Below are positions 1 through 64,000 of a stretch of 64,000 nt of DNA, piece after piece. Each line of letters starts with the position of its first letter. The stretch's first letter is position 1. Source of the DNA: Bugula neritina (taxonomy: Eukaryota > Animalia > Bryozoa); contig OZ037769.1 of assembly GCA_964035545.1 (NCBI GenBank), forward strand, positions 8,723,929-8,787,928, in the 5' to 3' direction. A program made the translations under genes and the position numbers. The notes beneath the pieces are model-generated. The model had not been told where the DNA came from, made no database searches, and saw nothing but the letters and a program-made list of their open reading frames with translations.

Positions 1-753
1 ATGATATGTAACCATTTCTTAGAGTTAGTTTACTGGAAAAGTAAAATAATACAATGCAGTATGAGTATGGAGATTAATTATTTTTGGTTAACTGGATAAT
101 ACGTTGATTTAATGTTTTTATAGAGGATTTTGTTCAAGGAAAATGACTGTAGACACTCATCTTTTTAAATTAATACGATTATTAGAAATTTTATTATTTT
201 TCTTTTTCTCCAGCTTCATAGTTATTAATCAATTGTAATTTAACTACTATGTGTTGATTTGTAATGATTTCACTCGCCTTCTTGGTTCATACCTTCTTCC
301 CTTCTTAGTTCATAGTTTCTTACTAAAGTATTATTATAATTATAGTCTAGGACCTAGGTAATAGTAAATAGCTTCTGCTTCTCAACTTGCTTTATTGGTT
401 AGGTGATTTTGCTTGGTAGCTAGCTCAAATCTCGAAATGATGTTATTGCTTTATCAAATATATAAGCAATATTAAAGTTTTTGTTCAAATTTATCATAAA
501 CATGCCTAGAATGTATGTTGTGATCTTTTAAATACTACTATATGGTTATTTTGATCATAAACATTGTATTTGACTATGCTGATAGTATAAAAATTTTATA
601 CATTGCATGGAACCGCTATTTCATTGTGTTTCTCTCATTGAGTCCACTGATGTATTATGCTTTCAGACTTAATTTAGTAAGTAGTTTTGCATTCAGGTGT
701 CCCACCATGCTTCAGTAGAACTGATGTAAAGACAGATAAATCTGTTCTAGAAC

Positions 754-3584
754 ATGGCATCCAACTTTCAGCTAAATCTTCCTGAACAGAAAACACCTAC
801 AAAACTGAGGGAATTATGTAATGAGCTCTTATCTTCACCCCTATCGCTGAAACCAGACAATGAGTCTATGGTATCTATGGTCAATACTGGAGGGGTACAT
901 ATAGCGTCCCTGAGAACTCCTACTAAAGGATTTCCTCCAAAGAATATTGCACCCAAGCATTTAGTTAGTTTGCCTTCTAAAATATATATCAAGGTAAGGC
1001 TTGATTAGTAGGAGTACCAACAAAAATACTTCCAACCAATTTTGTTTCTCTGGGAGTTATCTTCTCTGTAGCAGAAGCTTTTTATGTAAACATATACAGC
1101 TTGCACTACATGTTCTGAAATGCTAAAAATAGCACCCTTTCAGCCATAATTGAGCCTTTATTACACTTACTCACTTGAAAATTTGCACTTCTCTGGTATA
1201 TAAATTGCTCTGTTGCAAAACTTATTCAAGCTGTGGTAGTTTCTAAATTGCCAATAGATGACATTGGCAAAGGTCTGCTGAATAATATGAACATGAAGTT
1301 AGACTCATTCCATCCTGTAAACTGTATACCTATGCGCTGTAAGCATTCAAATCCTATTGGCAGGATATTATTCTCTATGTGAGGCAACTTTTACAATTAA
1401 TTCTCAAAATATTTTATATGTAACTCATAGGAGAAAACGTTCAAACTTATAGACTAAAGTTATAACTACATTAATTTATATTGTAATGTTTTAAAATGTA
1501 GCAGGATGTCGGTTTTTTTCTAGAAGCCTAATATAAATGAGAATTAGAAGCTGCTTTGTTGGAGTCATGGAAAAATAGAATATATAGATATATTTTTTAA
1601 TATAATAGTTTTATATTAAAATTAGCTAATTGATATTTAGTTTTCAACATAATAAATTATTATTGTTTTAAAAATTTCTTTTTTAACTTTCATGCCCCCT
1701 AAAATACATTTTACAGTAACTTTAGGAGTGTTTTATGCAAGTTGTTGGAGTTTTCACCACCACATCATGAGCTGAGATGAAAGTAATAAGAGTTAAATGA
1801 GAAAATAATATATTTTTAGAGCTTTCTGTTGAAAGTCAACTACAACTAAATGTTTAAGTCCAGGGAACTCTGAATTTTAACTGAAGTTGGAGTTTTGTAG
1901 TGACTTCAAGGACTTTACACTAGAGTTTGGAATTGATTATTTCATGTAATTTCATGAGCTATGTCATACAAAGGTGTGACTGTAAGAAAGACCACTAAGT
2001 ATATATCACCATTGAGTTGTCAAATAACTGGCAGATAGCAATTCATCAATGAGTTTTTAATTAAGATGTATGCAGAGTAACTTTAGTAAGCTTTAGTGGA
2101 ACTTGCATGCTTGGCATATACAGTATCTATTGTATTAAAGTAGCATTAAGAGTTTCCAACACTAGAGAAACTATATTCACACTATTTATTTAAAAATGCA
2201 CCTATTTTGGCTTTCAACTGGTTACAAACACACAGTTTCACAGTTTGTTGTCTGCAGTATTGAATACAAAGTAAATAACTTGACCTGTGAAAATAAGTCT
2301 TTCAAACCTAAAGTTTTTAGATTATGGATATTTTCCTTGCTACAACTTGTTATTTTGATGTTGCATACAACTAATTTTAAAAACTGATATGTTATTAAAT
2401 AGGGGTAGTGCATAAATATTATTTATCTTTTAAATGATATAAACTTTTTATTGTCCCAGAAAAAAGCTACCGGTGTTATTCGGGCTATGTAAGTCTATAT
2501 AATTATGTAGGCGTGTTATGTTTCTATCATAGACTTCACCAAGTAAAAGCAAGCCACCTATGGCCTGCGCTAGCCATATGAGAGATCGGGCTGAGACCGC
2601 ACGTTTTAACTATCAATCTGGGGATAGCAACATTAATGGCAGAATACAATATATACGTGTTGTTAATAGCCAAGGTTAGTAATATTACTTATATACATAC
2701 ACAATGAAGTTTTTACTAACACTTTTTTTGAAAATATTCACTATGTATGCAATATTCATATTATATTCAATAATGATATATTACTATGTTTAAATTTAAA
2801 CCATTGCACTGTGATAAACTTAATTAGAGCATATCACCTTCTCGCATGTACTTTAATGCATCTGATTTCTTTGCTATATCCAACAGAAACATGCTGATGC
2901 GTGTCTTTTCTTGCTACATAATTTGTGTGTCAAGCTAAGACAATTAAATTTTGTAGTACAAACTACTCAAAAAAAATTTAAAATCATCACAATGTAGTAA
3001 TGAGCTCGCATTTCACTTGCATCTCAGTATACACAATATATATTTATAATGATAGCGAAAATAAAACCGCTAATATCATTACCATAACTTTTTTCATATT
3101 TATTAATGTTGTTATTGTTAAATAATATCCTATTAATACCATTACTAACAGACTTCAGTACCTTTAGTACCAACTGTGCTGTTCAAGTACTACTGAAGGT
3201 AACTCGCCATGGCTACTGAGCAGTTCTCTATATACAGGAGAGGGTCAGGTGGTGCCAGCCACACAGCATGTCATTCCACCTGCAGGACAATCTGCTCAGA
3301 CAATTCCCAACGGCATTTATAAACATCAGCAACCTTCACAACCCAACTCTCTACACCAAGCTCAACCTCAATATCAGCAGCATGTGATACACTCTCAGGG
3401 GCCACAGGCTTCTCACACAGGAAGTAACAGACAATCTCATGGTAGGTTATTGGCAGTTCTGATAATACTGATAGTAGTAATAGTGGTAGTGGTAATAGTA
3501 GTGGTGGTAGTAGTGGTGGTAGTAGTAGTAGTGGTAGTAGTAGTGGTGGTAGTGGTAGTAGTAGTAATGGTAGTAGTGATGGTG

Positions 3585-3618
<34 letters not shown>

Positions 3619-6291
3619 AAGTTTTCTAGTACTAGTGCAATTGATTATAATTGGTTACCACTAGTAACAGTTGTATTTACAGTAGATAGGCTAACAGGTT
3701 CTATAACCATAATATTTAAGTAGAAATTATACTACTACAGTGTTTTCTAGCATACCCACTGCTTCTAATGGTAATTTATACATTACAGATCTGATTATGC
3801 TAAGTATACATGCTTTAATCTACCTCTTTATACATCTTGCTCTTGAAGCTTTAAGCATGTGTTTAGTTTGGCTAAGTCACCATATTATGGTAAATGGTTA
3901 TTGTCTATGTAACAGCAAAACTCAATCTTAAGGAATCTTGTTGACAAATTTACCATAACCTTATATTCTGAACCACAAAATTCTTGGTTTTACTCTGCTG
4001 ACACATGAAATCATACTTTCACTTCATGCATCATGTTTGCATTGATGTCTAGGAAACACAGCTCAAAGAGTGCTACTACCTGCAGGCAAACCTCAGACTA
4101 TTAGAATATCTGCATCACAGTTGCTGCCAAACACCACTATACTGTCTAATAACAACTCCAATGGACAGATGCTGACTCTGCTACCTTCAAACCAAACGGT
4201 GATGCAAAGGGTATAACCATTTTACTAATATGTACATTTTTAACATAAATTTATTCAACATCAACTATACTCAATATCGTAGACATTATTTGTAATTTTC
4301 AAAAAAAAAGATCTCACTTGAGTTCTATAGACATCGTTTCGGAAATGCAGAATGCTGTCTTTGCCTTCCTTCTCGGTCTATTTCTATCACTTCCGTTACA
4401 ACGCTACTCACATTCGATTGAACTATGAGTACATAATTACGTTACTGAAGGCACCTGTAGTCAAGCAAGTTTACCCTGGAATAGCACAACAGCAGCAGCA
4501 TGTATTGCACACCACAGATGCAGGTCATCATGAGTCTGCTATACTAGAGCCAGCACTGAGCAACTTCCCACCCGCAGGTCACATTGCCACAGCTACACCG
4601 GCAGCACCAGACACCAGCAAACTCAAGAAACCCTGCAATTGCACAAAGTCGCAGTGTCTCAAGCTGTAAGTCGCTGCAGTGTTTTCTATTCATTATTTCT
4701 GTAATTGAAAGAAGTTTGCTTATAGATGGACATAAAATCATTTCAGGTTGCGAATTTAAATTTCTCTTTGGTTTGATTAAAGGATAGCTCAACTTCCTGA
4801 CACTTTATATTAAAAGTAATACCTCCTAAAATTCCTAAAAGTTTCAGCTATCTATGTAATATCATGCAGAAAGCTTTACAAAGACAGAGGTCGTTTAGTT
4901 TACTAAATGAAACACCTCGTCCTGCTAGATTGGAATTTTCCCATGGAGTTAGTGGATATATTTATACATACAGGTACTGTGACTGCTTTGCGAATGGTGA
5001 ATTCTGTTCGAACTGTAATTGTCAAAACTGCTTCAATAACTTGGAGCATGAGGACGAAAGACAGAAGGCCGTCAAGCAGTGTCTGGAAAGGAATCCCCAA
5101 GCTTTTCACCCCAAAATAGGTGCACATCTTTCGGTTGCTTGCTTTAATGTTATTATGTGATTTGTTGTCCAAACCTTGTTTTTCACTTATTCGTCATATT
5201 CAAGAACTAGTATGTACAATATGCACTCAACAATACATTGAATATGTTTATTGCATACAAGCATTAGTGATTCATTAAATCTTACTGCATAAACGGTATA
5301 TGCAAATACTTCTTTTAACTTGTAAAATGAGCTACATTAGCTTTCTCCTCTTTTTATCACAAAAAGGGGCTCGAAGCTGTTTGCTAAACTTATAGGCCTT
5401 TTATTAAGAGTAGCATTAATAGCTTGACGGTTTTTGTCCAAATTATATAACAATATATATATGTTATATGAATTCTTACACGTTGAAGGTAAAGGAGCCA
5501 AAGCTGATGCGCGGCGACATCAGAAAGGATGCAACTGTAAGAGATCTGGGTGCCTGAAAAATTACTGCGAGTGCTACGAGGTTGGTATGCTATGCCATCA
5601 AGGAGAGTGTGTGTAACTTGTGTGTGCGTGTTTTTGTGTTTGTAAATTGTAATTGGTCAATTCTAGTGATGTTGAACTTGTTTAAAACGTAAAATTGTCT
5701 GTAAAACAACCAGTGTTGCAATACAGTACTACACAATACAGTACAGATAATTTTTTCTTCTATCTAGTTTTACCAATAAAAATTATTAGGAGAAATATGC
5801 ATTGTATATTTTGTGTCTTTAGGCCAAAATCCCTTGTGGTAGTATTTGCAAGTGTGTTGGATGTAAAAATAGTGAAGGGATAGATGGACACCGGAGCCTG
5901 ATGAGCTTAGCTGATGCCGCTGACTTGAGACATTCTCAATTGAACACAGCTAGCAACAAGTATCTGTATGAACAGAAGTCGAGGACCCCATTGTCATTGT
6001 ATGTTCTTACTTACCTTTTGACTTGCATGCTGCACACATTCCTTTGCTGGTATAACATTTATAAATCTTGTTGAAATGTTTTGAATGAGATGAGAAAATT
6101 TTTCTCGCCGTAGATCACCCCACCACTTTCTCAAGAAATGCACCATTGAAGCCATAGCAAATTGCCTCATATTGCAATGTAAAGAAGCTGAGACTGCTAA
6201 ATGCAATGATAGTACTACAGAGAAAGTGATACTGGAGGAGTTTGGAAGGTGCCTCAGTGAACTTATACATGTCAGCAGCTCCATGAAATGA
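754..6291 (+). CDS. LIN54: LIN-54 (tesmin/TSO1 CRC-domain subunit of MuvB/DREAM), multi-exon
   Basis: GT-AG exons at about 754-992, 2531-2674, 3239-3442, 4053-4210, 4451-4665, 4974-5119, 5489-5580, 5823-5959, 6114-6291. They give two CXC motifs, [13 protein letters not shown]|[19 protein letters not shown] and [19 protein letters not shown]|AKIPC, the linker [14 protein letters not shown] and the C-terminus [15 protein letters not shown] at 6289-6291. The 5' exons are less certain. Confidence 0.93.
3470..3620. repeat. (GTA/GTG)n trinucleotide microsatellite in a lin-54 intron
   Basis: Direct reading; it produces the spurious poly-Val tail of ORF 3249-3629, downstream of the GT donor near 3443. 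Confidence 0.95.
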
Positions 6292-7420
6292 TCCACCAAA
6301 GAGATTTGCTTATTGCAGTTGCATACTCATTGAAGCTATTCATGACCCGACTGTTTAATGGTTTCCCTCCCCAAATGATCTCCATGTGCACAATTTACCC
6401 GACAACCTCTATTTACACACATAAAAGACAATCCCAACAGGTTTTCACCTTTGTATTTAATGGTTGTATATAGTTTCCACTAATTTTTAAAGTAAATTAT
6501 TTATTAGCACACATGTAGAGTGTATTTTAAATTCCACCCCAGATTATATTGTGATTGTAGTTAATACTAGTACACATGTTATGCATATGATATACGGCGT
6601 GTCCCATTCTCTGTGATATTTAGACTTTTACATGAGTTGTTTTAGAATTTGTGATATTTTGTTTGCAATGTATGTTATAAACAGAGTAGTCCTATTATAG
6701 TGTTTGTAGATGTTATAAAATCTCATGTCATGCACAAATGGCATCTGGTGGCATTTGTTGCATGTTCAGCTGTGAAAATATATGTGTAATATCTAATCAG
6801 GTTTCTTTTCTTTTGCTATATGCCAAATTACTGCACTGATCTTGAACTACTGTAGATATTATTATAGCAGATTTTTACATATGCATTCTCGTTGCTCTGC
6901 TTGCTAATTGAAATTGAATGCCATATCATGCTATAATTGCTACTTCGCCACAATAGAAACAAATTCTTAGCACAATCAAAAAACCGGTCCATAGGATGAA
7001 GCTGATAAACATATTCAAGAGTTAACCATGGTTGCAATGAAGATGTGCTAATATTTAATTTATTGGGAGCTATTTTAGACTGCTGTGTAGTGGTCAGTTA
7101 AGTTTGAGAACTAATAAAATGGTTTTCAACTCGTAACACTGTTTTTCAAAATAATTTGTACATGATGTTGCTATGTCTCAATTTATTGTGGTAAAATAAA
7201 TTTATAATGTAGAAAGCTATGAAAATAGTGAGTATATTTACAAGTAATGGAATATGTTTATGAACACCATATTGGTGGTTATTATAAGCCAATTTAGTTA
7301 GATTATAATGAAACAAACAAACATATGCTTGAATAAAATCCATATTCTCCATATAAAAATAACCTTATGTGAGCCTTCAAATAAGAAAACTTAAACCATA
7401 TCATTGCTATAGCAAGAATC

Positions 7421-10400
7421 CTAGCCTAATCTCTCATCAGACTTTGAAAGCCTTTCCAGCTGTTTCGACTTGAATCTAAGCAAGGCAGCATACTTCCGGT
7501 TCATTTCTCCAACATCCTTTTGCATTTGACTTGATTCTTTCTGAAGGAGTGCAATATCTTTTTCAAGAGCTTTCTTTTCATTTTCCAAAATGTCTTTTTG
7601 AGATAATCGTTTTTCTCGACAATTGGCAGCATAACCACGGTTCTTCAACGTTCTTCTTCGTTGCTTTAGATTTAAGACCTGCTCCTTGTTCTTCCCTTTC
7701 AGCAGCTTATTTAGATCTTTCACAGATAATCCAATCAACTCCTCATCAGAAATAAACATGTTGGACATCACATCAACATCCTACAATGTAATGCTTATAA
7801 TATATCATATATGAGACACACTGATCCAGGTTCAACTAGTAACTGGTAACAAAAAGCATAACTGCTAATCTGAAAATTTAAAAGGAATTTCGCAACTCAA
7901 CATGTCTTCTGCCAGCATAATATTAACTAACTTATCAATGATTATTACATCCATACTGGGTACATGAGCTTATTATGTATTTCTAACAGGCTTTGACATT
8001 AAGTAACTAAGTGAGTGATTTCATGAGTGTTTTATTCGACTTACAATATAAATGTTGTGACAATATGAAATTGAAGCTTAAAAGCATCAATATAGGAAGC
8101 ACAGAGCCAATAACATATAAGTCAGACTTTTAATATTGTACATGAATAATTATAAATGTTAAACAACAGTTGCAAAATTAAGCTGCTTAGTTTGAAAATT
8201 TTCATTAGCCTAAATGCTTTCGATAACCATGTAGAATTTGGTAGAAGATTCAATTTTTATTTTCTAAGTCCAAAAACAAAAATACCACTATTCTAGCTGT
8301 AGAACTAGTATTCTATATCTATATAATAATAACAATATCGATAATGAGTATGACAGAATGAGATATTCTTATTAGTAATGATAATGTCTCCTACAAGACC
8401 TGGACTAGTATAGGCCTGACTTCCTAATCTTATCAATAGTAGAGTAATACTCATACCACAAGGCACGATGTCAAGGCCAAATATATCCATAAACTACAAA
8501 GTATATCACTATAGCCACATATATGCAAGAACAGGTTATGAGAATAGCCATAGGTACAACCCTAAGAATGAATTAAACTTACTAACTTTCCCTACTAGTA
8601 TGACTATGACTATGAGTATGACCACCATAATGACTTTGACCGAACTAGAACTTTTATTTTTATACTTTTATTTTAGTTATACAACTTATAAGTTATTGAG
8701 TAATAGTTATGGTGAGGTGTAAAAATAAAAGTGCTTTGAGTTTAAATTCAACTGATAATCATAATGAAAACAATATAGGCCAGTTTAACCTTATTTCATG
8801 CACTTTTACTTACAGTCAATGTTGTTGTTAGAAACTGAGTATTACACTTACAGTTAACCACTAGTTACTTTTAGTGCTACTGTTGGTCACTTAATGAGTA
8901 CTGACTACTTTACTCCACCAGTAGCATCAGCAACTAAATAATTTAGTTACTTACAAGTGTTGCTAATTGCTGTTACTGTTAGTGTTACTATTGGTGTAAT
9001 ACTTACTCAATGTCATTGATTAGGAAACTATTATTACTGTGACAGGTTACGAGAATTGATATTATCAGTTTGAGTCAAGTTTAAACGTAATGGTGATGTT
9101 AGTGTTACAGTTAATGTTATGAGTAAATCAACAATACTAAAAGTAAATCTAATATTAATAGTAATACTAATGCCTAAAGTAAAAGTTGATAATAGTATAT
9201 CACCATAGGTATATACTATATACAAATACTTATAGTGATAATGATATACTATGGTTTTAGTATAATAATAATTAATATATCAAATATTAATACAGTTATA
9301 CTTACAGTTATAATACTTACACAAACTTACTCGAAGTGATCATCACACTAGACCACCCTAGAGGGAGGAAGGGGTGTGCCGCATATGGGTAATATGTTCG
9401 ACAGTCATTGGTCAATAGTCACACGGTTAATACTGGTTGGGCTGTATTGACTGAACAGGAACTCAACCCTGTCTATGTGGAGATCTTTGAATTATTTCTT
9501 TAATTGTGACCAATTTTCAGATTTCCAATAGTCCTTGGGAGAAAACTGTTCAGATATTTGGTACTGCTAGCCCCCACTAATCAGGGCTGGGAGCGAGTGT
9601 GTATAGTGCCGTTTATTGGTTTGTTCAGCAGGTTATTATAGGTAAAGATGAGAGCCAGATGTTGTTTTTTGTCAGAATCTTTATATATAAGGAAAAACAA
9701 TACGTCTGGTTTTCCTTCTTTGTTCAAGGGGCTGTAGGCAGAGTTTCTCCATGGCACTTTTGACATCTTCTCGGCCTTTAATATTGGCTATGAATCAGAC
9801 TGCATTTATTTGTATCTTTTTTAAGCCAGAAATATCCTTCTTGCAGGTTGGGTCCCAAGATGCGCTGGCATACTCAAGGTGTGGTAGACACAATGTTTTG
9901 TATGCAATCAACCGTGCTTGTTCAGGGGCCCAGTAGAGAGCTCTTTTAATCATACCCAATTGTCTTCTAGCATTTAGTATTTTATTTGATATGTTTGTTG
10001 AACCTGCCATCTGATTCAGGGTGAAACCCAAGTATTTTGTAGTCTACATAATGTAACACTGATCCATTCAATGTGTAATTGGGAATATCTCCTACAGAGT
10101 TAAAACTTATTAATTTGCTTTTAATGGTGTTAAATGACATACTCCCCTTATCTAACCACGAACCAAAAAAAATCTAGATTTCTCTGGAACCTGCTGCAGT
10201 CACTATCTATCCTAGTAGACAAAGGTGTCATCAGCAAACAAGGCACATGTGCAATCATAACAGCCAGGTAAGTAGGTCATTAATAAAAATAAGGAATAGT
10301 ACTGGCCCTAAATCCAATCCTTGTGGCACACCTAAGGTAACTGGTAATGGATCCGAGGTGTGATCTTGCAAAACCACTCTCTGTGTACGATTGGTTAAGA

Positions 10401-11114
10401 AAGTATTTTTCCAGTGTAGGATGTATTCATTCAAATGCACAATTTCTGAAAGCTTTTTTATTAGAAAGGAAGGAGGCACTCCATCAAATGCTTTAGTGAA
10501 GTCCAAAACAGTTGCATGGACAATTTGGTGTATATCTGTAGAATGAAGTATATCGTGCATGGTTGCACAGATTTGTGTTTCACAAGAGAGGCTTTTTCTA
10601 AACCCATGCTACCTACTGTTTAGCTTAGTGTCAAGTTTTTCCATCAGCAAGTTTCTCAATACCAAATGCCTCAACATCTTACAACTACAAGGAATAGTTG
10701 TCCGTGAAATGGGTTGATAGTTGTACTTGTTGTTGTAGTACTAGTAATACTAATAGACTAATGCTAACACTAAGTCTAATAGTTATAGACAATATGAATA
10801 TGAATATCAATATGAATAATAAAACTAAAACTACACGTAATACTTTACTGAGTCTGATAGTAATAATAACATTAACTCAGAAATCAGAATGATTTGAATA
10901 ATAATTGAATAATACCAATGGCAATAGACATAGTGACAGTAATAGACTAATACTAATACTAATAGTAATATAATTGATTCAGTTTGAGACTTAAGTTAGA
11001 CTTAGAGTTAGTGTTACTCATACTGATACTGTTACTGTTAGTGTTAGTAACTGTAAGTCTGTTACTGTTACCCACCATTTCAGCTTTTATTCTCTTCTTA
11101 TTTTTTGCTGCCAT
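7421..11114 (-). CDS. Small Maf bZIP transcription factor (MafK/G/F-like), 2 coding exons
   Basis: Exon 2 (7780-7421) encodes [15 protein letters not shown]...[21 protein letters not shown] plus a leucine zipper, the Maf extended homology and basic region. Candidate exon 1 (11114-11076, [13 protein letters not shown], phase-0 GT) joins the AG at 7781-7782 in frame. No acidic activation domain, so small Maf. Confidence 0.9.
9340..10690 (-). mobile_element. 5'-truncated, degraded non-LTR retrotransposon (CR1/L2-group LINE) RT and 3' end, in the Maf intron
   Basis: Fragments [43 protein letters not shown] and [17 protein letters not shown] with stops and frameshifts; 3' tail similar to the copy ending near 40950. 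Confidence 0.9.
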
Positions 11115-12824
11115 TAATTAAAATTGAGAACAGGAAAAGCCGTAAATCATAAATGTTAAAACTACAAGCAATTGATTGTGATAGTTATTGCCTACAGTTT
11201 TCAGAATGAAGCATGAGACCCTAGTGATATTATTATCAATATGAATATGATTGTACTTCTACGTTACGTTCTACAAGTTTATTGCTGTAGTCGTAAATTC
11301 AATACGCAATCAACAACTTGTCTAGTAATTTAGACCTAGTTTTGAATGAGGTATTTCCTCGTGATTATTCTTATTCACTACTAACAAAAAATTATACAGA
11401 AGAACTAAATTCGAGGAAGACAGGCTTTAGTAGCTTAGCAGTGTCACGTTTATTTATATCTTCTATGGTACGAGTTAGAAAATTCCGATTGATGATGAAA
11501 GAATTTAATCGACTGCAGTTACACAACTACGATTACAGTGATCTGAAAGCTACATACTTTACAATTTACATTAGTAACTAGGAGAAGCAATGAGCATTGG
11601 AGTTGCCTTTTCCAGGACATCGTTGCACTGGCTTTTGTTAGGAGTATTCCCCTCAATCTGAGTGTAATAATATAAAAAATGAGTTCACAGATTGTCTACG
11701 ACTTGTTTTACAGATAGAATCTTTGAAATACGACAGTAGATAGAACAAAGAATACGTATAGGCTATGAGCCTGAAATGTTTCTGAGAGCATTGGTTGCAA
11801 GTTTTTGTTTTGGCAGAGCTGATAGAGATGCATGACGTTACTCAACCGTCAACACCACAAACTGGGAATTTATGATATACATAGGCTCTAGAACTTTTTT
11901 ATATTTCTGTAAACTCAGTATTCTTACTAAAAAAGCTTATATAGGTCTAGGATGCTTGTTAGAATGTCTAAAAGGGTTGGCCAAGGTGAGGGTTAGTTTA
12001 AAAGTTTTTTCAGCTAACTTTACAATTTAAAACCCGCATCATTTGCATTATGGACGACTCAAAAGTTGTTGGACATACACACAGGTTCTGCTATGACTCA
12101 ATGCATAAAAGATCTTCATATCTGTAATGATCATATATATGGCTCTATCTGGGATCTGATTAACAGAATGAACAATCTTGAGTTGTTGCTTCTTGCTCAG
12201 CTTATATTATTATTTCAAAGTGCTTAAATTACATAAATCTAATTATATTCTCTATATATAATTATTTTTAATCTCATGAATGATTATATAACAGCCTATG
12301 CATACATTTGTAAAGGTTTTACCATTTTCATACGTTAATTGTGCTTAAATATATGTGCAGTGTTGAGTTTTTTTCATTAAAAATAATATGTTATACAATG
12401 TTTTTGGAAGTACATACTTGAGTTATAATTCAACCTTTCACGCTGATCTGCAAAAGTGCTACCTCTGCACCCCTCCTTACAGATAAAGAAACTCTGACAA
12501 AAAAACTGTAAATACTGTAATTGTATGATCTCTATTGTTACATAAATTTTCTACTGCAAACTTCTTCTGCATAAACATTACTTACAAAAGATGATATGTA
12601 GGAGACTACAACAAATGGGGCATCCATAGAAATCACTTTACTGATTTGATTGAGTTTAGAGGATTGCAATAAAAAGCAAAAAACAACGCTAATTTTTATG
12701 TAATGCAAAAAAATATTCATAATTTATAACGTAATTATTGATTATTATAAATGCAGAAAATAATGTTCTACGTAAATTCCTGGTGGTAATAAAAGCTTGC
12801 ACTATTCCAACTGTTCTTAGGAAA

Positions 12825-12870
12825 ACAACCAATCACATGTGTCAATAACATTAGCCAATCAGATCTGGAA
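12825..12870 (+). promoter_or_regulatory. Tandem CCAAT boxes, probable TAF3 promoter (divergent from Maf)
   Basis: CCAATCAC near 12829 and AGCCAATCAG near 12854, about 27 bp apart and followed by a periodic tract. TSS not demonstrated. Confidence 0.4.
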
Positions 12871-13734
12871 TAAATGGGCCGTACATCAACGATTATAGTA
12901 TTTGATTTTATAAAATTTCCAAATCCGCTCGAAAAAGATAGTTTACACTGCGGCTATGGTCTATCACAATGACAATGACAATGAGTGTGACTATCACTAT
13001 AAGTTACTAATGATAATCATTGCAGTAAATAGCAAACTCTGAAGTTGTTATTGCTCATACTGATTAAATAAAATAAATTTTGAAATAGTGAAATGGTCAA
13101 GCCCAAGGTATAATCACTCTCAATCTCATTCTCAAAGTTTTAGTTTGTTGACTGATGACTCATCTATTGTCTTATAGTTATACTTATACTAATAACTTAC
13201 ACTTATAGTTATAGTTATAGGCTTATTGGCTATTGCTAAAACTCAACTATTCTAAAAGTAAAAGTAAAACTTTTAGTTTTAGCTTAGGTTTTTTACTTTT
13301 ACTTTACAGATCTTAGATTTAAACAAGTTGAAGTTTAGGTTTTAGCTTTAAGTTTAAGTTTACCTAAAACTTAAGCTAGCACAAGTTTATGTTTTGCCTA
13401 AAAGTAAAAGTTTAACTAATACAGTAGTTGTAAATTAGTAATATTAATTCTAAAAATAAAACTAAAAGTTAAAGTAAAACTGTAAGTGTAGCTTCAACTT
13501 GTAGTTGTGAAACTAAGACTAAGAGTAAATCGAAATGTAAGTTCAACACTTTAAGTTCACTGTTGTACTTGTAGCACTATGTCTATAACTATAGTAGTGA
13601 TTATAAGTATAAGTATACCTATCACTTAGAGTTACTGTTAGCAACTATGATTATAACTTATATAAGTAATAGACAATCACTATATATATAGTAATAGTAC
13701 TACTCAAATAGTAAAATATTTCAGTTTTCAATTG

Positions 13735-14460
13735 TACGAAGGCGATTCGAAAAGTGAAGGTGATTTTTTTTACCGTAAGTCGAGCTGTAATCGATTTAGA
13801 AACACATATCTGTCACCTCGGTACTATCTTCTTGATTTCTTTAGGATTAACATACAATTCAGTAGATTGACTGAGTAAAAAGTCACTCACAGTAGTTTTG
13901 ATTGTGTCATGAGTCTCCATGTAAATAGATATTTCTAGTGTTGAAATTTAAAGCACTAGAAGGTGCAAGAACAAAGCTGTAAAGTGAAAGTGGATGCTTT
14001 AATAGTCTCCAACCTAGTTTGTTTATGGTCTCAATGGTCTGAGTAGCAGAGCGTAACCTTGCAGTGTCTTGTTGTATAGCTACACCACGAGATTGCATGC
14101 TTATTCTCTTCTTAATATATTTCTAAACTTAGATGGGATGCACTGTTCCAATGGAAATGTCCATTAATTTAGCAATTTTCTTCCATGCTGTTACTCTCCT
14201 GACTGCCCTGACAAAAGTTTCTACAGTCTCCTAATTGACTTTTGGCCTCTCTAGATTGTTCCTTCCTTAAAACTGTTAGCTCATTTGAAAACTCTGTTTT
14301 GGTTTAAACAACTGTCACCATACTGAGCTTTCATTCTCTTATAAATTTCACTTTGGTCTGATTCCCTCACTTAACAAAAAGTTTATCACAGATCTCTGTT
14401 CAACATGTTAGCCAATTCCTAAAAGAGCTGCCATATTGATACATTTCAAAAATAAGTATT
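13735..14460 (-). mobile_element. Degraded mariner (Tc1/mariner) transposon
   Basis: Mariner-like terminus TACGAAGGCGATTCGAAAAGT at 13735. Minus-strand remnant QQDTARLRSA..LGWRLLKHP..YSFVLAPS resembles HDNARPH...LGWEVLPHPPYSPDLAPS. Confidence 0.82.
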
Positions 14461-14688
14461 GCCTCAAAACTAAGTTAGTATAAAGCTAAGTAATACTGTT
14501 GCTATTAGTGTAAGTATTAGTAATACTTTTAGTGATTTGCTGTCAGTATTAGTGTAATTATAATGTTAATGCTACTGTCACTATAACTATAAATATATCT
14601 CATTTATAACTATAGCTTATAAGTACTAGTATAATTATTTGTATAACCATAACTATTTGTGTTTAGACTTAATAGTACTAATTAAATA

Positions 14689-15290
14689 GTGGCAGCAGTG
14701 CGTTACACAGCAGGAATACTTCACTGTACTGCTGATAAGCTAAAGCAGATTGACGGAAAGACGATGAAACTTATGACAATAAATCGTGTACTCCATCCAA
14801 AAGCAGGCAAGTTGTATGTTAGCAGGAAGGAGGGCGACAGGGAAATGATGTCAATTGAAGAATGTGTAAGAATTGTAGACTGCAGATGCTCAGATTACAT
14901 AAAGATCATATGCATGGATGGAGACACCATACTGAATACCTTCCTAAAAGATAACACAGCAGCAGAACCAACTAAGGAAAAAGTATAGAGAGAACTGAAG
15001 AATCGAAAAAGGCTTTACATAGTAAATGCATCAACATGATGTAAAAAATGAAAGCATACTTATTAAACTAATTAAAATCTGTTTGATTGAAAAAGGAAAC
15101 AGAAGTACTATAGTGGTTGCTTAAGATCTAGCACTTCCTACTAGAATTTGCAAGTTGGCCATAATGAAGGAACGAGGCAGTAAGAAGTATCGAATGTGTA
15201 CTGCGAGGGATGAAGCTGTGATGCATATATTTAGTGAATGTGAGAAGGTAGCATAAAAAGAATATAAAAAGACAGGACTCTTACTCTGAT
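14689..15290 (+). mobile_element. Degraded R4/Dong-like (RLE-type) non-LTR retrotransposon fragment
   Basis: RYTAGIL...KLMT..RVLHPKA.KLYVSRKEGDR resembles LYLPRKEGGRGL; followed by a decayed zinc knuckle RMC....EAVMHIFSEC near 15190-15245. Confidence 0.75.
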
Positions 15291-15746
15291 GATTTCCGGA
15301 AGTTGTGTGTAGCAGGGAGCTGATGGATATAATATTATGATAAAAGAACCATTAAATTTCTTTTTCTACTTGAAGAAGCAGAAGTGAATGTAACAATCGT
15401 ATCATGAATCTATTTACATTGAACTTATACCAATGAAAATTTGTATAACTTTATTGTTAATTTAAATTTTTAGAATGTTGCCAAATGAAATATATTATTA
15501 TATATTATTTTCAGAGATATATATCTGACACATTCATACCAATGTAATGGTTAAATACTGTGCAATACTAGGATTAACCATTTAGCTACCCCATTTTTTT
15601 AAAAAAAAATTTAAGGAAGTAGTAAAAACCTATCATTTCATTGTATGTATTTATATATTTTAGAGGGCGAATGCATAAGCATCTGCTGAATTCTACGTCA
15701 TATAAAATTCAGATGTGCCTCGTGATTACCTGATGTAATTTTAGTG

Positions 15747-18700
15747 ATGAGTGAGGATTATGGCAAGAGTATCCTACGGGTGGTCATAGCACAGATCTGC
15801 AAGAATGTTGGCTGGGATTCAATCCACAGCTCAGCTCTGGAGGTACTTGTTGACTTTGCTGAGCGGCACATCAGTCAAATCGGGAGAAAGTCCAGAAGAT
15901 ACTCTGAACAATGTGAGTTTAAACTAAATATTTAAATTTCAGAAAAGGAGCAGCCGTAGTCTAGGGGCTAGAGCGTTTGGCTTAGTGAACTCGAAGTCAT
16001 AGGTTCGAAGCCCAGTAAAGGTCATTGGTGATGCAAAGGAGAGCATTAAGTCATAATTGCTCCTGTGTCCCATCTCACTAAGTCCTAAGTTTTATTTAAC
16101 AAAAAGAAGGTACACACTTCTAAGTTGCATAATAATAAGTTTGAATTTACAACTGTAGTTTACTTATGTGCCTCCGAGTTAATTCAAGCAGCATACATTG
16201 CATTACTCCTGGGAAGTTCCCCATTCAACTACTGTTTGTTTTATCTGCATATTTGTTCAAAACTAGTTAAAGTTCCTGACTGGAATTTTGTTTGCTAGTT
16301 GGCAGGATTGACCCGTCTGTTCACGAACTTGAGATGGTGTTCAAAGAAGTTGGTATTAATCCGAAAGAAATGCTAGACTACACCAAAAGCATTGATCCCA
16401 TTGCCATTAGTCAGCCAGTCTCAAGGTTTCCAGCTGAGTCTACTGACAAAGTTGAACTATTGATTCCAGTGTTGGATGATGAAGGAAAATTATCTGCACC
16501 TTCTGTTACCTTTGCTGACGAAGTTGACAAAGGTGACCCATAACGTTCATTTTGTAGTTGATGTAGTTTTTTGGTGACATGGTGGCCATATTGATTTCTC
16601 GTAAATATGAAAAATATTGTTGAGGGCTATTTGAGTTGAGTTTTTTTTTATAATTATCAATATTAGTTTTTTGAACCAAGTTGTAAGTTTTTTTCATTAT
16701 ACTGAAATTTTTTCATTGAAGTAGTAAAGGATTTTCAGTTTATTGTTTTTATTTAATAATTTGAATATTTATGTTATCAGTGTTTTTGCCAAGTGGGAGC
16801 CTCAAGATATTTGTCAAACCATATCTACCCCTATCTGTTGTAGCGGGGGTGAGTTCTGATGGACAAGAAGATGCTCCATCCTTAACTAATGACAATGCTG
16901 CCAGTCCTATTAGACCAGCTGCCGGCAAGTCTAGCAGGTAAATGAAACACGCTGTTCCATATAATACATAGAATGTGCTCATTTTTCCAAATTTATCTTT
17001 AACTTGCCCTCAATGTCTAATCATAGTAATTTCCTTTATTAGTATTATTGGAACTATCTTTTAGTTTTCATTTATTTTTGTGATTGCAGAGCTGGGAATG
17101 TGAGAGAAAATGTAAGATTTAAAGTTCGATCTCAAATGATGCTGGAGAATGGAGAGTTGTCCTCCTTTTTTTCATGTGGAAAAGCCCCCTCTGCAAAACG
17201 TCCCCCCAAACTTCAGCACGAATCAGCCATTCCTAAGCTAAAAGTTGAGCCAATCACCAAACCAAGAATTAATACTGGCATTATGAAAGCCAAGCCTAAG
17301 GTATTTAGTTCTTTTATACAAATCATCTATCTAGAAATTCTGTTTCATTGTGTCCACAATAAGTCATGGTGATGCCGTGTTCACAAACGTTCTAATCTTG
17401 GAAAAGTGCACACATACTGTTGTGTTTTAATAGATAAGTGTATTTAATGTATTTTATTATCGCAGACTGAATGAAAGAGAATGAATAACAAAAAGTGCTA
17501 GGTTTATAATAGTCTAAAAAGATAGCTTTTTGTGGTAGCCAAAATCCCTGTATATCAGCCCATCACAACAGAGAAAAACATAATGTAGTTAACATAGCGA
17601 TGAGCATACAATTACAGCTGTAATGTTTTAACAAAAGCTTTCCAAGCTCATGTAATGTCCCAACACATACATTGCACCAACTGTATTAAGTCATGGCTGA
17701 CTGCTTCTTAAGCCGGAGTTTATTTTTTGAAATATTAAAATTACATGCCCGTTGCTGAACCAGCGTTGGCAGTATAGAACAATAAATAAAACGTAGCACA
17801 ACCACATTAAGCAATAATCACAATAATGAATGTCGAAATTATCAAATTCTCCTTGGTGTGAGTCTGCACAAAAACTTAGTTAGTAATTTCTGTTGAGGGA
17901 CTAAAATACATTAAACTGAGTAGCCATTTTCTGCAGTCAGGTTTCTTAAAGGTGGATTTGAGTTATAAAATAAAAATACAACCAGTATGCAGTTTATAAA
18001 TGCAACTTTGTAATCTTTAAAAAAGTTATACCTTTAAAAATTCTCGTAAAGATTTGTAATATTTTATTTTCAGCCCAAGTCTCCCCCACCTATAGACGTG
18101 GAGGTAGATGTTTCTACAGTAGTTACTGAACCTTCTCCTCCTCCAATCACAGATCGGCTCAAACACAAACCTCCTAAAAAAGTTATCAAGAAGAAAAAGA
18201 AAACTGCTACTGCCGCACAGCCTGAAGGTACATTCTTTCTTACAGTCTCTCACTGTAAAATAATCACCTATGAATGTATTATTATTACTTGGCTATAATG
18301 CTGTTGCAAAATTTACTTAGTGTGTATATTCAGTTGAAGGTCGCATTTTTTGAGTGGTTTGTGAATATGTAGCTTTGACCAACTGTTTAGCATATTAGTC
18401 ATAGTATATTTTTATGTGGTTAGTTGAAAAACATTTCTTGGAAATATTATCTAAATCACGTAAATGAAAAATCACCAATGATGAATGAAATACAAGCATA
18501 AAAATAGCTATATAAGGAGTACATAATTACCATTAGTTATGTAAAGTAGATTTCGAACAGCTAAAAGCTAAGCATTAATTCCACCCAGTTAAAGCATATA
18601 TGTCAATATTATTTGTGTCCTAGTTGTAATATTCAGCATGCCCAAAGACATTCACTGACCTCTCTACCTTTTCCTGCTAATGATTTCATAGGTTTTACTG

Positions 18701-21700
18701 ACATATTTGGAGCTACGCTGGAGAAACCTCAGTCTAAATTGAAGTCAAAGCTGAGCAAACTGCAGCAGGCTATCTCTGAAGCTGAGACTATAGAGCGACC
18801 AGTAAGTGCTGCCAGTGCAGTCAGCGCTACCAGTGTGACCAGTGCTGTCAGTGCAGCTGCGCCCGTCTACATGGACGACATGTCTGACAGTGAGCTGAGG
18901 TCTCTTGCTCCAGACCTCTCACCAAGTCACACCGAAAGCATACCAGGGGCCAAGGTTGGTACAGTAGTTCTTGTTCAGCTGTTTTTGAAAGTGAGTTTGT
19001 CAGTTCATGTGAATAGACCCTTTTCAGTTGTTCCCAATATCCCCTTTACAATTAAGAGTTGTGTCCTCCCAAAGAGAATAAGTTGAACCTTTGTATAAAG
19101 AGCCAACTCATTAAAAGTTTAAAGTTTGGCTGCTACTTAAAGTTTTAATTATCCTATAGAATTGTTCTTTTAGAAGATAGATATTTTGGTATAGGCACAC
19201 ATGTTAGTAGTTTAAACAAAAATTTCTTCATTGAAAATTTTGAAAAAAATTAAGCTTGAAAGCATTTTTGTGGTTTTGATTACTGAGCAATGCTGAAGTG
19301 GTACTTCATTGCTCAGCAACCAAACTCACAAAAATACGTTCTAGTTTATTTTGTTCAATAATTTTCATTTTAGGAGAACACAACTCTTAATTGTAGGGGA
19401 AGATCTTGGGGACCTATGAAAAGGTCTATTCTACTGTGTATCTAACGTTACTTATTTTGAATAGTTGAGGTGCAGACCAGAGTTTTAAAGTTAATCTTAT
19501 AGATCTGTAGTCAGAGTAAGCTGCAGTATAAGAGAATATATAATTTACAACTCTCTTAGTTTGCTTCTGCCGTCAATGACTTCAATTTTTGAGCTAGAAA
19601 TTTAAGATTTAAAAAGAATTATAAACACATTACTAGACAATATTATTTGTCTAGATTTATTTTATTTTAAATGACATTATTTTCAAAATGTTATCTTTTT
19701 AATAGTAAACCTTTGAAACAAAATTTTATATTGTATCTTATATTTTTAGCTCTATTCAACATTAGCTGATTACTTGAAATGCATCTCATATTTTTGAATA
19801 ATTGATTACTCTAATTAAACATTAACTATGCTGTTTCTATTACATATAAAACACTAACATTTATCTTAGCATTTGGTGACCTCTGCCGTCCTTGTAGGCT
19901 AGACTGAAGAAATATGGGAGTACTATAGAAGCAGTTCTATCTAAAAGTAGTTCTGAAATGACTCGAGATGAGAGTGCAGTGGCTGATGCTTTCTCATTTG
20001 ATGACAGCATGTCTGGCGCAACTTCCGTATGTGTCACTTCCTGCTTGGGCTTATGTTAACTTTTCTCCACTACTATATGTTGATAATGCATTTGCATATA
20101 ATTTGAAGTTCTTATTTTTGTATTTACTAGAGCATGTCATTGTTAAGGTTAAACTCAAATTCAAAAGTAAGCAACTATGATATAACAACCAATGAAAGTA
20201 ACTACATTGAATAGCTCTTGAATTTAGCTAACTGCATGTTTGCTATTAACTAACCAGTTAACAAGTGATGTGTACATCCTAGGAACTATATACTAGGCAC
20301 TATAGGTAACATCATATTATATTATATTATATCATATTATACTCGTGTAGTTGAAAGGCACAAGTGAAAAGAAAACATCAAAAAAGAGCAAATCATCAGG
20401 TAGCTCTCGTTCTCCTCTCAATAAAAGTTCAGCCCCTGATTTGAACCCAGCAGCTGATGCGACTAATTCAAAAGACAAGAATGTAGCCTCTAAGGTGTGT
20501 AGTCACTGGTAGTCTAGTTAATTGAGAAAGTTACATAAATCTGATTAACTATGATCTGCGGGGTGTCCATGTACATAAGGCTAGTGTGTTAGTCTGCTAC
20601 TTTACTATTGCTATGCTGTAGAAACAGGAAATACTATGAAGGGAGAAACTGGTTAGGTCTCAGCGCACATTGTATAGCGTTAGAGTATGCATCTTGAACT
20701 TGTCCATATATTTAGACTGAGGGTGTTGAAAGTTTGTCCACAACTAATTCAACCTTGTAACTTCATTTGCTGTATACCTATTGAAGTCTTCATTCTGACA
20801 TGTTATCGCAGGCCAGTGCTAAAGACAACTACAAAGCTCAGAAAAGAATCAATATCAGGCGTATAAAAATGCTGGAAAAGTTAGCTACATCTACTAGCGT
20901 GGTGAGCAGACAACTACAGATTTACTCTGTAGAACTCTTTCAAGAGTTTGACTAATGGTCGCTTTAATGTAATGTTAGTTAGTTGTTTTTTTCATGTTTC
21001 ACTTTAGTTTTGGTCAGCTGTTCAAAAATGTGAGACTACCTTTGCTGATGATAGTTATGCTGGGCAATCTGTATTATATATAATATATAATATATAATAC
21101 ATATTATATATAATATATATTATATATTATATTATATTTTATATATAAGAGTTAACTTCTCCATGTATAAGCAGATACATTTCAGTTGATGATTTGTGTT
21201 AGGAACTCAACCCTTCTGTGAAATCTCCTCTGGAGCCCGAAGCTCCACAGCCACCTGCAAAGGCTGTAGATGTAGAGCCAGCAAACAAGGAGGAAGATGA
21301 TGAGGTATATAGCTTGCTGTCGTTTTCCTGGCAGCTCAAACATTTCCTAAGTGAACCGTTTGTTGGAATCAGCTTTATTATTTTTGATGGGTGCAGAATA
21401 TAGTCACATTGAGCTTTTTACAAAACAGCTTGTTTTATGCTGCACAGGGCTATAGATACGTGTTCTATGCTGCACAGGGCTACTAGTCAATTGTGAACAG
21501 TTAGAGTTTAAACATGCACTTTGTTTGACTAGGAGATAGAGGTGAATGTAGATGAAGACAGCGATGTAGATATACTAGAAGCTAGCTCTCCCACCCCTCT
21601 TCATCAAAACCCATATTCTTCATATTCAGAGACTGGATTTGCTGATTCATATGCTGCAACCCCACCCGCAGCTCCTTCCACTCCTCCTTTCCCACAGGCT

Positions 21701-24700
21701 ATGTATACTGAGCCTATGGATTATCAGCAAACACATTCAATAGAGTATGTTACTGATTTGCATAATAAATACAAATGACTTATAGCAAAAAGAAAATAGT
21801 TTTGTTGCAAAATGTTGCTAAATTTTGAAAATAATTAAAAATTGGCTTTTTGTCTTTGGGTGAACTACAATAATATTTCCACTACTGGTTAGGCCTTGGT
21901 CAATATTTATTTTTGTGTTGTGTTGCTATAGTTATATGAACATGTTGTCACTGCATCTCATCTGTGCATACGTTCATATTAAGAGTAATGATTGTTATTT
22001 TTTGATAGGCTTAGTCATACTGGAATGAGCCAATGGGAAGAACCTCCTACAGAGCCACCTTCTGTACCATACAGCAGTACAATGATTGACTTTGGCGCTG
22101 GTGTGACAGCCACCGAAGGTGTCCGGAAGGTTTGTGAGACTATTTTGGTTGAATGGTTTTATTGAAAATGTTTTTTTATTTGTTATAAAAACTGGAGTCT
22201 TATTTATTTATCGTAGGAGAAACACAAGAAAGAAAAAAAAGAGAAAAAAGAAAAGAAAAAAAAGAAACATAAGGAAAAAGACAAGGAAAGACAAGTCCAA
22301 AAAGAGGACAAATCCAAACACAGACATCACAGTACCTCTCCTCTTGTTGAGGTAAACAATATATCCAATGGCAGTTAAACAACTCTACTGAATAGAACCG
22401 TAGTTTGTCCTGTATACTATATCTTGTCTACTATATACTGTATACTATATCCTGTCTTCTATATACTGTATACTATATACTGTATACTATATACTGTATA
22501 CTATATCCTGTATACTATATCCTGTCTACTATATCCTGTCTACTATATACTGTCTACTATATCCTGTCTACTATATACTGTATACTATATCCTGTCTACT
22601 ATATACTGTCTACTATATCCTGTCTACTATATACTGTATACTATATCCTGTCTACTATATCCTGTCTACTATATACTGTCTACTATATCATGTATACTAT
22701 ATACTGTATACTATATCCTGAAAACTATACACTGTATACCATGTTCTGAAAATATATTTTCTCTGATTTTATGTTTTTCATAAAATGTGCCAAACTATAC
22801 TTATAGTTAATAGTTCTTGTACTGAACTGGTGTATCTGTTGCCATGTTTTACCGGAAGCTAGTGCAGAATGCCATCATTTCTCGAATTCAATGAGCTGCA
22901 CAATATCATACAGTTCCCTGCTCTTCTTTATGTTTTAGTATTTGCAATAAACTCTGCTTTACCAGCTTACTTAATCATTTTAAAAGCATGTTATTATTTG
23001 ATTATAATCATACAATTGGTAAGTAGTTGATTCAAACTTTTGAAGGGAGCCGATGATTCGCCCCAACAAGACACTGTGCCGAGGCTGACCTTAAAAATTG
23101 GATCTCAGGTTGTACAGGAAGAGCTAAACCAGACTCCTCCCCAGAGGGACACCTCCTATACATCTTCTACACAGCTACTAGGAGAAACAGTTCCTAAACT
23201 GTATGTTGAACCAGTTTTACTTTTTCTTAGCTGTTTGTAATACGACTATTCATAGCACTCATTCAATAATCACGTTTTAGCAGGGATTATTGTCTGTGTA
23301 GACAGTATACACTTGTAATAATTTGCATATTTTTGTCCCTCTGTGCTGATGTTATGTGGCAAGATTGTAATTTACCCAGCAATAAACGTATAAACACAGC
23401 AGCATTAGCTGACAAAAATCACAAGCACTGTAGTGGTATAGCAGCACTATTTAATAGTACAATAGCAGCTTTCTTGTTCAATCACTTTAGCTCAGTTAGG
23501 AAACCTAAACCTCTTCAAATACTCAGCAGTAGTCATCAAAAACTTGTCATTATTTTGCATTATTTTGCAGGAAATTATTTTTCTTTTTCTGTTATTTCAT
23601 TGTGCTGAGTTGTAATAGCTTAATACCTTTTACTGATGTGCATAATTGACTTATTAGTACGACTCAGTATCTGCTTCCACTAGAACCTATACATAATTTC
23701 GGTTACAGCGTTGTTTCGAGATTAGAGTAAAATTAGCTCTACTCTTATGAAATGTTTTTATTGACAGCCTGTAACTTGAATGTTTGTTAAACTCAGCCCA
23801 CTTCCTTGGTCTTTATTTCAGAGTGATAAAGCCAGTTGATGCAGGCATTGGCTATGGATCATACCCAGAGTCCACCAGTTTTGCACCACAGCCTGTCTTC
23901 CCGGTAATTGTATTTCCAATTATGTGTACGTTATTATTTTACCCTTTGATATGTCACCAGTCTCATCACTACTGTGTATTCACAGGTGGCCACCAGCTAT
24001 GCAGCCCCTGCTTACATTGCTGACCCAGTTGCTATGCCCGATGCTGATGGTAAAATATGGATTTGTCCTGCTTGTGGTAAACCAGACGATGGCAGTCCTA
24101 TGATTGGCTGTGACAGTTGTGATGAGTGGTACCATTGGTGAGTTTAGTTTATTGAAATTGACTTGCTGTCTTGCGTATTGCAGTATCTGGTACAAAAGTA
24201 TATGAAAATCTGGACGGTTACTAAAATGAAAATCTCTTCATTTAAAACTGTAATAGACCCTTTTCAGAGGCCCTCAATATCTCCCTTACAATTAAGAGTT
24301 GTGTTCTCCCAAAATGAAAATTGAATTGTTGAACAAAATAAACTAGAACACATTGTTTTAGTTGCTAGGTAATGCTGAAGTGTCACTTCAGCATTGCTCA
24401 GTAACCAAAACCACAAAAATGCTTTGAAATTTATTTTCTTCAAAGGTTTTCACGAAGAAATTTTTTAACAATTTTTTGAACTGCTAATATGTTTGTTTAT
24501 ACCAAAATATCTATCTCTTAAAATTACAATTCTATAGCATAATTAGAATTTTAAGTAGCTGCCAAACCTTAAATTTTTAATGAGTTTGCTCTTTATACAA
24601 AGGTTCAACCTATTCACTTTGAGAAGACACAACTCTTAATTGTGAAGGAGATATCGGGAACCTCTGAAGAAGGTCTACTCGAAAATCACAGCATGATATT

Positions 24701-24922
24701 TTAATGTTCTTTAGGGTTGTGTTATCTCTAGTAAATTCACTAGAGTAAACCCCTAGAATGCACGTGCGCATATAAGAACGCACAAGTATATATTACTTCA
24801 CTATTTTTAGGACGTGTGTTGGAATTTATGAGCCTCCACCAGATGATATGGAATGGTTTTGCCAACCTTGCGCAGAGAAAGACAAAAAGAAAAAGAAAAA
24901 ACGAAAGAAAGATAAACGATGA
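15747..24922 (+). CDS. TAF3: TFIID subunit 3 (histone-fold BTP domain plus C-terminal PHD finger), about 17 exons
   Basis: N-terminus MSEDYGKSILRVVIAQICKNVGWDSIHSSALEVL; Lys-rich internal exons (e.g. near 22216-22351). PHD spliced over 23986-24137 and 24811-24922: WICPACGKPDDGSPMIGCDSCDEWYHW|TCVGIYEPPPDDMEWFCQPC. TGA at 24920-24922. Internal exon boundaries approximate. Confidence 0.93.
15947..16090 (+). mobile_element. tRNA-derived SINE (copy 1)
   Basis: A-box-like TAGTCTAGGGG and B-box GGTTCGAAGCC followed by a non-tRNA body (GGTGATG..GAGAGCATTAAGTCATAATTGC) shared with 56723-56840. Confidence 0.7.
19012..19430. mobile_element. MITE, about 420 bp with ~60-bp imperfect TIRs (copy 1)
   Basis: AATAGACCCTTTTCAG...TACAATTAAGAGTTGTGT at the left end is inverted as ACACAACTCTTAATTGTA...GAAAAGGTCTATT at the right end; second copy at 24252-24679. 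Confidence 0.88.
22410..22740. repeat. 14-bp minisatellite TGT(A/C)TACTATAT(A/C)C in a TAF3 intron
   Basis: Direct reading of over 20 tandem units; explains repetitive ORFs 22405 and 22424. Confidence 0.93.
24252..24679. mobile_element. MITE, same family as 19012-19430, opposite orientation
   Basis: Same TIRs; internal sequence is the reverse complement of copy 1 (e.g. TTTATACAAAGGTTCAAC versus GTTGAACCTTTGTATAAA). Confidence 0.88.
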
Positions 24923-25473
24923 CTCATTATCTAAAGATGTTAGTTGCAAATTACATGTTTACTTGTACATATTTTTTCAAATAAATTTTTTGACACGCAT
25001 ACTTTGTATTTAGTCAATGTATGTTTTTTTACTTGATTTCACTTACATTCCTCACAAGAGACATTAACAGCTCAAAGTTAGTATTTAAAGTTTAAATTTG
25101 GAAACATTTTAATTCAATATATCTTCACAGCATAGAAGTTTTCTTTCCTCTGCATTATTATACCCATACCAAATATTTATTGGTATTTAAGGGTTGCATT
25201 ATGGTGTGACATTGAAGGCTATTTGTTAAGAGTCTGGTCAACTACAGCAAATCTTATCTTATGGTTATGAGGGGTCTCAGGTGCAGTCAATAAATATTGT
25301 TAGCGCTATAGCAACTTTAGTAGAGTTGTCCTACCATAACGCGTACGCTGAAAACGCTTCAAAAATTGTCTTGTGGGTATATTGGTGTAGTAGTCACGTT
25401 ATTCATAGATAATTGCCGACATTTCAAGGGTCTAACAGTCGGCTACGTTACCTGCACAATTTCTGTCACAGTC

Positions 25474-28247
25474 ATGGCCACTAAAGTGTTCCAAAATTTG
25501 AGGCACCAATTCGCGAAGGGTTCTACCAGAAACTATGCTCATGCCGGTTCTCATGAAGAGCATGTAGCAACTGGTAAGTAGTGTATTTTACTTCATAATT
25601 ATTGTTTTACTTATACAATGTCCATTGGGCGAGAAACAGGCACCATTGGCCATAGTCATAGTGATAGTGATAAAATCATAATGATAATGATAGTGATATT
25701 CATACTGATAGTGATAGCCATACTCATAGTGATGGCTTTGACTCATCCTGTTGAATCAGAGTCGAACAGTGTCAGTCTGAGAGTCAGAGTGGGTCTCTGA
25801 TGGTTACTTTGACTTAGAGTTAGTGTTGCAGTTAGCATTACTCCAAGTTTAACTCTTACTCCTAGTCCTAGTCTTAGTCTTAAACTTGAAGTCTTTCACT
25901 CTGACTCACAGTCACTGTTACTGGGCTCCTCGTAGTCAATCACAATGTCATATGTAAGTGTTACAACTTACAGTTACAGTTATCACTTAAACTTAATGTT
26001 ATTCTTATACTTATACTAATATTCATATTGACAATATGAGTGTGAGTATCGGTGTTACTGTTAGTGTTAGTGTTACATCTGTACCACTACTAGCTCTAGC
26101 TCTAAGTCATGAGTAAGTCTAAGAGTAACTTAAACTATAAGAGTAAAACTAAAAGTTTTAGAATTGGAAACTCTTGTAGTAATGGTGTAACTCAAGCTGT
26201 ATCACTTCCGGTATGATGGTTGTTGTGACCGACTATCACTATGACTATGAGTACATTTAAGTGTATGTCAATGTGAGTGTAGACTGTTGGTGTAGGTTAA
26301 GTTAAGGTATAAACTATGGCTTTGGCTTTGACTTTGGCTTTCAGGCTGAGAGTAACAGTGTGTCAGACTCCCAAGTCCAACTCCAGGTATTGCTATGGCT
26401 TATCATTATCATTATGATAATACCATTGACTTATTGAGTCTGAAACTGCCTACTGGTACTGGTATACTAATTCATAATCACCGAAACTTGGCTGTGAAAC
26501 TAATTGAATAATTGTGGTTTTGTCAATATCAATACGAATATTAATATTATTATGTTTATTGCGATTATAGTAACTGTTAGACTTAGTATTAGTATTGCAA
26601 AAAAGTGGTGAAGACCTAAGCTTCAGTTTGACTGTAAAATTGAAAGTAAATTTTCGTGTTACTTTTTAGTTACTACAGTAAAGTGATTACATTTACTGAT
26701 GGCGATAACTCATTGCAAAATGCTGTTGGCAGTCTGATTAACTGTAATGGTCTGTCTCTAATTGATCACTAATTAATTACTAATACAAATTGTAATGTAA
26801 CTACATATTTCACATTATTCATTGACTTTAGGACTGAAATAATGATGTGTGTTTTAAATTTAAAATTTTGGTTTTGTTGATAACAATGCTAATAATTATA
26901 TGACTGCTAAGTTTATTTAAAGAGAAATTGGCAACATCCGTTCATATCAATGATTATTATTATAATGATTGAGTGAATCTAATTCTGCGACATCTAAAGA
27001 CTGAGATTTAGGGTAAAAATATTAAAGTATAATGCTTTACTGAATAGAGCAATATATTGTTTTGATTTCCAGTGCATTATTTGATATATCTATATTTTAC
27101 CGATATACAGTGCTCACCATGGCCTGTATAACTTTATAATTGTTTGGCTATTGTTATTATGTTTCATAATATCTTAGTTACCTTTACTCTGTTACCACTA
27201 TATTTATATATCAATAACTGAATACACCATTATAATATCTTGCTTCTGAAAATTGTATGCAGCCAAGCTTTAGAAATAATTTGGGCCTGTGATAATGATG
27301 TGTCATGTATTTTATTTCTCAGCCAACTATATACCCACACCAACATGTCCAAACCTGTCAGCATATTGAATACAGAGCTCTTTTTATTGGTCAAAATGTC
27401 GTCAGTATTAGTAATTGGTTTAAAAGTAGTTGATATTAATAACTTTTAAAAGAGCATTGAACTGTTGAGACTGAAACATGTTGCCTTTTGTAGCCCGTAG
27501 ATGGAAGTTGATGACATACTTTTTGGTCCCTCCTGCGCTATTAGCTACCTGGTATAATGCCTTTTATATCTCAGAACATCACCAGAGACCAGAGTATATT
27601 GAGTATGATCATCTCAGAATACGAACTAAGGTCAGTTTTTTCATGTCTGCGTAAATACAAATTGTTTAGTTTGTACTTCTCTATAGATTCTAGAACTTTA
27701 GCTATGAAAACAGTTTGTTGCTAAGCTGATAGACCATGTTAAATGGCTACAGGGTTCATATGTCTTTCATAATACTATGAATACATAGTATTATGAAGGG
27801 TTAATACACCTGCAACGTTTCTCAAAAAGTGATCATATTAAAAAGAAGTAGTGCAAACACAATTTGACTTACAGAAATCTATAGTTTAATTATTTAGCTT
27901 TGTGATCAGCTGTGAACCATTAGTTTCAAGGCACATTTAAAATAGTTCTCAACTTGCACTTATAGTGGTATTGCTGGACATTTAATGGTTCGAAACAATG
28001 ATCTGTTGGGCTAACGCAACATGTTATGGATTGCATTCATTATAGTTTACAGTGTAGGCCATGTGAGTTTTGTTTTATTCCCGTAATGCAATATTTGCAC
28101 ATTTAAATCGGTTCGACATGCAATACGCAAATAATTTGTGCTGTTTAGGCATTTCCTTGGGGTGATGGAAACCATACACTCTTCCACAATCCTGAGATGA
28201 ACGCAGTACCCGGAGTGGGTTATGAAGCAGACCCCCCACACCATTAG
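25474..28247 (+). CDS. COX6A: Cytochrome c oxidase subunit 6A, mitochondrial
   Basis: Exons 25474-25573, 27494-27630 and 28149-28247 splice in frame: presequence [21 protein letters not shown], then [12 protein letters not shown]...[16 protein letters not shown]|[18 protein letters not shown]. LRIRTKxFPWGDGxxTLFHNP is the COX6A signature. Confidence 0.96.
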
Positions 28248-29562
28248 TACAGTTACCTTCTTGATTCTTAAGGTAAGCTTTTCTTTGCTGGCTGATGAGG
28301 AACTGTAAATTATAAAGTTAGTGACTGTACAGGAGAATGTTCCATCATGCAATTATAGTTTCAGGCAGACCTTGGTCATTGGGTGAAACCTGCGCTATTA
28401 ATTACTAGTTCTAAATTGAGTCAAGTTATGGAATATTTGAAGAAATACTTTAAAACTGCAAAAAAATGTTAGGATTTACCTCAGGCTCTTTTTTTGTATC
28501 TCTCAGCCGGGCATGTTATCATTAACCTAACCACACTGATTTAATAGTGTAGTTGTAAATAGGTTCCTTGGATTTTATTATAAAGTTTACATTCATTGTA
28601 GTATGCCTATTAGTGTGTCCCAGCCTCAAGATTTTTCAAGGGAAGATAACTTCTATCATGCAGCAAACATGCGACCTTTGAAATGTCATTTCCTATTTCT
28701 AATGTTCGCAACTTCCCTAAATTTTATGATGAATGATTAAGCTTTTGGCAGATCTGTTCTTATCATAGTTTAGATGATGTTCAGATATGTCCCAACTTTT
28801 TTCACAATTTCATTTCAGCTTGTTTTTCTTTCATCCTGGTAGGATTCTGGCAAGAAATTATTCTGCTTTACCACTGTAGTAAGTAATCATGGACAACCAT
28901 ATGTTTAACCCTGTTCTTGTTTATTTTATAGAAATGTTTAGGAGTGGTTTTGTTGCGTATGATAGCTGACATAAAGAGAATACAAGAAAGTTTCGCCTTC
29001 AACTTCTTGGAGGATTTGTAATGGTCTAAAAGTTTTACTAATTATATTCACATATTTATATAATAGAGAAAACTAATAAAATTTCATTAACATTAACAGT
29101 TTTATTAATTTTGTGTTGCGCGACATAAAAGTAACATACATACAATTGATATATATATACAATAAGAATAATATAGTGTGCAGCAAAACAAATCTGAGGG
29201 CATCACGTAAGATAGTATACAATATATAGCACCAATGCAACTATGTCAAGCAATAAACAAGTAAATTGACACAAAATGTACATTTTGTAAGGTATATAAG
29301 CAATGAAAGGAAGACTAAAAAGCTAACTGTACAAGAAGTGACTATTGGTTTTATACAAACAAGACATGACTGAGAAATCATTTCATTTAACAGATGAATG
29401 GCAAAAATTATAAAAATGCTTAGTAATTGGCTGTGTCGCACTTTAATAAACCTAGAGAAAAATGTTTCATATAGACGAGGGAAGAACTCTCAAAGTAACC
29501 TGCATATTTCTAATTGGCATGTTTCAAGGACTGAGTGTGGGTGGACTGTGCTTGTTTGCTAG

Positions 29563-32500
29563 TCAACGGTGACCCAAGGCTAGATATGTCAGAGCACGAA
29601 CTGCACTCAGCTCTTTGTCGTTCAGAGACCTACAATTTATAACATTGTGATAGTTACACTTCAAGGTACCTCTTCACAGGCACAAATAGAACCTATTCTT
29701 GAAAAATCATACATACATGTTGTGAGGAAGCTCCACATTGTAGGACGGCGACGATGAACCATTTCTATTAACATGCACTTGTGTGGAAGCTGCAGAACGA
29801 AAGTAAAACAGTTATCATATTGATAAAGAAAACAATTTTTATTATACGCGAATAGCCCAACAGGTGGCTAGTTTTTATATAAATAAAACTGAATCAACAT
29901 GTCATTTATAAGCAAGATATGTATGCATGTCTTAGATTCATTTACTAGTGGTAACGACAAATATTATTGAAAAATTGTGTCTAATATCTATTTAATCTAA
30001 TTACAATAAAATATATGAAAATTGATAGATCTTTCAATTTCTAAAATAATGAAAATACTCTCAAAAGATAATGAAAAACAGAATGAGTTAAGATGTGAAC
30101 CAATAGATGCTCTGAGATAGACACTCACTAGGTGTAGGCTGATCGAGTAGAGATTGCTGATAGTGAGTCACAGAACTTGCATCATCCTCATGATCTGCCG
30201 ATGAGAGTGAGTCATATCTGTGAATAGGATTGGCAGATATTTCTGGATAATGTGAGGTGCTGTGGCCATACCTCAGAGTGTCATTCAAATACCTTTGTAG
30301 TATACTGTGTTTGTTTTCACCCTATAAACAACATAATGGACATATAGTTGCAGAGGGTTGGACCTTATGTACTTTGGAAGGTTTTCTTTAATAAAAGATA
30401 AACTAACCAGTCTTCGCCATCTCTATAAAGTAAAACCACCATCTTTTTTATACTACAACAGTAAAGTAGTTCAAAAATATCTATTAAGTTAAAGTGCAAT
30501 ACTGAGTTCAGTTTGTCAAAACACATAGATTTCATCCATCTTTTTATATTAATTGTTTAAAAACCAATTATTTTAGTTTAAAAACCAATTATTTCAGTTT
30601 AAAAGACATAACATATCAATTGTATAATAAGCTGTCAACACACACGAGCTAAATTAATAGAGAAATCATTATAGTCATAATACCATGATAAAACGATAGC
30701 AGTCTGCTCGTGCAGTTTACTACTGAGCTAGAATTCTAGTAAGCTGCATAACATGTTTTGAGCACGTTTTGATGTAATGATATTATAGCAGAAAGATGAA
30801 AGATATGTAATTTTAAATGTTCAACTCTTGATAAGTTAGTGCTATAATTTGCTGCATATGTAGAAACTTACATTATTATCGATTGTTGTTTAATGTTCTA
30901 TTTATAACTCTATCTAATACCAGCAGGATATTCTTATAGATAGCACTTAATTTAGAGAAAATATAGCGTACAACAACTATATTATCAGTCACAAACAACA
31001 TGTTTATATATTATATACTAGCATAATTGATTTTAGATTGCCACATTAAATACATCTCTAGTAACTTGCTTACAGCTGGCTTAGTCATATAGCAAACAGC
31101 AATGGTTCCATGCCTGCTGCTGCTTAGCACTTACTATATTACCAAAAAGCTGGAGGTCTGTCGATTGGTGGATGTGAAAAAAAAACATTAACTTACAGAT
31201 TGACATTGTCATTTGAATGCATGGTGTGTTATAACATATCCCACCCAGTAGACCTCCAGCCTTCCAGTGCTATAGAACAAACTAAGCAGTGCAGAACCTG
31301 CCAGAGAAGTTGAGATCCCTTGATGAAGGAGGTACAACTTCAACTCCACCAAAATCCTGGGCCATACAGAGATTTCTACTCATGCTCACTAATGTAAATG
31401 TTACTATTATTACAAAGGTGAAGTATCAGAATATCTAGATCACAACATTGATCTACAAAGTGGGAGCTATTGTTACTTAAACAAGTAGTGTATGAGGAAC
31501 GCCAACCTGCGGATAGACAGAGGGTTCTGGTTCACCCGCCTTCAGCCTTCTCCTGGCATTGCAAAACCAATTATTAACCTGCAAAAGTTCATTGATTAAA
31601 GTAATAATTCTATAGGAAGTGAAACAAGGAAGAAAGTTTAATGTTACATGAATATATAATATTGCAAACACTAGCAAAAAGCTAATTGCAAGAAAATAAA
31701 AAATTGAGAAATTATATACCATGTTTCCAAGATTAATTTTATGCAAAATTGATTTTCAAAGAAGCTATAGCCCCATAAAGAAAACTTCTTGATGTCTTTC
31801 TACAGTTACCAAAATATGCACCACTTTATGATTCTATGGTTTTGCAAGAAGAAAATGTGGCGGGTTTGAAATAGAATTATGTTTTTTTAGACTAAAACTG
31901 CAGCTCCTTTCTTGGAGTATGTAATTATCATAACATGTAGACATCATATTAAAGAATCCCTGACACACTTTACTTATATAGCACGAAAATATTCATCTAT
32001 ATCTTAGCTATCACTAGACCACCCCTTTGAGGGTGGATGGCTAGACTATTTTGTTTTATAACAAGATTAGTGCATGCATGTCCAGAAAACTTTCGGATTT
32101 CTAAGCTCTCAGTGCACACGTATTACGCCGGTTTCCGGTCTGCTTCGAGTCCTAGTTACTATATAACTAATAGTAATAATTGCATACTTTCACAGCATTT
32201 TATTTTTAGCCACTGCAACACACAGATAAATCACTAAACTGACATAAATTTTAAAACACAGAGTACAACTAAGGCTCAATGAAAAAAACAAATGATACCA
32301 TTTTATTATTGATATTAAGAGCTAAAGTTACTTCCGTTAGAAATTTTGAGCATCGGAAAAATGAAATAGCCTCACCCTCACGATGTAATTAGAACGGGTG
32401 GCTAAGTACGGGGATAACACGATATTGTTGAAAGAAATTAGCTAAATCCAACGAGTGGTAAACTTTTCTATAAAACATTACAAATAATTGCATATTCAAT

Positions 32501-35500
32501 TATGTAACTTATTACGCTTCCAAATAGATTATCATTACCGTAACCGGATATTACCAATATAACCTGTGCCTAGTAGTACTACTACTAGTAGTAGTCGCTC
32601 GCTATCTATATAAATTAGATTTCATATTCATATTGCCATTGGACTCTAATGAACAAACTTATTACCTATATTACTAGTTACACTTACTGTCGACATGACT
32701 ACACGAATGGCTTCAAGTTCTAAAGGCAAATGCAAAAGAAGAGTGTGTGAAGCTGCAATGTGTTCGTACAAGGAAAAACACATGTTTAAACGGCCTGCTG
32801 ATACTGCGTGTGGTGAAAAATGGACCAAGTTTGTCAATACGAAAAGAAAAAACTTTCTGCCTGATAACAACTCTCGTTTGTGTTTTCAGCATTTTGGTGA
32901 TGAACAATTTACAAACATGGGCATGTATAAAACAAAACTCATTAACATGTAAGTGAATAACTCACTCAAACTCATAGTCATAGTGATACTGACTAATGAC
33001 TTAGTGATTGTGATATAATTAGACGATAGGCTAATGATAGTTTTTTTAATGTTGATTTTCAACAATAAGTATAGCCTAACTATAACTATCAACTAGTATC
33101 AAGTATTACTACAAGTTGGTATAAGTCAATAGGATTGTCATGACCGTGTTGATTCAATTTCATGTGACTATGACATAAACTTGCAAGTACAAGTTTGCAT
33201 TTATGATTTACACGATAACCATTATTGTAAGGAAATTCATTTATAATGGCGATAATATGAAAGACTTATGATTATCAGAATGTGTCATAGTCACTTGGAT
33301 ACATACCATTAATATTATGATTCATACGCACTGATACTCATGCTATGAGTATGATACTGGTAATGGTGCCCATCATCAATACCAGTAAAAATTAATGGTA
33401 AATATTGTTCACTTATTGAAAGAATAAAAATTCATTGTCTTTGATTTACTCTTTAGATTGCATTTAGAGAAAACAGCAGTCCCAACTATTCATTTAGTGG
33501 AAACTGAGGGTGCAACTGGATGCACTCCATTAACTCCTCGGAAACAAAGTCAGCAGGCGGCCACTATCACACCTAAAGAAGCTCGCTGGTTAAAAAGAAC
33601 AGACCCTGGTTCTGTAAGGATTATAATATTGAAAATGCGATCTTGAGCAATAAAATTGAAATATGATATAGACAGCAATTGAGATTTTCTGCAGCTGTTT
33701 CAATAATACTTTTCCAGTTACCTTCATATATAATAATATTTTAGAGCTTTGCCAAGTCAAACAAAAAAACCAGCTCTCCATCGTAAGCCAGAAAAGAAGG
33801 GCCTACAGAAAGGAATAGGACACAACAAATATGTGCAAACACCTAAAAGGATGCAGAAAAAGATTAGAAGCAAAGCTGTTCAATGCTGGTATATAGAAAT
33901 ATGGCGAAATAGTATTGTTCACTTAGCTCAAAAACTGAATTCATAGCTTTTCTACATATTTATTTTTATTTAAAATGCATGTTCTAATGCAACAAAAAAC
34001 CAAATATTTTTGTGTAATGGAAATAATATTTTTAATTTTCCACCTCAAGGTGTGTCAAAAATAAATTTGGACAATATATCTACTTGTAGTCTCAGTTTCC
34101 ATTGAAATGTAGATATTGTAGAATATGATCTTAGAGTCACTTGAAAAGTTCAGCGCAAAAATAGTCACCATATTGAAGTATATTCACCATTATTGCAACT
34201 CAAACTCAACGGTAAATTAATTTCAAAGGTCAGGGAGATTGCAAATAATGAGGTTTATTCTCATAGTAAGCTGTACACACTACAAGAGGCAGTAGCAACT
34301 GACTGCTACTAAAAATCACCAGAGTGTTAATGTTCATAAATCTTCATTGTACACGAATTTGCTGAACATCCATTCAGCAAATTCTTCCTCATCTTCAGTT
34401 GGGGGGAATGTAGCTTGCACCCAATCGTATAAGCAAGCTGGTAAAGGGCGTCTCTCACCCTTTTTAATATCTGGAAACAGCCAGAACACCAAAAACCGGT
34501 AGCTGCAGAACCTTTTTTTAGTGTTGAGAGAATGGGCCTTCTCATCAAACAAATCATCTACCAAAATAAATGATTGGCTAAATAATCAAGTAAGACTATC
34601 TAGAAAAACTAACAATGACAGTTACTGATCTACAGTAGCAATTGACTAACCATGATATCTCAGGTAGCTGCTGTATGCAACTTCTAATACAGCTGGTTGC
34701 GTCAATTGCTGTACTCCCGGGTGCTGTGTTATACATTCCATGCTGCTATCTAATCGAAGGTTTGCAGCATGATCACGGCAACAAACAGACTGTTCCACTG
34801 TAGGCTGATTTTGGCAGCGGTGGCAAGTGCACCACTCCGTGGCTGGCCTTATATTTTTCTACAAAACAAACAAGCTTTTCTAAAAACGTTATTACCAGTA
34901 TCATCCACATTAAGTCCATTGATTACTGTGTCTAAATTTGTTTCCTGTATGTTTCTTTGTATTGAAAATTGAGTCCAATGAGGCTGAAGTTTGAAAATAC
35001 TTTAAAATCATGGGTTTTAAAATATTCCAAGTTTGCATTACTGTTCAAACTATTTTTATATTTATAGTTGAAAATTAATTAGATTTTTTATATCAAAACA
35101 AACTCATAATTTTTGCTATGAAATAAACTAATTTTCAGAAATTTTAAAATATTTTATTGTTGTTAGTACTATATGTTATACTATAAAAGCAGAAATTCAG
35201 AGAAATAGGGGGCTTAGAAATAAAATACTAAATGCTATCATCGTGAATGCAAGTTTCACATGATTATGTATGTGATTAACTTATTTTGTTAAGGATCGGT
35301 ATAACCACAATTACAATAAAAGTGAATAATAATTATCATTATTATGCATTTATAAAAATACGGTCTTTCCCTTGACTTAAATTATCAGGTAAATCTAACT
35401 ACAAATAATTAATACTAATACCTGTATTGGTAGTAGTAATAACAAAATTAGTATTGATCAAATATTTAATTACTTGACTGGAATTTGTAATCATTAAATT

Positions 35501-36741
35501 TAATGATTATCACTTTATTATTAATAATATTATTATTATATAAACCGGTAGCAATCATCAAATATTTAGCTTGTAATTTGATATCATGCTTGCTCTAAAG
35601 CTTTAGTAGCACAAAACTCAGCTATATTAACTAATTAAGCCAGGATCAATACGAGCATTGGCATTGAGCATTGGAATTTCGATTACAAAATGAAAATGAA
35701 ATATTATAATTATAATAATTTATAACTTATACTAGCTTATACTTATAACTTAAAGTTAAAGTATTACTATTAGTATTAGTATTACTATTAGTATTACGGT
35801 ATTAGTAACACTATAGTTTATAAAATTAAATCGTACTGATACTGTAAAATTATAAATATTATCACCTGTTGCTCATCAGTAACAGTAAAATCCTTGTCAT
35901 GACTATCATCTCCATTTTCATCTTGATACGTAAACGGCTCAAACTGATAGCCCATTACTTCAGAAATCTCAGTGACAGCGTGAGTGTGATTGTCATAGTC
36001 ATACTCATTGCGATTCTCACTGTGCTCTAAGTATTCTTCGTCAGAGCCAGATATGTTCATATTGATATCGTATTTATGTTATTTCTGTATTAGGTTTATC
36101 TTTATCACAATTACACTGCACAGACTCGGACACGGTAAGTTGGTAGCTATGTATTTATTGCCGCGAAATTTGTTTATGAAATAAAACCTAAATTCCACAA
36201 AAAAATACTAATTGGGGGCTAGACAGACGTCCGATAAATTAAAAATGCTAAAACTAAGGTTACATGCAACGGAAAATATAGCCAATACTTAATTTCCGAA
36301 TGTCTTACAGGCGGCGTTTCCATCTATTTCTCGCAACTGCGGTGTAATACGTCACAGAAGGGCGAAAAAAATTCTCGAAGTTTTTTGGACATGCATGCAC
36401 TAAAACTGTTATAAAACAAAATTGTTTAGACCTGAAACCCTAAAAGAGTGTTAAAATGATAGCTAAGACATAGATGAATATTTTCATGCTATATAAGTAA
36501 AGTGTGTCAGGAATTCTTTAATAATAAAATCAGATACAGAATAGGTATTTATCATAGCAAGTAATAGGTGTTTATGAAGTAGGTATTTATGATAGTAGGT
36601 GATAGGTGATTATGAAGTAGGTATTTAACATACTTGGTTAAACTTCAATCCAGATTGCTCAGCTAACAAAACTTTCTCAGCCCTTGATGGGTAGGGATGA
36701 GCTCTGTTTTTCAAAAACCAAAGCTTTAATGGCTGTGTCAT
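29563..36741 (-). CDS. MKX: Mohawk TALE-class homeobox protein (about 170 aa)
   Basis: Exons 36741-36634, 31578-31507, 30321-30129, 29789-29717, 29629-29563 are phase-compatible. Homeodomain MTQPLKLWFLKNRAHPYPSRAEKVLLAEQSGLKFNQ|VNNWFCNARRRLK has the TALE PYP loop. KHSILQRYLNDTLR and KELSAVRALTYLA resemble the vertebrate Mohawk motifs KSSLLNRYLNDSLR and KEINAAMALTNLA (recalled, not aligned). Confidence 0.88.
32695..33946 (+). pseudogene. THAP zinc-finger N-terminus of the element's transposase; no DDE core seen
   Basis: Exon 32695-32948 has the C2CH pattern CEAAMC...P...W..F...LCFQHF and splices (phase 2) to 33457-33613 with the THAP AVPTI box. A third Lys-rich segment (33749-33946) did not join in frame with the obvious sites. 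Under 400 bp remain before the opposite gene. Confidence 0.78.
34334..36060 (-). CDS. KolX-like / P2X7 cytoplasmic ballast-like Cys-rich protein, 208 aa, 3 exons
   Basis: Exons 36060-35866, 34858-34651 and 34557-34334, all GT-AG, in frame, no stops. Acidic N-terminus with YQFEP, then WCTCHRC..PT...SVCC...CITQHPG and RFCSYRFLVFWLF......RRPLPACLYDWVQATFP, paralleling P2X7 WCQCGSC..LCC..CIT and AYR....W...LPSC....IR..FP. Confidence 0.85.
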
Positions 36742-38869
36742 GTTCAGCAAACCAGAGATGGACACAAAACATGGGCCAAATCACTCAGTGTCTGCAAAAT
36801 TAGAAGATTACCCGCTCAATATCAACTATATGTTACATATGAAAGACATAAACGGAAATTAAAAAGAACAGTAAGCAATTCTGTGTGTTTTCAACAGCTC
36901 AAACAAGGAAGTATTATACTGACGTGAGTTTCAAGTGATGACAAAAATCTTCTAACAACTAGTACTTTCTCATTATAAATATGAGACCTGTAGCTTTCGC
37001 TCAACCTCATTCACCATACACAATACATGTATATACTAAAATGTAGGGAGGCAAAAATGTCTATAACAGCACCTTTTTGCCTCTATAACATAAAATGTTT
37101 AAAGTGCACTTGAGCTTAGGAGAAATAAATTCAATAAATTTCAAGTTTATAACAATATGGTAGCAGAAGACTTTTAACACAGCTGGAGGACTCGGTGACA
37201 AATTTGTAGTTGGCAAAAGTTTCTTGCATACTGGACGTTATTATAGACGAGTATGATTTATACTACTAGTAAATACTTTACAGTGCTCTACAATACAAAT
37301 GGCATCAAGAAACAAAAATATCACTTTGAATCTTTTACTCCTGCCCTTCCTCTTAAAACATAAGTAGGTTTAAGTTCTCAATTTAAATTAATTGCTGTCA
37401 GCATCTCAATTATTTTTTTAAATAGAAAAATTCCAAGATTCTGACCTAACTCAGTTGCTCTAACTTGAAATATATTTTTCATGACAATTAGTCTAGTATT
37501 TAAATACATTGCACTTGCAAGTGTGAAGTACCCATGACTGGTTACACTCACTTTTATCCCCAATCTTCTGATGGCAAACAATGGCACCATGAATAAAACA
37601 GTCTCTAATGACCTAGCAGCAGTTTCGTAGATGCGTCTTATTGTCTTTTTAAAAATAACTGCAAATAAAAAATAGCATTCTATAGATAATTAACAATATG
37701 CATTTAATTTGGTAAACGTCTTGTCAAGTATTGATGACATCAATATGTGATAAATATAATAAGATTTATTAACATTTCTAGACCAAGATAATTTACGATT
37801 CAGGTACTTTCAAGCTTAACTTTGAATTGATAGAACAGTAGTATCACCACTAGTATGACTATCTTTAGATTTACTTGTATGAGACAATTATGAGTATTAC
37901 CAAAATAAAGCAAATTAAATTTAAACATTACACTACTTGTGTAAATTTAGCCTGCCCCAAACCTAAAATGAAGTCAATGTCATATTTGACCTAACATTTG
38001 TCAAACAACGATTGATCTTGCAGCTAGTTATAAGTAAGGTTGCTATTTACAATTGTAGTACTAGTAATACTGATACTTATACTAATAGTTTTGATATTAT
38101 TTAATATTACGAAGCATATTTATTTCAAGACCAAAGCTCAATCAGTAAGTAAATAGAAATTAAAATTACGATTCACAGTTATTGAATTCAAACTTAAAGT
38201 AATAGTAACATGAAACCTAACCATCAGTCATCAACTCAAGTGCAACACTAGTTAACTGTAAAGCTGCATCTGATCTAAGTGTTACGCTAAGTCTAAAAGT
38301 GAGAGTAAAACACAGACTAAGACAAATAATCAAAAACTATTAGTTAAAGCTAAACTTACACTAGCTACAACAGTGGCATTGAGAGTTGAAGTAAGTGTCA
38401 GGCAGAAAGTAAAATCAACTCAAACTATTACATTCAATATTAGTATACTATTAGTAATACTCACTACTATCCGAGTATCAGTAAAGTAGGAGTATGAACA
38501 TAGTCATTAGAATTACATAAGTATAATCGCTCTATAACTATGAGTTATAGTATTGGCCTGAAGTCAAGGAAAAAAACTCAAATCGAAAGTGAAACAGAAA
38601 GAAAATTTACTTCTAGCTTTTATTTAAGCTAGACTAGCTGCTCAACACTAGCTGTCTGAGTTTATCACTTGTACTTACAGTGACTATTACTACTATTATT
38701 GAGTAATGAGAACTATGACTAACAGCATTACAACCACTAGAGCTATTTTAGTATAAATATATGTGAATATCAATATAAAATAATAATAGTTATTACAATC
38801 GTCAATACTCAATAGCCATTGGTAAATTTAAAGTTAATTATAATGTTACACTTAGAGTTGTTAAAACAC

Positions 38870-40950
38870 TCATATCTGGCAAGGCACCTAGTTCTGATGA
38901 CATTAGTAAAGCCTATTTAAATATTGACCCTGAGCAAACTGCCGAGTGTCTAAACCACATTTTTAATGCATCATTACCAGGGTTGGAGTAATTGTAATTG
39001 GGTGTAATTAATTACATTTTTCCAAGTAATTGTATGCAATTTGTAATTGTTGTATAAAAATGTAATTGCAATTGCAATTAATTACACTGCTAGTGCAATT
39101 TATTTTTACAATTACTTTATAAGTACATGTCAATTACTTCAAACTTTTAAATCTCAAAAAATTCAATCTTTTTCTACCATGCCAACTGTTCAAGAAAAAT
39201 TTCAGATTAATTCAATGTAGTATTGTATCACCCTATTAATCACTGTTGAGAACAAAGGAGGTTCTCCCACTGTCAAAATTGCCCGGGTAGTTGGACTCCA
39301 GAAGTGAGATTATATAACAGCTATTTGTCCCTTTAAAGAACTAAAGTAATTGTAATTGTAATTAATTACATTAATTTTAACTGTAATTATAATTGACAAA
39401 CTTTCATGTAATTGTAATTGTAATTAATCAAATTCACATGTAATTGACCCCAACCCTGAACATTACCCTCTGGAAAGCTTCCAAAAAGCTGGAAGACAGT
39501 TAATGTTTCTCCTTTACAAAAGTATGGCTCCAAAAGGAGGTGTCCACAACTATCGACCAACACCACTAACAAGGATTTTTATGAAATGCTGGAACATTTT
39601 TTCTTAAGGTTTTTGCTGGAAAAAGTTTATAAAGTATTACAGAATTGACAAAACAGCTTTAAAAAAGGACTGTCATGTGAAATGCAATTGTATACTACAA
39701 TGCAGGATATTTTCCAAGCTGTTGACAGCCGACAAATTGTTCATGCTGCCATTTTAGATTTCACAAAGGTCTTTGACTGAGTGCATCAACTCTCTATGAT
39801 TGCTGATATGGATGACTATCTCTTAGGCTGAATCTCAAACTTCCTGACAGAAAGATTTCAAAGCGTTGTCCTGCAAGGTCATGGCTAGGAGCCAATCTCC
39901 GTTACATCTGGTGTTCATCAAAGATCAGTCTTGAGCCCTATTTTATTTCTAGTCTTCATCAATGGCCTGCCAGACACCTTTGGTTGCTCAAACGACGGCC
40001 TCTTCGCTGATAATATTGTGTATCAAATGCCAACACTACTGATGACATCAAACAGTTTTACCAAAACCTTAATCGCTTAGGAGAATGGGCTGACATATGG
40101 GACATGTTGTCCAACATAGTCAAAAGTAAAATTATAGCTTTTAATTCTGCACAAGACTTAACGAAATACCCTTAAATAATCCTGAGGTCGAACATGTATG
40201 TAGTACCAAATACCTCCGAGTATAATCAAGTCAGATTGTAAGTTTGATGCACATATCCATGAGAAAGTTTTAAAAGCAAAGAAACAACTTGAAATGATTA
40301 GAAGAGCACTACACTCGGCATCGGCTTGTCAGCTTGCGTAGGTATAATACTCTCTGTCTACCACAACTGAAATATACTTGTGTGGTCTGGGACCCAGTTT
40401 GCAAAAGTGACATTGCTAGCTTGGAAGATGTTTATTCAGATGTTGTTCGCCTAATATGCGGCATAAAAGAACGGACAGATTTGAATTAGGCTATGAATAA
40501 ATTTGGGATAAAACCACTAGTATCCAGAAGAAGAAATAAATGCATCTATCTGCTTCTCCAGATTTAAGCCATAGATGAACACCACCCATCACTAACCGAA
40601 TCACATGAGCCCCTGGTTAAACAAACAATGTCAACAGTTCAAACTAGGTCTCAGGCTCAAGACATCTGCACTCAATCAGTACAAACCAAAATAAATAGTA
40701 ATACTATAATAGTTCAAGTTTATCACAGATAATTAGATATTTGAACATTGGATCAAACACAAAAAACCACAGCGCGGGCACATACTGCCCTTTCACCACG
40801 GAAAGGTTAAGCAGGCCTGTTTTGAATCCACTGTAAATTATATTTAAATTAAAATATATCTTCACTAACTACACGTACATACATGTAACCCATGATTGAA
40901 AATGTGGCACACCTTTTCTACCCAACAGGGTGGTTTAGTATAAAAAAATT
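38870..40950 (+). mobile_element. Degraded CR1/L2-group LINE, same family as 9340-10690, interrupted by a MITE
   Basis: Remnants SGKAP..D.I, LPKSWKTVNVSPL, NYRP, KGLSCEMQL, ILDFTKVFD, VTSGVHQ.SVLSPILF, LFADN and VWDP; 3' end GGCACACC...AGGGTGGTTTAGTA followed by an A-run. Confidence 0.9.
38978..39458. mobile_element. hAT-type non-autonomous element (481 bp) nested in the LINE
   Basis: TIR CAGGGTTGG...CCAACCCTG; 8-bp TSD ATCATTAC (38970-38977) and AACATTAC (39459-39466), one mismatch; subterminal GTAATT arrays at both ends. Confidence 0.88.
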
Positions 40951-42199
40951 CAACAGGTATCGACAGGAATAGTAATACTAATATAAACATCAATTAACAT
41001 TATCAAATTTAATATGAATATTTATACTCATAAACCTCAACTCAAACTGTCTCCTACTCACACACATACTCACATAGTTACGGTAAGTATAATATTATAG
41101 TGATGGTCTGATATTCCTAGTCACACACATACTGATAATGATAGTAGAACTAAGAGTAATGTTTATTATCAGTATCAGTACAAATATTCATATAATCTAT
41201 GAGTATGATAGTCAAAGTCGAAGTCAATTGGTATTACAACCACAATGCGAGTTTCTTATAAGTTATAACTAATATTATATTTATAATTTATTGTTATAGT
41301 AATACTAATATTAATAGTTAATGTTATGCACATGCCTCATAGTCATAGTGATACTGATACTCATACTAATACTAATAGTAATAGCCGAGAGGTAAGCATA
41401 TGCATCGCGATCAAGTTGGCGTTGAAGTTTTTCTTCAAGTTCAACTGAAACTTCAATCACGATCAGTATCACTATCAATACTGAGTAATGTAATGGTAAC
41501 GCACAGCCACAGGCCCAGACTCGTTCAGTTCTGTCATTTAGTTTTAGTTTTACTAATTTAGTGATTACTCATTGAGTCATTACTCTCAGAGTGAGAGTCA
41601 GACTGAGACTCAGTCTGCGTAAAGTAACAGTTTGCTTATAGTTATACCTATAGTTAATTACTATTAGTATTACTAATACTTGTAACTTGGTCTTAGTACT
41701 AATACTGAAAGTGAAAACCAAAATTTGAATATACTTGGGTTTTAGGTTTAATGGTTAGCGGTAAAGCGTGAGTCATTGCAATTGTCAATTTATAACGTAC
41801 TAAGAATATGGAACGGGTAGTAAATCTTATTGCATAACTCAGACAAAAACAGAAGCACGTGCACCGTTAAATTTTACGGCATTCAAAGTTAAGCTAATGG
41901 TAAAATTGTAAATACAAAAGTTTAAAACCAATTTATAATTCATTTTTCAAAAAAAGTTTTATGCATTTGGTTTCAACATCAAAATTTAAACATTTATCAT
42001 TGCGGATACAGTTTACTTTGTTTTAAAAGATTTAATAAGCTTTCCAGTTTCATCATTTCCGACTGTAAACAGCGGTTGCCTCGCTACGCTTGCAGTTGCA
42101 GTAGTTTGTCTCAATCCCTAATTCTTATATTCATAGCTCAGTTTATATTTCATTGGCAATATTTTGGTTGTTAGATAAAACTAAATTAAAAGCAACAGT

Positions 42200-45100
42200 A
42201 TGTCTGGTGGAGAAAACATCACCAAACTTAATGCAGCTGGTGATCAGCAAGAAACTGAGTTCACTGAAATGCCTGCTGCTAATGCCAACGATTCCAAGAC
42301 TAGGTCTAGCGGCGCATCCGAAAATGGTAGCGAGACGGATGCCTTTTTGGGAACTGCAAAACAAGAATCAGATGATTTGGAGGCTAGAAAAGTTGATGGT
42401 TATGATAAAGAGGCTGATGGACAAGGAAATGAGCACTTTTATGGACTTAGTCGAGAGGAGTTGGAGAAATACGCCAATGACCCCGTATGGGTGAAAACGA
42501 GAAGAGTTCTTTTTGCGATATTGGTTGTTGGATGGGTTGCTATGCTGGTCAGTGCTATAATTATAGTTGTCGTTACAGAAAAATGTCCTAAAAATCCAAA
42601 TTTGTTGTGGTATCAAGATGGTCTTGCATATCGTGTGGATACGGCAAAGTTTCAAGATTCAGACGCAAATGGTGTTGGAGATTTTACAGGTATGTATTTT
42701 TCTAATATATTAATTGTCATTATTTATTTACTACGTCTAGGTCCATTGCTACTTTCTTTCGATAAATTTTCGATATTCCATACATTTAGTCTTACAATCA
42801 CTATGGTTTTTCTGTTTCTGATGAATTATAAATGTAATACCTATACTAATACTTATAGGCTATAAGTTAAAATAATATATTGATATCATAAATACACATA
42901 TATTTTTGTTATTTGTGCTCAGTGCAGTCTCTGCTTAGTACATATTGTGACTATCATTATTGTGTAACTATAAGATTAAAATTAAATGATACCAAAACTG
43001 CATCTGTTAAAAAAAATTTGTTTTATACTTATAGTGTAGAACAATGCTTTATCATTATGCTAGGGCTTGAAAAACATTGTGATGTACGTTGGAATTTGGA
43101 ATAAGTTAATTTTAAGATGTTCATCCATGTGAACAATTTTTACATGGCTTAAGACCATATTTACTTTTAGTATGTATGTTTCTGATATCAAGTATCTATA
43201 TAAGCAAAAATTCTTCACTTCAGGTACTTCCTGCTAATAACTGGTTTGCATATAAATACTATTTTGTTACTTTATACCTCTACTAATGTTATACTTATCA
43301 AAAAGTTAACTACAGTATTCTCACTTTTAGTTCTTGCCTATTCCTATCACTACTATCCAATTATTTATACAATGTTATACTAATGATTCACTGACAAGTG
43401 ACATTTAGATTTATTTTATGTGAATTTTAAAAATCTAAATAATAATAGCGACATATTTTTGGAAAATCTCTAATGAAAGTGCTAGGCAATGGCAGATCTT
43501 CAATGACTTGTGGCCTGCAATATCACAATTTATTTCTCTGAGTCTCAACACTTTTATTCTAGGTATTGAACAGCACGCTGAACACTTTGCTGAGCTTTCT
43601 GTGGTGTCTGTATGGCTTGAAGATATGTCTAGCAAAATGGCTTTTGAGGGTAAAGATATAAGTTTGAACTCTACTGATGTTGGTACACTGGAAGCATTTG
43701 TAAACCTCACCAAAACTTTCAATAAAAAAGGTAAATTTAATATTTTTTCAGCAAGTATTATTTATTCATAATTTCTATTTTTTCCTGGACAGCTGAATCT
43801 ACAAATTGTAGTTTGTTCTGGTTGACAAGCTGCTCTTCTGATTAAATAGCTGGCAAGTAGTCATTAGCTCTTTGTGTACACTGCAAACATATAAAACACT
43901 TTATTAAGCTGTAGCAGGCTTTACATCAGAACAGCTTGGTTAAATAAATTCTAGTAGAGATGTGATAGTGAATAATGAATTATGCTTTGTTGGTTCGCAG
44001 GTATTCGAGTGGGTGTTGGCTTGACATTGACAGCTTCCCAGCTGTCTTCTAGTGATGGAGACATTACTTTCAAGGTACATGATTACAGAAAACTTAGTGG
44101 CCAAGTCAATTGTTAATATACATCTAAACAGTGCCATTATTAAATGTTTAAAGAGCGTTCACTATTTTTTTTAATTCTTATTTGATTTTTATGCCTAATT
44201 CATCATAATTCTGATAGCTTGAGATCCGTGGGAGTCAGCATGAACTGTAAGTAATTAGCATAAAGGTTAAGGGTCAAATTCCAGAATCTTGTAGATGATA
44301 GCTGAAATAAATTAATTCTTCTGTTAGTGTATATTAAATTACACTTGTTCCCTAATTACTATCATATTCCCACATTGCTAGCACTAATCACCTCTCTTTG
44401 TGATGAATTCTTATCCATTCCTATCAGTAGCTGACCTACATTCACAAGCCAGCTGCCTCCTCAGGGTTTTATCTATTACTAACAGGGTTTTCACTTCATG
44501 TAATATGTACTTATTGATTGGCATTCAAGTATAATACTTCCACCAGGGGGATCAGTCTACTTTGAGTTGATAAGTGTTTACAATTTGTCTGGTTGCTTTT
44601 CATCAACCTTGTACCAAATAAGCCCTGTTGTGAAAAACAAGGTGCATTTTCTAAATCCTAAGACTTTAACAAATGGCCTTGTATACCTAAAGTGGTGTTA
44701 GTTGATTGTCTCCCTTGTCTCTTTTCTGTCCTAACTCTGTCCTATTAAATCTAATTGGTTTCTACATGATATCCCAGTATGTTACTGGTCCATCACTTCT
44801 CCCTTCAATATTAATTATGTGTGGCAATGAGCAACTATCTATCTACTTATTTTAGGGAACTTAATAAAGAAGGCAGGCAGTTTAGAATCTGCACTGTTAT
44901 TGTCTAGCTCAATTATACCTCCATAGTGTCACATCACACGCACTATAGCAGGCTATATGATGTTATTGATTAGTGTCACTTAGTTTCACAATTATACTCA
45001 TGGATTTAACTCTACTTTGTATTAGGAATACTGTGTGTTTGCCAACAGCTGCTTGTTCTACTTGTCAATAGATGTCAGCTATCAATTTTGGATTTCTTTT

Positions 45101-48100
45101 AAAAAAAAACAGCTTTTTCTATAAAAAGAAGAATTACAGTGGCTGTTATGTTGATTGTAGGATGTGGTGAAGTATTGGGCTGATGCTGGTGCAGAGCTGT
45201 TTGTGGTAGACGCTGCTACGGAGGTAGATGATGTATGTATCAGTAATTTCATCTCCTTGAAATATTGGGTAGTCAATTATATCAGTTATTAGTCACTGTA
45301 TAACTGTGTAACTCATTGCAGATAGGTTACCTGGATACACTGATAGAATGCCAAGAGGTACTAGATATCGAGTACAACAAGAAAGATGATAGAAATAGGT
45401 AAACTATATTATAGTTTTAGTAATCAACTCTGGTACCAGCTGTGGTTCAACAATGTTTTAGTTTGTGGCATGTCAAACAAGTAAATCTACCTTAACCCAT
45501 GACTTGCTTGGCTGACTGTTTGAATGGCTGTTAAATATCCCGTATCTGCTGCACTTCTGCTGCACTTCCGTTCAAGTTTTTAATAGTAAGTTTTGTGCTG
45601 GTAGAAGTTTGTAAAAATACCACATGGATGTAACTGTACAGCCTTATTTCAACAGAGTTTATTAAAACCTGAGTAATTGAAAAGCTGTCTGACTGCTTCA
45701 AACCTGTTACCACTTATCCACTGCCTTGATTATTTGAAGTGTTGCCTTTATAGAGTGATGGTGAGCAGTGCTGCCATGCAGGGAGCTGTCAATAAAAGTG
45801 AAGCTGTCATGGCTGCCATCACTGTTGTGAATGATGTGTGTACTGGTGACCGAACTGGCAGTTGCGTCTTGGAGACTTTGAAGAACACTGGAATGGCAAA
45901 TGATGATTTACCATGGAAAGTGGTGGATGTAAGCATAGTGCAACTCATTTGCTAATTTATTATCTGTTTTATTTTACTACTAGTGCTTTAGTTTTGAGCA
46001 ATACTGTGGTATCTAGTTCTTGCTGTCCAGCTCTCTTGTCTGGAAGGTCCGCTTGTTTACTATGACCTATTTGCCTTATGTACTGCTAAATAAGTAATTC
46101 CAATCATGATTTGCATTGCAGGTTAATTATGATCTGGGTAACCCAGCATGTAACTTGGCTTTGAGGCTCACTATCCCAGGCACCCCTATAGTTGCATACG
46201 GCACAGAGATTGGGCTAGCTGCTGGAGGGTTCATGATCTGGAATGACACCAAAGCCAGTGGATTTACTAATAAAGTCAACTGGACAATGCCTCCCAGTCA
46301 AGTTATGGTAGACAGTGTGCTGGTAAGTGTTTCTAGACAGTGTGGCTCCATTACTTACCCTATGGATTCTCCTATTCTCTTATGCATTATTTTGTGGTTT
46401 GCATGAACTTATGGCTGTGGTTTCATTAGTGCAACTTCTTGAACATCAATGAAAAATTTTGTGTGAAGCAATTTAAACAATCAAGCATAACACACTGCGT
46501 TTCCATTATCGCATTATGCGAATGGATTTTTTCATTCGGCTAATGGAAACAGTTACATCGAATGAAACCGCAACTATAAGTTAATGCAAACCACAAACCA
46601 CAAATAATCCGTACGAAGCATTATGCGCAGTCATGGAAACGCAGTCACAATCAAACAGCTTCAGACACCCTTTGCTGTAACCTCCACCATTAATCATTTT
46701 AAAGACACCTTGTTGAAGTTCTCAAAGTCCGCTATTGAGTACATCTATGACACCTCATTGGACATTTATATCCAATGAGTTGATCCCAATGTCTCCCTGT
46801 CCAATAGGAGCCCGACATTTGTTTAATCAAACAGTGTTTGATCCTCGATGTACTGTAACGGTCAGCCGAGACATTTTTTAAACATGGCCAACATTTGATG
46901 TTACCTTCGATGTTAAGGCAGAGTGTGTCTGAGCTGTAAGGGTAGCCACCATATAAATTGGTAAATAATGTACACATAATCTCTATTGTTCAGCACTTGC
47001 TATGTTAGTACATTGTAAAAGTTGATATAATAGCAAATAGATTAGACTGTGAAAACAAGTGGCAATTAATTGTCACGAAAACATTGAAAACATTTGGGCT
47101 TACGTGACTCAACTCATGGCAACAGTAATTTATTGCTTTGAGTGAAGCTGATTTGATGGCCTCTATGTGGTAAAATATATTGATATTAGAAAATGTTAGT
47201 CAGGATCTAACTTGTACTTTACAGGCTCAAAAGTCGGCAGGCTATGATGCTGGCTCATCCATTTACTCTCTCTTCAAAGATCTGGCTGCAGTGAGAGCTG
47301 AGCAGAGATCCCTTCAATGGGGAGAGTTTCTCCCTCTCACCTTCGGTGGTCAGTGTAATAATATAGTCTACTTATTGCCTTGTGCGAGAGTTGTTATATA
47401 TTCTCTATAGTCAGCCTCTGCATTATGCCCCTCATTCCATTTCAGGCTTTCTATAGTCTAGTGCAACTCAATGTTCAATATCGGTTTAGTAAACAGATTT
47501 GTTTCATATTCAATTTGCATAAAATAAATGAAGCTAAAGCATTATCAATCTCTTGACTCCCTCTGATATACACACTTTCTTTGTGTTCTCATTGTCCTTT
47601 GCCGTTACCTTAGATTTAGATACATCTATTAGCCAAAGGTGATATAGACAATTCTAATTTGAGTTTATTATTTGTATTCAAACTATACAGTCAGTGTTCA
47701 ATTGAGTATGTTTAATATAAGCATATAAATGTTTATCTGGTGTGTAATACTTGCATATTTTTGACTAGGTAGATAATATTTGTCCAGTGAGTGTCTAAAA
47801 TATGCTGTTGGTTGAGTTCCCATTCTATTCCTCAGGTATTGCCTAATATATTATACTCAGTTAGTTCTACTTGTGACGGAGTTACTATAAAAAAGCTCAC
47901 GCAAGTTTATAGTCTCCATCTCTGTGAGAAAAAAACCCCAGGAGCAATTATGACTGGATGCTTTTCCTAAACATCACCAATGACCTTTGCGGGGGGGGGG
48001 GGGGGTCCTTTTGTTTACTAAGCAACGGTGGCTGCTCCCTCTCAACATAATCTTGGTTTAGCTGTGAAAAGTGTTGCATATGAAAATAAATTCACAAATT

Positions 48101-49184
48101 ATAAAGAATATGGCCGCTTGAAACCTAACCTAACCGTGGTAGATATTATTACAGTTATACGCATATAATTAGGGTTGGAAAAGTGTGTAAGCAATTCTTA
48201 TCCAACGCCTAATTAGTTGTGTAACTTGGGCCTGCTGTACTTGTGAAAGTTGATTTAACTCTTCACATTCCAATATATTTTCAGTCCTACTTTAACGTAT
48301 ACTAAAGTCTTTGCTTTGTAGGTCAAGTTCAGGCGTTTGTTAGAGAGGCTGACAAAATAGACCCGGTAGTGGTGGCGGTGAACCCTGGAGGTGACCACGC
48401 TGGCTCTTTAGAGTATGGTGATTTCACCAGGGGGGAGGTATGTAGTCCTCGACCATGCTCAATTGGTTCTTCTAAAACTTGCTAAATGGCTAACTGAACT
48501 TCATATATTTTAAATTGGTGAAAGCATTCCCATCTTCACAAATGTGCACGTGCTACACAACTGTTGCTTTATTATACTTGTGAGACAGAGTTTTATTTAA
48601 AGAATTTAGCTGGCCTACAAATGGCTTTCAAAATGTGTGGAATATTTAGTACTCTAATGTTATACAGCATGACTAGACCGTTGAGCTATCTGCAGAGTGG
48701 AAATGCTGATATAATAACTGCTGTTGTAGAGGCTAATGCTATGTTGTTATTGGGGAGACAACTTCTGCGTCAACTTTAGGCCATGCAAATTATATACATG
48801 TGCAGTCCGAGTAAAATCGCTGCTTTCTTTAGACGTCATTAAAAGTTTAATGTTTATAGAATCCTATCTACATCTACTTTATTATAAAACTGTAAATGTG
48901 TTGAATCCAGCAAACCTGAAAATATGGGTTACTGTAGCAATATGTTATAGTATAATCCACCTAGCCACCATTTAGTTTGCTGTTTCTCAAGCCTTCTTAC
49001 TATGACATCTAAACTTACGGCAGCACTATATAGTACATGGAGTATAACATTACCATCTCTCTTTCAGGTTCTCGTCACCAGAGGTTTGGACCTGGCTCCA
49101 GGGGATGAAGTGGACCTTAATGCTGTTTTCATGCCTAGTGGAGGGGTTTTTGTTGCCAAAATGATGGAACCAGAAAAAATTTAG
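42200..49184 (+). CDS. SLC3 family heavy chain (4F2hc/SLC3A2- or rBAT/SLC3A1-like), type II membrane protein with alpha-amylase-like ectodomain
   Basis: Exon 1 (42200-42689): GLSREELEKYANDPVWVKTR, a TM helix, juxtamembrane KCP and WYQDGLAYRV...FQDSDANGVGDFTG. Later exons near 43563, 44000, 45161, 45322, 45753, 46122 (LTIPGTPIVAYGTEIGL), 47225 (SLQWGEF), 48322 and 49068-49184. Confidence 0.88.
46494..46645. mobile_element. Small MITE (152 bp), possibly PIF/Harbinger-like
   Basis: 13-bp perfect TIR ACTGCGTTTCCAT...ATGGAAACGCAGT, flanked by CAC on both sides. Confidence 0.65.
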
Positions 49185-49579
49185 TGTACTATGATTCAAC
49201 AACTTTGTTTAACTTTATTCTCATAAGTTCATCAGATTTGTCTTGCTGTCAAAGGTGTATATGTAGTTACAAATGTAATCTTTGAATTAATTGGACACAG
49301 ACTTGTATGAAATAGTAAAACATTAGCATTATATAACTATTATATAAATAATGAAGGGATGGATGTCAACTGTAATAGTCCTAATGATTCTCTACTTTCT
49401 GTTGTACAAAACAAAATTGTTGTACTTTTTTATTTTAAGTGAGTTTAATGTAACTGCATACATCACTTCTTGGCAAAAAAAGACTGCTCATGTTGATTTT
49501 TTGAGACCATGTTAATTCAAAGTGGCCTATTTACTAACTTTAGTATAATTATAAATCAAACTGCAATGCAGACAATGAA

Positions 49580-49580
<1 letters not shown>

Positions 49581-49621
<41 letters not shown>
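49581..49621. repeat. (TA)n microsatellite
   Basis: About 20 TA units, downstream of the SLC3 stop codon. Confidence 0.95.
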
Positions 49622-49623
<2 letters not shown>

Positions 49624-51402
49624 TGTATGGTTTTATATATTCATGATGACTTCACTGTCACTATGTTATTGTAATTAAATTTTAGCCAAAACTTTTTAGT
49701 CTTTGCTAATTATAACCCTTGCCAATATTAATTTGTAGCTTTTTGTAACTTTCTTTTGCGTTTTATATGCATGTTCTTAAATATAGGTCTTGTACGCTTC
49801 TATCAACTCTGACAGTCTGAGAAAACTTACTAAATTTTCTTGTAGACTACTTTTGTTACGTTTATCAAATTGCAGTAACCCAATAATCACCTTTCTGTAT
49901 AATATTTACTATAGACTGCTTAATATTTAATTTTGTATGACCGTGGTGCAGAAAGTTTGGTTTTTAATTTGCAACTTTTAGCAGGCAAAGTTATCTGCTC
50001 CTGTACTTTGCACTAAATACATCCATTCACCTGCCAGTCTAATTGGGCAACTAACATTGCATTTGACCTAATTATTCCTCCTCACTACATGCATTGCTGG
50101 ACATCTCTCAGTTGGAAGCACAAAGATTTTCAACTGTAGAAATAATAGGAAACTGGAATTGATGTGAGAAAGCTTGTATACTACTCTTTACATGGTTATA
50201 GAGTACAGAACAACAGATATATCACATTTTCCCTTTTTTAAGAACTATAGTTCGCAAAATCATTGAATGTATTTGATTTTATAAGGAAAATTTTAGGCTG
50301 ATCCCATATTTCTTTAACTTTATGTCTATTGTATAAACAGCTGCTGCTGGAACAGCCAGCCAGCTATAAGCTGCTGTTAGTTGCTGACTGTGCTTTTATG
50401 CAGTACGTCATCTACTGCTCTACAGGATACTCTACAAGTCTGCTATTTCTTATGCATCAGCAGTAGCAATTTACTAGCTTTACTTGTACTATAAAATATT
50501 ATAGTTAGTGTAATAATATACTCGAATAATGCGCTTCTGAGTGGAACAACACATTTTAAAATCTGCTGTGAATTTTTTGGCATAGTAATCAACATAATGT
50601 TTTGGGATGGTGAGACAGTGCCGATAGCGTACATAGCCTCGTATAGACAGGACATTTGATTTACTTCCAACTAGTCCAAAGTTATTTTCAATTAAGGAAT
50701 GTCTTCGTTTAATTTTATGAAATTAAATTACACAGATAATAATGAATTACCCAAATAATAATGTTCTCATGTGCCTACAATCTATTTGAATAACAATTAA
50801 ACATAATGTAGCCTGATACAAAGTAATGCCGAACACAAGTATGACTAAAATATTATGCACTGTTTAAAAATTGTCTTGTATAATTAACTTGTTGCTTGTA
50901 AGGTGCTATGTGCATGTCAACAATAACCTAGCTTAATTTTGCAGGATAGACTTCATCAATAATTGCAATTTTTAAATCATTATTTTAAAGATTGGCTGTT
51001 TTTAGATATACCTAGTCTAGTAAATAGCGCATCTAATATATTTTATATATTATAACATAACAGCAGAATAAATCATTTCTAGATATAATGTACATATCAA
51101 CTAAGAACTGACAATCACAAACCAAATTATATTATAATATGTATACTTGATTGTTGGAAATAATTTGCTTATTCAAAGTAAAAACCCACCGTCTATTGCT
51201 ACATAATCATTTAAAGCAAAGCATAATAATTGTAATAAGACATAGTAACTTACATATTCACTAGAGTGACTAGCACTACCAGAAAGTTAATTTTTCAGTC
51301 ACAATTTGAATGTGGTATAAGTATTAGCAGTTAAAATATGTTAGTAGAATAAAAATTTCTTGTTCACAACTTGTTCGTGTCAGTCACAGAGTTACATATC
51401 AA

Positions 51403-54400
51403 TCAGAGCTGAGAGTTTTGGGTCATGCTAATTTGTGTATCGCTGGTTCCATTTACTTTTTCTTCCCGTATGCGAAGGAACATTCTAGATAACTTTGAGA
51501 AGCTCTCCAATTCAATCACTTGTGACAGAACGACAGAAATACCTTGCAGTGTAATGAAAACACTTAAAACAATCCACAGCTGCCTTTTAGCTGGTCCAGA
51601 TCCACCAATCTCAGTAAAAAACAGCAATATCCAGTGAAATCCAAATATTATCTGAAGTTTTACTACAGTCAAAATCTTCTTTTTGCTTCGTTTCTTATCT
51701 GCAGTATGAAGATTCTGATCTGATTTGACAATTTTGTACACAGCAATAACACACAGAATTGAGTTGACTAAAATCAGTGCGTATATAAACCCTGTGAATG
51801 TCAATACTCTTATCCAGCCTCCCTCCACAAAACACAGGTATGGGGAAAAGACTGGGTAGAGGCCTGCAACTGGAAATCTGTCTAGTACATAAGTTAAGGC
51901 AATGAACACTCCTGGTGTGAGCCAAGAATACAAGGCAAATTTAATGTATGTTTTTTTTCCACTGGTGGCAGCAATTTGAACTTTAGTAATTCCACGTATC
52001 ATCCAAATAGCCAGAGAGTTTGTCCATGTGTGCGTACACATTAGAAAATACTGGGCAAGCGACCCAACCACCTGACAAGCAACTCTTGAGTTTCGTACTT
52101 CCTTAATAATACTGTAGAAGAGCAAAGCTCCCACGAGGGTGGCTATTGCACTTACAATGAGATTTCCTGTTAAAGTCCATCGTCTTCTGACCAAATAGTA
52201 AATTATGTAGATAATGGAAACAGTAATTGATAATGCTGACAGTATATAGTCTTGTAGCTGCAAATCAAAACCAGGTAGCTCATATTCAGCACACACTTTG
52301 ACGACCTCCCCTTTCAAATAATATTCAGCGTATTTTGACACACCATCAGTTCTGTCAACTTGAATACAGTCATCATTACAGAATTTGAACTTAGAAGTTG
52401 TATTGATAGTTTTAAATTTTGAACAGTAACTTAATGTGCTATGCATTATCGTTGAAAATAATGTATCAAATCCAATGTGCGACTTAGAGGGTTTTATATT
52501 TAATAGGTATGTTAAAGGCGTATATTTGATTTCAAAAACATTTGGCATTATATCTTTGAATTTTAATTGCTGTCTTGGAAGAGCTTTCAATCTTCCAGCT
52601 ACTGTTTGAAAAATAATGCTGTTCATTCTTTCACTTTCAGAAAGAGCAGTGCAACGTAATAATTCTGAGGTATAACAATGAACACTGGGCACTACTTCTG
52701 ATCGATTTGTTAGATAAATGTCATAGGTATATACCAATTTGCATGCTGACATGTTGTGGATGGAAGCTGGTTGCAGCTGCTTACATTTGTCACATTTTAG
52801 TTGAGCATCTCTGGGTAGTAATACTTTATAAGTAAAGCCTTTCTGACACCCAGCGGCCTCAGAAGGTGTAATCAAATGCGCAGACGTTCTGTTAGGGTTT
52901 GTTCTGCAAGCTAGATCTGTGACTTTAGTTGAAAACATACTTTTGCACGTCATTGTGCTAAGATCTATGACCTCATTACAGTCACACCGTCTGAGAGGTG
53001 CGACCATGTTCTGACAGGTGTCTTGTCCAGTCTCATAGTTTGGGTAAACCAAATATGCATCCGAGTCTCTTGTACATGTCCTCTCATTGAAGTCTATGCG
53101 GAAAATGAACATATACTTTCTCTCTCCATTTATGTACTGGTTAAATAGTTTCGTTTTATTCGCATTCGATAAGTTAAATGTTCTTTTCAAATGACATCCT
53201 TGCAAGGCTACATTATAGCAACTTGCACAGTAACTATTACGGAATTTTCTATTGGCCGAGAAGACTGTGATGTTTAGGGCCTTTTCGGTTTTGTTATTTA
53301 GAGTGGTCAGTTGAGCAGAAATCTCCAATTTATTTTGATATAAAGTATTGTTGATTACCTTGTTATAATAGCTATCTTCATAAACAAATGATGCAGGTTT
53401 TGTCTCACACAATTTGGCATTTCTATGAGCTTTTAAGTGGTCAGGGCAAGAGGCAATATACTGTTTGCTATCTAAGCGACACTTTCTGTAGTCATCTTGA
53501 TCTTTGGGTGGAACAAACCTTTTGATTTTGCACAATCCTGTCCTGAATTATAAAAAAATATAACAAAAATAAAACATTGATTTGCCATGTATATTTAGGT
53601 CTAAAATCAAAGTTGCTTCCAAAGTAATCCATCCATGTATAATATTTATATATAAAACAACAATGCAGTTTTTGAAAACGCAATGATTAATAGCAATTAA
53701 AGTATATATACACCCCTCACCCTTTGTTTTGAGTCAATTAGAAGGTTTTTAAGTAGCATGTTTGGAGACTTCCCAGGCAGTCTCTTGAGACATTTAAAAG
53801 ATACTCTGCTAAGTAACATATTTTTATTGATTCTTTGGTAGTGATAATAATTGGCTCTTTTAGTTTATTCATAACTACTAGTTAATTAAACCAGCAGTTC
53901 TTCTAATAAGTGTACATCTAGTTGTTGTTGCTGAATGACTGTTTCTCGACGTATTGCGGTTACCATGTATCACCCGCAATGCTCTGGCATACTATGACTA
54001 GAAATATTTTTATTTACTATTTATAGAACTTGAAGTGTGGATGATTGTGTATCCCTACCTAATTTCACTATTTATATTACACAGCAATACTTCATATATT
54101 ATATATAAGTTATGCTTAATGTAGGATATCAGTTTTGTTTTGTATAGGCTGTTTTATACTAATCACGTATATCATAATATGCACCTCATAAGCAGATTGA
54201 TATCTGGGTCCAATCGCAGGCGATATATTGTTTCTCTGAACTTCTCTGTAGTTGGATCAACTCCCATAGGCTGAGGATACGTGTCATTTCCCACTTCAAC
54301 ACACCCAATTTCTAGCCTTCAGAACACAAAATCTTTTACTCCATGACAAGCCGCACAGTATTGGTTCTTGTAGCTGTTGAAATAATTAAGTTTTCAAAAT

Positions 54401-57400
54401 ATTCTGTAGAATAAGATTTTAATTATCACAACTTTATTTTATGAACTATTAGCAATGACTATACCCTTACCGCAAGCCTGTTTTCATATCTGTAACTGGG
54501 ATGTTCCAGATACTCCAAACATCATTCTCAAAGTTAAAGACTTTTGGCACCAGGCAATGCACACACAGTTGATCCAAGCAACATTTTGGACATCGGTCAA
54601 TTTCCATAACGCCCATTTTATAGCCGTTAACAATATTCAAACCTCCAATTACTTCATGGACGCAAGAGAACGTACCATGTCCTAATGCAGACTCACTGGT
54701 AGCCTGGTAGTCAGAATCTTCACAGCAGTCATTAAAGTAAACACAAAACTTATCACAATAACAATTCAACTCATCCTCCCTCATTAGTCCCTGCTTGACA
54801 GCTTCGCATCTGCTAAGATATTGACACATTATATCAGAGTGCCATGTTAGATTGTTCAACTGAGTATTTGGAAGAATGGTAAACTTATTTACTTCAGTGC
54901 AGGACAGTGTCTCTGGATCCAACAAATATCCTTCACCACAACCTGGCTCTGTGCAACTCAATGAAGAATTCGCATTGCTTACTATAAACTGGTCACAGAC
55001 CTTAGCATGAGGACTATGGCAGCTAAAAGAGCCCAAGTTCCAGATAGAAACTAAACTATCTGTTGAGTTTTCTGTAATGTTTACTCTACTTTTGGAACAA
55101 AAATTGTAATACAAATAAGAATTATATGGAAAGTAGGAACAGGTTATCTCCACTCTGCTGCTGAAAGCATTTAATTTGATTGTGGTGTTAAAAGAGTGCA
55201 GCTCGGGCCTGGCTATCATTAATAGCACAACTTCTTTCATATTGTCGCCTTGTTGACTTAGTCTATTGTTCTTCCATCTAATATTCAGTTCATTTAGCTC
55301 TGACAGCTTGGTGCTCAACTTTGCTGGCTGGGTAGTTGTCAAATCTTGGTCATGACATATTGCACAAAACTGATTTCTAAAGGTTATATTAGTGTGAATG
55401 CCAGTTAGATAGTTTGCTGGTCCTTCAGCACACAACCTCGAAATTTCATTGCTTGAGTCTTTGGGACAGGTTCTTATTGCATTGAAGCATAAATGTGGAG
55501 TGATCGGTGGATGAAAAATAGTATCGCATGTTCTACAATGGCAAAAATTGCATACAAAGTTTCGTTTTATATATAAGTAATTCACTTTTGATTGGGATTC
55601 ACCTTCACTAAAAGGCATCCAGACTTCACAGCTAAAATTTCTTTTTCTGTAAAATGCATTCTACGCCAAAAGTTTAGATGGCTACACTAACTTATCCCCT
55701 ATACCTATTACCTACATCGCTTCTCATGTGACCCATGAAAGCTGAAATTTAACCTAAAAGAAAAAAACTGCTAATAATAAAAACTGAGGAAATTATATAT
55801 TTTTAGCTACCCCTTTATTATTAATAGCAGACATATTAGTCAGATAGCTTTCAAAAAAAATTATATCGATTACCTGGCATTTTTTTCAAATTATAAACCT
55901 GGAATTTTTCGAATATGTTGAATATATTATTTTGGAAGTCCTAACTTGCACTAATCTATCAAACGTGAAGGCCATAACTCGATATTTTTAAATTAAGTAA
56001 ACATTCTTAACTGTTAGAGTTCAGTCATACCTTCTCATGATACATTTCAGATCCCTATAGACTAAACATTTTTATTCCAAGCCAATAGTTTATAACCAGT
56101 AAAATAACTAGCATATAATGTAGAACAACAGTTTTAGTGTTTTTAATTAATATACTTTTCACTACTATTGACAACGCATATAAATATACAGTTCTTGATT
56201 TTTTTATATTAACTTTCATTGTAGAAGCAGTTGGCATTTTAGAAAAGGAGGACTAGGCAGCTTAGTGATTAAAGTGGTTCTAAGCCAACAATTTAACCTG
56301 TAGACAAACTAATTACCAATATATGCAGGCACAAAACCTATTTAGTAATATTGCTAGGAAAGCCCACACATATGTAGCTGATAAAATTGGTTTACGCATG
56401 CTGTATTTTATGATAATACTATAAAGTATAACTAATCTAATATATTAGCAGTCTAATACTGGCAGTCAATGCAAATAACAACCATGGCTCTGATACTTAT
56501 TTTTGCCTTATTTTTTGTTTGAATTTTTTAAGCCCAAATATGCAAAAGTTCATAATATTTTGTAATTCTTTCTCAACTACAATTTTGTAATAAGTTTAAA
56601 ATTGAAATAGGTGTCAAAGTATTAGGTACTGGAGAACCAATCTAACAAAAGAAATAATTGCTCTCTACTACATACTCTAAAGTCTGAACCAAAAATAAGA
56701 ATACCACATGTAGTGCAACATAGGAGGCAGTGTAGTGTAGTGGTTAGTGGTTAGAGTGCTGGTCTAGTAAACAAGAGGTCAGTGTTTTGAGTCCAAACAT
56801 GGGCAGTGATGTTAAGAAGAGCATTCAGTTATAATTGCCACAAATGAATAACTAATCCTTATAGTCCTTTAGCCTGCTTTAAAAAAAACCCTTTCCACCA
56901 GAGGCTCTCACTGAGATTGCAACTATTAACTCATTTGAGTGAGATTTAGTTCAACAAAAATAGCATGTTTGCAAATAAGAGTATAAATCAAACTAGTATG
57001 TTTTTGAAATTTTACTGAATCGATTTGGTTGGACAGGTTTGAGAAACTGCCAAGGAAAAGAATTCGATTGACAAAATGATGCAGTTAAATACAGCAGCAA
57101 ACATTTTGCTGTGTTTGAGAACATCCCTAGCATTTGTTGATCATGTAAGTACATACTATATAGATGGTACCTTTCACTCCAAGTTTGGTCTATAAGTGTA
57201 TATTAACTGAATTTCAAGCTGTTTCTAGAAGGCCTTTAGACTGTCAATAGACTTATAAACTGAATAATATACAAGAGAATGAGAACGTATAGTAAATAGT
57301 AACAGTTTAAAAAATGTTGCAGTGGTAAAAAGCCTAATTGAAGGAGCTATTAGGAAATGCTTTTTCAGGACTGCATGCTACTGAGATATTACAAAAAACT

Positions 57401-60400
57401 AAGTCTAATTAACATCTATTTTCCCAATTGGAAGCATCTAGGCTTTGTCAACATGTAATGTAAGTCATATAATACCAGAAACTTTTTACAATACTTGTCA
57501 CTACTCTAATACTACACATTACACCCCAACGTTCTGTGACAGTTGTAAAACTATTGCTTTTGACCTAATATTAACAAACAGCCTTTATATTATTTCAATA
57601 TACTATTTGTGAAAAAATGTTTGCTGTACACATCTCCACCTACTTATATAACAATGAAACATTATGGGCACCTTTTATACATAGCACTTACTGTGAAATC
57701 AATTCGATAAGTTCTTCTCTGGTAGGTTGATTCTCAGTGTACTCCTTGAGGTACTTTTCAGCACACTTAATGGTTGCTGGGAGCCATTCAACCCTGTTTA
57801 GGGTTTCGCTGTAGTTAAGCTGCATGCCTCGTTTAGTCTCCAAGTACAATGGTTGATCAGCCAGGTTGATCTTCTGATAAGGATCCACTCCATTGCACAT
57901 GGCACAGTATATATTCTTGTATAACAGATGGCTAACAACTCCTCTAACAGGCCAATGTCTTATAGAAATATCTAAAATACGCCAGGTCTCCACCCATATA
58001 AACTGTCAGCACCTCATAAAAATGCTTAAAACAAGTAATATTATTTGTTGTAGAAAAGCTGAAAAAAACATATAAAATGAGTGCAGTGGCATCAAAAAAA
58101 AAAATAGTTTGAGTTTAAAAAAGTCAAGCTTACAATAATTGATAATGTTAATCTGCTTATATCTTAGTATAAAAACTTTGAAAATTTGAAACAAGAATGA
58201 TTACAGTACACTTTTCATATATTAAATGATACCTAATAGTTTGCCATACCGATTATATATTTTGTATAGTAGTGGTAGTACTGGTGGCAATAGTGTTGGT
58301 AGTAGTAGCAGCAGCATCAGTAGTAGTAGTAAAATTTAGATGACTTTTAGTAGGAACATCAATAGAATAATATAGATCAACAGTGTGAATATATATGGCT
58401 CAACGGAATTAATAAATTAATCATAGGCCTATTCATTTTTAAAAAGTTCTATAGGATATGTATATTACATACTTATATTAAAATATTGCCTAAGTCATAG
58501 ACTATATTATAATATAATATTTCTTTTTCACTGTTGTGTGGGTATTGTATTTATAAGTCTCAATACAGCATTGTAAATAAGAAATGATTAATTAATCAAA
58601 TGAATCAACTGTAGAAATTAAACCGTCGAAAATTAATATTTCAGATCTAACATAAATATTGGCTTTATTCTTTAGTAATCAGTTTAAAATAGTTTTTTCA
58701 AGATTTTAAAGCTCAGCATGAGTAATTAAAACTGATGTACTAGCAATAATATACACTTTATCATATATAAACATATAAACAAATATGCATATACTGAGCT
58801 GCTACTTACAAGAAAGGAAGTAACAATTCTTACTTAAAATATTTAAGTATTATTAGAATTACTTTTGCATAATGCACTAACGTGCAAATTCCATCAGTTT
58901 GTAATTTAAAAAGTATCCATACCCAGCAAAGCAAAATTAGTAGCGAAGCTGTCAAAAAAAAATTGCCAAAGGCACAACTGTAGTCATTGTAGAGTTACTC
59001 ACAGTAGAGATATTAACAGTAGAGTTAGTCCCAGTAAATGTAGTTACAGTTAGAGATAGTTTATCGCAGTACAATTGAGAATTTGCAAAGCAGGAAGGAT
59101 ATGATTTTAACATGCCAGTTCTTGGTTAAAAATCATTTGCTGAAAATAACCTCATTGTTTTTCAGCACTTGCAAATTTTTAAATAGTTGATTCATTTTTC
59201 TTTCATAGGTTTACCAGCCATGCATACCTGCTGAGAGTTAGCCAGCAGCCATGTTTGTTTTTAGCCCATGCACTGTCTAATGAGCAAAGGTAGGAATTTA
59301 ATATAATATTCTGTATACATGGACATATTATGTATTTGTTGAAAGTGAGTAGCTATATACAATATTCAATTTTCGTCCACCATTTTACATAACAGATAGG
59401 ATATTTAAGATGTTGAAATTAAAGCAGTAGTAGCAGTGGCAGCACTGGCAGCATCAGTAAAGTAAAGATAGTCAACCTTGTGAATTGCTGAATGTGACTA
59501 TGTGACTAAGTGACTAGGTGACTATGTGACTATGTGACTAGGTGACTATGTGTCTATGTGACTAGGTGACTATGTGACTATGTGGCTAGGTGACTATGTG
59601 TCTATGTGACTATGTGGCTAGGTGACTATGTGACTAGGTGACTATGTGACTATGTGACTAGGTGACTATGTGACTATGCGGCCAGGTGACTATGTGACTA
59701 AGTGACTATGTGACTATGTGACTATGTGACTATGTGTCTATGTGGCTATGTGACTATGTGACTATGTGACTATGTGACTATGTGACTATGTGACTATGTG
59801 ACTATGTGACTAGGTGACTATGTGACTATGTGACTATGTGGCTAGGTGACTATGTGACTAGGTGACTATGTGACTATGTGACTAGGTGACTATGTGACTA
59901 TGCGGCCAGGTGACTATGTGACTAAGTGACTATGTGACTATGTGACTATGTGACTATGTGGCTATGTGGCTAGGTGACTATGTGACTAGGTGACTATGTG
60001 ACTATGTGACTAGGTGACTATGTGACTATGTGACTAGGTGACTATGTGTCTATGTGACTAAGTGACTATGTGGCTAGGTGACTATGTGACTAGGTGACTA
60101 TGTGACTATGTGGCTATGTGACTATGTGGCTAGGTGACTAGGTGACTATGTGACTAGGTGACTATGTGACTAAGTGACTAGGTGACTATGTGACTAGGTG
60201 ACTATGTGACTATGTGACTATGTGGCTATGTGACTATGTGGCTATGTGACTAGGTGGCTAGGTGTAAAGTTTTTGCAAACAAAGCAGAAAATAATAAAAT
60301 CAAATAATTTAATAGAATAAACTTTATATTTTGTGAAAATAAATAGCTAATGCTTGTAAAGATGCAATTCAAACTAAAGCTGATTTATTAAGGATAATGA

Positions 60401-62056
60401 AATAGAATTTTTGCTAATGCAAAATAAAATTTCCTCACTCCAATTTTTCAGTTGTATATAGTTAAAAAAGCACAGTAACCTGTCCAAGCTCTTGTCATAG
60501 TTGTTTTGCTAGTGGTAGGGTGTATTTCTCTTAAGGATAAATGCTTCTCAACGTTACATGTTTATTTATTTTTCCTTTTCTCTTTAGTCAGATTCACTTT
60601 TGAAGATATAAGAAAAGTCATGCTTGATGCTATCACCACTTTGCACGTTTACACTTTCTATGCTGCAAAATTTTGCCTTCCGAACACAAATATAACAAGC
60701 AACTCAAAATTAAGTACATTAAATCATATTACCATGTGATCAGTATCATCATAGGTCATTCAAGTTAGTATATTCAGTAGAGATTTCTTCAACAAATGCA
60801 AAACTTCTCTAGGTAATATTATAATAAGGGTTTTCAAAGTGCTAGCTGTAATAACAACCAGGTGCTACTGATCGAAGACATCTTGCACTTTTTATACAAT
60901 ACCAACTGGTTTTCTTGTAAATATGTTTTCAAATGAAAATAAATTGAAATCTGATGAAACTATTGCCAAAAGCAAACAAACCAATTGGATATTGATTTTC
61001 TGCAGGTAATTTTAGTCCTATTAATCCTTATCCATTAAATTGAAAATTATAAAAATGATAACAGGAAGTAAGATTGTATCTTCCACCCATCTTACTTTAA
61101 TCATCACTTGCTTCTTTAGAAACAAATTAGAATGAAAAATTACCTTTGAAAAAATACTGTTATTTGTTTAATTATTTGCTGTAGATCATACAGTTTCGAA
61201 CAAAGTATTTAAACTGTAAAAAACTTTATGCAGCAAGGTGGCACAACTCTCTATAGCTTTGAGTTTTTAAGAACAACAAATAGATAGGCACTTTTGTTTT
61301 GTAGCGACTGTTCTTGAGTGCTAGACTCAAAGGAAAGATGTACTATTTTATGCAATATACATTGTGTAAGTCATATTCAAAGAAAATCCCCTGTAAAAAT
61401 GAAATGTTTCGCAATGTTTGCCCTCAAGATCTTACATGGCTATGGCAAAACTATGAGCAAAGTAGTACCGATCCAAGCTTTATATTTTGAAAATAAAAAC
61501 ACTAGGAAAAAACTTGAACAAAAACCGTTGCTCAAACTGCAACACACTGAAAGAGTTGAAAGTCCATACCTATGGTGACAGCACTGAAAAGGGAACAGCT
61601 TATGCCTTTTAGAGTAGCTATAACTAGCAGGACCAAAAAATAAAATAGTAACTAGTAATTATAACACTTAATCACTATAAACAAACCTGTCAGCTGTCCA
61701 TCATCTTGCTCACAGAGTTCTTCTAGTTTCTTATCTGTAGTGGTGACTGGACACTTGTCTATAACATAGTATCCATTGTGGCAGGAGAACGTACCAGCTG
61801 GTAGCTGCTCTTCCACCCTCACTGGAGTCATGGCGCTGTAGTACTTACAAAATGTTTCTCCCAGACTATCATAGGCAATGCAAGAGCTATTCACCAATAC
61901 TAAGTTTGTAATGTTTACTTTAGATAAAAGTCCATATGGAAGTTGCGAAGGAACATCGATATATCCCGTATAAAAATTGGGTTGTACTTTTGGTTTGTAC
62001 CCAAAAGTAGTCAACAAAAATAACATGAAGACATTGAATACTAAACTCAATGCCAT
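51403..62056 (-). CDS. Large Cys-rich class-B-like 7TM receptor (adhesion/Methuselah-like, somatomedin-B motif), about 1379 aa, with one in-frame TGA (possible null allele)
   Basis: Exons 62056-61687, 57971-57692, 55631-54471, 54373-54185 and 53542-51403 total 4140 nt in frame. Signal peptide; SMB-like CYCDKFCVYFNDCCED; four [YF][KR]NxxCAxC repeats; seven hydrophobic helices with CQVVGSLAQYF..W, YSWLTP and LQG motifs. TGA at 54321-54319. Confidence 0.85.
56723..56840 (+). mobile_element. tRNA-derived SINE (copy 2, more degraded)
   Basis: GGAGGCAGTGTAGTGTAGTGGTTAG head, decayed B-box, and body GTGATG...AAGAGCATTCAGTTATAATTGC similar to 15947-16090. Confidence 0.65.
59492..60264. repeat. 8-bp minisatellite GTGACTA(T/G), roughly 95 units, in receptor intron 1
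   Basis: Direct reading; variants GTGGCTAT, GTGTCTAT and GTGACTAA; the block containing GCGGCCAG recurs near 59678 and 59902. Confidence 0.96.
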
Positions 62057-64000
62057 GTTGCGAATCTACTGCTTTGTGCTTTGCCAAGCAGTTAAAGCCT
62101 GTATGAAACAGCAGTGTGGTGGAAATATGTATTTATATGTAGGTAAATAAAAAGGAGTATTATATGAAATACAACAGACATGAGTCATCACAAATGTGTA
62201 TGATGCTCCCGTTTGATGTTTGGTTATCACTCTATATAGTTAAAGCCAATCAACATAATGGGCATTAGAAATTGTCATACTAAGCAACTTTGGTCAAATG
62301 TTCAATATGCATGATTGTTATTAAAACTGGTTAGCAGATAGTATTATAGTTTAGATTATAATATATGTATATACTACTCCAAAATTAAATATTAGCTGAT
62401 ACTCTAATCCACAAAAATTCACATCTACTTCCTAGCTCTATCTATTTAACAATACTTAAAAATTAAATTTCAACTTTAAGGAATGATTACATGTCTCAAA
62501 TTATGCAGCAGAAAGAAAGAAGGTAAAGTCAGTTAGTGAAGTCTAGGTTGTATTAAATAATTGTAGCATGACAATTTCCTTGCCTCTAATTCCAACATTT
62601 TCACCTCAAATATCATGCAAGCCGATACATAGAAGCTATTGAATTTTTTTACCAGTCACATAAGCCAACTCTCGACACATTCCGTCTCCTAATTCACCAA
62701 TTTGACAAACTGCTATCCTGACACATTTGAATATAACTTCTACAACACTTAGCAATTATGGTACTCTGGCTATATTACTTAACTTTCTAACTCTTCCTGC
62801 ATACTACAATAAAGTTTTGTAATGTATTGCAGTATTATATATGATGTTCTATCATAGTATTTTAAGATGTATTATAGTATAATATTGCAAATTTATATTG
62901 CTATACTGGACATTGTAATGAAATGTGATGAATTATAACAAATTGATAATCTTCTAGGCTTATATAATGTATATAAAACAGCACCATGATCATAATATTA
63001 TAAAGTATAACAGATGGGTCTATAAGTTTATAGTATACAAAATTGGCAGCATCAACCTAAATATTTTCAACAATTTGCAATATAGTAATGGTGACTGGAG
63101 AGAAATATCTCAATATTTCAAATAACCATCTTGAATAGAATATTAGAATAACTTTTGGAGATTATTAGCTTTTAATCATGTAGGTGTTTTACATTAAGCC
63201 TGGGTGAATATGAAGATGTATCACAGGAGACCAGACCATAATTGAATATTTATGTATATGCTAAAATAAAATATAATATAACAATCGATAATATTAGTAT
63301 AATGATAGACAATTACAGTATATTCTATACCTGCATCCATGAGATAAAATATGATGTAACATTATATACAGCTATATAGCCTGCTGCAAGAAATAATTTA
63401 GTAAAAGCCAAGAATTTACATTACTTAGTTTTTAAGTTTCACAGAAGCAGCTGAGCATGAATAGATTGTTATTGGCTGAGCAAAGGAGTTGGAAAATTCG
63501 AGCTGTCTGGTGAATGTCGGCTTCTTAAAGAGCAGAGTTTATTCGCGCCTCTTTGACGGCATGACTACAGTAGTTTTCAGTTTTCACTTATAAACAAATT
63601 TATTTTAATAAGTTTTAGTTGCATTCTATTATAACTAAAAATAATATTTAATGCTTGTAGCTGGCAATATAACTATAGTTTATGTATTAAGTTTGATGAA
63701 AACAAAATGGAGACTAGCTTGAGCATCTTTTCGCAATTTTTGAGCAAATTATATACAACACTCAAGAAGTTAGTAAGCTAATAATATATTGATTCATTAA
63801 CTAAACTCTTTTCATGCCTATAGTACCGCAGTTCCCGACAGCAGAAATGTTTTACTGTCTAGTCAATAAACACCAATTAAAAATGTCAGCCAGAATTGAG
63901 AGGAGGCAATTCCCATTATTCAGTATTTATTCCTAATATAATTATATATTTTAGTGACTCTCTCAAATTAAAACTGTTGTGTGTCAAGTTACTTGAAGTT

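Follow-up and report, generated by a model that had tools for sequence, protein, structure and literature searches.

A very young internally deleted Kolobok copy with an open KolX gene in Bugula neritina, probably an ordinary derivative

Introduction

How a DNA transposon could hold a gene for a THAP zinc finger, together with a convergent, spliced gene related to the ballast domain of P2X7, and have no catalytic core is the question raised by this locus. The window analysed is a stretch of 64,000 nucleotides from the bryozoan Bugula neritina. The original prediction had seen a Kolobok-type element in it, whose origin was left between one recent internal deletion and a non-autonomous family in which a DNA-binding module and a ballast protein are selectively retained, perhaps as a transposition regulator or a cargo under domestication. 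Kol0 elements that encode both a transposase and KolX, a protein with the P2X7 ballast fold, have been published (Kojima and Bao, 2022, Mob DNA, PMC9587614), and zebrafish Nanor and P2X7 have been proposed to be domesticated KolX (PMC9587614). The Kolobok-KolX link has therefore been in print since 2022, and the element described here is most likely an ordinary non-autonomous Kolobok copy.

Architecture of the element

31949..31952, no strand: left TTAA target-site duplication, read in the sequence
31953..32092, plus strand: left terminal inverted repeat, starting AGAATCCCTGACACAC
32695..32948, plus strand: transposase exon 1, THAP zinc finger (Pfam THAP, E=1e-5, 26.7 bits)
33457..33613, plus strand: transposase exon 2, AVPTI motif, with a private 2-nt deletion inside
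33745..33888, plus strand: transposase exon 3, basic, resembling a nuclear localisation signal; last exon retained
34115..34117, no strand: deletion junction, 3-nt microhomology; the long copy L031 has 2846 bp that are absent here
34334..34557, minus strand: KolX exon 3, with the stop codon 34334-34336 (P2RX7_C profile 133-185, E=0.004)
34651..34858, minus strand: KolX exon 2, Cys-rich, WCxCxxC ... CC ... CIT (P2RX7_C profile 78-116, E=0.006)
35866..36060, minus strand: KolX exon 1, acidic N-terminus, no family match
36378..36517, minus strand: right terminal inverted repeat, ending GTGTGTCAGGAATTCT
36518..36521, no strand: right TTAA target-site duplication, read in the sequence

The element measures 4565 bp (31953-36517), starts with AGAAT and ends with ATTCT, and its AG...CT termini follow the RR...YY pattern of Kolobok. 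The inverted ends extend over 146 nt and are 85% complementary (aligned arms 31947-32092 and 36378-36523). The terminal 25-mer with its TTAA has 334 genome matches at up to three mismatches (reversed control, 0), and about 330 genomic sites carry these termini, tiny MITE-like pairs among them. TTAA is found on both sides of 23/23 young copies, the outer flanks being unrelated and different for each copy. Between the last exon of the THAP gene (end 33888) and the KolX stop lie no more than ~445 bp, in which there is no long ORF, so that the window copy has no room for a DDE core. A search of positions 29000-39500 against Rfam gave no match. The copy lies probably in, or adjoining, a homeobox gene.

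On the plus strand, exon 1 of the THAP gene scores above the Pfam THAP cut-off of 23.9 bits, and both the C2CH zinc finger and, in exon 2, the AVPTI motif are present; exons 2 and 3 have no match in Pfam. Codon 33 (32791-32793), which is TGG (Trp) in 19 of 22 copies, reads CGG (Arg) in the window copy, and this W33R change replaces the aromatic residue of the THAP 'FP' motif. The window copy alone has also lost 2 nt between 33609 and 33610, which puts exon 3 out of frame; in the 21 copies retaining the TT, the frame runs on from exon 2 into exon 3. With both lesions, the THAP gene of the window copy is not intact and its decay has already begun. The corresponding exon of a sister family is only 38% identical, and another THAP exon, 74% identical, occurs on C4.

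On the minus strand, KolX comprises 208 codons in one continuous frame, and all its introns, read by hand, are GT..AG. Exons 2 and 3 match Pfam P2RX7_C (PF20478) at adjacent and colinear positions, with scores of 17.0 and 17.5 bits when searched separately, each below the gathering cut-off of 23.5; together they would reach ~34. Exon 1 has no match in Pfam. The part of P2RX7_C matched by exon 2 is the zinc-binding, Cys-rich one. Exon 3 has P2X7 as its sole match in the PDB (rat residues 538-593, E=0.02; ballast structures 6u9v/6u9w). Exon 2 matches no PDB sequence up to E=1, and a word-index search with it among proteins of 38-120 aa gave no candidates. Eight cysteines are contained in WCTCHRC, VCC and ECIT (exon 2) and in FCS and ACL (exon 3); the cysteines and motifs occupy the positions of the published KolX/P2X7 alignment (PMC9587614, Figure S6), and seven zinc-binding cysteines are conserved in P2X7 and KolX (PMC9587614). 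Exon 2 is open in 23 copies at >=94%, with exon limits identical in the sister family, and exon 3 differs from that of the sister family with a pN of 0.19 and a pS of 0.90. While the ballast is a receptor tail in P2X7 and Nanor is a single-copy host gene, the window KolX is a stand-alone protein in a mobile element and has an acidic N-terminal exon.

The structural part of the original prediction was accurate. It had described a TTAA duplication (31949-31952/36518-36521), AG...CT ends and ~150-bp inverted repeats, a THAP gene on the plus strand (present, though damaged), a convergent, stop-free three-exon gene of 208 aa on the minus strand, and no room between them for a DDE domain. The relation of that gene to KolX and the P2X7 ballast, for which it had proposed a profile search, is supported by the colinear P2RX7_C matches of the separate exons, the P2X7 match of exon 3 in the PDB and the cysteine motifs taken together.

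Sibling copies and the missing core

Twenty-three young copies were compared, the window copy among them. Eight (L001-L008, S-type), of which the window copy is one, have the identical deletion junction and substitution differences of 0-0.9%, L005 and L006 being the same in sequence; their TTAA insertion sites, spread over five contigs, have unrelated flanks. Seven other deletion types, all of which lose the same middle part, are represented by at least 14 more copies. The element is therefore not the product of a single recent deletion, as one of the two predicted origins had it.

The only copy that retains the middle part is L031 (contig C8, 7419 bp), in which 2846 extra bp lie exactly at the junction. 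These bases encode the D2 (TTDRH), DxxH (DTWH), zinc-finger and E (ELESFH) blocks, which align one by one with those of the sister family and with the published alignment of Kolobok-1_BF and Kolobok-1_NV. The full element of the family has a multi-exon THAP-DDD/E transposase gene and, on the opposite strand, the convergent three-exon KolX gene. As the Kolobok-type core is absent from the window copy through the 2846-bp deletion and its blocks other than the first-D one are found in L031, the window element is a Kolobok member by descent, in the form of a non-autonomous derivative; termini, TTAA sites and the family's blocks thus bear out the predicted superfamily. With the Kol0 lineage (Kolobok-1_XT, -1_NV, -1_BF; PMC9587614) it shares the TTAA duplication, the RR...YY termini and a second gene with the WCxCxxC / CC / CIT pattern and P2RX7_C matches, and the long copy of the family adds the Kolobok-type D2, DxxH, zinc-finger and E blocks. 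It differs from this lineage in that the window copy has no catalytic core, and in that the transposase gene of its family has many exons and encodes a THAP finger at the start of the protein.

L031 was considered as the autonomous partner and rejected, since it lacks about 150 residues, the first catalytic Asp among them, and has in their place a 101-bp segment identical, in inverted orientation, to its own right flank; a 1-nt deletion also frameshifts its KolX. The first-D block (GDGRCDSPG) occurs at four loci of the sister family only; in this family, likewise Kol0, the core is complete, and elements of it lie around C6:5.892-5.901 Mb and C5:13.489-13.498 Mb. The assembly yielded neither a complete transposase of the window element's family nor a transposase source for the most recent jumps, and the copy count proposed with the original prediction, which returned the eight copies of the same structure and at least 14 with other deletions, found no full-length partner. 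As two copies are nevertheless identical, the question arises of what mobilises them.

Origin of the deleted copies

The window copy is, with good confidence, a very young, ordinary, non-autonomous derivative of a Kolobok DNA transposon of the Kol0 lineage, shortened by internal deletion. It would have arisen after an excision, with a sister copy serving as template for repair synthesis that advanced from either end into the gap. This synthesis would have halted after ~2.15 kb (left) and ~2.42 kb (right), and the two ends would have been joined at the 3-nt microhomology 34115-34117. The transposase exons 3' of exon 3 are deleted in the window copy; the joining would have removed all of them from exon 4 on, every catalytic block included, and the first three exons and the whole of KolX would have been retained only by their location in the outer 2.2 kb of each side. 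Keeping both 146-nt inverted ends allows mobilisation in trans by a supplied transposase, which probably carried the derivative, in the very recent past, to eight or more TTAA sites.

The remaining deletion types have a similar geometry. On the 7419-bp scale, the seven have left breakpoints at 2150-2799 and right breakpoints at 4806-5253, most of their junctions contain 1-7 nt of microhomology, and about 2.2-2.8 kb is retained per end in all types. The kept arms (left 2444 +/- 243 bp, right 2333 +/- 155 bp) show no length difference (Mann-Whitney p=0.38), and such symmetry fits stalled two-ended gap repair. For P-element excision, aborted two-ended repair synthesis over kilobases, followed by end joining, is documented (PMC3330096). 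The family resembles the products of aborted synthesis-dependent strand annealing in Drosophila P{wa} gap-repair assays (PMC3330096) and of the microhomology-mediated miniaturisation of DNA transposons into MITEs (PMC3814204) in its kilobase tracts from both ends, their joins at 1-7 nt of microhomology, and its several independent deletion types. However, in the Bugula family the repair is read from its products alone, and the tracts are unusually uniform at ~2.2-2.8 kb. This very young Kol0 family may still be moving, and because many independent deletion products are preserved in it, it records how repair after excision produces non-autonomous elements.

Selection for the retained genes

Selection for both genes could yield the same breakpoint pattern, as 8/8 deletion types among the long copies remove catalytic exons, none enters THAP exons 1-3, and one alone cuts into KolX. 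Under such selection, the deleted copies would make a THAP-only DNA-binding protein and KolX, and these would act on the family's ends, repressing in the manner of KP or helping while only the catalysis is borrowed; derivatives with both genes would out-propagate the others. This is unlikely, and the same low probability applies to its fullest form, in which the deleted copies would be a self-interested, semi-autonomous lineage that expresses the end-binding protein and KolX, borrows the catalytic core in trans, and tunes the family's activity or competes for it. If true, it would explain both the eight independent deletions that spare the two genes and the conservation of KolX in propagating lineages, and would offer a first testable role for KolX, the ancestor of the P2X7 ballast.

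The evidence from KolX points in two directions. As the copies differ too little for dN/dS, shared and private variants were counted in exons and in non-coding DNA instead. Shared variants are about six-fold rarer in KolX exons (2/449 vs 33/1179 in non-coding DNA, p=0.002), which suggests that KolX was of importance in those lineages from which new copies arose, and both KolX changes present in all or nearly all S-type copies are synonymous. Private substitutions, on the other hand, are as frequent in KolX exons as in non-coding DNA (4.9% and 5.6%) and mostly non-synonymous, in keeping with neutral decay of the copies. KolX is open in 8/8 S-type copies and the THAP-only frame of ~200 codons in 7/8, the window copy being the frameshifted one, but these copies are too young for open frames to be informative. 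L031 and 5/8 A-type copies have KolX either frameshifted or deleted, and three of the latter (L033, L013, L017) have one common 2-nt deletion at different loci; hence they moved after KolX had broken. KolX is conserved along propagating lineages but dispensable in cis, which gives a slight indication of what the ancestor of the P2X7 ballast does, and the open frame of the window copy most likely reflects youth and not a need for the gene there.

The remaining evidence does not favour retention by selection. The symmetric kept lengths match repair geometry, and of deletion types G and H, one removes the last 12 codons of KolX and the other extends just to its stop codon. The THAP exons show no constraint: shared variants stand at 11/465 vs 22/1178 in non-coding DNA, codon 43 is a stop in two copies, and the window clade has W33R. 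Short derivatives without the THAP gene or KolX occur (e.g., C1:3630185-3631336), as do hundreds of other ends. Of the predicted selective keeping of the two proteins, only the depletion of shared variants in KolX exons speaks in its favour, and symmetric arms, siblings with broken KolX and unconstrained THAP exons leave the claim unsupported.

The closest precedent is the P element, whose small deleted copies encode the 207-aa, THAP-bearing KP repressor (PMC7776569). Like these, the window element is a non-autonomous internal-deletion derivative, present in several copies, that retains from the transposase the N-terminal, DNA-binding THAP portion. It belongs, however, to another superfamily and additionally retains a second gene, and a repressor activity, judged from sequence, is just conceivable for a family with an unconstrained THAP region and, in the window copy, W33R and a frameshift.

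Domestication and alternative classification

Co-option by the host of KolX or the THAP protein as a cargo at the window locus is very improbable. KolX has been domesticated elsewhere (PMC9587614) and its frame is intact in the window copy, but the locus is one of eight mobile copies that are almost the same in sequence and whose ends and TTAA duplications are intact; the sibling copies are decaying, the window copy has no distinguishing mark, and its probable position in or next to a homeobox gene does not help the case. The predicted domestication was rejected on account of these near-identical mobile siblings and the decay among them.

A piggyBac-type element, which would share the TTAA target and could carry a KolX-like protein, as noted in some piggyBac families (PMC9587614), is more improbable still and was rejected, given the RR...YY termini (AG...CT), the Kolobok blocks GDGRCDSPG, AME, TD, DxWH, zinc finger and LExFH that L031 and the sister family show as in Kolobok-1_BF and -1_NV, the lack of any match to the Pfam piggyBac model (DDE_Tnp_1_7) in the transposase pieces of either family, and the conserved Cys pattern of the window KolX, mostly missing from piggyBac versions (PMC9587614). 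The weak Pfam matches of the transposase pieces are to MULE and Mutator-like models only.

Anatomy of the element

The Kolobok-type element in the window is nothing out of the ordinary: a very young member of a known transposon type that arose by deletion and has been amplified. It lies in AT-rich eukaryotic DNA (~33% GC) on contig C5, as the window's contig is labelled here, of a 216-Mb assembly. The anatomy foreseen for 31949-36521 by the original prediction is confirmed, with TTAA on both sides, AG...CT ends, inverted ends (146 nt, 85% complementary), a THAP gene on the + strand and a 208-codon gene, KolX, on the - strand.

Features of the element and nearby host genes
31953-36517: element, 4565 bp; first bases AGAAT, last bases ATTCT, TTAA each side
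32695-32948, +: THAP exon 1, THAP finger (Pfam THAP 26.7 bits, cut-off 23.9)
33457-33613, +: THAP exon 2, AVPTI motif
33745-33888, +: THAP exon 3, basic stretch
36060-35866, -: KolX exon 1, GT..AG intron joins
34858-34651, -: KolX exon 2 (Pfam P2RX7_C positions 78-116, E=0.006)
34557-34337, -: KolX exon 3, stop 34336-34334 (P2RX7_C positions 133-185, E=0.004)
31477-31746, -: open frame, NNWFCNARRRLK at its end, that matches the final part of a TALE-class homeodomain (Pfam Homeobox_KN E=5e-4)
42200-42865, +: SLC3A2 (4F2 heavy chain) N-terminus exon (Pfam SLC3A2_N E=6e-25)

The element is ~200-350 bp from the homeodomain frame and probably sits in or adjoins an intron of that homeobox gene. The SLC3A2-matching exon is an ordinary host gene.

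With TTAA, the terminal 25-mer matches the genome at 334 sites (up to 3 mismatches) against 0 for its reversed control, so the element ends are a genuine signal that recurs. A second, numerous subfamily has this 25-nt terminus too, at many sites with a variant ending ...CTTCAC, and one facing pair of termini lies <100 bp apart (C1:26734010-26734102); these ends look like those of MITE-like relatives. The left inverted end (31953-32092 and its equivalent in other copies) varies more between the family's two clades than any other part, with shared variants at 16/140 sites versus 22/1178 in the remaining non-coding DNA (p=3e-7), suggesting left-end exchange or conversion in one clade.

The two genes

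The three KolX exons are joined across GT..AG introns into one continuous 208-codon frame. When the exons were queried separately, the P2RX7_C matches of exons 2 and 3 proved colinear; in the PDB, exon 3 alone found only P2X7 chains (6u9v residues 538-593, E=0.02) and exon 2 found no match. The WCxCxxC, CC and CIT motifs stand at the same positions as in the published KolX/P2X7 alignment. Kol0-lineage Kolobok elements have been described as encoding a transposase and KolX, for which a P2X7 ballast fold has been shown (Kojima and Bao, 2022, PMC9587614). The assignments to Kolobok, THAP and KolX made in the original prediction are right. The end of KolX exon 3 is identical to that of a sister Kol0 family in the same genome at 33/47 positions despite saturated synonymous sites (pS 0.90, pN 0.19), marking KolX as a long-conserved transposon protein.

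In the window clade the THAP gene carries W33R, which replaces the aromatic residue of the THAP 'FP' motif; two copies have a stop at codon 43, and the window copy alone has lost 2 nt at 33609/33610, a frameshift ahead of exon 3. The sister-family THAP exon is only 38% identical. An open THAP exon at C4:22629984-22630229, which shares 74% identity with exon 1 of the family and has no transposase-core match near it, may belong to another relative or to a stand-alone THAP gene.

Copies and the transposase source

A genome search with the element finds eight copies of the same structure (S-type, L001-L008) and at least 14 further copies with additional DNA at element position 2165; short derivatives without the THAP gene or KolX are also present. 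Each of the eight S-type copies and of the copies with additional DNA is a separate insertion, bordered by TTAA at either end and by outer DNA unrelated to that of the others. Substitution differences among the S-type copies are 0-0.9%; L005 and L006 are identical though on different contigs, and 1-2 substitutions separate the window copy from L002 and L003. Of the single recent deletion proposed earlier, the deletion derivative stands; the one-off event does not, as eight copies carry the structure.

One long copy, L031 (C8:9090471-9097889, 7419 bp), has 2846 additional bp exactly at the S junction, a stretch found whole in no other copy. Its open pieces align to the sister family (L051, L052) through Zn-ribbon, second-Asp (TTDRH), DTWH, Zn-finger and ELESFH blocks, and the sister-family blocks, GDGRCDSPG included, match Kolobok-1_BF and Kolobok-1_NV in a published alignment (PMC9587614). 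L031 is ruled out as an autonomous copy, since ~150 residues including the first-Asp block are missing; its KolX has a 1-nt deletion. The exact place of the missing first catalytic-Asp block is occupied by a 101-bp inverted copy (L031 3944-4044), 100% exact, of DNA just beyond the element's own right end (L031:7927-8027), which resembles in-place damage caused by a template switch in the course of repair. The first-Asp block occurs at only four loci in the genome, all sister-family, and no complete transposase of the window element's family was found in the assembly.

Origin of the deletions

Eight deletion types were placed on L031.

Deleted ranges, as positions in the 7419-bp L031 element (D, H and G derived from mapped breakpoints)
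S: 2151-4996
A (8 copies): 2391-4945
B: 2307-4805
C: 2544-5125
D (complex): 2250-5154, with 2514-2733 retained
E: 2333-5191
H: 2787-5218
G: 2800-5252

At least six of these types cannot have given rise to one another. Most junctions show microhomology of 1-7 nt, and H has short filler instead. The retained arms do not differ in length (left 2150-2799 bp, mean 2444; right 2167-2614 bp, mean 2333). With the THAP exon 3 end at ~1913 from the left end and the KolX end 2203 from the right end, arms of such length bring both genes with them automatically; type H ends at the KolX stop codon and type G loses the last 12 KolX codons. These products have the arm pattern expected of aborted two-ended gap repair, the putative mechanism: excision would leave a gap refilled from both ends, synthesis would abort some two kilobases in, and the ends would be joined, as documented for P elements (PMC3330096).

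Selection or neutral decay

Selective keeping of the THAP module and KolX, the other reading first offered, is not supported, given this arm geometry, the lack of shared-variant depletion in THAP exons (11/465 vs 22/1178) and the broken KolX genes in copies that moved. In L031 and five of the eight A-type copies, KolX carries a frameshift or has lost part of its sequence; one 2-nt KolX deletion is common to three A-type copies at different loci, which must therefore have moved after KolX broke. Private mutations are equally common in KolX exons (4.9%), where they are mostly non-synonymous, and in non-coding DNA (5.6%).

A KP-like regulatory role for a THAP-only product together with KolX (cf. 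PMC7776569) is an improbable candidate. One signal does point away from neutral decay: KolX exons show a ~six-fold depletion of shared variants relative to non-coding DNA (2/449 vs 33/1179, p=0.002). The depletion shows constraint on KolX in those lineages from which new copies came, as expected if the lineages were working elements; it is no proof that deleted copies need KolX.

Minority insertions among ~20 young copies are exactly 6 bp long in 23/46 cases, roughly 1 per 10 private substitutions. Examples, in window coordinates, are at 35528 (TATTAT) and 35750 (TTAAAG), at ~32800 in L004/L008 (ATACTC) and at ~32889 and ~35944 in L007. Nearly all repeat the neighbouring 6-mer; the 0-2 differences, often a G/C swap, fall at the junction end. 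The 6-bp insertions resemble footprints left by excision of another, very active element that duplicates 6 bp of its target.
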